64,000 bases of DNA, taken from Opitutales bacterium (lineage in GTDB: Bacteria > Verrucomicrobiota > Verrucomicrobiia > Opitutales > UBA2987). The stretch is taken from positions 288,001 through 352,000 of the forward strand of contig CBDDEL010000017.1 of assembly GCA_965226885.1 (NCBI GenBank). The letters are read 5' to 3'. Below the pieces are notes generated by a model, which did no database searches, was not told where the DNA came from, and saw nothing but the letters and a program-made list of their open reading frames with translations. Numbering within the stretch: the stretch's first letter is position 1; every line of letters begins with the position of its first letter. The position numbers and the translations under genes were made by a program. This document shows, in pieces, positions 1 through 64,000 of this stretch.

Positions 1-282
1 GGTAGGTATCTCCTTCAGGGCGCTGTCTACCCGAATGATTCTTTTACGCTGCAATCGCACGATGTCATCACCAAATGCCTGACCTTGCTTGGATTGCACA
101 ATTACGAACCAAGACACCTTGGGATGGCTCTCGATCTGGTATATAAAAACCAGCAGAAGCATCCTTTTTTTGAACTGGCGGGACCGCGATTTCCTCTCAC
201 CGCGGATGGGGTGACCGAGGCTATGGGCGCTTTGCACCGAAAAGAGGGAATCCGGCCCATCGTGGAGCCCTGCGCTCAGTAA
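1..282 (+). CDS. 3' part of zinc-binding alcohol dehydrogenase, phosphonate-catabolism-associated (HpnZ/TIGR03366-like); starts before window
   Basis: Frame 1 is open from base 1 (GRYLLQGAVYPND...CLTLLGLHNYEPRHL); G-x-HNYEPRHL is typical of this MDR subfamily; lies upstream of phnX-like and phnA genes. Confidence 0.7.
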   Translation, partial: GRYLLQGAVYPNDSFTLQSHDVITKCLTLLGLHNYEPRHLGMALDLVYKNQQKHPFFELAGPRFPLTADGVTEAMGALHRKEGIRPIVEPCAQ

Positions 283-320
283 CTCTAATGATTTAGAAAA
301 ATGTAACCCAGGAGGCGGAT

Positions 321-1196
321 ATGCCATTAGTGAGCATAAATCGGATATTGGCTGAGGCAGCCGAAGAAGGCTATGCGGTAGGTGCCTTTAACCCCGTTGA
401 CTATGCTTCAATGAAAGCGATCGTGCACGCTGCGGAGGAAGAAAATGCTCCTGTCATTGTGCAAATATCAGCCAAAACGGTGCGCTATTATGGGCATGAG
501 ACATTGGCCATGTGGATGCGGGAATTGGCAGAAAAATCCACTATCCCGGTAGTGCTTCATCTTGACCACGGGAAGGAACTGGAGATGATCCGGCGCTGCA
601 TTGAAACCGGGTGGACCTCTGTCATGATCGATGCCTCGCACCTACCCTTCGAGCAAAATCTTGCCATGTCCAGAGAAGTTGTAGAAATGGCCCCAGCGGC
701 TGGTGTGGGCGTAGAGGCGGAATTGGGAGAAATCGTAGGGGTCGAAGAAGAAATTTCAGTTAACGAGGAGGACGCCCATTTGGCCGACCCGGACAAGGCG
801 GAGATTTTTTGCCGGGAACTTGAATTGGGTGTTTTCGCCCCGGCTATCGGCACCGCTCATGGGATCTATAAGGGAACGCCCAAAGTCGCTTTCGATTTGA
901 TCGAGGAGGTCTACCGCCGCACAGCCACTCCCCTTGCCCTCCATGGGGGCACCGGATTGTCCGACGATATTATTCAGCGCTGTATCCGTTCAGGTTGCGC
1001 CAAGGTAAATATTTCTACTCAATTAAAGCACGCGTTTGTCGACGGGTTTTCCGATTATCACAAGGCTAATCCCGATGACTACGAACCGTTAAAAGTGCTG
1101 GAGGCTCAATTTGAATTTATGAAACAGTTTTTGCGGAAAAAAATCCGTCAATTCGGCGGATCGGGAAAGGGTCGGGAATTAACCGCTGTAATGTGA
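321..1196 (+). CDS. class II fructose/tagatose-bisphosphate aldolase family protein
   Basis: HLDHG, SVMIDAS, VEAELG, GTAHG, LHGGTG and KVNI motifs; GGAGG RBS. Confidence 0.93.
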   Translation: MPLVSINRILAEAAEEGYAVGAFNPVDYASMKAIVHAAEEENAPVIVQISAKTVRYYGHETLAMWMRELAEKSTIPVVLHLDHGKELEMIRRCIETGWTSVMIDASHLPFEQNLAMSREVVEMAPAAGVGVEAELGEIVGVEEEISVNEEDAHLADPDKAEIFCRELELGVFAPAIGTAHGIYKGTPKVAFDLIEEVYRRTATPLALHGGTGLSDDIIQRCIRSGCAKVNISTQLKHAFVDGFSDYHKANPDDYEPLKVLEAQFEFMKQFLRKKIRQFGGSGKGRELTAVM

Positions 1197-1939
1197 AAGC
1201 ATTAATCTTTGATTGTGACGGTGTGCTCGTCGATACCGAGCGGGATGGACATCGCAGGGCCTTTAATCGCGCATTTGCCCGAAAAGGGCTGGAGGCAAAA
1301 TGGAGTGTCGATGTTTATGGTCAACTATTGGCCATAGCGGGCGGCAAGGAACGCATGCGGCATTACTTCGATCATGCCGGTTGGCCGCCGGGGCTAAAGG
1401 ATCGCGAATCTTTCATAAAGGAGATGCATGCGCTTAAAACGGACTTCTTCATGAAAATCATCAAAGCGGGAGAACTGCCCTTGCGCAGCGGGGTTGCCCG
1501 ATTGATTGACGAAGCCATAGAGGCCGGCATTAAAATGGCAGTATGTTCCACCTCCCATGAGCGCTCCGTAAATCTGATTGTGGAGAAGTTGCTCGGTCCG
1601 CATAGACAAGCGAAATTCGAGGCCATTCTGGCCGGAGATGTCGTTACCCAAAAGAAACCAAACCCGGAGATTTACCTGCTTGCCCTGCGGAAACTCGGCA
1701 TAAAGGCAGATCAATGCGTTGTCATAGAAGACAATCGAAATGGTCTTCTGGCGGCCAAAGCCGCCGGCATACAATGTCTCGTAACCACCAGCGCCTACAG
1801 CATGGGAGAAGATTTTTCAGAGGCTGATAAGGTGATTGAGGAATTGGGCGATCCTCCGGGAAACTATGTCCGCCTTTCCGATTTAATGTTGATTAACGGA
1901 AACGACCAAGATCAAATTTCAACCGTTCGCTCAAGATGA
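1193..1939 (+). CDS. CbbY-like HAD-IA phosphatase
   Basis: FDCDGVLVDTERDGHR, GGKERM, KKPNPEIY and IED motifs; 4-bp overlap with the aldolase. Confidence 0.9.
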   Translation: MKALIFDCDGVLVDTERDGHRRAFNRAFARKGLEAKWSVDVYGQLLAIAGGKERMRHYFDHAGWPPGLKDRESFIKEMHALKTDFFMKIIKAGELPLRSGVARLIDEAIEAGIKMAVCSTSHERSVNLIVEKLLGPHRQAKFEAILAGDVVTQKKPNPEIYLLALRKLGIKADQCVVIEDNRNGLLAAKAAGIQCLVTTSAYSMGEDFSEADKVIEELGDPPGNYVRLSDLMLINGNDQDQISTVRSR

Positions 1940-1955
1940 CAGGCATTGGATTGAA

Positions 1956-3293
1956 TTGTTAATGATGCAGAACCCGGAGAAAGAGGCCGCCAAAGACCCG
2001 CGCTACCAGCGCTGGCGGGCTATAACATTCGGCATTACCTGGTTGGCTTACGTTGGATTTTATTTTACCCGGAAATCTTTCCCGGTGGCCAAGATCGGCA
2101 TCCTGGAAGATCCTACAATCGAGATCACGAAGGCATCGTTGGGTTGGATTGATGGGCTCTACGGAGTTGCCTATGCTCTCGGGCAATTCATCTGGGGAAT
2201 GTGCGGAGACAAGTTCGGACCCCGCACAGTGGTCCTCACCGGCATGTTTTTTTCCGTAATAGTTGCAGTGGCCATGGGAATGTCCTCCACCGTGATTCTG
2301 TTCGGGGCGCTCTTTTTTTGCCAGGGCCTTTGTCAATCCACCGGGTGGGCGCCCCTGACCAAGAATGTCAGCTATTGGTTTTCCAGAAAAGAGCGGGGCC
2401 GAACTTATGGGTTTTGGGCCACCAACTATGCCATTGGGGGAATGCTGGCCAGTGCCTTCGCCGGTTCTATGGCCCTGGTTTTTTTGAATTGGCGCTTCGC
2501 TTTTTTCATGCCGGCAATTGTTCTGGCCGTTATTTGGTTGCTGTTTCTGCTTTTGCAGAAAAACCGGCCTGAGGATATCGGCCTCCCCTCCATTGAGGAT
2601 TACCACGGAGAAACAGTTGACGTTTTAGCCAAGGATGAAACGCCGGAAGATGAACCTGAAGGTTCCTGGAAGGTGATTGGTGAAGTATTCAGGAACCCGG
2701 TCATTCTTTCTCTCGGCGCAGTATATTTTTTTCTTAAGCCGACCCGTTATGCCATCCTTTTCTGGGGACCCCTCATCATAAACGATAAGTTGGGAACCAA
2801 TATCGGTGAATCGGCCATTATCAGCGCAGCATTTGAAGCGGCAGGTCCTTTAGGTGTCATCTTTGCCGGTTATGCGACGGACAAATGGTTTCATTCGCGC
2901 CGCATCCCAATAACCGTTATGGGATTATCAATTCTAGCGATCATCCTCTTTCTCTTCAACGGCCTGACGGAGGATGGAGGAAAGGGAACCATGGTTTTGC
3001 TACTCTTTGCCATGGGTTTTTTCCTATTCGGCCCGGATGCCATGATCTCATCGGCTTCGGCGGTGGACTTTGGAACGAAAAAGGGCGCCGCATCCTCGGC
3101 CGGATTGATTAATGGGATGGGTTCAACGGGGCAGATCCTGGGCTTGTCTTTACCCGGCATCATCTGGGCTCATTACGGGTGGGGAGTGCTCTTTAATTGC
3201 CTGGGAGCGTTTGTTCTGCTAGCGATTCTTCTCCTACTGCCAATGTGGAATGCATTGCCTGCAACTGTGAAAAAAGAAACTGATTCCAGGTGA
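1956..3293 (+). CDS. MFS transporter, organophosphate:Pi antiporter (GlpT/UhpT-like) family
   Basis: About 12 hydrophobic segments; YFTRK, WFSRKERG and GLINGMG motifs; start may be 1962 or 1965. Confidence 0.88.
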   Translation: MLMMQNPEKEAAKDPRYQRWRAITFGITWLAYVGFYFTRKSFPVAKIGILEDPTIEITKASLGWIDGLYGVAYALGQFIWGMCGDKFGPRTVVLTGMFFSVIVAVAMGMSSTVILFGALFFCQGLCQSTGWAPLTKNVSYWFSRKERGRTYGFWATNYAIGGMLASAFAGSMALVFLNWRFAFFMPAIVLAVIWLLFLLLQKNRPEDIGLPSIEDYHGETVDVLAKDETPEDEPEGSWKVIGEVFRNPVILSLGAVYFFLKPTRYAILFWGPLIINDKLGTNIGESAIISAAFEAAGPLGVIFAGYATDKWFHSRRIPITVMGLSILAIILFLFNGLTEDGGKGTMVLLLFAMGFFLFGPDAMISSASAVDFGTKKGAASSAGLINGMGSTGQILGLSLPGIIWAHYGWGVLFNCLGAFVLLAILLLLPMWNALPATVKKETDSR

Positions 3294-3766
3294 TTCAGCA
3301 CAATAACATGAAATTAAGGAAAGAAAAAATATGAGTAAAATCAGTATGGTCATGTTCGATCTCTCAGGGACCACTGTGTATGATGACACGGGCGTTCGGG
3401 ACTGCCTCTACAAAGCGGCCGTGGAGTTCAACCTGCAAACGACACCCGATGAGATACTCCTGCATATGGGCACCAACAAAATCCACCTCTATCAGTTTCT
3501 CATCGCCCGGTCACAAGGAAAGAAGGTCGAAATTGAAGATTTTGAAAAAACGATCTACCCGGAAACCCTGGATGAAGCCATGAAGGTCTTCCACCGTTAT
3601 TCGGAGATCATGGTCAACCATTACCGCAATGAAGTTCGCGAAATAGAGGGATCTGCAGACACCTTCCGGTGGTGTCATGATAACGGCATAAAAGTAGCCA
3701 CTGAAATGGACGGGGAAAACTGGACAGTGGAATAAGGTGGTCTTGAACCACTAAATCCGCTAACCT

Positions 3767-4072
3767 ATGAATGTTATTAAATCACGAAAGAGAAGACAAT
3801 ACAGTGCTGAGTTTAAAGCCCGAGTGGCCCTGGAAGCCATCAGGGGCGCTCATACCATCAACGAGATCGCCGGTCGTTTTGAGGTGCATCCCAACCAGGT
3901 GACCCAATGGAAGAAGCAGCTTTTGCAGGGAGCAACGGAGCTGTTTTCGCGCCAGCGGCAGACTCTCAGCAAGGACAACGAGACGGAAAAAGATCACCTT
4001 TACCAGGAGATTGGAAAGCTGAAAGTAGAATGCGATTGGCTAAAAAAAAAGTCTGAACAATTCGGTTGGTGA
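3767..4072 (+). CDS. IS3 transposase OrfA (HTH)
   Basis: RRQYSAEFKARVALEA...VHPNQVTQWKKQ. Confidence 0.9.
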   Translation: MNVIKSRKRRQYSAEFKARVALEAIRGAHTINEIAGRFEVHPNQVTQWKKQLLQGATELFSRQRQTLSKDNETEKDHLYQEIGKLKVECDWLKKKSEQFGW

Positions 4073-4082
4073 GAGGCGCAAG

Positions 4083-4946
4083 ATGGTGCAACCACTTCAA
4101 GGAAAAATCAGTATCGGCAGGCAATGTCAGTTGCTGGGGCTGGCCCGCGGCAGCTATTACTATCGGGCCCGTGCCCAGTGCGAGCAGAACGTTCTCTACA
4201 TGCATCGCATGGATGAGCTCTACACCCAATATCCGTTTTTTGGTTCTCGCCGGATGACCCAGTGGCTGCGTCGAGAGGGCCATGCAGTGGGACGAGGCCG
4301 CATCCAGCGGCTCATGCGCCAAATGGGCCTGGAGGCTATTTATCCGCGTCGAAACTTGAGCCAGGGGCACCGGCAGCACCGCATTTTCCCTTATCTGCTG
4401 CGGGGTTTGGCGGTCGAGCGGCCCGACCAGGTATGGTGCAGCGACATCACTTACCTGCGGCTGAGCCGAGGATTCCTTTTCTTGACCGTGGTGTTGGACT
4501 GGTTCAGCCGCTACGTGTTGAGCTGGCAGCTTTCCAACACCCTGGAGAGCCGCTTCTGTGTGCTCGCCCTGGAGGAAGCTCTGAGGCGGGCCCAACCTCA
4601 AATCTTCAACACCGATCAAGGCAGCCAGTTTACCGGCAGCGAGTTCACCTCGGTGCTGGGGCAAGCCGGGGTGCGCATCAGCATGGACGGGCGTGGCCGC
4701 TACCTGGACAACATATTTGTTGAACGCTTTTGGAGAACCCTCAAGTATGAAGACATTTACCTGCGCGAATACGCCACGGCAAAGGAAGCCAGCGAAGGGA
4801 TAGCCCGCTACCTGGACTTCTACAACCACCTGCGCCCCCACCAAGCCCTGGGCTACCGGACCCCGGCCGAAGTCCATGCAATCGGAGCAAAACCAACCTC
4901 CCCGCCAATACAGCTTGCGGGCACCTGCGTGCCCGTCTTTGGCTAA
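4083..4946 (+). CDS. IS3 transposase OrfB (DDE/rve)
   Basis: WCSDITY, NTDQGSQF and DNIFVERFWRTLKYE motifs. Confidence 0.92.
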   Translation: MVQPLQGKISIGRQCQLLGLARGSYYYRARAQCEQNVLYMHRMDELYTQYPFFGSRRMTQWLRREGHAVGRGRIQRLMRQMGLEAIYPRRNLSQGHRQHRIFPYLLRGLAVERPDQVWCSDITYLRLSRGFLFLTVVLDWFSRYVLSWQLSNTLESRFCVLALEEALRRAQPQIFNTDQGSQFTGSEFTSVLGQAGVRISMDGRGRYLDNIFVERFWRTLKYEDIYLREYATAKEASEGIARYLDFYNHLRPHQALGYRTPAEVHAIGAKPTSPPIQLAGTCVPVFG

Positions 4947-5430
4947 GGACAAAATATATTTTTAAAAAATAATATGAACACGATTTCCACCTTAATCCCA
5001 CGTCAAAATTGTCCAAACAACCCCGTCCACTTCACACCGATACTGGCTTTCATCGCGATGTTACGGAGGCCATCATGGACGGACTCGGCTGGGTGCGCGA
5101 TGGTTTGGTGGATATCTCGGTCGATGTCGAGCATGCTCCCGGTGAGCGCGGGAGGCCGGCGCCCTTTATGATATACTACGCCATGATGCAATTGGATGTG
5201 CAGAGCGTCCATGAAGTGCTTAAAATAGGCGATACTCCGGCCGATATGCTGGAAGGTTACAACGCCGGATGCCGTGGCATAGTCGGAGTCCTCAGCGGCC
5301 CGCGGCCGGTGGAAGCTTTTGGAAAATGCCGTCACACCCATATAATACCCAGCGTAAGGGATCTGCCCGATCTAATCAATTCGGAGTTTTCCTAAAGCAA
5401 ATATTAATTCGTTCATTGAGAAACCATAAA

Positions 5431-6783
5431 ATGAAAATCCGTTATCTAATATTACTAACGATACCAGTTATACTTGGAGCCGAGCTTTTCTCTCAGAATT
5501 CGATCGGCTACACTCGTTTCATGCAGGGACCTATGGTGGGGGCCGTTGGGCCGAATGAAATTACCATCTGGGGCCGCCTCAATGGAACCTTTAGCGGGGA
5601 AATTGAATACGATACTTCAAAAGATTTCAGCCAATCGAAAAAACAGGCTCTTGCCGCCACCAAAGAAGAGGATTATACTTTAAGGTGGAAGCTGACTGGT
5701 TTAAAACCTGACACTCGTTATTATTATCGATTCAAGGTCGAGGGCGGGACTCCGAGATACCAACGCGGCCTGCCGCCTTTTTATACCAAGACCGCTCCGC
5801 CCGTGGGGAAAAAGGGGCACTTCAGCATCGCGTATGGTTCGTGCCCACGCTACCAACTGGACCGTACACAGGAGATTTGGACAACGGTTCTGCGGTTTCA
5901 ACCCGATCTGTTTTTCTGGATTGGCGATAATATTTATGGCGATTCGCAGGACCCGGAAATTCTGGCCGAGGAATGGCGCCGCCAGCGCGATGTCGCTACC
6001 CTTCAACCAGTCATTCATACCATCCCACAACTGGCAACCTGGGACGACCATGATTTCGGTCTCAACGATTATGACCGGCGGCATCCCCGCAAGGCCGATG
6101 CGCTCAAGGTATTCAAACGTTACTGGGCGAATCCGGCTTATGGCCTGCCGGGAACACCGGGCGTTTTTTTCAAATACACCTACGGCGGCATAGACTTCTT
6201 TTTTATCGACTGCCGCTACTATCGCGACCCCAATAAAGAACCGGACCATCCCGGCAAAACATTTCTCGGCCAAGAACAACGTGCCTGGCTTCAACAATCG
6301 CTTAAAAATAGTGCAACTCCTTTCAAAGTAATCATTTCGGGCAGCGGCTGGTCGAATGCCAAAGGACCGGGGGGAGATTCCTGGTCTTCCTATCTACATG
6401 AACGCGACGCCCTCTTCGATTTCATTCGAGACAGCCAAATAAGCGGGGTAATACTGCTTTCCGGAGATACCCATAAAGGTGAGCTCAATGCCATACCTTG
6501 GTCGGAAAAGGGTGGTTACGATTTCTACGATCTGGTCAGTTCGCCCCTCGGCCAGACACCGGGACAGGCCAATCCTAACCGCAAACCGGAAATACGCATT
6601 CGACCAGTTTTTACCCGGGAGGATAATTTCGGTCTGTTGGAGTTTGATTTAACCGGTGAGCCGGTGCTTCGTTTCAATCTCATCGGGACAAGCGGAAGAG
6701 TAGCTTGGAGACCGTTTGTTATCCGGGCCAACGAACTGGTCAATGGAGTTGTCTCCTGGAAAGATAAAATCTCAAGATATTAA
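5431..6783 (+). CDS. alkaline phosphatase D (PhoD) family metallophosphoesterase, exported
   Basis: GSC, GDNIYGD, WDDHDFG, DCRYYR and SGDTH motifs; signal-peptide-like start at ATG 5431. Confidence 0.88.
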   Translation: MKIRYLILLTIPVILGAELFSQNSIGYTRFMQGPMVGAVGPNEITIWGRLNGTFSGEIEYDTSKDFSQSKKQALAATKEEDYTLRWKLTGLKPDTRYYYRFKVEGGTPRYQRGLPPFYTKTAPPVGKKGHFSIAYGSCPRYQLDRTQEIWTTVLRFQPDLFFWIGDNIYGDSQDPEILAEEWRRQRDVATLQPVIHTIPQLATWDDHDFGLNDYDRRHPRKADALKVFKRYWANPAYGLPGTPGVFFKYTYGGIDFFFIDCRYYRDPNKEPDHPGKTFLGQEQRAWLQQSLKNSATPFKVIISGSGWSNAKGPGGDSWSSYLHERDALFDFIRDSQISGVILLSGDTHKGELNAIPWSEKGGYDFYDLVSSPLGQTPGQANPNRKPEIRIRPVFTREDNFGLLEFDLTGEPVLRFNLIGTSGRVAWRPFVIRANELVNGVVSWKDKISRY

Positions 6784-6843
6784 ATGGCTCGCCTTCACTT
6801 TTGGCAGGAACCTTATTGGGAGCGTATCCAATAAATATAGCTT

Positions 6844-8103
6844 GTGACTGTAAATTCTCCGTCCACTCAATCTTTCACTGTAAACGAGCGGGATTACCAG
6901 CCGCCGGCCTGTCCCTTGGCCGTTATATGCATCGATGGATGCGCGGATGATTACCTGAACGTCTCTATCGAACGCGGTTGCATGCCCCATGTTGCAAGAA
7001 TGATTGCTCAGGGTTTTCGGCGATTGGCAAGAGGCGCGCTGCCTTCATTTACGAATGTTAACAACGCTTGCATCGTCACGGGCGTTCCACCTTCGATGAC
7101 CGGCATATGCGGTAATTTTTTTCTCAATCCGGAAACAGGTAAGGAAGAAATGATGAATTCGGCCGCTTATCTGCGATGCGAAACCATTCTTGCCGCAGCC
7201 GCCCGCAGCGGACGCAAAGTGGCCATGGTTACGGCCAAAGAAAAACTATTATCCCTGCTCGGAAAAAATCTCGAAGGAATAGCCTTTTCGGCGGAGAAAG
7301 CCCATGAGGCCACCGAATCTACCCACGGAATCGGGGACCTGGAACGCAGGGTGGGATTCCCCACTCCCAATATTTACAGCGCGGAGGCAAGCCTCTATGT
7401 TTTACGAGCAGGAGTTGCCTTGGTGAAAGAGGGCAAAGCAGATTTTCTCTACCTTTCCCTGACCGATTTTATGCAGCACAAATATGAGCCCGCCCATCCA
7501 GCCTCTCTTGATTTTTATAAATCGATAGATGTCGAAATCGGGAAGCTTCTCGATCTCGGAGTTTTGTTGGGAGCGACCGCAGACCACGGGATGAACGCAA
7601 AACAAAACGCGGATGGCACACCCAACGTTATTTATCTGGAAACCATTTTGCGGGAAAAATTCGGGGAGGGCATTCGAGTGATCTGTCCCATTACCGATCC
7701 CTATGTGCGGCATCACGCTGCCTTGGGCTCCTATGTGGAAGTCTATTTACCACCCGCGGTTTCTGCGCACAAGGCGGCAAAAGCCATACAGCTTATCATA
7801 CAGCTTATAAAAGGGGTAACGGAAGTTTACGACCGCCCGGCCGCCGCTGAATCTCTACAACTGCCAGCGGATCGGATCGGGGATCTGGTAGTCCTGGCAG
7901 CCAAAAACACGGTGTTGGGCCGAAAACCTGTCGATCATGATCTATCTCATGTCAAGGAAGGTCTCAGAACGCATGGGGGCAGATTTGAGGAAATGGTCCC
8001 ACTCCTATTGTCGAAGCCTCTGCAAATACCTGCACAAAAACGTTTTTCAACTGGAGGTATTAGAAACTTCGATATTTTTGAAATGGCCTGCAACTGCCAT
8101 TGA
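6844..8103 (+). CDS. phnA: phosphonoacetate hydrolase
   Basis: FTVNERDY, ICIDG, PSFTNVNN, LSLTDFMQH, ADHGMN, PITDPYVRHH and LRTHGG motifs. Confidence 0.9.
   Translation: MTVNSPSTQSFTVNERDYQPPACPLAVICIDGCADDYLNVSIERGCMPHVARMIAQGFRRLARGALPSFTNVNNACIVTGVPPSMTGICGNFFLNPETGKEEMMNSAAYLRCETILAAAARSGRKVAMVTAKEKLLSLLGKNLEGIAFSAEKAHEATESTHGIGDLERRVGFPTPNIYSAEASLYVLRAGVALVKEGKADFLYLSLTDFMQHKYEPAHPASLDFYKSIDVEIGKLLDLGVLLGATADHGMNAKQNADGTPNVIYLETILREKFGEGIRVICPITDPYVRHHAALGSYVEVYLPPAVSAHKAAKAIQLIIQLIKGVTEVYDRPAAAESLQLPADRIGDLVVLAAKNTVLGRKPVDHDLSHVKEGLRTHGGRFEEMVPLLLSKPLQIPAQKRFSTGGIRNFDIFEMACNCH
7785..7808. repeat. 12-bp tandem duplication in phnA (in frame)
   Basis: catacagcttat x2, giving IQLI-IQLI. 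Confidence 0.9.
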
Positions 8104-8169
8104 AAATGACGGGGGCTTTCAGGCAAAAATTGACAGGCTTGGACTTTTATTTAATAGAACAAGCTGTAG

Positions 8170-9165
8170 ATGAATATTCCCGATCAGGAGAAGTTCAATG
8201 TTGAACTTATTAACGAGAGGAAGCTGGAAGTTACACCTGGCGAAACCCTGCTGGAGGCGTCACTCAAGGCTGGAATTGACTACCTTCATGCTTGCGGCGG
8301 CCAGGCAAAATGTTCCACTTGCCGGATCCTGGTGCAAAAAGGGGAGGAATTTCTTACACCTCCCACCGAAGCGGAAAAAGCGCTGGCCGCCCGCCAAAAA
8401 TTTCCCCCGGAAATTCGCCTTGCCTGCCAGGTAAAAGTTAAGGGCGGCCCCATCCGGGTCCATCGCCTCGTGCGCGATAAACTTGATCTCGACCTGATGT
8501 GCTGCCAGGAAGCTGTTTCCTCGGCCAAAAGTCTTGGGTGCGAAAAGGAGTTGGCTCTGATTTTCCTCGATATTCGTGATTTTACACCTTTTGCCCAAAC
8601 CCGCCTGCCTTTCGATGTAATTCATATCCTCAATCGGTTTCACCGCATGGCGCAAAACACTATCGAGCAAAAGAACGGCTCGGTGGTCGAGGTGGCCGGT
8701 GACGGGCTCTACGCCGCTTTCGGCCTGGAATGCCCATTATGCAATGCAGTCGCGGATGGCGTCCAGGCAGGACATGCGGTATTGAAAAACATAGAAACTT
8801 TCAATGAAACTTACCTGAAGCCCTATTTCGACCACCGGTTGCGGATTGGCATAGGCATTCACACTGGCAAGGTCATTTATGGGCAGCTCGGAATCGGTGT
8901 AGGAGGTGCCGCCAGTGTCATCGGCTATCCGGTAAACCTCGCCGCTCGTGTCGAGGCGGCCACCAAATCCCTCAATAACGACTTCCTGTTAACCGAAGCG
9001 GCATTTGTAACACTGCCCGAACCTCGACCCAAAACTATCTATAAAACCGTCAAATTGAAAGGCGTCACCGATCCGGTTGTTTTACACCTTTTAGGCAATC
9101 CTTATGAACTCGAAAGTAAAAGAAAAAGTGGAAAAACCGAACATCCTGTACATTCTGGCGGATGA
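8170..9165 (+). CDS. 2Fe-2S ferredoxin-class III nucleotidyl cyclase fusion
   Basis: HACGGQAKCSTC...RLACQ; FLDIRDFT, GDG, GIGIHTG and VNLAARVE motifs. Confidence 0.9.
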   Translation: MNIPDQEKFNVELINERKLEVTPGETLLEASLKAGIDYLHACGGQAKCSTCRILVQKGEEFLTPPTEAEKALAARQKFPPEIRLACQVKVKGGPIRVHRLVRDKLDLDLMCCQEAVSSAKSLGCEKELALIFLDIRDFTPFAQTRLPFDVIHILNRFHRMAQNTIEQKNGSVVEVAGDGLYAAFGLECPLCNAVADGVQAGHAVLKNIETFNETYLKPYFDHRLRIGIGIHTGKVIYGQLGIGVGGAASVIGYPVNLAARVEAATKSLNNDFLLTEAAFVTLPEPRPKTIYKTVKLKGVTDPVVLHLLGNPYELESKRKSGKTEHPVHSGG

Positions 9166-10432
9166 CCTCGGCTGGGGCGATGTCAGTTTTCACGGCTCCC
9201 CCATCAGGACTCCGAATATTGACCGTCTGGCCGGAGAAGGCATCGAATTACGTCTGCCCTTCTGCCCTATGTGTACGCCCACCCGTGTCTGCCTGTTGAC
9301 CGGCCGCCACCCCGGTCGTTTCGGGGCGCATGCCACCAAGCCCTGCAACCCGCCCGTCCTGCCCGACGGTTATGCGACCCTGGCCACTGTTTTGCGCGAA
9401 CAAGGCTACGACACGGGCATCTTCGGCAAATGGCACCTGGGCTCGTCCCCGCAATACGGCCCCAATCAATTCGGTTTCAACAGTTCCTATGGGAGTCTCG
9501 CCGGGGGGGTCGATCCCTACAATCATCGTTACAAGCAGGGAGAGTTTTCCGTCACCTGGCACCGCAACGGCGAGCTGGTAGAAGAGACAGGGCACGTTAC
9601 CGACATGATTGTGAAAGAAGCCCGGGAATGGATCAAGAGTCGCGACCGGCCCTGGTTTTGCTATGTGCCCTTTACGGCCGTGCATGTGCCGATCAAGCCC
9701 GCCCAAGCCTGGTTGGATAGGTATGAATCAGAGCGCTATGATGAAGATCCTTTAAAAGACCGCTCCTATAAAAAATATGCCGCCTATGCGAGCCACATGG
9801 ATTATGCCATCGGCCAATTGCTGGAATCCCTGGAGCGAACCTGCCAGAGAGAAAACACGATTATCGTATTCAGCTCCGATAACGGCGCCATTAACGATTG
9901 CCCGCTGGACAAAACCGATTTGTATCCTGGCTGGCAGGAAGAATACCCGCGACTGGGCTCGAATGGTCCCTTGCGAGGGGTTAAAGCACAACTCTACGAA
10001 GGCGGAATACGCACCCCCACCATAATCAACTGGCGAATCCGGCTGCCTTCAGGAACTATGGACCACCCTGTGCATATGGTGGACTGGATGCCCACTTTTT
10101 CGCATCTTACGGGCGCCGAACCGCAAGACGACCCACGTTGGGATGGCATCGACATCTGGCCGTTATTATCGGAAACGGAGGCGCAACCCGAGGAACGGGA
10201 ATTATTTTGGAGTTTCAGAGGCGGCACAAAACTGGGCATGAGGCGGGGAGATTGGAAAATGATCTCAATCCAGGATGAAGGCGAAACTGCGGTGGAGCTT
10301 TTCAATATCGCAAACGATCCCTATGAAAAAAAGGATATCTCCGCCGATTACCCCATTTTAGTGGGAGAACTCACGGAGGCAATCCGGGAACAGCGACAAC
10401 TCGACGACACATCCAACCGAGACTTGTTATAA
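9104..10432 (+). CDS. arylsulfatase (FGly-dependent)
   Basis: ADDLGWGD, CTPTR, GKWHLG, SSDNG and YEGGIR motifs. Confidence 0.92.
   Translation: MNSKVKEKVEKPNILYILADDLGWGDVSFHGSPIRTPNIDRLAGEGIELRLPFCPMCTPTRVCLLTGRHPGRFGAHATKPCNPPVLPDGYATLATVLREQGYDTGIFGKWHLGSSPQYGPNQFGFNSSYGSLAGGVDPYNHRYKQGEFSVTWHRNGELVEETGHVTDMIVKEAREWIKSRDRPWFCYVPFTAVHVPIKPAQAWLDRYESERYDEDPLKDRSYKKYAAYASHMDYAIGQLLESLERTCQRENTIIVFSSDNGAINDCPLDKTDLYPGWQEEYPRLGSNGPLRGVKAQLYEGGIRTPTIINWRIRLPSGTMDHPVHMVDWMPTFSHLTGAEPQDDPRWDGIDIWPLLSETEAQPEERELFWSFRGGTKLGMRRGDWKMISIQDEGETAVELFNIANDPYEKKDISADYPILVGELTEAIREQRQLDDTSNRDLL
9253..9268. repeat. 8-bp tandem duplication just before the sulfatase catalytic Cys
   Basis: tctgccct x2. Confidence 0.8.
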
Positions 10433-10929
10433 TCGAGGAATATTTTTCCAATGAGTTAGAAACAGGAATATCCCGATAAATTCAATGCCGAACCCAAAGG
10501 CTGTAAGATCTACACCTTTATCGGCTTGCTCGGAACGGGCGTTTTCAGCTATCAAGCGTATAATTGGATTGTTTGAGTATTATGAATAAGCATATTTTCC
10601 TGGTAATTTCGATTTGCTTGATTGCTTGCGCATATGGCTTTGGCGGAGATTTTAGAAACAACAATTGGGGAGACTCGAAATCGGATGTTCGCAAAGCGGA
10701 AAAATCACCCTTTCACCACGAACGAAGCAACGAATTGGCATACTTCAATTCCGAAATCCCGGGTATTATTGGAGGCGTGATTTACTATTTTAAAGACGAC
10801 CGATTGGACGGTGGAAAATTTGTTTCCAGAAACAGCAATCGAACCCCTGAGGAAACCTACCGTGATTACCTTAAACTTCAAACCTACTTTTGATGTGCAC
10901 TGGAAAAAGTGGACACGAGATTCTCCTAA

Positions 10930-11238
10930 ATGGAGAATCGAAGCATGGGAAGAAGACGCAGTATAGAGTTCAAAAATGAGGCAGTTCAACTGATGATACT
11001 CGATGGTCTGAGCGCCACCGAGGTATCGACCAAACTTGGGGTCAACACCAACCAATTGTATAGGTGGAAGAGGCTCTATCTGGACGATCAGCAGGGCGAA
11101 GCCACCTCAAAGCGACAGAGCAGTCCGAAGGAGATGGCGGCCGAGATAGATCGTCTTCGCAAAGAGCTGCGCCGCTCGGAGCGGATCAACCAGATACTAA
11201 AAAAAACGGTGGGCTACTTTGCCAAGGACGAACAATGA
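10930..11238 (+). CDS. IS3 transposase OrfA
   Basis: RRRSIEFKNEAVQL...LGVNTNQLYRW; A8 run near the 3' end. Confidence 0.88.
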   Translation: MENRSMGRRRSIEFKNEAVQLMILDGLSATEVSTKLGVNTNQLYRWKRLYLDDQQGEATSKRQSSPKEMAAEIDRLRKELRRSERINQILKKTVGYFAKDEQ

Positions 11239-12152
11239 AGTACCAGTTTGTCAAAGACAACGAGGGGCGCTTCAAGATCGAGGAAATATGCTCGGCGATG
11301 GGGATTTGTCGCAGTGGCTATTACTGCTGGAGGCACCGAGCGCCCTCGGCCCGGCGGATCGAGGACGAGGGAATCAAGGGGGCGATCCTGAAGGTACACA
11401 AAGAGGCCAAGGGCCGCTATGGGCATCGGCCAATGCACCGCCATCTGAAGGATGATGAGGGCATCGATTGCGGCCGTGACCGGGCTCTGCGTCTGATGCG
11501 TGAAATGGGAATCAAAAGCACCCAGAGTAAACGCTTTAAGCCATTAAAAACCAACAGTAACCATCCCTATGGTTACAGCCCCAATGTGCTTAAAAAGCAT
11601 GGCCAGCCGACCCATATCGACGAGGTCTGGGTGGCGGACACGACCTACCTACGGACCCTGGCCGGTTGGATGTACTTGGCCACGGTGATGGACCTGTTCA
11701 GCCGACGCCTGCTGGGCTGGAGCGTTTCCAACCACAACGACGCGAAGCTGGTTGGCAAGGCCCTCAAAGCCGCGGCCATGACCCGCGGCACACTGCGCAC
11801 CGGGATTATTCATCACAGCGATCGGGGCAGCCCCTACGCCAGCGACGACTATCAGAGGCTGGTCTCTGAACTAGGCATGAAGCCGAGCATGAGCGCCCAA
11901 GGCAACTGCTACGACAACGCGGCCATGGAATCGTTCTACGGCCGCTTCAAGACCAGCACGATTCGAGGCCGCCACTTTGCCGACGAGCGCGAACTGCGAT
12001 CAACTGTCTTCGAATACGTGGAAATCTTCTACAACCGATATCGCAAACATTCCTCTCTGAGTTACCAAAGCCCAGTCCAATTCGAGGAAAATATTTGCCC
12101 CCCATGGGGGGCAACGAGAAAACAAAACCCTTTACCAAAACAAGCCGCCTGA
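11235..12152 (+). CDS. IS3 transposase OrfB
   Basis: WVADTTY, HHSDRGSPY and NCYDNAAMESF motifs; ATGA overlap with orfA. Confidence 0.9.
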   Translation: MKYQFVKDNEGRFKIEEICSAMGICRSGYYCWRHRAPSARRIEDEGIKGAILKVHKEAKGRYGHRPMHRHLKDDEGIDCGRDRALRLMREMGIKSTQSKRFKPLKTNSNHPYGYSPNVLKKHGQPTHIDEVWVADTTYLRTLAGWMYLATVMDLFSRRLLGWSVSNHNDAKLVGKALKAAAMTRGTLRTGIIHHSDRGSPYASDDYQRLVSELGMKPSMSAQGNCYDNAAMESFYGRFKTSTIRGRHFADERELRSTVFEYVEIFYNRYRKHSSLSYQSPVQFEENICPPWGATRKQNPLPKQAA

Positions 12153-12560
12153 CACACTAATCAATAAACAATGAATATAAGAGAATCCCGTGTCCAACAA
12201 ATCCAGTACACGTCACTTTGATCTAAAATCCGGGTTTCACCAAAAAGAAGATTGGCAATGGAACAATGAGATTTATAAAGGCATGCCTGAGAAAACCGGA
12301 GAAGCGATCGCCAAAGGCCATCTCAAAATTATATCCCATTGGCAATACCAACACTGAGGTCAAGCTCGTCATAGAAAAGAGGCGTGAGAATATATCCGTC
12401 CGTGCTTTTTTTACAATCACTGAAAATGAGGCTGAATAATCCTTTAATTTTCAATCACGGATTGCACGAATAATTTTTTTTAAATGACGCTTTCTCTATT
12501 TGGGAAATCTGTGGTTTTATTTATAAAGCATTAGGGCTCAATTAAAAACCTGTATTAGGC

Positions 12561-14641
12561 ATGCCATTTATCCACGACAATTTTCTGCTTCAAAATAAGA
12601 CGGCGGAGCGACTTTATCACCAACACGCTGCCGACCGCCCCATCATCGATTACCACTGCCACTTGCTTCCGGCGGATTTAGCCGATAATCGGCGTTACCG
12701 GAATTTGACGGAAATTTGTCTGGAGGGCGACCACTATAAATGGCGGGCCATGCGGGCTCATGGCGAACCGGAGAGATTCATTACCGGAGAGGCCGATCCG
12801 AAGGAAAAATTTATGGCTTTTGCCCGAACAGCGCCCCACACCTACCGCAACCCTCTTTACCATTGGACGCACCTGGAATTGAAGGTAGTGTATTAAGTAG
12901 GAATGGTGGCTAATTCTTGATTATATTGATGAATGAAAAGTCTCAGACAGGTTTCATGCATACTCTTAAGCTTGGAAAAGGAGAGGGTTTTGCGTGTGAA
13001 ACGACCCAGTCGTTGGCGCAGGGTATTGTTCCATCGTTCCACATGGGCCGTTTCACCGGTTTCTTTTCCCACGGATCGGTTATGAGGAATGACTTCATCA
13101 TAAGTGCTCCAAAAGTCGCTGTAGGTGGCACATCTTTTGTAGGCCCGTGGCAGACGCTCGTAAAGTTCCCGGCAACGATACCAATCCCGAGGCCCAATGG
13201 CATAGGAGAGGATTTGACGGGTGCGTCGGCAAAGAGCGATCCAAACCCATTGGGCATCGCTCTTGCGCCCCACAAAAGACCACAGTTCGTCCAGTTCAAT
13301 GACATCATGGCGGCGGGCCGCAAGAATCGTGCTTTTGAGCGGTCGCAGCGATTGTCGTTTTTTTTAACCAACTCAAAACGGTGTTGGGACTCACCCCGAA
13401 GGCGCGCTGTAAACCGCGTAGACTGCTGCGTTCCTGATAGACTCGAAGGATCATTTCTTTTTGCTCTTCGGTGTATTTCACTGTGGGGTTTTCGCGGCTT
13501 TGTTTACCACAATCATGGCAGCGGTAGCGCTGTTTATGGTTGGGCGTCTTGCCAAATTTAATGATATTTTCACTTCCACAGTGCCGACAATTAATAATTT
13601 TAGTAACCATGCACTAAGAATAAACTGCCTAACGCTATTTGTACAGCTAAAAATACAAAATAACATTCTTTTTTTATACACTACCTAATTGAAGCGTTAT
13701 TTCGGAATTGATGATTTGCTCAACGAAGAGAGCGCCGAAGCAATCTGGGATCAGGCTAACGAGGCTCTGCAACAACCTCAACTATCGACCTGGGGCATCC
13801 TCGACAAATTTAAAGTGGAGGCAATCGGCACTACCGACGACCCGACCGATACTCTTGATCACCACGCCGCGTTGGGCAAAAGCGAATGCCCTGCCAGGGT
13901 GGTTCCAACCTTCCGCCCCGACAATGCCTTGAAAGTGGAAATTCCGCAAAACTGGAATGCCTGGGTGGACAAACTGGAACAGGCCAGCGGGCAAAATTGT
14001 TCAACTTTGAATGAATTTCTCGATGCTCTTGCTTCCAACCGGACCAGGCGGAAGGGTTTGCCGGTTTTATGCTCACCCAACTGGCCGAAATTTATTACGA
14101 AAAAGGCTGGGTTATGCAGTTTCACCTGGGCGCAATACGCAACGTGAATACCTACATCCTCAATACGCTCGGGCCCGACACTGGATGCGATTCGACGGGC
14201 GATTACCCTCAGGCTCAAGCCCTGGCGGCGTTCCTGGGCGAACTCTCCCAACGGGGCAAGCTCCCCAAAACTATCCTCTATAATTTGAACCCGTCCGACA
14301 ACTATCTCTTCGCCACCATGTGCGGCAATTTTTTTGAAGAAGGAGTTCCGGGAAAAATGCAGTTCGGCAGTGGCTGGTGGTTTCTCGACCAAATGGATGG
14401 AATGACCTGGCAATTAAATGCCCTCAGCAATACCGGGCTGCTCAGTCATTTTGTCGGCATGTTGACGGATTCCCGCAGCATTATGAGCTACCCCCGGCAC
14501 GAATACTTTCGCCGCCTGCTATGCAATTTAATCGGCGATGAAATCGAAAAACGTTTGCTGCCCGACGATATCGAAATGGCCGGAAAATTAATCGAAAGAG
14601 TTTGCTACAATAACGCCCTCAATTATTTCAAGTTCCGTTAA
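12561..14641 (+). pseudogene. uxaC: glucuronate isomerase interrupted by IS1, with a frameshifting internal deletion near 14035
   Basis: IIDYHCHL, GDHYKWRAMR, NPLYHWTHLEL, TTDDP, FRPD, GSGWWF and GMLTDSRS motifs; the SDHG segment is missing. Confidence 0.93.
12884..13685 (-). mobile_element. IS1-family element type a, copy 1 (802 bp; insA 13305-13610, insB to 12893)
   Basis: ggtagtgta terminal IRs; 8-bp TSD gaattgaa/taattgaa (one mismatch); CxxC...CxxC InsA; A8C frameshift site. Confidence 0.95.
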
Positions 14642-14739
14642 TATGGATGAGTTGGCCAAGGTTGTTAGAACAACTTTGAGGTGAAATTAAGATGGACATG
14701 GCGCATTTTATTTGTGCAGATAATGAACCTAAAATTTAT

Positions 14740-15541
14740 GGTAGTGTATTAAGTAGGAATGGTGGCTAATTCTTGATTATATTGATGAATGAAAAGTCTC
14801 AGACAGGTTTCATGCATACTCTTAAGCTTGGAAAAGGAGAGGGTTTTGCGTGTGAAACGACCCAGTCGTTGGCGCAGGGTATTGTTCCATCGTTCCACAT
14901 GGGCCGTTTCACCGGTTTCTTTTCCCACGGATCGGTTATGAGGAAAGACTTCATCATAAGTGCTCCAAAAGTCGCTGTAGGTGGCACATCTTTTGTAGGC
15001 CCGTGGCAGACGCTCGTAAAGTTCCCGGCAACGATACCAATCCCGAGGCCCAATGGCATAGGAGAGGATTTGACGGGTGCGTCGGCAAAGAGCGATCCAA
15101 ACCCATTGGGCATCGCTCTTGCGCCCCACAAAAGACCACAGTTCGTCCAGTTCAATGACATCATGGCGGCGGGCCGCAAGAATCGTGCTTTTGAGCGGTC
15201 GCAGCGATTGTCGTTTTTTTTAACCAACTCAAAACGGTGTTGGGACTCACCCCGAAGGCGCGCTGTAAACCGCGTAGACTGCTGCGTTCCTGATAGACTC
15301 GAAGGATCATTTCTTTTTGCTCTTCGGTGTATTTCACTGTGGGGTTTTCGCGGCTTTGTTTACCACAATCATGGCAGCGGTAGCGCTGTTTATGGTTGGG
15401 CGTCTTGCCAAATTTAATGATATTTTCACTTCCACAGTGCCGACAATTAATAATTTTAGTAACCATGCACTAAGAATAAACTGCCTAACGCTATTTGTAC
15501 AGCTAAAAATACAAAATAACATTCTTTTTTTATACACTACC
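14740..15541 (-). mobile_element. IS1-family element type a, copy 2 (802 bp, intergenic)
   Basis: Near-identical to copy 1; perfect 8-bp TSD aaatttat. Confidence 0.95.
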
Positions 15542-15592
15542 AAATTTATTAATCAAGATATAATAATCAAATTTAACTAACGGCGGATATTT

Positions 15593-16411
15593 GTGTTGAA
15601 AGCGGTAACGGAAAAACAATGGCTGCAGTTTAAAGACGAGGGCTGGCTCAAGCTGGACGAGCGTTTGGGCGAAAAACACCTCAAGGCCCTGCAGAACGAA
15701 ATTGATGCCATCATGCTCGGGAAGGCCGACCTTGATTACGATCGGATCATGATGCAGTTGGACACTTCTACCGGCAGCTATGGCGACATTGGCGAGCCAA
15801 CCAACGGGCACAAGGGCTCCACTCTGGATTACCGAAAAATTCAGAATCTCGAGTTCGACCCAGTCTTTTTGGCATACGCGCAGCGCCCTATTTTTAAAGA
15901 TTTTTGCTCCCGCCTCTACGGCCCCGATACTCCCATCACAACCTTTCGCTGCATGTTTATGAACAAGCCCGCCAAGCGCGGCACATGGCTGCCCTGGCAT
16001 CAGGACCGCTGGAATGTTCTCGACCGCGACCCCATTCTCACCGTTTGGACCGCCCTCGACCCGGCCACGATCGAAAACGGCTGTGTGCAAATCATACCGG
16101 GCAGCCATAAATTTGGCCTCATCAATCCTGAACACGCCTCAGGCTTTTTGACCAAAGCGCAGGGGGAAGAATTTTGCCCCGACAAGAAGCGTATCTACCT
16201 CGAACTGGAAGCCGCCGAGGTCGCTTTGCTTCACAACCATTTGCTGCATGCCTCCGATGTCAACCGCAGCAGCCAAAGCCGGCGCGCCTTCAGTGTTTGT
16301 TATATGGATGGAGCGACCAAGAACACAAAAAACGCAACGCCCTATACTCGAATTTTCGGCCCAAACGCGCTGACCGTGGAGGACCTTAAGGCAGCCAGAG
16401 CGTCCCGTTAG
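15593..16411 (+). CDS. phytanoyl-CoA dioxygenase (PhyH) family Fe/2OG dioxygenase
   Basis: NKP, WHQD, TVWTALD...ENGC, IPGSH and LHAS..N.S..RRA motifs. Confidence 0.9.
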   Translation: MLKAVTEKQWLQFKDEGWLKLDERLGEKHLKALQNEIDAIMLGKADLDYDRIMMQLDTSTGSYGDIGEPTNGHKGSTLDYRKIQNLEFDPVFLAYAQRPIFKDFCSRLYGPDTPITTFRCMFMNKPAKRGTWLPWHQDRWNVLDRDPILTVWTALDPATIENGCVQIIPGSHKFGLINPEHASGFLTKAQGEEFCPDKKRIYLELEAAEVALLHNHLLHASDVNRSSQSRRAFSVCYMDGATKNTKNATPYTRIFGPNALTVEDLKAARASR

Positions 16412-16597
16412 AAAAAAGAATTGCGGAGACAAGCCGTGGCGCCATGTCCTATGTCACCCAACTGGAATGCGCCCATTGCGGCAAATCATACGAAGCCGGC
16501 AGGGTGCACAATCTCTGCCCGGCTGTAAACGCCGGGGAAAAACCGGTACGGTAAAGAGGGCGCTTTAAAACCGGTACGCTTATCCTAGAAAGGAGGA

Positions 16598-18103
16598 GTG
16601 TATCGAGATATGAAGCAATGGACAAGAGTGCGGCACAAAGTGCTGCGGGACAAGCAGAGCAAGCGCTCTGTAATGCGAGAAGAGGGACTGCACTGGGAGA
16701 CCCTGGGAAAGATGCTGGCCTATTCCCAGCCGCCGGGATACCGGCGCAAGAAGAGGCGAGAGCGCAAGATCGATCCGTATGTGGGCTGGATCGAGGAGGT
16801 GCTCAAAGCGGACCGGAACGTGCCCAAGAAGCAGCGCCATACGGCCAAACGGATCTACCAGCGTTTGGGTCGGGAGAAGGGCTACCAAGGGGGCTACACG
16901 GCGGTCAAGGAGGTGGTGGCCGAGCTGCGAGCGAGGCGGCGGGAAGTGTTCGTGCCGCTGGAGCACCGCCCCGGGGAGGGACAGGTGGACTTCGGTCATG
17001 CCCTGGTGAAGGAGGCGGGGCAATTGCGTAGGCGGCCATTTTTTGCCATGAGCCTGCCCTACAGCGATGCCTTTTTCGTGCAGGTGTTCGAACGGGAGTG
17101 CACGGAGAGCTTCTGGGAGGGGCACCTGCGAGCTTTTGAGTTTTTCGGGGCGGTGCCCCGGCGCATCAGCTATGACAACTCGAAGGTGGCGGTGGGTAAG
17201 ATTATCGGTTCGCGTGAACGCAAGCTGACCGACGGGTTTCTGCAGCTACAGAGCCATTACCTGTTCGAGGAACACTTCTGTCTGCCCGCCCGGCCCAACG
17301 AGAAGGGCGTGGTCGAGGGGATCGTGCGTTATGCCCGGGCCAACTTCCTGGTACCGGTACCGCAGGTTCGGGACCTGGAGGAACTCAACGCAAAGCTGTT
17401 GGAGGCATGTGAGCGGGACATGGAGCGTAAATTACGCGGGAAAAGGGCGGTGAAAAAGGAACTGCTGGCCGAGGAGCGCGCCGTCATGCTGGCGTTGCCG
17501 CCCATACCCTTTGAAGCGAGCCGCAAACGCTCGACCTGCGTCAGCAGCCTCTCGCTGGTGCGCTTCGAGTGCAACGACTATTCGGTGCCGGTGCGCTGCG
17601 CCCACCATCCGGTGGTGGTGGAAGGGTCCTGTCGGCAGGTGGTGATCTTCTGTGGGGGCCAAGAGGTGGCCCGGCACCGCCGCATTTGGGATAAAGAGCA
17701 AGTCTCTTTCGAGCCGGTGCACTACCTGGCTTTGCTGGAGAAAAAACCGGGCGCTTTGGACTTCGCCCGCCCACTCTCGGGCTGGCAGTTGCCGCAGTGC
17801 CTGCAGGTCCTCAGACGCCGGCTCGAAAGCCAATGCGGGGGCGAAGGCACCCGGGAGTATATCCGGGTGCTGCGGCTGTTGGAGAAACACCCCATGGCGG
17901 CCTTGCAGCAGGCCGTCGTCTCGGCCCTGCGGGTGGGGGGACTGACTCGTGAGGCCATCGCCCAGTATCTCTATCCTCAGGAAGACTACGGGAGCAGAAC
18001 CTTCCGGCTGGACGGCCATCCACACCTGCGTCACGTCCGTGTGGCCGCCCCTGACCTCGGTGCCTACAGCGAACTGCTCAAGATTCCAGGAGGGGCTTTA
18101 TGA
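16598..18103 (+). CDS. istA: IS21 transposase
   Basis: QVDFG, YDN and EKGVVE DDE motifs. Confidence 0.93.
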   Translation: MYRDMKQWTRVRHKVLRDKQSKRSVMREEGLHWETLGKMLAYSQPPGYRRKKRRERKIDPYVGWIEEVLKADRNVPKKQRHTAKRIYQRLGREKGYQGGYTAVKEVVAELRARRREVFVPLEHRPGEGQVDFGHALVKEAGQLRRRPFFAMSLPYSDAFFVQVFERECTESFWEGHLRAFEFFGAVPRRISYDNSKVAVGKIIGSRERKLTDGFLQLQSHYLFEEHFCLPARPNEKGVVEGIVRYARANFLVPVPQVRDLEELNAKLLEACERDMERKLRGKRAVKKELLAEERAVMLALPPIPFEASRKRSTCVSSLSLVRFECNDYSVPVRCAHHPVVVEGSCRQVVIFCGGQEVARHRRIWDKEQVSFEPVHYLALLEKKPGALDFARPLSGWQLPQCLQVLRRRLESQCGGEGTREYIRVLRLLEKHPMAALQQAVVSALRVGGLTREAIAQYLYPQEDYGSRTFRLDGHPHLRHVRVAAPDLGAYSELLKIPGGAL

Positions 18104-18867
18104 AGGAAGAAAAAAACCAGCTGCTGTTACACCATCACCTCAAGAAACTGAAGTTGCCCACCATCCTGCGCGAATGGCCGGCGGTGGCCGCGGCTTGTTC
18201 CCGGGACCGGCTCGATTACGCCGCCTTTTTGTTGCATCTGGTCGAACGGGAGCTCATTGAACGCGAACAGCGGGCCGCCCAGCGGCGGATCAAAAACGCC
18301 CGTTTCCCCGTGCTCAAGACCCTCGAGAGCTTCGCCTTTGAAGCGCAGCCCTCGATCAACGAAGCGCTCATCCGAGAGCTCATGCGCGGGGAGTATGTCG
18401 ACCAGCGCGAAAACGTGCTGCTCCTCGGTAACGCCGGTACCGGTAAAACGCACCTGGCCACCGCCCTGGGCTTTGCCGCCTGTGCCCAGGGCCGGCGGAT
18501 CCGTTTCTTCGGGGTCACCGCCCTGGTTACCCATATGCTCGAGCAACGCGACAACCACGACCTGCAGCGCTTCATGAAGCAACTCGAAAGGCTCGACCTA
18601 CTCATCCTCGACGAACTCGGTTACGTCCCTTTTTCCAAGACCGGTTCCGAACTGCTCTTCGACGTGGTCAGCCGCGCTTACGAGCGCACCAGTCTCATCG
18701 TCACCACCAACCTGCCCTTTGAGAACTGGATCGAAGTGCTCGGTTCCGAACGGCTCACCGGAGCTCTGCTGGACCGACTCACCCATCGGGTGCATATCCT
18801 CGAAGCCAACGGGCAAAGCTACCGCTTGCGCGATGCTCGACGCCGTCGCCGTGGCCCAAAACAATAA
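18100..18867 (+). CDS. istB: IS21 helper ATPase
   Basis: GNAGTGKTH Walker A, LILDELG Walker B, LLDRLTH. Confidence 0.95.
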   Translation: MKEEKNQLLLHHHLKKLKLPTILREWPAVAAACSRDRLDYAAFLLHLVERELIEREQRAAQRRIKNARFPVLKTLESFAFEAQPSINEALIRELMRGEYVDQRENVLLLGNAGTGKTHLATALGFAACAQGRRIRFFGVTALVTHMLEQRDNHDLQRFMKQLERLDLLILDELGYVPFSKTGSELLFDVVSRAYERTSLIVTTNLPFENWIEVLGSERLTGALLDRLTHRVHILEANGQSYRLRDARRRRRGPKQ

Positions 18868-20193
18868 ACGCCTTGGGCCCGGCTCGTCGGCCTCCGGCCT
18901 CCTCACCGACCCCAAGCCAATCCCCAAAACCAACTCCCAAACCCTAAACCTTGACGTACCTGCAATTACTAACCTAAACCTTATTCCAAGCGTACCGGTT
19001 TTACCCCGACCCCCGTACCGGTTTCATCCCGGCGTTTACACCCGGCCTGCCAGCGGCCGCTTTGGGTCCGCTACGACCTTGAAGCGGTCAGGAAAAATCT
19101 CGATAAAAAGGACCTCAAGAACCGGCCGCATACCCTCTGGCGATACCTCGAGCTTCTGCTCGTCACCGACCCGGCTAACATTGTTTCGCTAAGCGAGGCC
19201 ATTACCCCGATCCTGGCAACGCCGCGGCTTGGCCGGCATTTCGGGCTGAAACGCCTGCTCATCAAGGATGAGAGCCGACTGCCAACGGGAAGCTTCAAAG
19301 CCCGTGGGATGGCTTTGGCCGTAACCATGGCCAAGGAGTTCGGGCTCAAAAAAATGGCCGTTCCGACGGCCGGAAACGCTGGTGGAGCATTGGCTGCTTA
19401 CGCCGCGCGCGCAGGAATGAAATCGTGGGTGTTCATGCCGGAGGATACCCCCGCCATCAATATGAAGGAATGCATTCTGGCTGGCGCTAAGTCCTATATC
19501 GTCAACGGCCTGATCGACGATTGCGGCAAAATCGTGGCCCAGGGGGAAAAAGAAAAAGGCTGGTTCAACGTCTCCACCCTCAAGGAACCCTATCGTATTG
19601 AGGGCAAAAAGACGATGGGGTTCGAACTGGCCGAACAACTCGACTGGAATCTTCCGGACGTCATCCTCTATCCCACCGGCGGAGGCACGGGATTAATCGG
19701 CATGTGGAAAGCCTTCGCAGAGCTGGAGGCGATGGGCTGGTTGAAATCGAAGAAAAAGCCCCGCATGATTGCCTGCCAGAGCTCCGGCTGCGCTCCAATC
19801 GTAAAGGCATTTGAGCAGGGTAAACGCTTCGCGGAATATTTTCAGAATGCCTCGACCATGGCCGCCGGATTGCGTGTGCCGTCGGCCATCGGCGATTTCA
19901 TGATTATCGACGCGGTGAAGGAAAGCAATGGCACTGCCATGGCTGCGCCCGAGGAAGACATTCCACGATGGATGCGTCTGGCGGCGACCCTGGAAGGCAT
20001 CACGCTATGTCCGGAGAGTGCCGTCTGCCTGGGCGTTCTCAATCGGCTGGTCGAAAAAGGCGCTATCGAGCGGCACGAGCAAGTGGTCATCTTCAATACC
20101 GGCGCGGCCCAAAAATACCCGCAAACTATCGAGGCAAAACTGCCCAAAATCAACTTCAACCACCCCATTCCCTGGAACAAAATCTGACGCCTT

Positions 20194-20481
20194 TTATTCG
20201 AGGATCAGAGCGTCCTCGATTTCCACGACGAGGCGCCAAGTCATTTCTTTGGAGTCATAGACGATATCGAAATACCTGTCGTCTTTTGTCCTGACCACGA
20301 AATGCACGCTGGTGGACTGGCCTACCCTGTCCGTGTAGCTTCGTCGAATCTCGACAATCCGGTAGCTTTCTCCCGAGGGCAGGTCAAAGCACAGTGGGGT
20401 AATTCTCCTGATAAAGCGGGGGGTTTTGTAGGCTGCAAAAACAGCCGTCACATTGATTTTTCTGATTTTCGAGTTGAACAT
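20194..20481 (-). CDS. small beta-rich protein resembling Y-family polymerase accessory proteins (DUF6504-like)
   Basis: YRIVEIRR...HFVVRT...FDIVYD...WRL pattern; divergent from the polymerase gene; family call is tentative. Confidence 0.55.
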   Translation of the reverse strand: MFNSKIRKINVTAVFAAYKTPRFIRRITPLCFDLPSGESYRIVEIRRSYTDRVGQSTSVHFVVRTKDDRYFDIVYDSKEMTWRLVVEIEDALILE

Positions 20482-20501
20482 GGAGCGATACTGCCTTATA
20501 T

Positions 20502-20513
20502 GAACATTCGTTT
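20502..20513. promoter_or_regulatory. candidate LexA/SOS box (GAAC-N4-GTTY)
   Basis: gaac-attc-gttt in the 35-bp gap between the two divergent genes. Confidence 0.4.
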
Positions 20514-20516
20514 ACT

Positions 20517-21881
20517 ATGAAAGCGATGTCAAATTCTTTTAACATAATCGATGACTACGATCCCGAAGCCTACGACCTCACCCGGAATGTCCACAGGATC
20601 ACGCTTTACAACACCATAGCGTCTGATCAGCAGCACCCCAGCAACCAAACTCCGAGGCTTTACCTGCATGTGGACATGAATTGTTTTTATGCCCAGGTGG
20701 AACAGCAGTGCTACAATCTCTACGGTATTCCGGTCATTGTCGGGGGCTGGCGCAAGGGCAACGGAATCCCTCGCGGGATCGTGGCCACATCCAGCTATGA
20801 GGCCAGAGCCTTTGGGGTAAAGACCGGCATGAGCCATCTGGAAGCGCAGCAGTTGTGCCCGTATCTTGTGCCGCTACAGGTTCATTGGGACAAGTATCAG
20901 GCCATCTCGAAGGAGGTTGCCCGCATCCTTGCCCGGTATGCGCCGGAGGTGGAAGCTTATTCGTCCGACGAATCCTTTTTGAATATCAGCTACCTGCTCG
21001 GCCAGTCCCGGGAGAAACTGGCCGCTCTTGGAAAGAAGCTCAAAGGCGAGATTTGGGGCAAGACGCGGTTGATGTGTTCTGTGGGCATCTCCTATTCAAA
21101 AACCTATGCCAAGCTCGCCTCCGACCTGCAAAAACCGGACGGATTGAGTCTTGTTCTCACTCCCGAAGAAGCAGTGGAAGCTATCTACCCTTTGCCTTTG
21201 AATGAAGTTTGGGGGATCGGCCGCAAGAGATTTGCCAAGCTGGAAAAAGCGGGCCTAGCCACCATCCGGGAGGCCGTGGAAAAAGGGCCGGGAGTGTTTC
21301 AAAGGCTCTTTGGGGCTTATTTTGGCCGAATGCTGTGGGAAACCGCCACGGGCAAAGATTGCGCCCGGGTCATGGACAACTCCCATCACGTTCCCAGGGA
21401 AGTGACTTATATGCACACTTTCAGCGATTGGACGGTGAGCCTGGAAAGGGTAAAGGGGGAAATCGCCAAGGGGGTGCGGCAACTCTGCTATCGGCTCCGA
21501 GGCTACAACCGGAGGGCCCACAAATACAGTGGGTATATCCGGTTTCAGGATGTCGATTGGAACGGGGCCGGTTTTGCCTTTGCCACCAAGGGGCTGACCA
21601 ACCTCGATGATTATGTGTTGCCGGCGTGTTTGCAGATGGCTCTTCCCATGCTAAAGAGGTTTCTTCAGGAAGGGCATAAAATCCGGGGGTTCGGACTGTC
21701 CAGCATGGGGTTGGATGAAAGCCGCCAGCTTGAATTGTTCTTCCGGGAGGATGAGAAGCTGCACCGCCTGCATTATGCCGTTGACAGGATCAACAACCGG
21801 TTCGGGCTCGATACCGTCATGCCGGCGGCAACGAAATACGCGGTCGAGGGCAAGACGCATTTTCTGGAAAGGAGCGGATGA
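20517..21881 (+). CDS. Y-family DNA polymerase (DinB/Pol IV-like)
   Basis: HVDMNCFYAQVE, SYEARAFGVKTGM, SDE, AKLASDLQKPDG, WGIG and VDRINNRFG motifs. Confidence 0.92.
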   Translation: MKAMSNSFNIIDDYDPEAYDLTRNVHRITLYNTIASDQQHPSNQTPRLYLHVDMNCFYAQVEQQCYNLYGIPVIVGGWRKGNGIPRGIVATSSYEARAFGVKTGMSHLEAQQLCPYLVPLQVHWDKYQAISKEVARILARYAPEVEAYSSDESFLNISYLLGQSREKLAALGKKLKGEIWGKTRLMCSVGISYSKTYAKLASDLQKPDGLSLVLTPEEAVEAIYPLPLNEVWGIGRKRFAKLEKAGLATIREAVEKGPGVFQRLFGAYFGRMLWETATGKDCARVMDNSHHVPREVTYMHTFSDWTVSLERVKGEIAKGVRQLCYRLRGYNRRAHKYSGYIRFQDVDWNGAGFAFATKGLTNLDDYVLPACLQMALPMLKRFLQEGHKIRGFGLSSMGLDESRQLELFFREDEKLHRLHYAVDRINNRFGLDTVMPAATKYAVEGKTHFLERSG

Positions 21882-21898
21882 GGGAATCTGGTTTTGTT

Positions 21899-22984
21899 TT
21901 AAAACCGGTTCAATCGGGGGAAGTATTTTTTTTCATCCGCGTCCAGAGGGCGATAAGGTTTCCGGGGGTCGGGCTGGGTGAATCCGGGGGTTGCCTGGCC
22001 GGGCGCCGCGGGCACGGGATTAAGAGAGGGTAGAAGGCTTTCCTGGCTGTTTATGAGATTAGGAAGCAAGGGGGCGGCGGCCAGGTTTTGCAGGATGGCC
22101 GAGGCAAAATAGGGATTGTTTCCAGCCTGCATGGGGGAAAAGGATATATCATCGGTTAAAACCGAGCCTAGGCGGGGGCTGGGGCCGGGGTTTGCCGGGG
22201 CGTTGATTTTTGCCATTGAACTCCCGCTTTGAGCGGGCGATGTTTCGAAAAAACTGAATTCTTTAAATTGAAAATCGGAGGGGCCGATTGGCTCCAAATA
22301 AGGGTTTTTGGCTATTTTTCCCGCATCCGGCTCCGCTTCTTCAGTATTTCGTGCGGACGGGGCTTTTCTCAGGGCATCGGCCATAAATTTTTCTTCCAAC
22401 GCCTTGAGGGGATCCGTGGGCGCCGAGTTTGCCAAGCTCGGGATTTCTTGCCGAAATTCGACAGAGGCTTCATCTTCTTCGAAGGATTCCTTTTCGGCCA
22501 TCTTCATTTTTTCTTCCGCTTCTTCATTCTCCATCTGCTCCCGAAGGCGTTCCGCCACATAGCGATCGACGAGGTTCAAATCGCCGGAGAGGTTCTTCAG
22601 TTCTTCTTTTTCCTCGTCCGTAAGTTCCTGTTTTCCAGATAGTTTACGAACGCTGTCGAGGAGCCAATTGCGTTCTTTTTCCTCTTCCTCCTCTTTCTCC
22701 TTGTCTTTTTTTTCTTTGAGGCGGGCGGATGGACCCGGGCCGACGCCGATATAATGCGGCTGGTTGAAACCCTTGATATTTGGTTTCAATTCGAGGGACT
22801 CCTCCAGTTCCCCGGTTTCGCCCTGTTCCTGCAACCGGCCGACATCTTCACGGGCCATGTTTTTGAATTCTTCGGCGCCATCTTCCCCGGCCGTGAGAAA
22901 TCCGCACATAGCGTGGAGGCCAAGCAAAAAAATGGCCCAGCGGAGAGTCGACCTGCTTAGGGCGAACTTTGAGAAATCCGGCAT
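21899..22984 (-). CDS. hypothetical exported/membrane-anchored protein, acidic and low complexity
   Basis: 361-aa ORF with an N-terminal hydrophobic segment, co-oriented downstream of pilT. Confidence 0.65.
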   Translation of the reverse strand: MPDFSKFALSRSTLRWAIFLLGLHAMCGFLTAGEDGAEEFKNMAREDVGRLQEQGETGELEESLELKPNIKGFNQPHYIGVGPGPSARLKEKKDKEKEEEEEKERNWLLDSVRKLSGKQELTDEEKEELKNLSGDLNLVDRYVAERLREQMENEEAEEKMKMAEKESFEEDEASVEFRQEIPSLANSAPTDPLKALEEKFMADALRKAPSARNTEEAEPDAGKIAKNPYLEPIGPSDFQFKEFSFFETSPAQSGSSMAKINAPANPGPSPRLGSVLTDDISFSPMQAGNNPYFASAILQNLAAAPLLPNLINSQESLLPSLNPVPAAPGQATPGFTQPDPRKPYRPLDADEKKYFPRLNRF

Positions 22985-24033
22985 GATAAGTATTTTAGAG
23001 AAATGGGCGGAAAGAGCCGTTTCTCATTAAACGAGGCCTCCGGTGCTGAGAAAGATACCTTTGAGGTTCATTTCCAGAGCCTTCGCATTGGGGGAGAAGG
23101 CCAGCCCATCCTGCTTGGAGATTTTACCGGCTTTGATCAGTCGGTAAAGATCGGCATTGAAGGATTTCGAGCCGGAATCCTTGCCCGCGTCGATGACGGC
23201 GGGGATTTTTTCGTAGGTTCCTTCCTCAATCACTTTTCGGGCCAGGGAATCAACAATGAAAAGCTCGATAACGGGCACCCGCCCATTACCCTCAATGGAC
23301 GGCACCAGACGCTGGCTGACGGTGGCCCGCAGGGCGCCCGCGATCTGCCGCCTCATGCCGATCTGCTGTTCCGGGGGGAAAAATTCGAAAAGGCGCTGGA
23401 CAGCTTGCTGGGCGTTGGAGGAGTGCAGGGTGCCGAACACCAGGTGGCCTGTTTCGGCAGCCGAAAGGGCGGTCGTAAAGGTGTCTTTATCGCGCATTTC
23501 ACCGATCAGGATGATATCGGGGTCTTGGCGCAAAACGGCCTTCATGCCCAATTGAAAGGTTGGAGCGTCGATGCCGACTTCTCTCTGGTTGAAAACCGAT
23601 TTAACATCGGTGTAGTTGAACTCAATGGGGTCCTCCAGGGTGACTACGTGCTTGTCATGGTGATGGTTGATCCAGTTGAGCATGGCGGCCATGGTGGAGC
23701 TTTTGCCGGAGCCGGTGGCACCGCAAATGAGCAGGATGCCGTCTTTGTGGCCGCACAGGGCCGTCAAGCTGGAGCCGTCATGGCCGAGTTGGTCGAAGGT
23801 TGGGGGCTGGTCCTTGATGTGGCGGAAGACCATGCTGATGGTTCTGCGCTGGTGGAAGGCGTTGACGCGAAACCGGCCCAGTTCTTCCAAGGCGTAGGCG
23901 TAGTCAACCTGGTATTCGTCATGCCACAGTTGGATAAACGCTTTGGGGCATGTGGCAAAGATGAATTCCTCGATCATGGATTCCTGCAAGGGATCCATAT
24001 CGATGGCCTCAAGGTTCCCGTGCAATCGCAAAT

Positions 24034-24059
24034 AGGCCGGACTATCAGGCCGGACTATC
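24034..24059. repeat. 13-bp tandem duplication in pilT
   Basis: aggccggactatc x2. Confidence 0.92.
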
Positions 24060-24114
24060 CGTTTTTATATGAATGTCGCTGGCGCCGTTTTCGACCGCCA
24101 GATGCAACATACTG

Positions 24115-24146
24115 TTAAAGGTATCCACACTTAAAGGTATCCACAC
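24115..24146. repeat. 16-bp tandem duplication in pilT
   Basis: ttaaaggtatccacac x2. Confidence 0.92.
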
Positions 24147-24313
24147 TTTCGCTCATAGTATTTTCCCTGCTTTAATTGAATTGATTTAAAGATAAATGGG
24201 TTTGCAATAATACGTGAAGAATTATTCTAGTATTGTTTATACAGTATCCGGAGGGAAGATTCAACCCGCTTCTTTCAATTCGGAGACTGTTGGCAATTTA
24301 TTTTTATTTAACC

Positions 24314-25201
24314 ATGAATACAACAAAATTATCGGGTGTATTAACGGCTTTGGTCACCCCTATGGCGGAGGGAAAGGTGAGTTCGGGGGATTTGATCAAG
24401 CTTATCCAATACCAGATTGACGAGGGAATCGACGGTCTCGTTCCAGTGGGCACTACGGGGGAATCACCGACCCTCAGCCACGAGGAACATGCAGAGGTTA
24501 TCCGCTGTGTGGTGGAGACGGCCGCAGGGAGGGTTCCGGTCATTGCCGGGACCGGCTCCAATGCCACCAGGGAAGCCGTTTCCCTGACCCGCCGAGCCCA
24601 CCAGGCGGGCGTCGACGGCATGTTGCAAGTGGCCCCCTACTACAACAAACCCACCCAGGAGGGGCTTTTCGAACATTTCAGCGCGGTGGCCGGGGTGACC
24701 GATAAAACCATCGTTCTCTACTCCATTCCGGGCCGGTGCGTGATCGATATCGGAGTGGAGACGGTTGTCCGGCTGCATTCCAAATACCCCCACATAAGCG
24801 TCATGAAAGAAGCGGGTGGAAGTTGCGACCGGGTGGCCGATTTGCGCCTGGCCCTGGGGGAGGATTTTACCATCCTAAGCGGTGACGACAGCCTCACCCT
24901 GCCCTTCATGGCGGCGGGAGCGCAGGGAGTCATAAGCGTAGTGTCGAACCTGGCGGTCAAAGAAATGGTGGCCCTGACCCGCGCGGTTTTCAACAGCGAT
25001 ATGAAGACGGCCAGCGATTGGCACCTCAAATTGTATCCGCTGGCCAAGGTTCTCCTTGAGGAACCCAATCCGGTGCCCATCAAGGCGGCCTTGCAGCGGG
25101 CAGGAATCCTGCAAAGCGCTGAGACACGGCGGCCTCTGAGCCCATTGACGGCAAAAACTAGGGACAGGCTCTTTGCAATCTTGTCCAACCTTGGTTATTG
25201 A
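24314..25201 (+). CDS. dapA: 4-hydroxy-tetrahydrodipicolinate synthase
   Basis: GTTGESPTL, PYYNKP, LYSIPGR, KEA, SGDD and EPNP motifs; ATG 24314 preferred over TTG 24233. Confidence 0.95.
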   Translation: MNTTKLSGVLTALVTPMAEGKVSSGDLIKLIQYQIDEGIDGLVPVGTTGESPTLSHEEHAEVIRCVVETAAGRVPVIAGTGSNATREAVSLTRRAHQAGVDGMLQVAPYYNKPTQEGLFEHFSAVAGVTDKTIVLYSIPGRCVIDIGVETVVRLHSKYPHISVMKEAGGSCDRVADLRLALGEDFTILSGDDSLTLPFMAAGAQGVISVVSNLAVKEMVALTRAVFNSDMKTASDWHLKLYPLAKVLLEEPNPVPIKAALQRAGILQSAETRRPLSPLTAKTRDRLFAILSNLGY

Positions 25202-25222
25202 TCTATATCCCTTCTTTTTTAC

Positions 25223-25957
25223 ATGTCTCTAAAAATATTACTTAACGGGTGCAAGGGCCGCATGGGCCGGACGATCATGGCCATCGCTGCCCAACATGAT
25301 GTCGAGGAAGTTTTTCCTATCGATGTGGGCGATGATCCCGCCGCCGTTATCGGCGATAGCGACGCAGTGATCGATTTCAGCCTGCCGACGGCTACCCTGG
25401 CGCTTATTAAACTGGCCGCAGAGGCGCGTAAGCCGGCCATCATCGGCACCACCGGCCACAGTCCTGAGCAACGGCGGGAAGTCCGATCGGCAGCAGTTTC
25501 CATTCCCGTGGTGTGGGCGGGCAATTTTTCCGTGGGGGTCAACCTGTTGTTTCACTTGCTGGAAATAACGGCGTCGACTTTGGATTCGAGCTATAATCCG
25601 GAGGTGGTGGAAATACACCACCGCCACAAGGTGGATTCACCTAGCGGCACGGCGGTGCGGCTACTGGAAATCATCCGTCAAGCCAGGGGTCTAGAGCCCG
25701 ATTGCGAGCGGCATGGACGCGAGGGCATGACGGGGGAGCGGCCGGACGATGAGATCGGAATTCACGCTCTGCGGGGAGGCGATTCCGTGGGCGAGCACAC
25801 TATTTATTTCGCCGGAGAGGGGGAACGCCTCGAACTTACTCACCGCGCTTCCGACCGGGGAATTTTCGCCAGGGGAGCCTTGCGGGCCGCCCAATGGGTC
25901 ATCAACCAGCCCCCGAGTATTTACGATATGCAGGATGTTCTCGGCCTAAGGCCTTAG
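25223..25957 (+). CDS. dapB: 4-hydroxy-tetrahydrodipicolinate reductase
   Basis: GxxGRMG, IDFS, GTTG and EIHHRHKVDSPSGTA motifs. Confidence 0.95.
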   Translation: MSLKILLNGCKGRMGRTIMAIAAQHDVEEVFPIDVGDDPAAVIGDSDAVIDFSLPTATLALIKLAAEARKPAIIGTTGHSPEQRREVRSAAVSIPVVWAGNFSVGVNLLFHLLEITASTLDSSYNPEVVEIHHRHKVDSPSGTAVRLLEIIRQARGLEPDCERHGREGMTGERPDDEIGIHALRGGDSVGEHTIYFAGEGERLELTHRASDRGIFARGALRAAQWVINQPPSIYDMQDVLGLRP

Positions 25958-25962
25958 GCCTT
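25949..25962. repeat. 7-bp tandem duplication at the dapB stop codon
   Basis: aggcctt x2. Confidence 0.6.
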
Positions 25963-25974
25963 AAATGAGTTGTC

Positions 25975-26592
25975 ATGATTGTTTCCATTGAAGGCGTATT
26001 GACCGAGGTCCTTCCCTTGCTGGCCACAATCGAGACTCATGGGCTCGGCTACGAGGTGCATTTACCGCTCTCTACCATGGAGCAACTGCCGCCGCTGGGC
26101 TGCCCGGTGAAACTGTTCATCCACTCCGTCTATCGAGAGGATTCGCAAACTCTTTACGGTTTTCACCAGAGGGAGGATCGGGAGTTTTTTCGTCTTTTAG
26201 TGGAAAAAGTCTCCGGTATCGGGCCCAAAATTGCTTTGCGCATCATGAGCCGGCTTTCCGTTACGATGTTAAAGTGCGCTATCGGGGCGAGCGATGTGGC
26301 CCTACTTTCGAAATGCCCGGGTATTGGTAAAAAGACGGCCGAACGGCTAATAATTGAACTAAAGGACAAGGTCGGGCCAGAATTTGCGGTGGAATCAAAA
26401 TCGCCGTCTACCGCCGGCGCAGGGGCTTCACCCGTTTATGCCGGGGCCGACAGCCGTGTGCAGGATGCAGTGTCTGCGTTGATGACCCTCGGATACAAAG
26501 CGCCCGATGCCGACAAGGCGATTCGCAGGGTAATGAGCAAGCTTCCCGCCGATGCGCCCACGGAAGACTTGATTAAAAGCGCCTTGAGCTGA
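25975..26592 (+). CDS. ruvA: Holliday junction branch migration protein RuvA
   Basis: GLGYEV, LYGF, SGIGPKIAL, PGIGKKTAERLIIELKDK and ALMTLGY motifs. Confidence 0.95.
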   Translation: MIVSIEGVLTEVLPLLATIETHGLGYEVHLPLSTMEQLPPLGCPVKLFIHSVYREDSQTLYGFHQREDREFFRLLVEKVSGIGPKIALRIMSRLSVTMLKCAIGASDVALLSKCPGIGKKTAERLIIELKDKVGPEFAVESKSPSTAGAGASPVYAGADSRVQDAVSALMTLGYKAPDADKAIRRVMSKLPADAPTEDLIKSALS

Positions 26593-26607
26593 TCTGTAGG
26601 CCAGGGC

Positions 26608-27378
26608 CTAGCGCTGGAAATAAAAATTGGCCAATTCCGCCCGATAGGGATTTTCCTGCAATTGCGCATTGCGGGGGACAACCCGGGCAGAGGCCGATAG
26701 TGATTCTTCCTCGAAAAGGGGAAAAACGTGATCGCTGAGCATCGTTTGTATCTCCAGGATGGCGGGAGAAGTTTCTCCAAATTCGATCTCTCCGATTAAA
26801 ATGACGGGCTGGTCGAGCCCATTTAAAATATAGACCGCGGCCGGACCGGAACTGTCGTTGGCCTCAACCAGCTGAAGGGCTAAACTCTGGAAATCGGGGA
26901 AATGCGCTAATTGGGCAGGAGCGAGATTTCTGGATTGCCGGGAAGCAGGCTGCCCTTGGGTATCATTTGGTTGGTTTTTGACACCAACCAGAGGGAGATC
27001 CAGCGGTGGCGGGGGGAGATCCAGCGGTGGCGGGGTTTGCTCCAATTCCACCAGGGAGGGGCTGGAATTGCCGCTGTGGAAAAACGGAGCCAATACCACG
27101 AAGGCCAGGGCAAAACAGGCCGCGGCCATGCCGAATTGGGCCAGGTAATATATTTTCATACCGGTTTGACCCCGGCGATTTCTGGTTTCCCGCGACTGCC
27201 CCTTGCCACACCCTCGCAATGCGGCGCAGGATGCATTGTGCAAACGCCGGTGAAAGACAAACACCGAACGCCGCTCAAAACTGGAATTCAGCTCCTCCTT
27301 GAGGGTCTCGAATTCCTCAGCGTCGAGTTCGTCGTCCAGATATGAATTTACTAGTTCCTCAAACCTCTTGTCCGTCAT
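26608..27378 (-). CDS. putative membrane-bound anti-sigma factor
   Basis: ASD-like N-terminus (LVNSYLDDEL), one TM segment, ATGA overlap with the ECF sigma gene. Confidence 0.7.
   Translation of the reverse strand: MTDKRFEELVNSYLDDELDAEEFETLKEELNSSFERRSVFVFHRRLHNASCAALRGCGKGQSRETRNRRGQTGMKIYYLAQFGMAAACFALAFVVLAPFFHSGNSSPSLVELEQTPPPLDLPPPPLDLPLVGVKNQPNDTQGQPASRQSRNLAPAQLAHFPDFQSLALQLVEANDSSGPAAVYILNGLDQPVILIGEIEFGETSPAILEIQTMLSDHVFPLFEEESLSASARVVPRNAQLQENPYRAELANFYFQR
26993..27034. repeat. 21-bp tandem duplication (in frame)
   Basis: gggagatccagcggtggcggg x2, giving PPPLDLP twice. Confidence 0.9.
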
Positions 27379-27977
27379 GAAAAGTCGCTCCCAATTTTTT
27401 CTCTCAAGCTTTCACGGGCTCTCGCAATGCGGCTTTTTACGGTGCCGATACTGATATCCAGGTGCTGCGCAATTTCCTCGTAGGTCATGTTTTGGACGAT
27501 CCGCAGGGTCAGGATTTCGTAATGCTTCTCGTTCAATAGAGGCATGCATTCGCTGACCCGATCCACCAACTCCTGAGTGGAGGCAGTTTGGCCGGGGTCC
27601 TCCCCTTCGGCGGGAAGTATATCAACGAGGGTGACAGAGCCTTCCCGGCTGATATTTTGATCAAGCGAGAAGGAAACGTCGCGTTTACGGCGCCACCAAT
27701 ACCAGTATTTATTGTGAGCCAGGTTCGTTGCGATCTGGAAAAGCCAGGTGGAAAAAGAAGAGTCCCCCCGGAAATTTTCCAGACCTTTGTGAGCCCGCAC
27801 GAAAGCGTCCTGAGTGACCTCCTCGGCATCCTGCCGGTTTTTCAGCAATTGCAGGACACGCGCGAAAATACGGTCCCAGTAGCGGCTGACGATATCGTCA
27901 AAAGCCGCCTGGTCTCCGCCTTTGAAGCGTGCCACAAGCATTTTGTCGAGGGCGATTTCTTTAGCTTTCGGTGCCAT
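27375..27977 (-). CDS. ECF RNA polymerase sigma factor
   Basis: DAEEVTQDAF, FSTWLFQIATN and GTVKSRIARAR motifs. Confidence 0.95.
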   Translation of the reverse strand: MAPKAKEIALDKMLVARFKGGDQAAFDDIVSRYWDRIFARVLQLLKNRQDAEEVTQDAFVRAHKGLENFRGDSSFSTWLFQIATNLAHNKYWYWWRRKRDVSFSLDQNISREGSVTLVDILPAEGEDPGQTASTQELVDRVSECMPLLNEKHYEILTLRIVQNMTYEEIAQHLDISIGTVKSRIARARESLREKIGSDFS

Positions 27978-27998
27978 GTGATAACAACTTTTTGATAG

Positions 27999-28024
27999 GA
28001 GCGTTGAAAAACGTAAAATGTTCC
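27999..28024 (-). promoter_or_regulatory. possible autoregulatory ECF promoter
   Basis: GGAAC-N17-GCTC on the minus strand about 20 bp upstream of the sigma start; weak -10. Confidence 0.25.
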
Positions 28025-28296
28025 CGTGTCGCGAAGGTTTTTCCTAAAATAAAACAGATTCCTTAATCATATAAACCCACTCCGCCCGAGTGTCGATTCA
28101 ATTTCCGGCGGACGGCATTGCTTTATATTTACTTAAAGGAAAAAGCTGCCAGCTTATATGGCCGCTCGGCAACACGGGGCATTCTTCTATTTTCTTTTTC
28201 ATTTTTCTTCAACCCTTAGAAACCCGAACCAAGCCAAATCGTTGACAATGAATTGGTGGGCCGGACACAAGATATTTAAGACGCGACTAAATTGAA

Positions 28297-28920
28297 TTAC
28301 AGATTCAGCATTCGCCAATCCTGGGCTTCGGCAGTCCAGACCAGGGGAAATAGCTCTCTTTGGGTCCAGAACCATCCCAATTCTTCGGACCAGAGCCACC
28401 AGGAATTTCTTTTTTCAATAATTTCGCTCGGACGGCAAAATAGCCAACCGAGTTCCCAGTGAAAAATCCACGGATAATGCTGTATGTTCAAATCGCCGAA
28501 GCCAATGGCGGACACCCAGCCCCCATTAACATTAAAATCAAAGGTAACAAAATCCACATTAGAAAGTACGTCGCTCCTTCCGACAGCATCATAAATCAAC
28601 GGTCCGAAAAGAATTCTGTCGATTACTCTCTCTGATTTCTCACTTAAAATCCAATTTATAGCGATGGATGGAGCTTCAACTTCTACGATATTCGATGGAA
28701 TGCCGAAATTTTCTTTAAAACGCCTGGAAATATCCATTTCGTTTTCTTCTCTGGTTACGACAATGATGCCTTTAGGCGACTGCTACATCCAGATAATAGT
28801 AGAAGTGGAATCCGAAAACTCGTTTGGTCCAAAAACCGTAAACTCCTCGCCAAAAGAAACCAAATGAATCAATGCAGACAGAATAAGTGGAACCTTTTTA
28901 ATAGTGTGTTTCATTTTCAT
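28297..28920 (-). pseudogene. exported protein with Trp-rich Opitutae-type C-terminal domain; in-frame TAG at 28783-28785
   Basis: Frame open from ATG 28920 (signal peptide) to a single TAG, then continues to YPWIFHWELGW...WLWSEELGWFWT...FP. Confidence 0.65.
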
Positions 28921-28968
28921 GTTTGTAGATCAGTTGGCGAATTAACGCTGGAACGCAGAGGCAGCTAG

Positions 28969-29715
28969 CCCGGATATTTCATGAAGGGTAAAGTTTGGCT
29001 CGTTATTGCTATTGGAGATGGATTTCTTTGTATTTTGAGCAGATCGTCTTGATTTTTAGGTGTTTTTCAGGGTGTAGAGACACTGCCCCCTTTCCCCCAT
29101 TGGTTCGGTAGTGCCGGGGGCAGCACCAATGCACCCTTTAGGTTGGCACCAATCGGCGGGCCGCATGGTTGAAAAGACTGGCCCAAGGATAACTCTCACT
29201 TAGGTGAAAGTGAATCGTTCGGGTGTTGCGCACGATGACCGCTCCGATCTTGATTAATTTGAGCCGCAGGGTGTGGCATTGGGCCCGCGCCCACTTCGTC
29301 CCTTTTAAGGCTAACCGGCGCATGGCTTCCATCAAGGTGTAGGCCAGCGCCGACAAGAGCAATCGCCACTGATTGGCCCACCATTGATGGGCGCTGGTGC
29401 GCTCGCTGAACAATTGCATCTGTTCCTTGATTCGGTTCTCCATTTCACCGCGGCCACAGTATACCTTGTCGTAAAGCTCCTGGGGATCGCCCGGCAGGTT
29501 CGTCACCACGAAGCGCGGGTTGGACCCCTGTGCGGTGTGTTCGGCTTTATGGATGACCAACCGCAGCCATCGCCACGAATCGGCAGCATAGACGAAGTCC
29601 TGGAATAACCGTTGTTTTTTACCCCTTAGTTCGAACCATTCTTTGGCCTGCTTTTGCAACTGCTGGGCATCTTGCTGCAAGCGTGCATTGCGAGCCATCC
29701 CCACGATGTAACTAA
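28969..29715 (-). mobile_element. IS1380-family copy A, 3' half only
   Basis: cccggatatttc end, flank ctag; cut at an internal ctaa by copy B; 5' half absent. Confidence 0.92.
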
Positions 29716-30475
29716 CCCGGATATTTCATGAAGGGTAAAGTTTGGCTCGTTATTGCTATTGGAGATGGATTTCTTTGTATTTTGAGCAGATCGTCTTGAT
29801 TTTTAGGTGTTTTTCAGGGTGTAGAGACACTGCCCCCTTTCCCCCATTGGTTCGGTAGTGCCGGGGGCAGCACCAATGCACCCTTTAGGTTGGCACCAAT
29901 CGGCGGGGCGCATGGTTGAAAAGACTGGCCCAAGGATAACTCTCACTTAGGTGAAAGTGAATCGTTCGGGTGTTGCGCACGATGACCGCTCCGATCTTGA
30001 TTAATTTGAGCCGCAGGGTGTGGCATTGGGCCCGCGCCCACTTCGTCCCTTTTAAGGCTAACCGGCGCATGGCTTCCATCAAGGTGTAGGCCAGCGCCGA
30101 CAAGAGCAATCGCCACTGATTGGCCCACCATTGATGGGCGCTGGTGCGCTCGCTGAACAATTGCATCTGTTCCTTGATTCGGTTCTCCATTTCACCGCGG
30201 CCACAGTATACCTTGTCGTAAAGCTCCTGGGGATCGCCCGGCAGGTTCGTCACCACGAAGCGCGGGTTGGACCCCTGTGCGGTGTGTTCGGCTTTATGGA
30301 TGACCAACCGCAGCCATCGCCACGAATCGGCAGCATAGACGAAGTCCTGGAATAACCGTTGTTTTTTACCCCTTAGTTCGAACCATTCTTTGGCCTGCTT
30401 TTGCAACTGCTGGGCGTCTTGCTGCAAGCGTGCATTGCGAGCCATCCCCACGATGTAACTAGAGGCTGTCCCAAA

Positions 30476-30493
30476 AATATAAAGAATATAAAG
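30476..30493. repeat. 9-bp tandem duplication inside the left end of the ISNCY-like element
   Basis: aatataaag x2. Confidence 0.65.
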
Positions 30494-30610
30494 ATTTTAT
30501 AGTCAACTGGATGACGTTGATAAAAAGAGCCGGAAAGAGCAAGTTTTTGCTCGATCCGGCCAAAAAAGGGTTCTATAATTGAGTTAGCGAAAATCAATAT
30601 AGCCCTTTCT

Positions 30611-32092
30611 ATGAAAAATATAGCCATCCAATGCCTCCTGCGTCCAGCTTTAACTGTGGTCGACCGGTGCCTCGATTACGATAACTTCCGCGCCACCATT
30701 GATCGAATCGATCGGCTGCTGATCGACTCGGAGGTGGAATCGCAGGCCATTGAGCTGGCCTTGGAGGGGTGGCCGCCAATGGGTCTAAAGGCCCGGCGGC
30801 AGCGGGCCAGTTTTGCCATCAAGGCACTGCGCATGGATACGCTGGGCCGTCTGCTCGGAGGGATTTCGTTTCGGCATTTGTCGCGGGCTCTGGGCAGCAG
30901 CGATCTGTTGGCCGACTTTTGCCGTGTCCGGCAGATCGATGGCATCAGGGGCATCTCCAAAAGCACCCTGGAGCGGGCCTCGAAGTTTTTCAGCGAAGAG
31001 CAGTTGAGGGCCTTGCACCGGACCTTGACTGAGGTGGTGGGCGATGCCCTTCTGGCCCGGCAGGTGGGATTGGACAAGCCGATTGACACCACCATTTGCC
31101 TGATCGACGGCACCTGTTTGGAGGCTAACATTCATTGGCCGACGGACTGGGTATTACTCAAGGATGTAGCCGGCACGTTGCTCAAAGCGATCCGGCTGAT
31201 CCGCGAGAAGGCCGGTGTGCGCCATCGCATGCCGATCGAACCGGAGCCCTTGGCTCGGCAGATGAATCGGCTGTGCATACAGATGACCCACAGCCGGCGG
31301 CGAAAGGACAGCGCGCGGCAGCGCAAGGGTATCTTGAGGCAGATGAAAAAGCTGCTCAAACGGATCGGGGAGCATGCCCGCAGTCACCGGGAATTATTGC
31401 AAGCCTGCTGGGAGCAAAGCGATTACAGCGAAAAACAGGTCCAACAGATCCTCGCCCGGATGGAGCGCATGAGCGAGCAAATCCCGGTGGTCATCAAACA
31501 GGCGCACGAGCGGATCATTGGCGGCCGCCAGGTGAAAAACGCAGAGAAAGTCTTGAGTGTTTACGAACTCGATGGGCAGGTGATTGTGCGAGGTAAAGCG
31601 GGCCAAGAGGTCGAGTTCGGCAACACCCTGTTTTTGGGAGAAAGCGTTGAAGGGTACCTGCTGGACTGGAAACTCTACGGCAGCCGAACTCCAAGCGAAA
31701 ATGAACAAATGCTAGAGAGTTTGCAAAGACAGAACCGCTTCAACCTGGAAGAACCCATAGCGGCCATGTGCGCGGACCGGGGATTTGCCTCCCAGCGGGC
31801 CCGCCGGCAGTTAGCCCAGGAGGGAATCTACGACGCGCTCTGTCCACGCGATCCGAAGCAGTTGAAAAAACGGATGGAGGAACCACTGTTCAGACAATTG
31901 CAAAAGCGCCGGGCCAGCACCGAAGGGCGGATCGGGGTATTGAAGAATCGCTGGCAGGCCGGGCGGTTGCGCAGCAAAGGCTTTGCCAACCGCTCGATCA
32001 GCGTAGCCTGGTCGGTACTCTCGCACAACCTATGGAAAGTAGCCAAGATGCTGGCCCAGCAAGACGAACTAAAAACCAAAGCGGCGGCCTAG
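30611..32092 (+). CDS. DDE transposase, ISNCY (ISDol1-like)/IS5-like
   Basis: DGTCLEANIHWPTD, KVLSVYE...IVRGK...VEFG, ADRGF and RASTEGRIGVLK motifs. Confidence 0.85.
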   Translation: MKNIAIQCLLRPALTVVDRCLDYDNFRATIDRIDRLLIDSEVESQAIELALEGWPPMGLKARRQRASFAIKALRMDTLGRLLGGISFRHLSRALGSSDLLADFCRVRQIDGIRGISKSTLERASKFFSEEQLRALHRTLTEVVGDALLARQVGLDKPIDTTICLIDGTCLEANIHWPTDWVLLKDVAGTLLKAIRLIREKAGVRHRMPIEPEPLARQMNRLCIQMTHSRRRKDSARQRKGILRQMKKLLKRIGEHARSHRELLQACWEQSDYSEKQVQQILARMERMSEQIPVVIKQAHERIIGGRQVKNAEKVLSVYELDGQVIVRGKAGQEVEFGNTLFLGESVEGYLLDWKLYGSRTPSENEQMLESLQRQNRFNLEEPIAAMCADRGFASQRARRQLAQEGIYDALCPRDPKQLKKRMEEPLFRQLQKRRASTEGRIGVLKNRWQAGRLRSKGFANRSISVAWSVLSHNLWKVAKMLAQQDELKTKAAA

Positions 32093-33659
32093 CCCGGATA
32101 TTTCATGAAGGGTAAAGTTTGGCTCGTTATTGCTATTGGAGATGGATTTCTTTGTATTTTGAGCAGATCGTCTTGATTTCTAGGTGTTTTTCAGGGTGTA
32201 GAGACACTGCCCCCTTTCCCCCATTGGTTCGGTAGTGCCGGGGGCAGCACCAATGCACCCTTTAGGTTGGCACCAATCGGCGGGCCGCATGGTTGAAAAG
32301 ACTGGCCCAAGGATAACTCTCACTTAGGTGAAAGTGAATCGTTCGGGTGTTGCGCACGATGACCGCTCCGATCTTGATTAATTTGAGCCGCAGGGTGTGG
32401 CATTGGGCCCGCGCCCACTTCGTCCCTTTTAAGGCTAACCGGCGCATGGCTTCCATCAAGGTGTAGGCCAGCGCCGACAAGAGCAATCGCCACTGATTGG
32501 CCCACCATTGATGGGCGCTGGTGCGCTCGCTGAACAATTGCATCTGTTCCTTGATTCGGTTCTCCATTTCACCGCGGCCACAGTATACCTTGTCGTAAAG
32601 CTCCTGGGGATCGCCCGGCAGGTTCGTCACCACGAAGCGCGGGTTGGACCCCTGTGCGGTGTGTTCGGCTTTATGGATGACCAACCGCAGCCATCGCCAC
32701 GAATCGGCAGCATAGACGAAGTCCTGGAATAACCGTTGTTTTTTACCCCTTAGTTCGAACCATTCTTTGGCCTGCTTTTGCAACTGCTGGGCGTCTTGCT
32801 GCAAGCGTGCATTGCGAGCCATCCCCACGATGTAACTAACTTCGTTGCGGTCGCACCAAGAGAGTATCCGGTCTCGACAAAATCCACTGTCGGCGCGCCA
32901 AATAATCCGCGTACGGGGCCAGCTTTGGCGAATCCGTTTAACCAGCAATTTGAGGATGGCCCCGGCATGCTTGCTGGCATCGATCTTGCTCGGCCGCAGG
33001 TAGGCCACCAGCAGCTGATCACCGCAAAAAACATATAGCGGCAGAAAACAGTAATGATCATAATAACCGTGGAAAAAACGTCCCTCCTGGAGCCCGTGCA
33101 CCGGATTGTCGGTGGCGTCAAAGTCCAGGATGATCTCTTCGGGTTCCTCGGCAAAGGAGCCCATGAACTGTTCGACCAACAGCTCGTTTACCGCAAAGGC
33201 CGCCCGCCAATCCTGCCCGTTTTCAAAACGACACAAAGTCGGCGCGCTGGCCAACGTTTCAATGCGCCCCGTTACCGTTTGCAACAATGGATCTTGGCGC
33301 AGGGTATCAAAGTCGTTCAAATCCTCATAGCCCGCCACCAGCCCGTAAACGCGCTGCCGCAGCATCCCCAATACCTCATGGCGTACTTTGCCCTTCTGCC
33401 GTTTGTCCACTAACTGTCGGGCCGCTCGTTCGGTCAAGCCCAACTGCCGATCCACTTCCCGGATCAAAAGCAGTCCGGCATCCGAAGTAACCTCTCCGCC
33501 CTTGAAATCAACCCGCACACGGCGGCCTTTTACCCTTGTCAACTGTAGCTTTAATTGTTTACCTTTTGTCATCGCTGATATTGCTTTAATTATTGATCTA
33601 TCCTGCTGTATATCAGCAGTTAAGCATATCAACGATACTTTTTTTACGAAATATCCGGG
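32093..33659 (-). mobile_element. IS1380-family copy C, full length (1567 bp)
   Basis: cccggatatttc IRs; TSD ctag overlapping the stop codon of the host transposase. Confidence 0.95.
32262..33572 (-). CDS. IS1380 transposase
   Basis: FKGGEVTSDAG, LDFDATD, FFHGYY, RADSGF and RGEMENRIKE motifs; ATG start preferred. Confidence 0.92.
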   Translation of the reverse strand: MTKGKQLKLQLTRVKGRRVRVDFKGGEVTSDAGLLLIREVDRQLGLTERAARQLVDKRQKGKVRHEVLGMLRQRVYGLVAGYEDLNDFDTLRQDPLLQTVTGRIETLASAPTLCRFENGQDWRAAFAVNELLVEQFMGSFAEEPEEIILDFDATDNPVHGLQEGRFFHGYYDHYCFLPLYVFCGDQLLVAYLRPSKIDASKHAGAILKLLVKRIRQSWPRTRIIWRADSGFCRDRILSWCDRNEVSYIVGMARNARLQQDAQQLQKQAKEWFELRGKKQRLFQDFVYAADSWRWLRLVIHKAEHTAQGSNPRFVVTNLPGDPQELYDKVYCGRGEMENRIKEQMQLFSERTSAHQWWANQWRLLLSALAYTLMEAMRRLALKGTKWARAQCHTLRLKLIKIGAVIVRNTRTIHFHLSESYPWASLFNHAARRLVPT

Positions 33660-34684
33660 CTAGAGAGCGGAAAAGCAAGGACAATACTTTTTCACAGCCT
33701 TACTGTCGGCTCATACAAAGAAAACCAGGCAACCGGACCCCAAAACCAGTATCCTAACGTTATAGGAGAGCAAAGTTGATACTCTCCCAAATGCAAATAC
33801 CTCTAAAATGAGCGCCTATCAAAAGCCCTCGCAAAAATCACCCTTTTGGGACAGCCTCTAACTAACTTCGTTGCGGTCGCACCAAGAGAGTATCCGGTCT
33901 CGACAAAATCCACTGTCGGCGCGCCAAATAATCCGCGTACGGGGCCAGCTTTGGCGAATCCGTTTAACCAGCAATTTGAGGATGGCCCCGGCATGCTTGC
34001 TGGCATCGATCTTGCTCGGCCGCAGGTAGGCCACCAGCAGCTGATCACCGCAAAAAACATATAGCGGCAGAAAACAGTAATGATCATAATAACCGTGGAA
34101 AAACGTCCCTCCTGGAGCCCGTGCACCGGAGTGTCGGTGGCGTCAAAGTCCAGGATGATCTCTTCGGGTTCCTCGGCAAAGGAGCCCATGAACTGTTCGA
34201 CCAACAGCTCGTTTACCGCAAAGGCCGCCCGCCGATCCTGCCCGTTTTCAAAACGACACAAAGTCGGCGCGCTGGCCAACGTTTCAATGCGCCCCGTTAC
34301 CGTTTGCAACAATGGATCGTGGCGCAGGGTATCAAAGTCGTTCAAATCCTCATAGCCCGCCACCAGCCCGTAAACGCGCTGCCGCAGCATCCCCAATACC
34401 TCATGGCGTACTTTGCCCTTCTGCCGTTTGTCCACTAACTGTCGGGCCGCTCGTTCGGTCAAGCCCAACTGCCGATCCACTTCCCGGATCAAAAGCAGTC
34501 CGGCATCCGAAGTAACCTCTCCGCCCTTGAAATCAACCCGCACACGGCGGCCTTTTACCCTTGTCAACTGTAGCTTTAATTGTTTACCTTTTGTCATCGC
34601 TGATATTGCTTTAATTATTGATCTATCCTGCTGTATATCAGCAGTTAAGCATATCAACGATACTTTTTTTACGAAATATCCGGG

Positions 34685-35942
34685 CTAATGAAGGTATGCC
34701 GCTGTCGTGATGCGGCGCACCATTCATGTCGTCGCGGTAGTCGGCATCGCCTTCGCTGTGTGGATCGTCGAGCTGCCGTAGCGGCGGGTTGGCGGCGCTC
34801 GCCACATCCTCTCCAAATGCCCAAACATCTCCATTGTTATCATAATCGTAGATAGCCGCCATGCAGTCGGCGAAACTTTCGTGCAAGGCGGCCCATTCAT
34901 CAAGATAATCATATTCAAGCCCCTCATCGAACGCCACACCATGAGAAAATTCATGTGCCATGAGATCCTACGAATCGTATAATTTCCCATGACCATTACC
35001 AAATCTAATAAAATTCGCTGGGTTCGTTGGTGGCCTAATCCACCAGGCATTATCTTCGTATTCGTCTCCGTATCGCACTTCTACTTCCACGATGGCCCCA
35101 CTACCATTCCAAGAGTCGCGCTCAAATCGGTCATCGAACAGGTCATAAGTCAACCCACTCGAATCGTAACAATCGTCGACCTCGGGTATATCAGTTTCAT
35201 CCTCTCCCTCCTCTCTAGCAGGATTCGCTGGACGCGTAGTTCCCCCATCTAGATCGTAGATATCACGATTAAGCGCCGGGATCATTAACGGACTCTGCAT
35301 CAGGATGGTTCCCTTTTTGGCGTCAACAATGATCCGCTTCGAGTCTGGATTTACTCCATCACGAGTATCGATGTAGAAAACATGTCCCGGCATCGTTTCG
35401 TCGGTATCTTCATGGTAGAAATAACAGGAAGAATCATACTTAATCTGATCCAGGGTTTTTCCGCCAAGCAGAGATGACACGGTATTCAGCAACGCCAGCG
35501 ACGGAGGCGATACATCATTTGTATCGTCTTCGACGCGGAGGACCGGCCCTCGACTGTAGTAAATTACCCCTTGATCGTTTGTATGTAAGACGATATCGCC
35601 GTAGATTACCGGCAAACCGGCGATTTCCTGCGTGAATTTGAAGGAGGCGGTGCCGTTGTTGTGGGTCCTGTTTCGGAACAACGTCAGTTTTGCCTCATCC
35701 TCGGGATAGTAGTCTTCACTCAAGACATCAGCCAAATGGTGACCATAAGCCTCCTTGTCCGAAGCGAAGATTTTCGTGTCAATGCCGACAGGATTTTCGC
35801 CGGGAGGAATTGCGCTGGCAGGAATTCCGCCGCCAGAGTCGGGAGATTGATTCGAGTTGTCCGGGATTTGACCGGCTGAATTGAGATAGCCTAAGGAGCC
35901 TATCATCACTGCGGTGGCAAGGCTACGGGTGGTATTTGTCAT
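34685..35942 (-). pseudogene. M4 (thermolysin-like) metallopeptidase; in-frame TAG at 34968-34970 and 3' truncation at IS1380
   Basis: Signal peptide, FTP/PepSY-like propeptide, NAWW, HEFSH zinc motif, LHESFAD, HDSGIP. Confidence 0.85.
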
Positions 35943-36394
35943 TGGTGTTTTCTTGTTAGTGTTATTTTGGGAATATTCCTCAATGAGTTGTCGAAATCAT
36001 TGAGGACGGAAAATTTTAGATCGTCCGGCTAGGGATAGCCCTCCTTCGTCGTTGAATGGGTTCGGTGTCATAACCCCGGGGTATTTTGTTTTGCTTAAGA
36101 TAAAGAAATGTCGAGTTTCGAGAACACTTTAAATTAATAATTTTTTTTTAAAAGTCAAGCGGAAAGGGCGAAAATAACAAATTTTAACTTACGTAATGTT
36201 TACGTAGTCAGAGTAAGTGTTGCAAATAACTGTCTAACATCAAATTGCGAAAAAATATGGATTAATTGAGGATCGAGAAATCCGGATTATTCACCTATTT
36301 TGCCTTTCCCGTTGGGATTTATTTTGCTTTTCCCTGCTAATAACGGTAGTATTGGGGTTTAGTCATTCTCCGGTTTGTTGGTCCATCTCAAGAC

Positions 36395-39300
36395 ATGTAT
36401 CCTCTCTTTTCCGATCGCTTCGCCTTTTTTTTGTTGGGTTTATTTCTGCTTGTTCCTTATGGGACCAGCGCCCAGAGCACGACCATCCTGCAGGGGCGCG
36501 TGACCGACAGCGCAACCGGTTTCGGCATCGAGGGGGCGGCGGTTGAACTCGATCTCGATCCCGGCGGCGACCCCATTGAGTTTGCCACAGTGACGGATGC
36601 CTTCGGGTTCTACGCCATTGCCGATATCGCCTGGGGGACTTACGGCGTTACCGTCAGTCATCCCGCCTATGTGTCCCAGAGTGTGGCACTTGCGTTAAAC
36701 TCAACCGACCCGGAAACGCGGAATTTCGACATCGACCCGGCCGGACTGCCGCCGGGTTCCTCGTTTTTCGATGTCTTTGCCTAGGTCTCGGATGTTACTT
36801 CGGGCAAACCTCTTTTCGGCGTTCCAGTCAAGGTAATCGTTTTCGACGACGAGGTGGTGGAAAACATCATCGATTCCCGGGTTCTGGAAACCGACGAGAG
36901 CGGGAGCACGGTTTTTCGCGGTATGCAAACCGGTTATTACCGGTTCGTCATCAATGATTCCGCCGACGCCATCGATGTAATTTATCAGCCCAAATGGATG
37001 ACCTTTTCCACCGAGACGGCCGGTGGCGGGGCGCAGGATAAAATGCTTCTGGAAGGTCCCTATATGGCCAATATGCTCCTTGAACCGATCCTGCAAAGCC
37101 TTACCATCCAGGTGACCGGTTTCGATCCGGTTTCGCAGCTCGATCCGGCCAGCGACCCCGCCGTACCCCTGCCAGGTTTCTATGTCGAACTGACGGGGCT
37201 CGATGAAAACAATGACGGAGAGGGCAACCTCAGCCAAATTCCAATCCTTTCACCGCGCACCGGGGTGACCGATGAAAATGGCAAAATTAACTTCACCAAA
37301 CTACCGGCAATCGCGTATCAAGTAGTGGCCAAGCGGCACGGTTATTCGGCCGCGAATGCGATCATCGAACCGGGTGTGGATGACGGCGATTTCGACCCTG
37401 GAAACAGTGATGGAAACCCTTTCGTGCTGCCGGCGACGATCATCCCGACGCATGCGTTTGTCAACTCCTCCAATATCTTTGTTGAGCGCAACGAGTTCTT
37501 CCAAGTGACCAGAGGCGATCCTGATTTTTGACCGGTCTGGTCTTCCAGTTGGATGGGTTAAAGGACACTAATACCGAAGGCATTCATCGCACCCAATTCT
37601 CCTATACCATTCAAGGACTTGAGGATTCGCGGGCGTTTTTTCATTTGCTCCCGGGCCGTTATCGGGTATCTGTAGGCAGCATAGATAGGTTTGGCTTTGT
37701 GGACCGTTACTATACCGGGGAGGAATATTTCGACCTGTCCATCGGAGAGCCTATTTACGGGGGTTTCCACGAAGTCGATCCCACCATAACCCTTGAGGTG
37801 GCCCCGGCCAAGGTTAGGGGAAGGCTTTTCGCCGCCGATGCCCTGGGCGAGTTCGAATTGCAGGATAGCTTCTTCAACTCGAACAGATCGCGCAAGCCAG
37901 CCTATAAACCCAAACAGGCGGAGGGCATCTACCTGGTTGAATACCTGACGGAATTTACCGACCCCGGCGACCCGGCTTCACCCTTGGTAGCCGACGACCC
38001 GGTGGATCTCAACGTGGACCTTGGCGACGGCCCCTATCTGCCCCCTGACCAGAGGGTCGTCTCTGTCGACACCGATGAATCGGGCCTTTTCTCGATTGCT
38101 GTTCTACCCGGAAGATACGGTCTGCGGATACCTGCACTCAATGAAGTGGAGGGTGTGGACGGCTCCGGTTACTGGGGCAGCCATGTGATTTTGAGGGATT
38201 TGACGACGGGGGCCACAAGCACGCAGGACTGGCCGTTGCACCAGGAATGGCCGTCCGGATTTACCAGTCCCACCCCATTCCCGATCGCTCTCCAATCCAA
38301 CCACGAATACGAACTGGATATTTTCGTGCGCAAACAGGTGGTTGAAATACGGGGAGAGGTCCGGCCCATCGACGACCCGATCCGACGCCTGCTGGCCAAT
38401 GTGGACGACCTCGGAACCAGTGGCAATACCTCCGGCCACTCAGGTTTCGAGGACCTTGTGGATAATGGGGGAATGGCCACATTGGTCTCCCCCAATGGCA
38501 CACAGATGGAAGCCCTTTTTATCTTTAATGACCCCGGCCAGGATCCCGACATCGCATACCAGATTTCCAATGTCGTGGCGGGAACTCATAGCCTCTCACT
38601 GACCCATAGTCGTTTCACATTCGAGCACGACGGAAACGCACTTCCAATCGATATCGTCCTACACGCCTGGAAGGGACCCGGAGAATTGCCCACTCTTGAT
38701 CCTGCCGATTCCTCTTTCGTCGAACCGCTGACGACGGTAATAATTAACCCAGATGTCTTCGGCACATATACACCCAGCAACACCGTCATCATGGTGAGAC
38801 GTTTTGACGTAGATCCCAATCCTGGTCCGGAAGATCCTGAGTATATTGAGAGCTCGGTTATCGGGGACGCCGCATTCACCACAATCGCCGTCCAGCCGAG
38901 CTACGCCGACGGCAAAATATTCGTTTTTGAAAGTATATGGCCAGTGGGTTCCTTTTCATTCTGGATAGGCCGGGACTTCGACGGAAGCGTCACATGGTTC
39001 GAAGGTAGCACTAACGGGTCGAAGACTATCTCGCTTCATTATGGGGGCTCATCGAACAGTTTTACCGATCCGCAGCCCTTTAACACCGTTAGGGCGCATT
39101 ATAAATCGATAAATTTTGACGACCCAGCAACGGAAATTACAGGAACGGCCTTTACCCTCGACATCGACGGCACACCCACCGTTTTCTCCACTCCCCACAC
39201 CCAGTCCAATATTAAAGGAAGCTTCGGCTTCAGCAACGTCACCCACCCCAGCAACTGGATTATCAATAGTAGCGAAACGAGACTTACCAACCTTTCTGGA

Positions 39301-42300
39301 CCGGAATTTACGGTCACAATATTAATGAAACGAAGCTTTGACATCGCCGGAACGGTGAAAACCGGCGTATTCCCCATTGAGGGGGCGACGGTGGAAATCA
39401 AGGGGCGTTTCAACAACACTTTAAAGGAATTTACGACCGGTTCCGATGGGACTTTCGCCCAGACCATGGCATCCGAGATAATTTTTGTGGACATTACGGC
39501 GCCGGGCTACCTGCCTTGGCGGGAGCGCTATAACCCCGCCGTGCTGACGGGGGATCCGCCCACCTTGACGATTTCCGCCAACCTCATCCCTATCGACCCG
39601 CCAGCCTTCGGGACGATTACGTTGGACCGCTTCGGCCTTTTTCTGCCCGGTGTGAACAAATCAGGCGACCAGGACGCTTTTTACGGTTTTAACGCTTCCG
39701 GCCCGCTCACCCTGACGGTGGAGGCAATCGCCACACCTCAAAATCTACCCATATCCTACGACCTACTTCCCTTCGATTCCGCCAACGGTGAGGCGGGCGA
39801 TTCCCAATCGGTCGAGCTACCGGATGCTATTTCCGAAATTTGGATCATCGACCCGAGGAAATTTCCCGTCAATCCGGAACAGGTTCCGCCCCTCACGGGC
39901 AATCCATTCAATGAAACCCCGGTTCCCATTTCCCCACCCTCTTCCGGCCGCCCGGAGGACAGCCTGAAGTGGCTCCAGGAAATCGAAAGCGGCGTCATAC
40001 CCAACGTCTTTTTCCAAAAAGTGACCGACTTTACCCTGAACGGAGATGAGGCCACGGCGGTGGCAACGATTCCCCTCTGGGAACTGCCGCCGGGCGACTT
40101 CGATCCGATTTTCGTCGCCGTTACGAGGCAGGGCGCCATCACCATCAAGAGCGATTTTCAATACCCCGACCCAGTCGAAACGCACCGGCTGGAAGGCGCC
40201 CGGATGCCTCCTTGGTTGGCTTTTGTGGCCGATACTTTGGGCACCGTGGCGGGTGTCATCCGGACCAACAACGCCATTGCCGATATTCAAAATCCAAATC
40301 TGGTGGGGCAGCCGCTCGACCTCTCCAGCTTTATTCCGGAAGGCCGTTTCAAACCATTGCCGGAGTTCACCGCGGATATCGGGTTGGACGAGGATAATGA
40401 CGGCTTCCTGCTCTATGATTACAACATCGCCGTCAATGTGAACGAGGGCATGGAGACGCCTGCCAGCGGGATGCTGGGGCTGTCTCCGGGGATTTTGGGG
40501 CTCAACCTGCTGGCCTCCGCCGGGGTAGCCGTTTCGGGGCATGAGAAATCGGTTTCTTTAACCGTGCAGGGCACGGCCACGACCAAAGAAGACATTGATC
40601 TGGAGGAGTATTTGCCTAAAAAATTGTTTGGTTTCCAGCCAGAGGAAACGCATTTGAAGCCAGCCATCACTTTGCGGACGGCGGCCACCAGCTTTCTGGA
40701 TGACAACAACAAACTGGAAGCCCAGTTGCGGCATCAAGTGATCGGGGCGATGCAGACGGGCCTGAAGTTCAACCTTCAGCCTATCACTTCCAAGATACCC
40801 TATGTGGGGCCGGTTCTGCTGTCACTCGACAAAGCGAAGAAGTTCCAGATTTTGGGCACGCTTGATGGCGCTATCAGCCTGGACTCGCAAACTACCTGGA
40901 GCACCGTGCGGCCCCGCATATTCGAGGCCGAATCGATCACCACGGACCATCGTTTCCGGCGGCATTTCATGGGGGGCGATGAAAATATCTCCATCCCCGC
41001 CGGTGAACAGCCGCAAAACAGCAACCGCTTCGAACTCGGTTTCAATTTCGGGGCCGGTATCGAAATCAAGACCAAGAGCGCCCTCGGGGCCACCGGCAGG
41101 ATCGCTCTGCAAGGCGAGGAGAAAGTCATTCCCGGCTTCGAGGATCCACTGCCGGTGGCCACTGTCGTTTTTAACGACGAGGCCGACTGGCCCTACCTGA
41201 CGAGGATTCAGGGCGCCATCAACCTCAGCCTTGAGGCCCGGCTGGATCTCGGCATCACGGAATTGAAAAAGGGTTGGGACTGGGACCTCATCACCTTCGA
41301 ACACAATTTCGGCAATGTGGAGGAATCTGGCAGCTCGGCCAAGGGCCTGAGTCTGGGCCTTTTCGGAGGCGGCGGACCGACGGCTAGTGCGACGCTGCCG
41401 ACCACTCCGCCGGTCTTTCAACTGGTTCCCCTCACCATCACCGATGCGGTTGTGGAGTTGGAAAACCTCAGCCCGGTCGATTACACCGGAGAAACGCCGC
41501 AGACGGTGCTTGATTTTCTCGAAGTGGGTTCCTACGCCGGGGCCCCGGGCAGTGTGGAAGCGCTCGTTTTCACCGATCTGGCGGTCGAGCCCGATCTCGC
41601 CGCTGGCAATATGACCTTGAAAATCGCCCTGCGCACGGGTGAAAACAGTTGGGGCGCCCCGGTCGTAATTGCGGACGCCCCCGGCATGGCCGAAGTAACC
41701 ATTACCCAGCTTTCCGGTGGGCAGTGGATGGCGGGCTGGGTTGAGATTGCGGGCGATGACCTGCTCGACCCCTTTGGGCCCATGAGCATCAAAACCGCCC
41801 TCAGCAGCGACGCAACCGCCGCCTCCTGGCTGGTGGAAAATTTCGACACGGTCGCCGATCTGACCGATAGCCGGGCCAAAGACCTTCGTTTCACCATCGG
41901 CTCCAGCTTGGTGGGCCTGGTTTTCCTGGAAACGGATGGCGGACCGGCCTCAAGCGATTTCGCCATTCGGGGAGCCACCTGGGATGGAAACGACTGGTCT
42001 CTCGATGAAACACCGCTATTGCCCACGACGACATTGAGCGGATTCGAGGCGGCGGGGGCGGGTGTGAGCGGGAGCGATGTTGCCCAGATCGTCTATGTCA
42101 ATGGCGACCAGGAACTTTACGCCATTGAGTGGGACGGGAGCATAGCGGGGACAACGGAATTGTTGAGCGATTCGGCCACGGGCACTCTGGCCATTGCGGC
42201 GGGAGAAGCGGATACTTTTTACGCCGCTTACGGTCTGCTGGGGGGCGGCATCGGCCTTTCCAAATTCGACAGTGTGTGGTCTGATTTGGGAACTCCCTCG

Positions 42301-43557
42301 GCCACCGCCATACCCGGTGAAATTCAGGTCGCGGCGCTTGATGACGCCACCGACCCCACCGTCGTTGTCTTGAGCTGGATTTCGGGAAGCGGCCCCTCGA
42401 CCATTTCCTATGCCTATACCGATACTGCCGGAGTAGTCGAAATCCCGGAAACCGAACTGACGGGTAATACCGTTGGAAACTACCACGGCTTGCAGCTTAT
42501 AGCGGGAGATAACAGGGATGCCGTTTTGATGGCTTTGTTTACGAATAACCCGGGCGCGGACGAATTAAGGGTTTTTAATTTGGTTTTCGATAATGGTGTC
42601 ACCGGGAACGACCGGGACTCCGACGGCATGAACGACATCAAGGAGCTACGGATTGTCGATGTGGATAATGTGGACGCCTTCGTCACGGTTGACGATGTCC
42701 TGCCCGGCGATGATTTCGACGGCGACCGGTTTTCCAATTTCGAGGAGATTGCGGACGGCTCCGACCCGACAAACCCGCTCGATATTCCCGACATCGGGGG
42801 TGTCGTAGTTGAGACCACGCTGCCCGAAGCGAGTGAATTTAGTTTGATTGAGGGCAGTTTCACCATCACGAGGCCGGACAGCGACTTGACGCAGTCCCTA
42901 ACCGTGAATATGAATGATTCCGGAAGCAGCGCACTGGCCGGAACGGATTTCGTGGACTTTGCAAATTCGGTGGATATTCCCATCAATTCCTTAATTCAAA
43001 CGGTATCCGTGACCCCCATGGCCGACACCGAGGCGGAGGGCGATGAGTCTGTGGTATTGAATCTGGAATCGAGCCCCAATTACAATCTCGGTGCCGAGGA
43101 CAGCGCGACCGTGATCCTCAAGGACCTCCCGGCGGACGATTGGAGGTTCCACAATCTACTAAATCCCAACAGCCCGGAAGCGGCGGACGGGGCCGATCCC
43201 GATAATGACGGCATTTCCAACCTGCTGGAATACGCTCTCTTGCTCGGTCCTGGGGTGCCCGATACGATCTTACTGCCCGAACTGTTGCTGGACGAAGATG
43301 AGCAGGGCGACTTCCACCTCACCCTAGGTTATACCAGAAATATCAACGCCATCGACCTCATTTATACCATCGAGGTCTCAGAGGACCTGCAAACATGGAC
43401 ATCCAATACGCCGGGGCAGGAAGATGTCACCACGGAGATTTCCCGGATTGACAATTTCGATGGTACGGAGACCGTCACCGAGCGCGACAATGGAAACCTG
43501 AACGATAGCCAAAACCGCTACCTGCGCCTCCGGGTGGAGCGCGCCGCGAGCCCCTGA
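36395..43557 (+). pseudogene. giant (~2390 aa) exported surface protein split by TAG (36782-36784) and a 1-bp frameshift (T5 at 37525-37529)
   Basis: Signal peptide, CarboxypepD_reg-like repeats (QGRVTDSATGFGIEGA), Calx-beta-like domain, DxDxDG motifs, Verrucomicrobia-type C-terminus (NLLEYAL...YTIEVSEDLQTW...RYLRLRV); 37528-43557 is open for 2009 aa. Confidence 0.75.
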
Positions 43558-43574
43558 AATATTGGGGCTAAAAC

Positions 43575-43580
43575 TTGACA
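43575..43580 (+). promoter_or_regulatory. -35 box upstream of the tRNA fragment
   Basis: Perfect TTGACA about 43 bp upstream of the tRNA 5' end; -10 not clear. Confidence 0.4.
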
Positions 43581-43622
43581 ATTGAAAGGGGTGGGCTTTC
43601 TTAGTCCTGTTCAGCATATAAT

Positions 43623-43660
43623 GGGTCGGTAGCTCAATGGTAGAGCAGTGGCCTTTTAAG
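43623..43660 (+). tRNA. 5' half of tRNA-Lys(UUU), truncated just after the anticodon loop (pseudo/att fragment)
   Basis: GGGTCGG-TA-GCTC-AATGGTA-GAGC-A-GTGGC-CTTTTAA-G; no 3' anticodon strand, T-arm or acceptor 3' strand follows. Confidence 0.8.
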
Positions 43661-44054
43661 TTTTTCAAGGGGTTTATCCTGTATTAGCCCACCTTAACTT
43701 AATGTTGGTAATCAGTCGGTTACGAGTTTTTGATACATCCCGAATTTAGTCCAAATTGGCCTATTTTTTTGATTGAGTGTAGAAAAAGGGTGTAGTACTT
43801 AAAATATTTAACTAATTTATTACCGTTTGCCAATGCCTTGGAGAGATGCTAACGCAAACAAAGAAAAAGGAGCCTCCATCTTGCGAGATTCCTTAAAGTC
43901 CCATTGGCAGCGAGTAAATTGCTGTTATTCCAGCAACCGCAGACAAGGGGGCGGGGTCAGGCAATTTCCCCGGTGGCGATATACATATTATTCAAGTGTC
44001 GATCAAAATTTTTTCTGAAAGGGGGGATTAGAACCTGCCTCGAAGCACCATGCA

Positions 44055-45071
44055 TCAGTCGGCTCGAACGGCCATGGTCATGGCCTTGATGAACCCAATA
44101 CCATACGCCCAGTAGCGGTGTCCCCAGTTGGAGTCACCCTCGATGCGAATGCAGTGATCGGGTGTTAGGTAGCCATCAAAACCGACTGCGTGACAAGCTT
44201 GCATGACCGCGACCATGTCTGTTTGGCCCTCATCAGGAAAGTTCTCATAGAACTTCTCCGCCGTCCCGGGAATGTTACGAAAGTGAATCCAGAACAATTT
44301 CCCGCGTTCGCCGAAGTAGCGAATCTCTTCCGTCACGTTCGCTCCCATTTCCGTGAAGCAACCCACGCAGAAGAGGAGTCCGTTATTCTCACTCGGAACC
44401 ATCTCGATGAGCCGCCGAAAGGCCTCTGGGTTTCGCATGATGCGTGCCACGCCTCCGATCTCGGGAACCAATGGGTCATCGGGGTGCATGGCCAATTTGA
44501 CGCCTGCTTTTTCCGCAACCGGTATAACGGCTTTAAGGAAATAATGTAGATTCTCCCACATCTCATTGTCTCCTATGGGCCGCCGGTGACTGTCTGGAAT
44601 GAGGTGTGCCACACTACCCCCGCCGGGGATGGAGGTGCCGGAGGTGAACTGAGGCGCGTCCTTGACCAGATCGGCATCGAAGCTTGTGCTGCGCGCGTTG
44701 CCCCTGACCGGTGCGTGGGAGGACGTGCGGTAAAACTGCATGGCGTGGATGTTGTAGGTGTAAACCGGGATGCCGACCATCCCCATGTTGCGAAGGGTCC
44801 GTTGGCAGTTTTCAATCTGCTCATCGCGCCCGGGGAGACCCAGCATCCACTTGTAGTTCCAGATCCACTGAGCATTGCCGCCGAGAGCACCCATCCTCAT
44901 CCCATGGCTCTCGATCCTGGTCTTGAGCCCCTGGAGATTAGTGAAAGTATAGAAGCCCTTATCCAGGTCCACATCTTTCGGATCCGCCATGATCCCTTCC
45001 ACACCCAACTGCCTGAGGAATTTCAACTTTCCCTCGGTAATTTCCCCTATGTGATCCATTCCAGGCTTCAT
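44055..45071 (-). CDS. mannonate dehydratase family protein (UxuA-like)
   Basis: PGRDEQIE, IPVAEKAGVKLAMHPDDP, IHFRN, ENFPDEG and PDH motifs. Confidence 0.85.
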   Translation of the reverse strand: MKPGMDHIGEITEGKLKFLRQLGVEGIMADPKDVDLDKGFYTFTNLQGLKTRIESHGMRMGALGGNAQWIWNYKWMLGLPGRDEQIENCQRTLRNMGMVGIPVYTYNIHAMQFYRTSSHAPVRGNARSTSFDADLVKDAPQFTSGTSIPGGGSVAHLIPDSHRRPIGDNEMWENLHYFLKAVIPVAEKAGVKLAMHPDDPLVPEIGGVARIMRNPEAFRRLIEMVPSENNGLLFCVGCFTEMGANVTEEIRYFGERGKLFWIHFRNIPGTAEKFYENFPDEGQTDMVAVMQACHAVGFDGYLTPDHCIRIEGDSNWGHRYWAYGIGFIKAMTMAVRAD

Positions 45072-45337
45072 ACTCGTCGTTCTCCTTTATCGATCCAATT
45101 TTCTGCTTTCATTGTGATTTGGCAATTTTTTTACTTGGTGGAATGAATCTTACGCCAATATACCTCGTTTACATCTCCTGGTTCGTCTGGGTTATCAGCT
45201 ATTTGAAGTTTTGCTTCCTGTTGCCTGATCTTTTCCAAAGCGGGTGGAAGGGCGATAATTGACTGCTGATACCAATAAGCGATTACTGAAACGACTTGAA
45301 AACAGAAAATTGGATCGTTCAACGATTATGAATGTCC

Positions 45338-46133
45338 GGTAGTGTTAACATTTTGAATGTTTAAGCTGTACTTTTTAGCGTGATTATGTTGTGAACTGGG
45401 AATGGTCCATATCACAGTAAAATGTCCTCAATGCGGAAGCGATCACATCATCAAGCACGGCAAGGATCCGAAAGGGGTTCAGAAGTATCGATGCAAGGGG
45501 TGTGGTTATCAGTTTCGGCTTCACCCCAAAAGTCGTGAGCATCCTCCGGCGCTGGTCAAGCAGGTGCTCCGTGCGCACCAAAACCGGATGAGCCTGCGTG
45601 CCATTTACCGTACCTTCGGGGTAGCCCCAAAGACGGTCATCGAATGGATTAAAAAAAAGTCCTGAGTTTGCCGAAGCTGGAGTCCACTCTGCTTGCCCGC
45701 CAGTGTAGTGATGTGCTGGAACTGGACGAGGTGTGGTCATTCTGGGGCGATAAGCGTTCGGGGCAGGTATGGCTATGGGTAGCCTTGTGTCGACGTACCC
45801 GACAGGTCGTCGGGTTTTCTCTGGGTGATCGTAGCGATCAAACGTGCTGGCAGTTGTATCACAACATCGCCCAGCCCTATCGCGACTGTGCCACCGTAAG
45901 CGATTACTGGGAAAGCTACGACAAGGTTTTCCCTCACAACAGCGCCAGCGGGAAACAATCCGGCCAAACCGCCCATATCGAACGCTGGAACAATACCTTG
46001 CGACAGTCCCTGTCACGCTATGTGCGTAAAACGCTGTCATTCTCGAAGTCTTTGGTCATGCATTTTCGCGTCCTATGCTTGTTCATCTGGGAATACAACA
46101 GCAATATCAAACATTCGTCATGTTAACACTACC
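45338..46133 (+). mobile_element. IS1-family element type b (796 bp; insA 45402-45665, insB to 46126)
   Basis: ggtagtgttaacat IRs; perfect 8-bp TSD gaatgtcc; A8 slippery site. Confidence 0.95.
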
Positions 46134-46237
46134 GAATGTCCATATGGGAAATCTCGGATATTATCCCCTGAATGTATTTGGCTTTTGTAGTATTGACTCA
46201 TCCCGTAATTGCTCTTATTGCTGGAATAATTCGTTGA

Positions 46238-46432
46238 TTGATGAGACATCGTTGTGAAGAATGCGGGAAGACTGTAGATGTCGATACCGGAAAATGCCCT
46301 TATTGTGGAGGCGAACTGATCCCCAATCTTATTGGAAATAAATTCCTCATTGGTTTTATCATTGTAATAGTTATAGCGATGGCGGGAGTCTTTATTGCAC
46401 TGCGTATTTATCAGGAAGGAAACCTTCAATAA
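46238..46432 (+). CDS. small zinc-ribbon membrane protein
   Basis: CEEC...CPYC followed by one TM helix. Confidence 0.55.
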   Translation: MMRHRCEECGKTVDVDTGKCPYCGGELIPNLIGNKFLIGFIIVIVIAMAGVFIALRIYQEGNLQ

Positions 46433-46578
46433 TTTCCTCTTACTCCGACTCTTTGGACCCACTAAATTCAAATTATGGAGATTACATACATAATAGGCAG
46501 TATCGTATTGATTCCTGTCCTGTTTTTTTTATTCTCGGTCTTAATTTCCTTAGAATTGGCAAATTAATTACGAAAACG

Positions 46579-46604
46579 AAAATCCGGAATGTTCCGGATT
46601 TTTT
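46579..46604. terminator. hairpin, likely intrinsic terminator
   Basis: aaaatccggaa-tg-ttccggatttt followed by T run, between convergent ORFs. Confidence 0.55.
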
Positions 46605-46765
46605 GCCTGGTTTTACAAAAGCTAGGGGAAGGTTTGTTCATTTGGAGAAAATGCTTCAGAGTCCCTCGCAGAGAGGGAGAACGGTTCAATCTACAAAGCG
46701 ATTGTTCGTGTGGTTCTTAGAGTGGAATAGATAACTGAACCGACAAATGAAGAAGGCGTTGTAAG

Positions 46766-48796
46766 CTATTTCATCTTCAACTCTTTGGCTGGAAGTTGCA
46801 CCAGTGAGATCAAGTATGGATGATAGATTGTCTCGCCCGGGCCTTGGCGCCGAAGCTCCCGCAAATCTGCCTGCATTTCAATCGGCGGCTCAGTCCAGCC
46901 AACGGTATAAACATCGCCGCTCGCGCTAACTGCACACGACGCGCTAACCCGGATATTTCATGAAGGGTAAAGTTTGGCTCGTTATTGCTATTGGAGATGG
47001 ATTTCTTTGTATTTTGAGCAGATCGTCTTGATTTTTAGGTGTTTTTCAGGGTGTAGAGACACTGCCCCCTTTCCCCCATTGGTTCGGTAGTGCCGGGGGC
47101 AGCACCAATGCACCCTTTAGGTTGGCACCAATCGGCGGGCCGCATGGTTGAAAAGACTGGCCCAAGGATAACTCTCACTTAGGTGAAAGTGAATCGTTCG
47201 GGTGTTGCGCACGATGACCGCTCCGATCTTGATTAATTTGAGCCGCAGGGTGTGGCATTGGGCCCGCGCCCACTTCGTCCCTTTTAAGGCTAACCGGCGC
47301 ATGGCTTCCATCAAGGTGTAGGCCAGCGCCGACAAGAGCAATCGCCACTGATTGGCCCACCATTGATGGGCGCTGGTGCGCTCGCTGAACAATTGCATCT
47401 GTTCCTTGATTCGGTTCTCCATTTCACCGCGGCCACAGTATACCTTGTCGTAAAGCTCCTGGGGATCGCCCGGCAGGTTCGTCACCACGAAGCGCGGGTT
47501 GGACCCCTGTGCGGTGTGTTCGGCTTTATGGATGACCAACCGCAGCCATCGCCACGAATCGGCAGCATAGACGAAGTCCTGGAATAACCGTTGTTTTTCA
47601 CCCCTTAGTTCGAACCATTCTTTGGCCTGCTTTTGCAACTGCTGGGCGTCTTGCTGCAAGCGTGCATTGCGAGCCATCCCCACGATGTAACTAACTTCGT
47701 TGCGGTCGCACCAAGAGAGTATCCGGTCTCGACAAAATCCACTGTCGGCGCGCCAAATAATCCGCGTACGGGGCCAGCTTTGGCGAATCCGTCTAACCAG
47801 CAATTTGAGGATGGCCCCGGCATGCTTGCTGGCATCGATCTTGCTCGGCCGCAGGTAGGCCACCAGCAGCTGATCACCGCAAAAAACATATAGCGGCAGA
47901 AAACAGTAATGATCATAATAACCGTGGAAAAAACGTCCCTCCTGGAGCCCGTGCACCGGATTGTCGGTGGCGTCAAAGTCCAGGATGATCTCTTCGGGTT
48001 CCTCGGCAAAAGAGCCCATGAACTGTTCGACCAACAGCTCGTTTACCGCAAAGGCCGCCCGCCGATCCTGCCCGTTTTCAAAACGACACAAAGTCGGCGC
48101 GCTGGCCAACGTTTCAATGCGCCCCGTTACCGTTTGCAACAATGGATCGTGGCGCAGGGTATCAAAGTCGTTCAAATCCTCATAGCCCGCCACCAGCCCG
48201 TAAACGCGCTGCCGCAGCATCCCCAATACCTCATGGCGTACTTTGCCCTTCTGCCGTTTGTCCACTAACTGTCGGGCCGCTCGTTCGGTCAAGCCCAACT
48301 GCCGATCCACTTCCCGGATCAAAAGCAGTCCGGTATCCGAAGTAACCTCTCCGCCCTTGAAATCAACCCGCACACGGCGGCCTTTTACCCTTGTCAACTG
48401 TAGCTTTAATTGTTTACCTTTTGTCATCGCTGATATTGCTTTAATTATTGATCTATCCTGCTGTATATCAGCAGTTAAGCATATCAACGATACTTTTTTT
48501 ACGAAATATCCGGGCTAACTGCACACGACTCTGCATAGATCATTGCCTTATCATCATCGCTTCGGATCTCGCCGTGATCGGTAATTGCCTCCTTCTCCAT
48601 GCTGTAGGTTAGAAGGTGTACCGATCCAAGTAATCCTTCCTTTGTGGGTGGCGCATGTACGAATCCGTACAACCGATGGCCAGGACCGATCGTTAGCCCA
48701 AGTTGTGCATAATCTGTATTGGCCTCCGCTTCGCGCATATGGTCGGAACGCCAGGGTCCCAACGGCTCCATCAGGTCAGCCGCCGGAGCGTATTTG
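46766..48796 (-). pseudogene. 3' remnant of a hypothetical gene, interrupted by IS1380 copy D and truncated upstream at IS1
   Basis: Frame reads ...LYGFVHAP...HGEI...YAESCAVS, resumes after the IS as ASCAVSASGDVYTVGW...ELKMK*. Confidence 0.6.
46948..48514 (-). mobile_element. IS1380-family copy D, full length (1567 bp; tnp 47117-48427)
   Basis: IRs plus TSD ctaa; open transposase. Confidence 0.95.
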
Positions 48797-49600
48797 GGTA
48801 GTGTATAAAAAAAGAATGTTATTTTGTATTTTTAGCTGTACAACTAGCGTTAGGCAGTCTATTCTTAGTGCATGGTTACTAAAATTATTAATTGTCGGCA
48901 CTGTGGAAGTGAAAATATCATTAAATTTGGCAAGACGCCCAACCATAAACAGCGCTACCGCTGCCATGATTGTGGTAAACAAAGCCGCGAAAACCCCACA
49001 GTGAAATACACCGAAGAGCAAAAAGAAATGATCCTTCGAGTCTATCAGGAACGCAGCAGTCTACGCGGTTTACAGCGCGCCTTCGGGGTGAGTCCCAACA
49101 CCGTTTTGAGTTGGTTAAAAAAAACGACAATCGCTGCGACCGCTCAAAAGCACGATTCTTGCGGCCCGCCGCCATGATGTCATTGAACTGGACGAACTGT
49201 GGTCTTTTGTGGGGCGCAAGAGCGATGCCCAATGGGTTTGGATCGCTCTTTGCCGACGCACCCGTCAAATCCTCTCCTATGCCATTGGGCCTCGGGATTG
49301 GTATCGTTGCCGGGAACTTTACGAGCGTCTGCCACGGGCCTACAAAAGATGTGCCACCTACAGCGACTTTTGGAGCACTTATGATGAAGTCTTTCCTCAT
49401 AACCGATCCGTGGGAAAAGAGAAACCGGTGAAACGGCCCATGTGGAACGATGGAACAATACCCTGCGCCAACGACTGGGTCGTTTCACACGCAAAACCCT
49501 CTCCTTTTCCAAGCTTAAGAGTATGCATGAAACCTGTCTGAGACTTTTCATTCATCAATATAATCAAGAATTAGCCACCATTCCTACTTAATACACTACC
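48797..49600 (+). mobile_element. IS1-family element type a, copy 3 (804 bp; +2 bp frameshift in insB)
   Basis: IRs present; flanks gcgtatttg/taattgttt do not form a TSD. Confidence 0.93.
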
Positions 49601-49708
49601 TAATTGTTTACCTTTTGTCATCGCTGATATTGCTTTAATTATTGATCTATCCTGCTGTATATCAGCAGTTAAGCATATCAACGATACTTTTTTTACGAAA
49701 TATCCGGG
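49601..49708 (-). mobile_element. IS1380 left-end stub (108 bp)
   Basis: Identical to the 5' end of full copies; cut off at IS1. Confidence 0.9.
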
Positions 49709-49712
49709 CTAG

Positions 49713-51279
49713 CCCGGATATTTCATGAAGGGTAAAGTTTGGCTCGTTATTGCTATTGGAGATGGATTTCTTTGTATTTTGAGCAGATCGTCTTGATTTT
49801 TAGGTGTTTTTCAGGGTGTAGAGACACTGCCCCCTTTCCCCCATTGGTTCGGTAGTGCCGGGGGCAGCACCAATGCACCCTTTAGGTTGGCACCAATCGG
49901 CGGGCCGCATGGCTGAAAAGACTGGCCCAAGGATAACTCTCACTTAGGTGAAAGTGAATCGTTCGGGTGTTGCGCACGATGACCGCTCCGATCTTGATTA
50001 ATTTGAGCCGCAGGGTGTGGCATTGGGCCCGCGCCCACTTCGTCCCTTTTAAGGCTAACCGGCGCATGGCTTCCATCAAGGTGTAGGCCAGCGCCGACAA
50101 GAGCAATCGCCACTGATTGGCCCACCATTGATGGGCGCTGGTGCGCTCGCTGAACAATTGCATCTGTTCCTTGATTCGGTTCTCCATTTCACCGCGGCCA
50201 CAGTATACCTTGTCGTAAAGCTCCTGGGGATCGCCCGGCAGGTTCGTCACCACGAAGCGCGGGTTGGACCCCTGTGCGGTGTGTTCGGCTTTATGGATGA
50301 CCAACCGCAGCCATCGCCACGAATCGGCAGCATAGACGAAGTCCTGGAATAACCGTTGTTTTTTACCCCTTAGTTCGAACCATTCTTTGGCCTGCTTTTG
50401 CAACTGCTGGGCGTCTTGCTGCAAGCGTGCATTGCGAGCCATCCCCACGATGTAACTAACTTCGTTGCGGTCGCACCAAGAGAGTATCCGGTCTCGACAA
50501 AATCCACTGTCGGCGCGCCAAATAATCCGCTTACGGGGCCAGCTTTGGCGAATCCGTTTAACCAGCAATTTGAGGATGGCCCCGGCATGCTTGCTGGCAT
50601 CGATCTTGCTCGGCCGCAGGTAGGCCACCAGCAGCTGATCACCGCAAAAAACATATAGCGGCAGAAAACAGTAATGATCATAATAACCGTGGAAAAAACG
50701 TCCCTCCTGGAGCCCGTGCACCGGATTGTCGGTGGCGTCAAAGTCCAGGATGATCTCTTCGGGTTCCTCGGCAAAGGAGCCCATGAACTGTTCGACCAAC
50801 AGCTCGTTTACCGCAAAGGCCGCCCGCCGATCCTGCCCGTTTTCAAAACGACACAAAGTCGGCGCGCTGGCCAACGTTTCAATGCGCCCCGTTACCGTTT
50901 GCAACAATGGATCGTGGCGCAGGGTATCAAAGTCGTTCAAATCCTCATAGCCCGCCACCAGCCCGTAAACGCGCTGCCGCAGCATCCCCAAGACCTCATG
51001 GCGTACTTTGCCCTTCTGCCGTTTGTCCACTAACTGTCGGGCCGCTCGTTCGGTCAAGCCCAACTGCCGATCCACTTCCCGGATCAAAAGCAGTCCGGCA
51101 TCCGAAGTAACCTCTCCGCCCTTGAAATCAACCCGCACACGGCGGCCTTTTACCCTTGTCAACTGTAGCTTTAATTGTTTACCTTTTGTCATCGCTGATA
51201 TTGCTTTAATTATTGATCTATCCTGCTGTATATCAGCAGTTAAGCATATCAACGATACTTTTTTTACGAAATATCCGGG
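49713..51279 (-). mobile_element. IS1380-family copy E, full length (1567 bp; tnp 49882-51192)
   Basis: IRs present; flanks ctag/ttag differ. Confidence 0.95.
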
Positions 51280-51617
51280 TTAGCTACAATAACAAGATCG
51301 AGGCGGCTGAAATTGTTGGCGAAAACACCGCGCATTTTATTAATTTCTACGATAAAGGAGAGGATTCCTGCGACGTTGCCGTGGCACCTTGCTAACAATA
51401 TTTCCGGAACCGGCCGCTGATTGTCGGGGCGATCGTCAATACAGCTTACGAGGGCTGGCTCATAGGAGCGGAAGAGATGATAGGCCCTCTGATCTCCACA
51501 TTCAATACGCAATCCGGGTACGGCATTAACTCGGATGCGATACAAGGAAAGAGGATTGTTTTGCCGGAAGTCTTCATTGACACTATGAATAGCCGGATGA
51601 ATGCCTTACGGTTGTAG
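51280..51617 (+). pseudogene. possible 3' remnant of an unknown gene truncated by IS1380
   Basis: About 110 codons in one frame with a single internal TAA (SYNNKIEAAE...APC*QYFRNRPLIVG...ALRL*). Confidence 0.3.
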
Positions 51618-51627
51618 GTAAAGACCT

Positions 51628-51661
51628 AAAAAAGAAAAGCCCCCGGCAAATCTCCGGAGGC
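51628..51661 (-). terminator. intrinsic terminator of korAB
   Basis: Minus strand gcctccgg-agatttg-ccgggggc-ttttctttttt. Confidence 0.7.
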
Positions 51662-51722
51662 CTACGGGGATACAGCAGTCAATAAGAGCAATAAATACGG
51701 GGAAACGAATCCCACCTTGCCC

Positions 51723-52631
51723 TTACATCAATTCGGCGATCAATTTATCGGATTGCTCCTTGCTGATGCCGAGCTTGCGATAGGCCAGAGGTCCACCCTC
51801 GTCGAGAACGGGCTCCAGTTGATCGAGAGAAGCGAGGTCGTCACGTTTCCAGAATAGGCCGATAGGGATCTCATCTCCCCATTCATAACCCCTTTTCATG
51901 GCCTCGTAAAAATCGGTGGTGTCATGCCCTTCGTCTTCCAGTAATTTGACTCGAGGCGCAAACCACTTGTAGGTATTGTCCTTGTTGTAAGTAACGCAGG
52001 GGCTGAATACATCGATAAAGCTAAACCCCTTATGCGTGAGGGCGCCTTTGATTATCTCGACGAGGTGCTTTTGCTTCCCGCTGAAACCGCGCGCCACATA
52101 GGTGGCCCCGGCGACCAAGGCAAGAGGGATGGGGTTGATGGGGTTCTCCACGTTGCCATGAGGTGTGCTCTTGGTCACCATGCCGACTGCGCTGGTGGGA
52201 GAAGTTTGACCCGTCGTCAGGCCATAAATCTGGTTGTCCATGACCAAATAGGTCAAATCGACATTGCGCCGCATGGTGTGCATGAAATGATTGCCCCCGA
52301 TGCCGAAACCATCGCCATCGCCGCCAGTGGCGATTATCTTCAACTCATGATTACCCAAGGCGGCCCCGGTGGCCACGGCCAGGGAGCGCCCATGGAGGGT
52401 ATGCATGCCGTAGGTATTGATATATCCGGGCAGGTTGGATGAACAGCCAATGCCGCTGATGGTCATTACCTGATGGGGTTGCAATTCGAGCTCCAGAAGA
52501 GCTTTTTGCAGAGCCATTAAAACGGAAAAATCACCGCAACCCGGACACCAGTCGGGATGGACTTTGCCCTTGTAAGAAGTCTTATCGGGCTTTTTCTCGG
52601 AAACGGGAAGCGTTAATGCTGCTGTTGTCAT
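51723..52631 (-). CDS. korB: 2-oxoacid:ferredoxin oxidoreductase beta subunit
   Basis: WCPGCGDF, SGIGCSS, HGR, GGDGDG and NQIYGLTTGQTSPT motifs. Confidence 0.92.
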   Translation of the reverse strand: MTTAALTLPVSEKKPDKTSYKGKVHPDWCPGCGDFSVLMALQKALLELELQPHQVMTISGIGCSSNLPGYINTYGMHTLHGRSLAVATGAALGNHELKIIATGGDGDGFGIGGNHFMHTMRRNVDLTYLVMDNQIYGLTTGQTSPTSAVGMVTKSTPHGNVENPINPIPLALVAGATYVARGFSGKQKHLVEIIKGALTHKGFSFIDVFSPCVTYNKDNTYKWFAPRVKLLEDEGHDTTDFYEAMKRGYEWGDEIPIGLFWKRDDLASLDQLEPVLDEGGPLAYRKLGISKEQSDKLIAELM

Positions 52632-52651
52632 GGGTATCAGAGGGTCAAATG

Positions 52652-54448
52652 TTAAACGGAGATTTCGTGTTCGGGCACCGAGAGCGTTTCTTTCCCGGCG
52701 AGTTGATCTTTGACGGCTTCGACGATATAATGGGGCATAAAAGGTTCGCCGTCATATTTGCGAATAAAACCGGATGCCGTGAAGCCGGTTTCCGAGCGCA
52801 GATAACGGGCGAATTGTCCGGAATAGTTGATCTCCACAATGATCGTTTTTTTGCATTGCTGGAGGATTTCTGTAATCGCCTCGGTATGAAAGGGGACGAT
52901 CCACTTGATATGTAATTGGTTGGCGGTAATTCCCTCCCCTTCCAATTGCTCAATGGCTTCCAAAATAACTCCCCGGGTGGAGCCCCACCCGACCAGGGTA
53001 ACTTCGGCGTCCTCGGCTCCTTCCAGGTTGGGAGCCTCAACATCGCCCAGCAAGCTCGTCATTTTGCGAGCTCGTTTCTCGACCATCATGCGCCGTATTT
53101 TGGGATTGGTGTATTCGTCGCTGATGATGGTGCCGTCTTCGTCGTGTTCGTCGGTCGCGGCGATATAGATTTTGCCGGGAACTCCCGGCACCGCCCTCGG
53201 CGAAATTCCGCTCAAGGTATTCTCATAACGCAAATAAGCGCTGTCATTATAACCGCCATAGGGGTTTTCCGTGTCCCCATTGGGAAAAATCATTTCACCG
53301 CGATCAATCTCCACCTGAAAGTCGAGATCCGCCGGATCCACACTGACGGTGCCCTCACCAATAAGTAATTCAGAAAGGACGAGGCCGGGACATTGATATT
53401 TATCGGTTAAATTAAACAGTTCAGGGATGGTTTTAAACAAATCGAGCTGATCGCACGGAGCCACGATGATTTTGGGGTAATCACCTTGTCCGGCGGCTAG
53501 TATCTGCCAGAGGTCCCCCTGTTCCGTTTTGGTGGGCAGGCCGGTAGCCGGTCCCCCTCGTTGCACATCCACGCAAACAATGGGTGTTTCGATCATACCA
53601 GACATGCCAATAGCCTCCGTCATTAAGGCGAAGCCTCCCCCGGAAGTGGCCGTCATGGCCCGGCAGCCGGTATGAGCCGCCCCGATAATCATGTTCATAA
53701 CCCCTATTTCATCTTCCACCTGGCGGACCATGATGCCCAGTTTGCGGGCATGGGCGGCCATGTATATGAGAACCCCGGTCGAGGGAGCCATCGGATAACC
53801 GGCATAAAATTTCACCCCGGCGGCGACTCCCCCCATGGCCGTGGCCTGGTTGCCCGTCCATACGCCAAATTGCGTGTCGCCTTTGGGCACTTTAAAGGAG
53901 AAAGAATTGAAATGCTCGGCAGCGTAAGAGTAGCCGTTGCGAGCGATTTTCACATTTTGAGCCACAACCTCCTCACCCTTTCGGGAAAAAATTCGTGTCA
54001 GGGCTTCCTCCAAATCTTCAAAATCAATGCCGAGCAGTTGCAGAGCTGCTGCTACGGAAACCGTATTGGCGGCTAGTTTATTGCCCATGGAAAGCTCTTT
54101 CATTGGTAGTGGAGAAATTTGCACCCCTTCAGCCGCGTCTCCAAGCTTGATGGAACCTTCATCGTAAAGAATGCAAGCGCCCGGCCCAAGAAGCCGAAGG
54201 TGCCGGTCCATCGTATCCTGGTTAAGTGGAATTAGCAGGTCGATCCTGTCGCCCATGCTATGCACCGGTCCATCACTGGCCCGTACGGTAAGGAATGTAT
54301 GCCCACCCCGGATCAAGGATTGGTAAGCGTTGTAAGCATTCAGGTGAAGACCACGCCGGGCAAATATATGCGCTAAAATACTGCCTGGAGTGGCAATTCC
54401 CTGCCCGGCGGCTCCGCCAATGCCAATTGCAAAATCTACTGTTCTCAT
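52652..54448 (-). CDS. korA: 2-oxoacid:acceptor oxidoreductase alpha subunit
   Basis: GGAAGQGI, IRGGH, YPMAPST, EDEI, TSGGGFALM and QRGGPATG motifs; ATG 54448 preferred. Confidence 0.92.
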   Translation of the reverse strand: MRTVDFAIGIGGAAGQGIATPGSILAHIFARRGLHLNAYNAYQSLIRGGHTFLTVRASDGPVHSMGDRIDLLIPLNQDTMDRHLRLLGPGACILYDEGSIKLGDAAEGVQISPLPMKELSMGNKLAANTVSVAAALQLLGIDFEDLEEALTRIFSRKGEEVVAQNVKIARNGYSYAAEHFNSFSFKVPKGDTQFGVWTGNQATAMGGVAAGVKFYAGYPMAPSTGVLIYMAAHARKLGIMVRQVEDEIGVMNMIIGAAHTGCRAMTATSGGGFALMTEAIGMSGMIETPIVCVDVQRGGPATGLPTKTEQGDLWQILAAGQGDYPKIIVAPCDQLDLFKTIPELFNLTDKYQCPGLVLSELLIGEGTVSVDPADLDFQVEIDRGEMIFPNGDTENPYGGYNDSAYLRYENTLSGISPRAVPGVPGKIYIAATDEHDEDGTIISDEYTNPKIRRMMVEKRARKMTSLLGDVEAPNLEGAEDAEVTLVGWGSTRGVILEAIEQLEGEGITANQLHIKWIVPFHTEAITEILQQCKKTIIVEINYSGQFARYLRSETGFTASGFIRKYDGEPFMPHYIVEAVKDQLAGKETLSVPEHEISV

Positions 54449-54516
54449 AAAATATCGAAAAGGAGCCAGTCTTTGGTAAATCAAACAGTGTGCAAGTCAA
54501 TTTTCCCCGAAAAATG

Positions 54517-54556
54517 CCTTCTGGTGCTTCCCTTCTCCTTCTGGTGCTTCCCTTCT
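54517..54556. repeat. 20-bp tandem duplication upstream of korA
   Basis: ccttctggtgcttcccttct x2. Confidence 0.92.
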
Positions 54557-54568
54557 CTTTGTAATTTG

Positions 54569-55372
54569 GGTAGTGTATTAAGTAGGAATGGTGGCTAATT
54601 CTTGATTATATTGATGAATGAAAAGTCTCAGACAGGTTTCATGCATACTCTTAAAAGCTTGGAAAAGGAGAGGGTTTTGCGTGTGAAACGACCCAGTCGT
54701 TGGCGCAGGGTATTGTTCCATCGTTCCACATGGGCCGTTTCACCGGTTTCTTTTCCCACGGATCGGTTATGAGGAAAGACTTCATCATAAGTGCTCCAAA
54801 AGTCGCTGTAGGTGGCACATCTTTTGTAGGCCCGTGGCAGACGCTCGTAAAGTTCCCGGCAACGATACCAATCCCGAGGCCCAATGGCATAGGAGAGGAT
54901 TTGACGGGTGCGTCGGCAAAGAGCGATCCAAACCCATTGGGCATCGCTCTTGCGCCCCACAAAAGACCACAGTTCGTCCAGTTCAATGACATCATGGCGG
55001 CGGGCCGCAAGAATCGTGCTTTTGAGCGGTCGCAGCGATTGTCGTTTTTTTTAACCAACTCAAAACGGTGTTGGGACTCACCCCGAAGGCGCGCTGTAAA
55101 CCGCGTAGACTGCTGCGTTCCTGATAGACTCGAAGGATCATTTCTTTTTGCTCTTCGGTGTATTTCACTGTGGGGTTTTCGCGGCTTTGTTTACCACAAT
55201 CATGGCAGCGGTAGCGCTGTTTATGGTTGGGTGTCTTGCCAAATTTAATGATATTTTCACTTCCACAGTGCCGACAATTAATAATTTTAGTAGCCATGCA
55301 CTAAGAATAAACTGCCTAACGCTATTTGTACAGCTAAAAATACAAAATAACATTCTTTTTTTATACACTACC
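54569..55372 (-). mobile_element. IS1-family element type a, copy 4 (804 bp; +2 bp near the insB 3' end)
   Basis: IRs plus perfect 8-bp TSD gtaatttg. Confidence 0.95.
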
Positions 55373-55692
55373 GTAATTTGCTCTCAAAGAAGACCTTTAT
55401 ACTAATTTTTAATGATATAACCTGTTTAAAATCAACATATTAAAATTTTGACTAAAAAAGAAAATCCAACCCAATTGCATATCCCAAATTAATTTCGTTT
55501 TTGGAATCAATGGGCCGATATTTTCTTTTCGTTAATTTTTTCAACCCAAAAGTCACTCTGGAGTGACTCCCCCCATAATTCGGTTTAACCTCTAAAACCT
55601 TGAGATCGCTCATTAACCTGTAAATATCTTCACCGCAACCATCCCCTGTGAATAGGGCTCGTCATGCTGTCCCATGGGGCGCGGCGCCAAGG

Positions 55693-56256
55693 CTAATACA
55701 TAGCCTGGTTGTTTGTCTTATAATCTTTCAGGACGGCCCGAGCCTCATCCAGAAGAACACCCTGAACGACCTCGATTTTACGGTTCTCCAATTCTTCCAC
55801 CCAATTAACCGGCTTGGGGCCCTCATCAAAACCAATTTCCTCGGCCGCGCTGGCCGGGGCTCCACAGACCAATCTTCGCAATCCGGCCCAGGGTATAGCT
55901 CCAAAGCATTGGGCGCAGGGCTCGGAACTGGAAACCAATTCATAATTACCAGAGCCTGCGGAACTAAAATCATAGGTCTTCAACATTTTTTGGGCAACCA
56001 TGATGGCCATCATTTCGGCATGCGCCACTGAACAGGAACAGGGCACCACCAGATTCACACCGGGGGCCAGCAATTGCCCGGTCTCCATCTCGAAAATGGC
56101 TGCCCCGAATGGCCCCCCTCCTCTTTTCGAGTTTTCCTTGGCTAGGTGGATAACCAGACTCATTTTCTGCTCCGAAGTCCGGAAATCACTGTTTCTGCCG
56201 GAAAAAACTCCATTCACCCAGGCGGGCAATTCAAGCGAGACAATTGGAAATTTCAT
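55693..56256 (-). CDS. nucleoside/nucleobase deaminase (CDA superfamily)
   Basis: GGPFGA, AHAE, EPCAQC and GFDEG motifs. Confidence 0.9.
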   Translation of the reverse strand: MKFPIVSLELPAWVNGVFSGRNSDFRTSEQKMSLVIHLAKENSKRGGGPFGAAIFEMETGQLLAPGVNLVVPCSCSVAHAEMMAIMVAQKMLKTYDFSSAGSGNYELVSSSEPCAQCFGAIPWAGLRRLVCGAPASAAEEIGFDEGPKPVNWVEELENRKIEVVQGVLLDEARAVLKDYKTNNQAMY

Positions 56257-56485
56257 TTTATTGAATTAATAAAAAGCGGCAGGCTAATAATAAATCCGCG
56301 CCCCTTCAATATTTTAAAATAAGGGCACAGGCGGCTGTATCGAATCCTGATTCCTGCATCTTTAATCCACGATAACCTGATAGACCATGACCCACAGTTT
56401 CGCATAAACATCCAACTGCATGTTGGCTGGACCAAGGATAATAGCAAGATTTGCGTCTACTATAAATAAGCCTTCCGCCTGAAAA

Positions 56486-57151
56486 TCAGTCGGTAGAATC
56501 CTTATCCGGTTCTTCCTCTTCCCTGCCGTGAACGATCCATTTTTGCAGGGTCATGGCCTCTTCCCGTGTAAGATCGACTTCCCTCTCCCAGCCCCTTTCG
56601 ACGGCGCCCTTCAAACCAATCAGGCCGAAGTGGTCGATGTTGCGGAATTCATACACCCGAAATGTCCGGTAAGGATAATTCCTCGAATCCATGTCTCCAA
56701 TATCGCGATCCTCCAACATTGTTTTGAAGCGTTCCACCTGCTTTTCACCAATTTTCAGAGCCCGCGGGAAATTGGCGCTGGCTTTGACCAGGAAAACTTT
56801 TGCCGCCTCCTTCTTTTTCTTGTCCCAAACCACCAAGTCGAGTGTCCCGGCCTTTTTTCCGTCCAAATCCAGGAAATCGATGCCGTTCAATATTTCAAAA
56901 TCCTGCCTCATGAACTCCTCCCCCAGCTCGATCAATGCAACCGCGGAGAAAACATTACCCATTTTACCGAAGTCGAATTTAAGGTCGCGAATTTTTTCAT
57001 AAAATTCATCCAACAACTCATCCCGGTTTGAAGGCTCGGTTTCCTCCTCGGTCGAAGCGCCGGCATCTTCAATCCCGGTCTCCTGCGCCATGCCCGATAT
57101 CGGGATGAACAGAAGAAACGCTAACAAAAACTTTGGGAAAAGAGTTCTCAT
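56486..57151 (-). CDS. hypothetical exported protein
   Basis: Signal peptide MRTLFPKFLLAFLLFIPISGMA; 221 aa. Confidence 0.7.
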   Translation of the reverse strand: MRTLFPKFLLAFLLFIPISGMAQETGIEDAGASTEEETEPSNRDELLDEFYEKIRDLKFDFGKMGNVFSAVALIELGEEFMRQDFEILNGIDFLDLDGKKAGTLDLVVWDKKKKEAAKVFLVKASANFPRALKIGEKQVERFKTMLEDRDIGDMDSRNYPYRTFRVYEFRNIDHFGLIGLKGAVERGWEREVDLTREEAMTLQKWIVHGREEEEPDKDSTD

Positions 57152-57287
57152 GGGAATATTTACCAGCTACCACAAAGCTGTAGCCTTGGTTAAATAATCG
57201 ACCGCGATAAAAACCTGTTGTTGCGAAGGGTTCAATAGCTATTATTTTCCATGCCATGCCAAATTATTCCAAAAAATTCCTTCTGTC

Positions 57288-59858
57288 ATGAACGAAAGTG
57301 TGCCTGTTCCTCCATCCGAACATTTTACACCACTCGACCTGAACGATGTGGCCAATGCGCGGCGAGACCAATTGCCAAGTGATCTAAGAGCGCCCGATTA
57401 TCTTTTGCAAACGGATGGACGGGCTGGGTTCCGGGGCATTCCCTTCTGTTGGGGAAACCCGGATGAACCCAATGCCGTGCTGCTCGACAAGAATGAAATC
57501 CTGCTGCCTCTGCACGGAATCCGAGCCCACTACCTGGTTTTTCTACACCTGGTCGAGAATCGAGTGTCGGTTTTCGCCAAAAATTTTGCCGACGATGTGC
57601 TTGGCGGTTATGACATAGGCGACCTCATCTCCGATTATATTTTGGAGTATGCCGATGACCAATTGCACACCCATCCCATCCGCCGTCGTTTCGCCATCCA
57701 GCAATCCGAAATACGGTGGGGAGCCCACCCCTTCGCCGCCGTGCCCGGCAAAAGTAATCAAGTTTACCGCTCAAACGATGAAGACATAGAACTTGGACTC
57801 GTTCCAAGAACCTGGGGCCGTGGTGAATGCCGCACCGCTTCGGGGAGTACCAAAAGCCCGGAAAAATTTTGGGTTTATGCTTTGCCCAATCCTCACCCTG
57901 AGAAAGAAATAAAATCACTGAGGCTGGTCCCCAGAGAGGAACGATCCGTTATATTTGGCATTTCCGCTGCCCATCTGCTCAAGCATCCCCTGCGTTTTGA
58001 GCCACGCCGAAAACTTGTCCTCGATCTTCCCTGTGGGTTGAAGCTGAACGCCATTGGCGAACTCGACGATATCGGTATCGATATGGGGAACGTGATTTCC
58101 GCCCGGCGGCAATTTGTCTATCCACACGATCAATGGAACGAACATGAAGTGGACGTGCAACCAAGCCTGGCAGAAAACAAAATCGTGGTCGAATACGCCG
58201 CCCACCCCAAAGCAAAACTCTATGTCGGGCTTGAGGCGGGAAATCCCAAGGTTTACGATCTTGGACAGTTCAATGATGATTCTATTCTGGAGATCGAGCC
58301 AGCCTGGCGGCCGGTCAAAATTAAAGTCATAGACAAGACTACCCGGCAACCGGTTGCCGTGCGTTTACATATTCACGGACAAGCCGGAGAATACCTGCCG
58401 CCCCGCGGGCATCACCGCAAAGTAAATCCGGGGTGGTTTCAGGACCGTTTCGCGGAGTTCATCAATCAGAATAACCAATACGCCTATATAGACGGCGCCT
58501 GCGTGACGGACCTGCCGCTGGGCACGGTTTACATCGAAATCACCCGCGGTTACGAGGTGAGCCCTATCCGGAGCAAGTTCGAAGTAACACCGGAAACCGA
58601 AGTCGTCGAATTCGAGCTGGAGCGCGTGCTGGATTGGCACAACCAAGGCTGGGTGACGGCCGATACCCATGTGCATTTTCTAAATCCCATAACAGCGCAA
58701 CTGGAAGGTTCGGCCGAGGACGTCAACGTGGTCAATCTCCTGGCCAGCCAATGGGGCGAGATGTTTTCCAACGTAGGGGATTTTGACGGGAAAAGCACCT
58801 ATGGTTCGATTGAGAGCGGGTCGTCCGGGGAATTTCTCGTGCGGGTGGGCTCGGAGAACCGGATGCAGGTTCTGGGGCACATCTCGCTCCTCGGTTATTC
58901 GGGTGAGTTGATTCATCCATTATGCAGTGGCGGTCCTACCGAATCGGCCTTGGGAGACGCCCAGGAAGTGACCATGGCGGAATGGGCTCAAAAATGCCTC
59001 GACCAGGGAGGACTCGTGGTCATGCCCCACGCTCCCGACCCCCAGGGCGAACGCGCCGCCGATATCGTTTTGGGGTTGGTTAACGCCGTTGAGATGATGA
59101 CCTTTACGCCTTACGATATCCAAATCAGGCCATATGGAATAGCGGACTGGTACCGCTACCTCAATCTCGGCTACCACCTGCCGGTGGTGGGAGGGAGCGA
59201 CAAAATGAGCGCCGCCTCACTACTCGGCGGAGTGAGAACTTACACCCACCTCGGTGAGCGCGCTTTTACCTACGAAAACTGGATGGAGGCGGTGCGGGCC
59301 GGCAACACCTTTGTCACCGTGGGGCCTCTGGTGGAATTAAAGGTCGAGGGAAGATCACCGGGCGAGCGTATTAAACTCCCGCCCAGCGGGGGGACGATTA
59401 ACGTATCCTGGTTGGTCGAGTCGGTGCGCCTGCCCCTTGAGGAAGTGGAGGTGATTGAGGGCGGCCTGGTGCGCCATCAGCAAACCGGAAGCGGTGGACT
59501 GCAATTAAGCGGCAGCGTGGAATTGAAGATCGAGGAATCGACCTGGGTGGCTTTGCGGGTGCGGGGAAGCTATCAAAACAAACCTGGAGATGTCGCCGCC
59601 CACAGCAGCGCGGTGCAAGTTTTAGTTGGCGAAAAACCGATTTATTCCCCCAAGGACGCCAACGAAGTACTCCGCCAGATCGAGGGGGCGATGGCTTATA
59701 TCGATACCATCGCCACCCGTCCGGAGGCGGACCGCTATCGGCGGGTGCGGGCCTCCCTAGAGGCAGCCCATAACCGTTTGCACCAAAAAATGCACCAGCG
59801 GGGCATCTTTCATAAACACTCGACCGTGCACGACCATACCGAGCACCATGAGCATTGA
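57288..59858 (+). CDS. CehA/McbA-like PHP-fold metallohydrolase
   Basis: ADTHVH, GSENR...LGHI, MPH, WYRYLNLG..LPVVGGSD and GNTFVTVGP motifs; His-rich tail. Confidence 0.8.
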   Translation: MNESVPVPPSEHFTPLDLNDVANARRDQLPSDLRAPDYLLQTDGRAGFRGIPFCWGNPDEPNAVLLDKNEILLPLHGIRAHYLVFLHLVENRVSVFAKNFADDVLGGYDIGDLISDYILEYADDQLHTHPIRRRFAIQQSEIRWGAHPFAAVPGKSNQVYRSNDEDIELGLVPRTWGRGECRTASGSTKSPEKFWVYALPNPHPEKEIKSLRLVPREERSVIFGISAAHLLKHPLRFEPRRKLVLDLPCGLKLNAIGELDDIGIDMGNVISARRQFVYPHDQWNEHEVDVQPSLAENKIVVEYAAHPKAKLYVGLEAGNPKVYDLGQFNDDSILEIEPAWRPVKIKVIDKTTRQPVAVRLHIHGQAGEYLPPRGHHRKVNPGWFQDRFAEFINQNNQYAYIDGACVTDLPLGTVYIEITRGYEVSPIRSKFEVTPETEVVEFELERVLDWHNQGWVTADTHVHFLNPITAQLEGSAEDVNVVNLLASQWGEMFSNVGDFDGKSTYGSIESGSSGEFLVRVGSENRMQVLGHISLLGYSGELIHPLCSGGPTESALGDAQEVTMAEWAQKCLDQGGLVVMPHAPDPQGERAADIVLGLVNAVEMMTFTPYDIQIRPYGIADWYRYLNLGYHLPVVGGSDKMSAASLLGGVRTYTHLGERAFTYENWMEAVRAGNTFVTVGPLVELKVEGRSPGERIKLPPSGGTINVSWLVESVRLPLEEVEVIEGGLVRHQQTGSGGLQLSGSVELKIEESTWVALRVRGSYQNKPGDVAAHSSAVQVLVGEKPIYSPKDANEVLRQIEGAMAYIDTIATRPEADRYRRVRASLEAAHNRLHQKMHQRGIFHKHSTVHDHTEHHEH

Positions 59859-60070
59859 ATCACCCAATTAAAAACTCATTGACACGTTATTTGAGCCTTG
59901 TCATAAATATGAAAAAAAACCCTTACTTTTAAGGGCTAACTCAAAGCCGATTGGAGGATAAAAAAATGGGTAGATTGCTGGCGTTGGTGTATGGTTTGGT
60001 TTCTTACGTTATTTTTCTCATAGCGTTTCTTGGCGCAATCGGCTTTGTTTGGAATTTTCTCATTCCTAAA

Positions 60071-60100
60071 GGCATTGATGGCGGCGGCATTGATGGCGGC
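60071..60100. repeat. 15-bp tandem duplication in mddA (in frame)
   Basis: ggcattgatggcggc x2. Confidence 0.9.
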
Positions 60101-60222
60101 ACAGCGGAACCTTTTATGATTTCCCTGTTGATCAACCTGGCCATTCTGGGCTTATTCGCCGTCCAGCACAGTGTCATGGCAAGGCCGGGCTTTAAAGAGA
60201 AATGGACAAAAATAGTGCCTAA

Positions 60223-61789
60223 CCCGGATATTTCGTAAAAAAAGTATCGTTGATATGCTTAACTGCTGATATACAGCAGGATAGATCAATAATTAAAGCA
60301 ATATCAGCGATGACAAAAGGTAAACAATTAAAGCTACAGTTGACAAGGGTAAAAGGCCGCCGTGTGCGGGTTGATTTCAAGGGCGGAGAGGTTACTTCGG
60401 ATGCCGGACTGCTTTTGATCCGGGAAGTGGATCGGCAGTTGGGCTTGACCGAACGAGCGGCCCGACAGTTAGTGGACAAACGGCAGAAGGGCAAAGTACG
60501 CCATTAGGTATTGGGGATGCTGCGGCAGCGCGTTTACGGGCTGGTGGCGGGCTATGAGGATTTGAACGACTTTGATACCCTGCGCCACGATCCATTGTTG
60601 CAAACGGTAACGGGGCGCATTGAAACGTTGGCCAGCGCGCCGACTTTGTGTCGTTTTGAAAACGGGCAGGATCGGCGGGCGGCCTTTGCGGTAAACGAGC
60701 TGTTGGTCGAACAGTTCATGGGCTCCTTTGCCGAGGAACCCGAAGAGATCATCCTGGACTTTGACGGCACCGACAATCCGGTGCACGGGCTCCAGGAGGG
60801 ACGTTTTTTCCACGGTTATTATGATCATTACTGTTTTCTGCCGCTATATGTTTTTTGCGGTGATCAGCTGCTGGTGGCCTACCTGCGGCCGAGCAAGATC
60901 GATGCCAGCAAGCATGCCGGGGCCATCCTCAAATTGCTGGTTAAACGGATTCGCCAAAGCTGGCCCCGTACGCGGATTATTTGGCGCGCCGACAGTGGAT
61001 TTTGTCGAGACCGGATACTCTCTTGGTGCGACCGCAACGAAGTTAGTTACATCGTGGGGATGGCTCGCAATGCACGCTTGCAGCAAGACGCCCAGCAGTT
61101 GCAAAAGCAGGCCAAAGAATGGTTCGAACTAAGGGGTAAAAAACAACGGTTATTCCAGGACTTCGTCTATGCTGCCGATTCGTGGCGATGGCTGCGGTTG
61201 GTCATCCATAAAGCCGAACACACCGCACAGGGGTCCAACCCGCGCTTCGTGGTGACGAACCTGCCGGGCGATCCCCAGGAGCTTTACGACAAGGTATACT
61301 GTGGCCGCGGTGAAATGGAGAACCGAATCAAGGAACAGATGCAATTGTTCAGCGAGCGCACCAGCGCCCATCAATGGTGGGCCAATCAGTGGCGATTGCT
61401 CTTGTCGGCGCTGGCCTACACCTTGATGGAAGCCATGCGCCGGTTAGCCTTAAAAGGGACGAAGTGGCCGCGGGCCCAATGGCACACCCTGCGGCTCAAA
61501 TTAATCAAGATCGGAGCGGTCATCGTGCGCAACACCCGAACGATTCACTTTCACCTAAGTGAGAGTTATCCTTGGGCCAGTCTTTTCAACCATGCGGCCC
61601 GCCGATTGGTGCCAACCTAAAGGGTGCATTGGTGCTGCCCCCGGCACTACCGAACCAATGGGGGAAAGGGGGCAGTGTCTCTACACCCTGAAAAACACCT
61701 AAAAATCAAGACGATCTGCTCAAAATACAAAGAAATCCATCTCCAATAGCAATAACGAGCCAAACTTTACCCTTCATGAAATATCCGGG
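60223..61789 (+). mobile_element. IS1380-family copy F (1567 bp; transposase has GAG>TAG at 60505-60507)
   Basis: IRs plus TSD ctaa; sister copies read catgaggta here. Confidence 0.95.
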
Positions 61790-61952
61790 CTAAACCGGTT
61801 GAAAGAAGCACTTTTGTTCTCCTCACAAGCCTCATACTGTTACTGCTTTACTGGCAATGGAGACCAATGCCTGAGCCGATATGGAATGTGGAGAATACCA
61901 TCGGAGCCAATTGTTTATGGATACTCTCGGCTTTGGGATTTCTACTGGTCTT

Positions 61953-61970
61953 GCTGGCCACGCTGGCCAC
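61953..61970. repeat. 9-bp tandem duplication in mddA (in frame)
   Basis: gctggccac x2, giving LAT-LAT. Confidence 0.75.
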
Positions 61971-62340
61971 CTTTGCCATCAACCACTTCGACCTGTTTGG
62001 TCTTAGACAGGTTTTCCTTTATTTTAAGGGAAAGGATTATACCGAGGTGAAATTCAAGACCTCATTATTTTACAAGTTCATAAGGCACCCTATTATGTTA
62101 GGATTTCTCATCGCGTTTTGGGCCACTCCGCAAATGTCTGTTGGGCATCTGATTTTCGCCATCGGGACGACGGGTTACATATTTATCGGCATATTCTTCG
62201 AAGAGCGCGACCTGCTAAATCACTTGGGTGAAAATTACCGCGACTATCGCAAGCGGACATCGATGATTTTTCCCTTCCCAGGCAAAAAATAAACTATTGC
62301 GATTTATCGCAAGGATGGGGAATCATCCACGTCCAATAAC

Positions 62341-62369
62341 AAAGACCGGGTTCTGCGAATCCGGTCTTT
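62341..62369. terminator. hairpin downstream of mddA
   Basis: aaagaccgggttc-tgc-gaatccggtcttt. Confidence 0.6.
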
Positions 62370-62451
62370 ACAAATTTTCAGACAGATTCTAATAGATCGG
62401 TATTTGGCCGTTTAGGCTTTCAATTTTTAAAAACACACACTGCAGATAAAA

Positions 62452-63603
62452 ATGCGATTTTCCACTAGAGCCATTCATGTCGGGCAGGAAGCTGAAGAAG
62501 TGACCGGAGCTACCATCCCGCCCATTTTCCTCACCTCGACCTACAACCAGGAAGCTCCCAATGTGCACAAGGGCTACGATTACTCGCGGGCCATCAACCC
62601 CACGCGCAACAACCTAGAGGCCTGCCTGGCCTCGCTCGAAGGCGGGAAAGCCGGTGCCGCATTCTCCTCCGGCCTGGCCGCCACCACTGCCGTTTTCCAG
62701 ACCCTGAGGCCGGGAGACGGGGTCGTTGCCGGGCACGATCTCTACGGCGGCACTTTTCGCCTGCTGGAGAAGCATTTTGTGCCTTGGGGCCTGCAAGTCG
62801 TCTATGCGGAAGGGGAAAGCCTGGCTGATTTTGAAAAGGCCATCGGGAAGCTTTCCCGTCCCCGCATGATGTGGCTGGAAACCCCCACCAATCCTCTGCT
62901 CAACATCAGCGACCTGCCGGAACTATGCAACCTAGCTAAAAAACACGACACGGCGGTGGCGGTGGACAACACCTTCGCCACGCCCTACCTGCAACGGCCG
63001 ATCGCGCTCGGGGCTGACATCGTGGTCCACAGCACCACCAAATACCTGGGCGGTCATTCGGACATCATCGGCGGGGCCGTCATCACCCGCACCGCCGGGC
63101 AGATGGAGCCCATCCGCTTTCTCCAATTCGCAGCTGGAGCCGTCCCCGGCCCCTTTGACTGCTACCTCGTGCAAAGGGGCATCAAAACACTCGCCCTTCG
63201 CATGGAAAAACACTGCTCAAACGCCCAAATAATCGCCGAAAAGCTCCTCAAATATCCACAAATTGAAGAAGTCCTCTACCCCGGACTGCCCTCCCACCCC
63301 GGGCACGACCTGGCAAAAGAGCTAATGAGCGGGTTCGGCGGCATCGTCTCCTTTCGATTAAACGGTGACCTCGAGAAAACCAAACGCTTCTGCTCCAGCC
63401 TGAAAGTCTTTTCCCTGGCCGAAAGCCTCGGCGGCGTCGAATCCCTCTGCAACCACCCCGCCCTCATGACCCACGCCAGCATCCCCAAAGAAATCCGCGA
63501 ACTGCGCGGCGTAGGAGACAACCTCATCCGCCTCAGCGTAGGAATCGAAGACGTCCAAGACCTCCTCCAAGACATCGAGCAAGCCCTGACCAACATCAGT
63601 TGA
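62452..63603 (+). CDS. cystathionine gamma-synthase/gamma-lyase family PLP enzyme
   Basis: YSRAINPTR, YGGT, ETPTNP, VDNTF, STTKYLGGHSD and SLGGVESL motifs. Confidence 0.92.
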   Translation: MRFSTRAIHVGQEAEEVTGATIPPIFLTSTYNQEAPNVHKGYDYSRAINPTRNNLEACLASLEGGKAGAAFSSGLAATTAVFQTLRPGDGVVAGHDLYGGTFRLLEKHFVPWGLQVVYAEGESLADFEKAIGKLSRPRMMWLETPTNPLLNISDLPELCNLAKKHDTAVAVDNTFATPYLQRPIALGADIVVHSTTKYLGGHSDIIGGAVITRTAGQMEPIRFLQFAAGAVPGPFDCYLVQRGIKTLALRMEKHCSNAQIIAEKLLKYPQIEEVLYPGLPSHPGHDLAKELMSGFGGIVSFRLNGDLEKTKRFCSSLKVFSLAESLGGVESLCNHPALMTHASIPKEIRELRGVGDNLIRLSVGIEDVQDLLQDIEQALTNIS

Positions 63604-63752
63604 ACACCACGCCGACGGCTACGCGGCCAATCCGGCTACACCTAGGCATGCAGTCCACATCAACGACGTATGGACCACCCTTGCCGTTGTGGTCATGGAA
63701 ATTTCAACATATCGATGAACCTCCCATATGTCCTCGTTAGACTTGTATTAAA

Positions 63753-64000
63753 TGAAATGGACGGGGAAAACTGGACAGTGGAATAAGGTGGTCTTGAACC
63801 ACTAAATCCGCTAACCTATGAATGTTATTAAATCACGAAAGAGAAGACAATACAGTGCTGAGTTTAAAGCCCGAGTGGCCCTGGAAGCCATCAGGGGCGC
63901 TCATACCATCAACGAGATCGCCGGTCGTTTTGAGGTGCATCCCAACCAGGTGACCCAATGGAAGAAGCAGCTTTTGCAGGGAGCAACGGAGCTGTTTTCG
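63753..64000 (+). mobile_element. IS3-family element type a, second copy, running off the window
   Basis: Matches the start of the 3702 element. Confidence 0.95.

Follow-up and report, generated by a model that had tools for sequence, protein, structure and literature searches.

The closest described counterpart of the locus studied here is the PbfG/PhnX route, published in 2026, in which 2-hydroxyethylphosphonate (HEP) is converted to phosphonoacetaldehyde (PAA) and then to acetaldehyde and phosphate (PMC13576164). In the account given there, PbfG, a Zn-dependent alcohol dehydrogenase (ADH) of pf00107, oxidises HEP directly to PAA with a kcat/KM of 88,500 per M per s, pbfG adjoins phnX or phnY-phnA, and Verrucomicrobiota are among the phyla that carry pbfG. 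MFS uptake was described for AepP, an OPA-family 2-aminoethylphosphonate (2AEP) permease found in Verrucomicrobia too (Murphy et al., Nat Commun 2021, PMC8316502). On the statements of these two papers, PbfG entry and AepP uptake make outdated the view, taken in an earlier note on this DNA, that the usual clusters use PhnW/PhnY and ABC uptake. Clusters of this type were first described in 2026, and a sugar-phosphate aldolase and phosphatase pair recurs with them.

We analysed a window, meaning the whole stretch of 64,000 nucleotides, from an IS-rich Opitutales genome. It contains a seven-gene phosphonate-catabolic operon, a rare hydrolytic C-P cleaving cluster of Opitutales (Verrucomicrobiota), situated in a phosphorus-scavenging region (Table 1). 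Intergenic spacing across the seven genes is -4 to 66 nt and all are on the + strand. The earlier note had named seven co-oriented genes of a phosphonate-catabolic operon, and all identities and the operon assignment hold, given a TIGR03366-like ADH, a TIGR03351-like hydrolase, PhnA over its cut-off, an OPA-type MFS transporter and PhoD; an IS3 element had been overlooked, and the PhnX-like gene is not intact. ADH1 is truncated by the window start, with its last 93 codons inside and its beginning 857 bases upstream (whole gene G000:C17:287143-288282, window -857 to 282). The genome has three paralogous phosphonate clusters, and the other two carry intact PhnX-like genes.

Table 1. Features of the phosphonate cluster and its downstream flank, in window coordinates.
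Feature	Position	Strand	Evidence
PbfG/HpnZ-like Zn alcohol dehydrogenase (ADH1), 3' end	1..282	+	TIGR03366
Class II (Zn) ketose-phosphate aldolase, distinct subfamily	321..1196	+	PF01116 E 2e-91
CbbY-type HAD-IA phosphatase	1193..1939	+	PDB 4uav E 8e-75; 4uar E 3e-47
OPA-family MFS transporter (organophosphate:phosphate antiporter)	1956..3293	+	TIGR00881 224 bits; GlpT structure 1pw4 E 2e-37
PhnX-like hydrolase, N-terminal piece	3331..3701	+	TIGR03351 E 6e-12
IS3-family element, 1,333 bp	3702..5034	+	orfB NF033516 276 bits
PhnX-like hydrolase, C-terminal piece	5035..5395	+	identity to intact paralog
Exported PhoD-like phosphodiesterase/phosphatase	5431..6783	+	PF09423 E 2e-28; PF16655
Phosphonoacetate hydrolase PhnA	6844..8103	+	TIGR02335 489.3 bits vs cut-off 407.55
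2Fe-2S ferredoxin domain + class III nucleotidyl cyclase fusion	8170..9165	+	PF00111, PF00211
Cytoplasmic formylglycine-type sulfatase-family hydrolase	9104..10432	+	PF00884 E 4e-54
Second IS3-family element, type B	10891..12215	+	NF033516 321 bits

Judged on sequence, the core of the cluster matches the PbfG/PhnX route. Of the family assignments, TIGR02335 is borne out above its cut-off for PhnA, of which the genome yielded a single copy, while full-length ADH1 stays under that of TIGR03366 (312.8 vs 328.1 bits) and the intact PhnX-like paralog under those of TIGR03351 (168.7 vs 218.9) and TIGR01422 (108 vs 220). ADH1 has counterparts of PbfG residues C45, S47, R56, H66, H124, C166 and N298, and all seven of these Zn and substrate residues are matched in both ADH paralogs of the genome, which are divergent (32% identical); in each case the residues were placed by spacing. 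The N-terminal PhnX-like piece keeps the DLSGT nucleophile motif and the MGTNK cap lysine, and in the C-terminal piece GRPAP and GDTPADMLEG align with the catalytic motifs of B. cereus PhnX, so that Asp nucleophile, cap Lys, GRP and GDTxxD are all kept. The cap lysine reported earlier is present, in a gene that is split.

The interrupting element (orfA 3767-4072, orfB 4083-4946) has imperfect terminal inverted repeats, TG...CA, and is flanked by a 3-bp target duplication, CAC, at 3699-3701 and 5035-5037. Upstream of it lie codons 1-123 of the PhnX-like gene and two bases of the next codon, with 91% identity to residues 4-126 of the intact paralog; the reading frame picks up at 5039, past the duplicated CAC, and the C-terminal piece is 89% identical to residues 128-245. 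With IS3 inside the gene, the C-P hydrolase step is dead in the window copy. The genome holds 47 full-length copies of this element and more than 100 of type B (boundaries and count from 186 BLAST pieces). In the upstream flank, a type B copy lies on the - strand at C17:285689-287016, 127 bases before ADH1; with the downstream copy it forms an inverted pair that brackets the cluster.

The MFS protein is a candidate AepP-like phosphonate importer, to judge from its retention of GlpT R45 and R269 and the replacement of GlpT K80 by Q and H165 by Y. It should be noted that exchange by a phosphate antiporter brings no net phosphorus gain, which counts against the uptake proposed below. The PhoD ORF opens at 5269, and the hydrophobic N-terminus follows its M55; the true start is probably the one in Table 1. 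Downstream, the ferredoxin-cyclase fusion is co-oriented with the operon and possibly has a regulatory role; such a gene occupies the equivalent position in locus L007 (90% conserved). The sulfatase-family hydrolase has a CTPTR motif at residue 57, lacks a signal peptide and is weakly similar to the phosphonate-ester hydrolase PehA (NF045661, 50 bits).

The aldolase falls under every NCBIfam FBP/TBP-aldolase equivalog cut-off. Its family signature is QxS[AV]KT, NIST and YEPL, the last at the position of DPR in FBP aldolases, and the whole family lacks the DPR arginine, whose role in FBP aldolases, from work on E. coli R331, is said to be binding of the distal (C6) phosphate. In the phosphatase, the cap motifs common to solved plant and bacterial CbbY (DGHRxAFN, GGKER, KT, LPLR) are conserved. 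Its solved relatives are xylulose-1,5-bisphosphate (XuBP) 1-phosphatases, and it is far nearer AtCbbYA (4uav) than any other solved structure. Reviews limit CbbY orthologues to photosynthetic organisms (as stated in PMC9833046), and no RuBisCO was found in the Opitutales genome (96.3% complete).

ADH and PhnX-like genes share a locus, mostly as neighbours, in 33 of 80 ADH-centred loci from at least seven phyla, and the PhnX-like proteins of these loci are 66-100% identical to that of L007. The aldolase and CbbY genes, described earlier as unusual passengers of a phosphonate operon, are indeed that, and their linkage to phosphonate genes, whose absence from other genomes would have refuted the earlier note, recurs: the pair accompanies PhnX-like and HpnZ-like genes in 6 of the 80 loci, occurs with MFS and PhnX-like genes but without ADH in L084 and L121, and sits alongside PhnX-like genes in the two further clusters of this genome. 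Pair and PhnX-like genes are joined in several gene orders, in Verrucomicrobia (ADH-ALD-CbbY-MFS-PhnXl; ALD-CbbY-ADH2-MFS-PhnXl), in Paracoccaceae (LysR / ALD-CbbY-ADH-PhnXl) and on one unplaced metagenome contig, with PhnW-like-PhnXl-...-MFS-ALD-CbbY in L121, and the aldolases of these arrangements come from at least four separate tree branches. The hydrolase also occurs in other company. Neither the pair nor a transaldolase is present in 25 of the 33 loci with a PhnX-like gene; PhnCDE-type ABC transporters occur in ADH loci L039, L040 and L057.

The pair is also a general module beyond phosphonate clusters. In 71 of 80 metagenome loci the aldolase has a CbbY gene on its downstream side, the two are fused in a 551-aa ORF in L095/L096 (identical copies), and most relatives of the pair have no phosphonate genes, so its job must be generic. 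Within the phylum, neither a CbbY-like nor a PhnX-like gene was found in any of 250 other sampled genomes; this joint rarity fits uptake as one cassette, and the cluster was probably acquired horizontally.

We favour, with moderate confidence, an explanation in which a rare C-P cluster with three paralogs combines an HEP route with a condensing aldolase-CbbY module. Exported PhoD would liberate phosph(on)ate head groups, and the AepP-like antiporter, going by its family, would bring in a C2 phosphonate against phosphate. By homology to the characterised enzyme, the PbfG-like ADH would convert HEP to PAA, and the PhnX-like hydrolase, with all PhnX catalytic motifs kept, would cut the C-P bond to give acetaldehyde and phosphate; phosphonoacetate would be taken by PhnA. 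The aldolase and CbbY would form a separate two-enzyme module working in the condensing direction, the aldolase coupling DHAP with a short anionic aldehyde, either PAA or its ester twin glycolaldehyde phosphate, to an XuBP-type ketose from which CbbY takes off the 1-phosphate. That a 1-phosphate phosphatase comes after the aldolase, and in one case is fused to it, speaks for condensation and not cleavage. This part of the explanation, in which a xylulose-type ketose is built from DHAP and a C2 aldehyde bearing a phosph(on)ate group, is tentative; it is the most plausible role of the pair, yet we regard it as possible rather than probable. Several observations count against the explanation: the ADH and hydrolase scores under the curated cut-offs, the non-phosphonate contexts of most relatives of the pair, and the 25 of 33 PhnX-like loci with neither pair nor transaldolase. 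Condensing PAA with DHAP would also yield a bigger phosphonate without freeing any phosphonate phosphorus, which is difficult to reconcile with scavenging, and no gene of the cluster is an obvious source of glycolaldehyde phosphate.

The pair could instead be an ordinary FBP aldolase with an FBP 1-phosphatase, turning triose phosphates into fructose 6-phosphate and phosphate for gluconeogenesis on C2/C3 substrates or phosphate recycling, and accompanying operons that yield C2/C3 carbon. We consider this unlikely, given the missing arginine for the C6 phosphate (its role as reported), the scores under every FBP-aldolase cut-off and the nearness of the phosphatase to XuBP-specific CbbYA. A phosphatase found in none of the 250 other sampled genomes of the phylum is not housekeeping there, and a 422-aa PFK encoded in the genome may be reversible. 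Such a role would nevertheless account for several features. No class I, II or III FBPase was seen in the genome, and DhaK/DhaL kinase genes accompany the pair in 40 of 87 aldolase loci (12 of the 40 also with PQQ dehydrogenases), an arrangement that would resemble a DHA kinase-FBP aldolase-FBPase trio. The phosphonate-linked aldolases are scattered on the tree among other contexts, with five changes needed, and CbbY is credited with weak FBP hydrolysis (in PMC9833046).

Salvage or detoxification of the neutral aldehyde left by C-P cleavage is improbable as well. DHAP and acetaldehyde or glycolaldehyde would give 5-deoxyxylulose 1-phosphate or xylulose 1-phosphate, to be dephosphorylated to the free ketose. 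Loss of the distal-phosphate arginine would suit such a substrate, and glycolaldehyde is reportedly the product proposed by the TIGR03351 curators for that hydrolase family. These aldehydes can come from PhnX-type cleavage, acetoin-type E1/E2 complexes or PQQ alcohol dehydrogenases, and the pair occurs in all three contexts (with E1/E2 genes in 6 of 87 loci). However, the phosphatase keeps the bisphosphate-specific CbbY cap motifs, including GGKER, the clusters contain no downstream 5-deoxy-ketose enzyme, and L009 combines the same hydrolase with PhnW-like and class-III aminotransferase genes in the absence of an aldolase.

The route put forward in the earlier note, in which an imported phosphono-sugar or polyhydroxy-phosphonate is oxidised by ADH and cut by the aldolase, as in sulfoglycolysis, to DHAP and a C2 phosphonate that the PhnX-like hydrolase and PhnA finish, is not supported. 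In its favour, IolJ, a PF01116 aldolase, is known to release DHAP and malonic semialdehyde, in which a carboxylate stands where PAA has its phosphonate; several genomes show the linkage of the pair to PhnX-like genes, and one Paracoccaceae genome has a divergent transaldolase next to its ADH and PhnX-like genes. Against this, no kinase or isomerase is among the annotated genes of this genome's clusters or of the Verrucomicrobia and ALD-type Paracoccaceae loci examined, although a putative sugar isomerase/epimerase (AP_endonuc_2) is present in transaldolase-type and Desulfobacterales clusters. The aldolase substrate would be lost to a 1-phosphate phosphatase, the fusion suits synthesis, most relatives of the pair are in non-phosphonate contexts, and L084 and L121 have aldolase, CbbY, MFS and PhnX-like genes without ADH. 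We know of no natural phosphono-sugars, and a literature search on C3 phosphonates (dihydroxypropylphosphonate, phosphonolactaldehyde) gave no report of their catabolism among the 20 papers listed. HEP is itself the substrate that the ADH family is described as oxidising (PMC13576164). Cleavage of phosphono-sugars by the pair is thus unlikely, and the complete route very much so. Least credible is a chance insertion, with no functional link, of an unrelated sugar-phosphate aldolase-CbbY-MFS block between ADH and PhnX-like genes, later co-copied: L004, from the same order, has PhnX-like directly after ADH without these three genes, the genome has many DNA-moving IS copies and its three clusters are paralogs rather than independent events, but the pair reaches PhnX-like genes through different gene orders in different lineages, with aldolases from separate branches.

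Compared with known systems, the IS3 elements are typical of their family in their two overlapping-frame transposase ORFs, TG...CA ends and 3-bp target duplication, and only their copy number is unusual. The aldolase shares the TIM-barrel Zn fold and His ligands of class II FBP/tagatose-bisphosphate aldolases (PF01116; 7NC7, 8Q57, 1GVF) and IolJ, and keeps the DHAP phosphate-binding GGTG and NxST segments, but differs from FBP aldolases in YEPL for DPR, Lys-Thr past the conserved Ser50 and the NIST Ser for Asp/Asn. The phosphatase resembles the XuBP phosphatases (Arabidopsis CbbYA 4UAV; R. sphaeroides 4UAR/4UAT) in HAD motifs and cap motifs, whereas here it has no RuBisCO or cbb operon and a class II aldolase as its partner. 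Like AepP as described (PMC8316502), the transporter is a GlpT-like MFS protein (about 28-30% identity to GlpT) beside phosphonate hydrolase genes that keeps the phosphate-binding arginines and not the glycerol-moiety residues; its substrate is more likely HEP. The hydrolase shares with PhnX (B. cereus 1FEZ, 2IOF) and the TIGR03351 'phosphonatase-like hydrolase' the HAD fold, the DxxGT Asp nucleophile, the MGxxK Schiff-base lysine and the GRP and GDTxxD motifs; it differs in scoring under both curated cut-offs, in belonging to a clade unusually conserved across phyla (66-93% identity) and, in the window copy, in being split. As in the PbfG-type HEP clusters (Piazza et al., Protein Sci 2026, PMC13576164), a Zn-ADH stands beside a PAA hydrolase and/or PhnA without PhnW. 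The cluster studied here differs in its TIGR03351-like hydrolase, MFS antiporter uptake, two ADH paralogs and interrupted hydrolase gene, and in the presence of an aldolase, which the main text of that paper does not mention.

The earlier note named the seven genes of the cluster from the sequence alone, and HMM scans bore out each of these names: a PbfG/HpnZ-like zinc alcohol dehydrogenase (ADH1), a class II aldolase, a CbbY-like HAD-IA phosphatase, an MFS transporter, a PhnX-like hydrolase, PhoD and PhnA. Family-level scores were mixed, since PhnA passed TIGR02335, whereas the dehydrogenase (TIGR03366) and the PhnX-like hydrolase (TIGR03351) scored under the curated cut-offs.

Features of the cluster and its downstream flank in the window
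Feature	Position	Strand	Remarks
Cluster	1-8103	+	Intergenic gaps -4 to 66 nt
ADH1, 3' end	Last 93 codons in window	+	
Class II aldolase	321-1196	+	HMM scans
HAD-IA phosphatase	1193-1939	+	HMM scans
MFS transporter	1956-3293	+	HMM scans
IS3-family element	3702-5034		Two transposase frames, 3767-4072 and 4083-4946; NF033516, 276 bits
PhoD-like phosphatase	ORF from 5269; probable start Met at 5431	+	Hydrophobic leader after that Met
PhnA	6844-8103	+	TIGR02335, 489.3 bits against cut-off 407.55 (equivalog)
Ferredoxin-cyclase fusion	8170-9165		Directly 3' of PhnA
Sulfatase-family protein	9104-10432		62-nt overlap with cyclase gene

With its upstream flank included, full-length ADH1 scores 312.8 bits against TIGR03366, under the cut-off of 328.1. 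ADH2, a divergent paralog found in the other clusters of this genome and only 32% identical to ADH1, scores 298.8 bits against the same cut-off. For both proteins TIGR03366 is the top-scoring family by a wide margin. PbfG oxidises 2-hydroxyethylphosphonate (HEP) to phosphonoacetaldehyde (PAA), which PhnX then cleaves; it is described as a pf00107 zinc dehydrogenase from several phyla, Verrucomicrobiota among them, whose gene adjoins phnX or phnY-phnA and often has no phnW partner (PMC13576164, 2026). Its catalytic Zn ligands are C45, H66 and C166, and S47, R56, H124 and N298 are predicted to bind HEP (PMC13576164). Placed by spacing rather than by alignment, the corresponding residues are C52, S54, R63, H73, H132, C174 and N320 in ADH1, and C63, S65, R74, H84, H143, C185 and N330 in ADH2. 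ADH2 (L164:10150-11304, minus strand; also L165:11538-12692 and L166:5480-6634, where L numbers denote loci from the ADH- or aldolase-profile scans) retains the catalytic Zn ligands and the residues predicted to bind the phosphonate, and lacks the four-cysteine structural Zn site present in ADH1 and threonine dehydrogenases. PhnW gave no score above cut-off anywhere in the source genome (G000), in which the window covers C17:288001-352000. The best PhnW match, G000:C17:457810-458181, scores 132.7 bits where the cut-off is 400.8; it is a fragment of 120 codons, includes an in-frame TAG and may be the remnant of an aminoethylphosphonate transaminase gene.

The PhnX-like gene had been read as intact, overlooking an IS3-family element that splits it. 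The element belongs to this family by its transposase, terminal inverted repeats and short target duplication: its ends are 25-nt imperfect inverted repeats (TGAAATGG... and ...CCACTTCA, 76% complementary), and CAC is duplicated on either side. It interrupts the reading frame within codon 124. The insertion is clean, with no other lesions seen; the two pieces match an intact paralog over residues 4-126 (91% identity) and 128-245 (89%). Intact copies lie at C14:497812-498543 and C17:750420-751151, on two contigs of the genome. A joint free of the element (3698 to 5035) is present in contigs from three DNA runs. Because the sequence of these contigs departs from that of the window at no fewer than six sites close by, they most likely represent paralogous copies or relatives and do not show the locus to be polymorphic for the insertion. 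Coverage by RNA contigs was limited to the element itself.

Insertion sequences are abundant in this genome. The element in the hydrolase gene has 47 full-length copies (98-100% identity). Another IS3 type, counted from 186 BLAST pieces, exceeds 100 copies; two of these, inverted relative to each other at C17:285689-287016 and window 10891-12215, enclose the genes from ADH through the sulfatase gene. ISNCY and IS1380 copies also occur, and IS elements disrupt or reorder several genes of phosphorus scavenging. In L007 the same IS type that interrupts the hydrolase gene here is inserted in PhoD instead.

An intact orthologue of the PhnX-like hydrolase, aligned with Bacillus cereus PhnX (2IOF), keeps the nucleophile, the Schiff-base lysine, the Arg and the GDTxxD Mg site, and the catalytic motifs are also seen in both window pieces. 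The intact paralog scores 168.7 against TIGR03351 (cut-off 218.9) and 108.1 against TIGR01422 (cut-off 220). Such hydrolases occur in 33 of 80 ADH-profile loci, at 66-100% identity to the L007 protein and mostly adjoining the ADH gene; these 33 loci span Verrucomicrobiota, Planctomycetota, Alphaproteobacteria, Chloroflexota, Desulfobacterota, Spirochaetota and NC10. Neighbouring genes in the scanned loci include PhnCDE-type phosphonate ABC transporters (L039, L040), a PhnW-like and class-III aminotransferase pair (L009) and, in an Acidobacteriota locus (L057), PhnCDE with a distant PhnX, ADH and a PhnA-like gene. The MFS transporter of the window, aligned with 1PW4, keeps GlpT residues R45 and R269 and lacks K80 and H165.

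The flanks of the cluster carry further phosphorus-related genes. Upstream, with IS copies in between, lie a TonB gene and a glycerophosphodiester module (L003:5087-11842) consisting of two glycerophosphodiesterases, an aquaglyceroporin, a HAD-IIA phosphoglycolate-phosphatase-like gene and a true GlpT. The order of this module is kept in L004, L005 and L007, and in L007 an FAD-dependent oxidoreductase (PF01266) adjoins it. The PhoD ORF as listed overlaps the 3' end of the hydrolase gene, and the window copy of the cluster lacks the D-2-hydroxyacid dehydrogenase gene that follows the hydrolase in L004, L005 and L007. Downstream of the cluster, one gene joins a 2Fe-2S ferredoxin domain with a class III adenylate/guanylate cyclase domain; the fusion has a 90% identical counterpart at the same position in L007 and may be a redox-sensing regulator of the cluster. 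The sulfatase-family protein that follows has the formylglycine motif CTPTR, no signal peptide (it is cytoplasmic) and weak similarity (50 bits) to the phosphonate-monoester/sulfate-ester hydrolase PehA. Release of ester-linked phosphonates is a possible role.

Two further clusters of this kind are present in the genome, one on C14 and one on C17. The C14 cluster reads four unknown genes, aldolase, CbbY, ADH2, MFS, PhnX-like hydrolase, D-2-hydroxyacid dehydrogenase and PhoD, and the second C17 cluster is fragmented by copies of an ISNCY-type element. Only the window copy of the three includes PhnA. The four genes 5' of the aldolase-CbbY pair (about 470-810, 446, 348 and 187 aa) are conserved in both other clusters (L164:13590-17988 and L167:87-5509) and yielded no family assignment save a weak CehA/McbA metallohydrolase N-terminal match for the 446-aa protein. 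The nearest loci come from Opitutales and Verrucomicrobia assemblies, with ADH identity of up to 90%. The CbbY-like and PhnX-like proteins both lacked a match at E < 1e-50 among 250 other sampled genomes of the phylum, and the cassette is therefore rare in the phylum.

The earlier note expected the aldolase and CbbY genes to be linked to phosphonate genes in other genomes, and they are: the pair stands beside ADH and the PhnX-like gene in 6 of 80 ADH loci. Two of these (L005 and L007) are ordered as in the window, and the other four are Paracoccaceae loci with the order LysR, then aldolase-CbbY-ADH-hydrolase, at 61-65% identity. We also scanned metagenome contigs with an aldolase profile, which gave 80 loci. 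A CbbY-like gene lies downstream on the same strand in 71 of them; of the remaining nine, seven are cut off by the end of the contig. Resemblance to the window is limited to L084 and, probably, L086; L121 has a PhnW-like gene, a PhnX-like gene, GntR, an unknown gene, MFS, aldolase and CbbY in that order. In L096:3352-5007 (identical in L095) the two enzymes form a single 551-aa ORF, with the aldolase at residues 5-280 and the CbbY-like HAD domain at 315-510, which argues that both act in sequence.

Most contexts that could be called are of another kind. Among 87 aldolase loci, 31 of which were too short for a context call, DhaK and/or DhaL accompany the pair in 40 (12 also with a PQQ dehydrogenase), acetoin-type E1/E2 genes in 6 and the PhnX-like gene in 10. 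In an aldolase tree built by a quick method with SH-aLRT support only, five changes are needed to account for the phosphonate-linked rows, which are spread over at least four branches interspersed with other contexts. Given these counts and the scattered tree, the pair is a general-purpose module, recruited into phosphonate clusters on more than one occasion. Operons of this aldolase subfamily with CbbY-like, DhaL and DhaK genes are widespread in L088-L163 (e.g. L102:6436-9734, L118:7545-11345 and L157). Their neighbours often include a PQQ-dependent dehydrogenase, a LacI-type regulator or malate synthase G, and their function seems undescribed. Calvin-cycle operons are therefore by no means the only setting of close CbbY homologues. 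In L112:6027-11050 and L146:6014-10740, the aldolase and CbbY-like genes are interleaved with acetoin-type E1-alpha, E1-beta and E2 genes, and these operons adjoin PfkB kinase, SIS and AP_endonuc_2 genes.

The phosphatase aligns with Arabidopsis CbbYA (4UAV; E 8e-75) and Rhodobacter sphaeroides CbbY (E 3e-47). Cap-domain motifs common to these two proteins are kept across 76 family members, and DGHRxAFN, GGKER, KT and LPLR are retained in all contexts. The aldolase matches PF01116 (E 2e-91); the segments HLDH, TAHG and LHGGTG are invariant or nearly so, and the family keeps the Zn-binding and DHAP-binding segments. Its departures from fructose-bisphosphate aldolases include an invariant Lys-Thr after Ser50 and a Ser in NIST. 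PAA is a shorter C-P analogue of glycolaldehyde phosphate. The aldolase would condense DHAP with a C2 aldehyde phosphate or phosphonate to a compound of the xylulose-1,5-bisphosphate (XuBP) type, and the phosphatase would then remove the 1-phosphate; this order of reactions agrees with a 1-phosphate phosphatase being encoded after the aldolase or fused to it. An aldolase has made XuBP in vitro from DHAP and glycolaldehyde phosphate (PMC10212915). Together with this synthesis, the motifs, the gene order and fusion, and the likeness of PAA to glycolaldehyde phosphate lead us to favour, tentatively, a pair that may form a module for making an XuBP-type compound from these substrates.

In phosphonate clusters such a module would use PAA, or glycolaldehyde phosphate derived from 2-hydroxyethyl phosphate or phosphoethanolamine via the same ADH or a transaminase. 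Operons with DhaK/DhaL and PQQ dehydrogenases are far commoner, and there its role would be to assimilate glycolaldehyde once this has been phosphorylated. The stronger proposal, that this is an unrecognised module by which heterotrophs make XuBP on purpose and dephosphorylate it to xylulose 5-phosphate or its phosphonate counterpart, we regard as rather unlikely. Condensing PAA frees no phosphonate phosphorus, which makes the purpose of the reaction the weak point, and the cluster has no obvious gene supplying glycolaldehyde phosphate. Among the matches listed by our literature search on glycolaldehyde phosphate, those other than the XuBP synthesis note dealt, by their titles and the first lines of their abstracts, with prebiotic chemistry, plant synthetic biology or unrelated fields.

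The pair could instead, though less probably, be a fructose-1,6-bisphosphate (FBP) aldolase with an FBPase. No class I, II or III FBPase was found in the genome, an absence that is not decisive because a 422-aa PFK is present and may be reversible. The aldolase itself falls under the NCBIfam equivalog cut-offs for FBP and tagatose-bisphosphate aldolases (309.5 against 423 and 309 against 343) and passes only the broad subfamily TIGR00167 (276 against 215.6). Its YEPLK aligns with YDPRK of 7NC7, and the position of the DPR arginine, which we take to be E. coli R331 and to bind the C6 phosphate in FBP aldolases, is [EN]P[LI] in every common variant listed among 86 family members. Salvage of a neutral aldehyde, with which the loss of this arginine agrees, is another rival of low probability. 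The cleavage of a phosphono-sugar by analogy with sulfoglycolysis, as first proposed for this cluster, fares worse: neither an isomerase nor a kinase was seen among the annotated genes of the window, the two paralogous clusters, L005, L007 and L012, and AP_endonuc_2 genes accompany only transaldolase-type and some Desulfobacterales clusters. The literature search listed no match on catabolism of dihydroxypropylphosphonate or phosphonolactaldehyde and, judged from the listed entries, no relevant-looking one on an aldolase in phosphonate degradation. Chance linkage sits poorly with the recurrence of the pair in phosphonate clusters.

A transaldolase was considered as a substitute for the pair. 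In L010 and L020, from one Paracoccaceae genome, a divergent member of the transaldolase family (403 aa, catalytic Lys retained) is encoded directly 5' of ADH and the PhnX-like gene, and an AP_endonuc_2 protein follows. Three other Paracoccaceae genomes (G002-G004) encode this transaldolase too, at 86-89% identity, 11-22 kb away from their aldolase-CbbY-ADH-hydrolase clusters. Copies in G003 (one TGA) and G004 (one TGA and one TAA) contain in-frame stops, so they may be broken. Since the transaldolase and the pair occur together in these three genomes, the transaldolase is an addition rather than a clean substitute, and we no longer take it to prove that the pair works in the condensing direction. 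Two other candidates were discarded: a transaldolase-like ORF in L121, which reaches just 28.9 bits in Pfam and does not match the L020 protein by BLASTP, and the 'unk365' ORFs of Paracoccaceae loci, which overlap an opposite-strand HAD-IIA gene and are probably spurious.

Phosphonates are a large phosphorus pool in sea and soil. The HEP route was first described only in 2026, and the present locus shows that it spreads in cassette form, together with an MFS antiporter, PhoD and PhnA; one genome can carry several partly decayed copies of this cassette. The recurrent aldolase-CbbY pair is unexplained by any published phosphonate pathway; the word 'aldolase' is nowhere in the main text of PMC13576164 and is also absent from the PbfC/D, PbfF and AepP papers. 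If the pair does make XuBP, it would be a new way to assimilate C2 aldehyde phosphates and phosphonates, CbbY would not be only a RuBisCO repair enzyme, and enzymologists would have a directly testable reaction pair.

Compared with known systems, the cluster shares with PbfG clusters a degradative setting, with a PhnX-like gene and PhnA in the ADH operon. The residue pattern of its MFS transporter, with both arginines kept and K80 and H165 lost, matches the description of AepP, an MFS-type 2-aminoethylphosphonate permease (PMC8316502). Like class II FBP aldolases, the aldolase has the PF01116 fold, the Zn histidines and the catalytic Asp, but it lacks the DPR arginine. No RuBisCO or cbb operon accompanies the CbbY-like phosphatase here: its neighbours are phosphonate genes and the genome (96.3% complete) has no PF00016 match to RuBisCO; close CbbY homologues in RuBisCO-less bacteria contradict the view of CbbY as confined to phototrophs.
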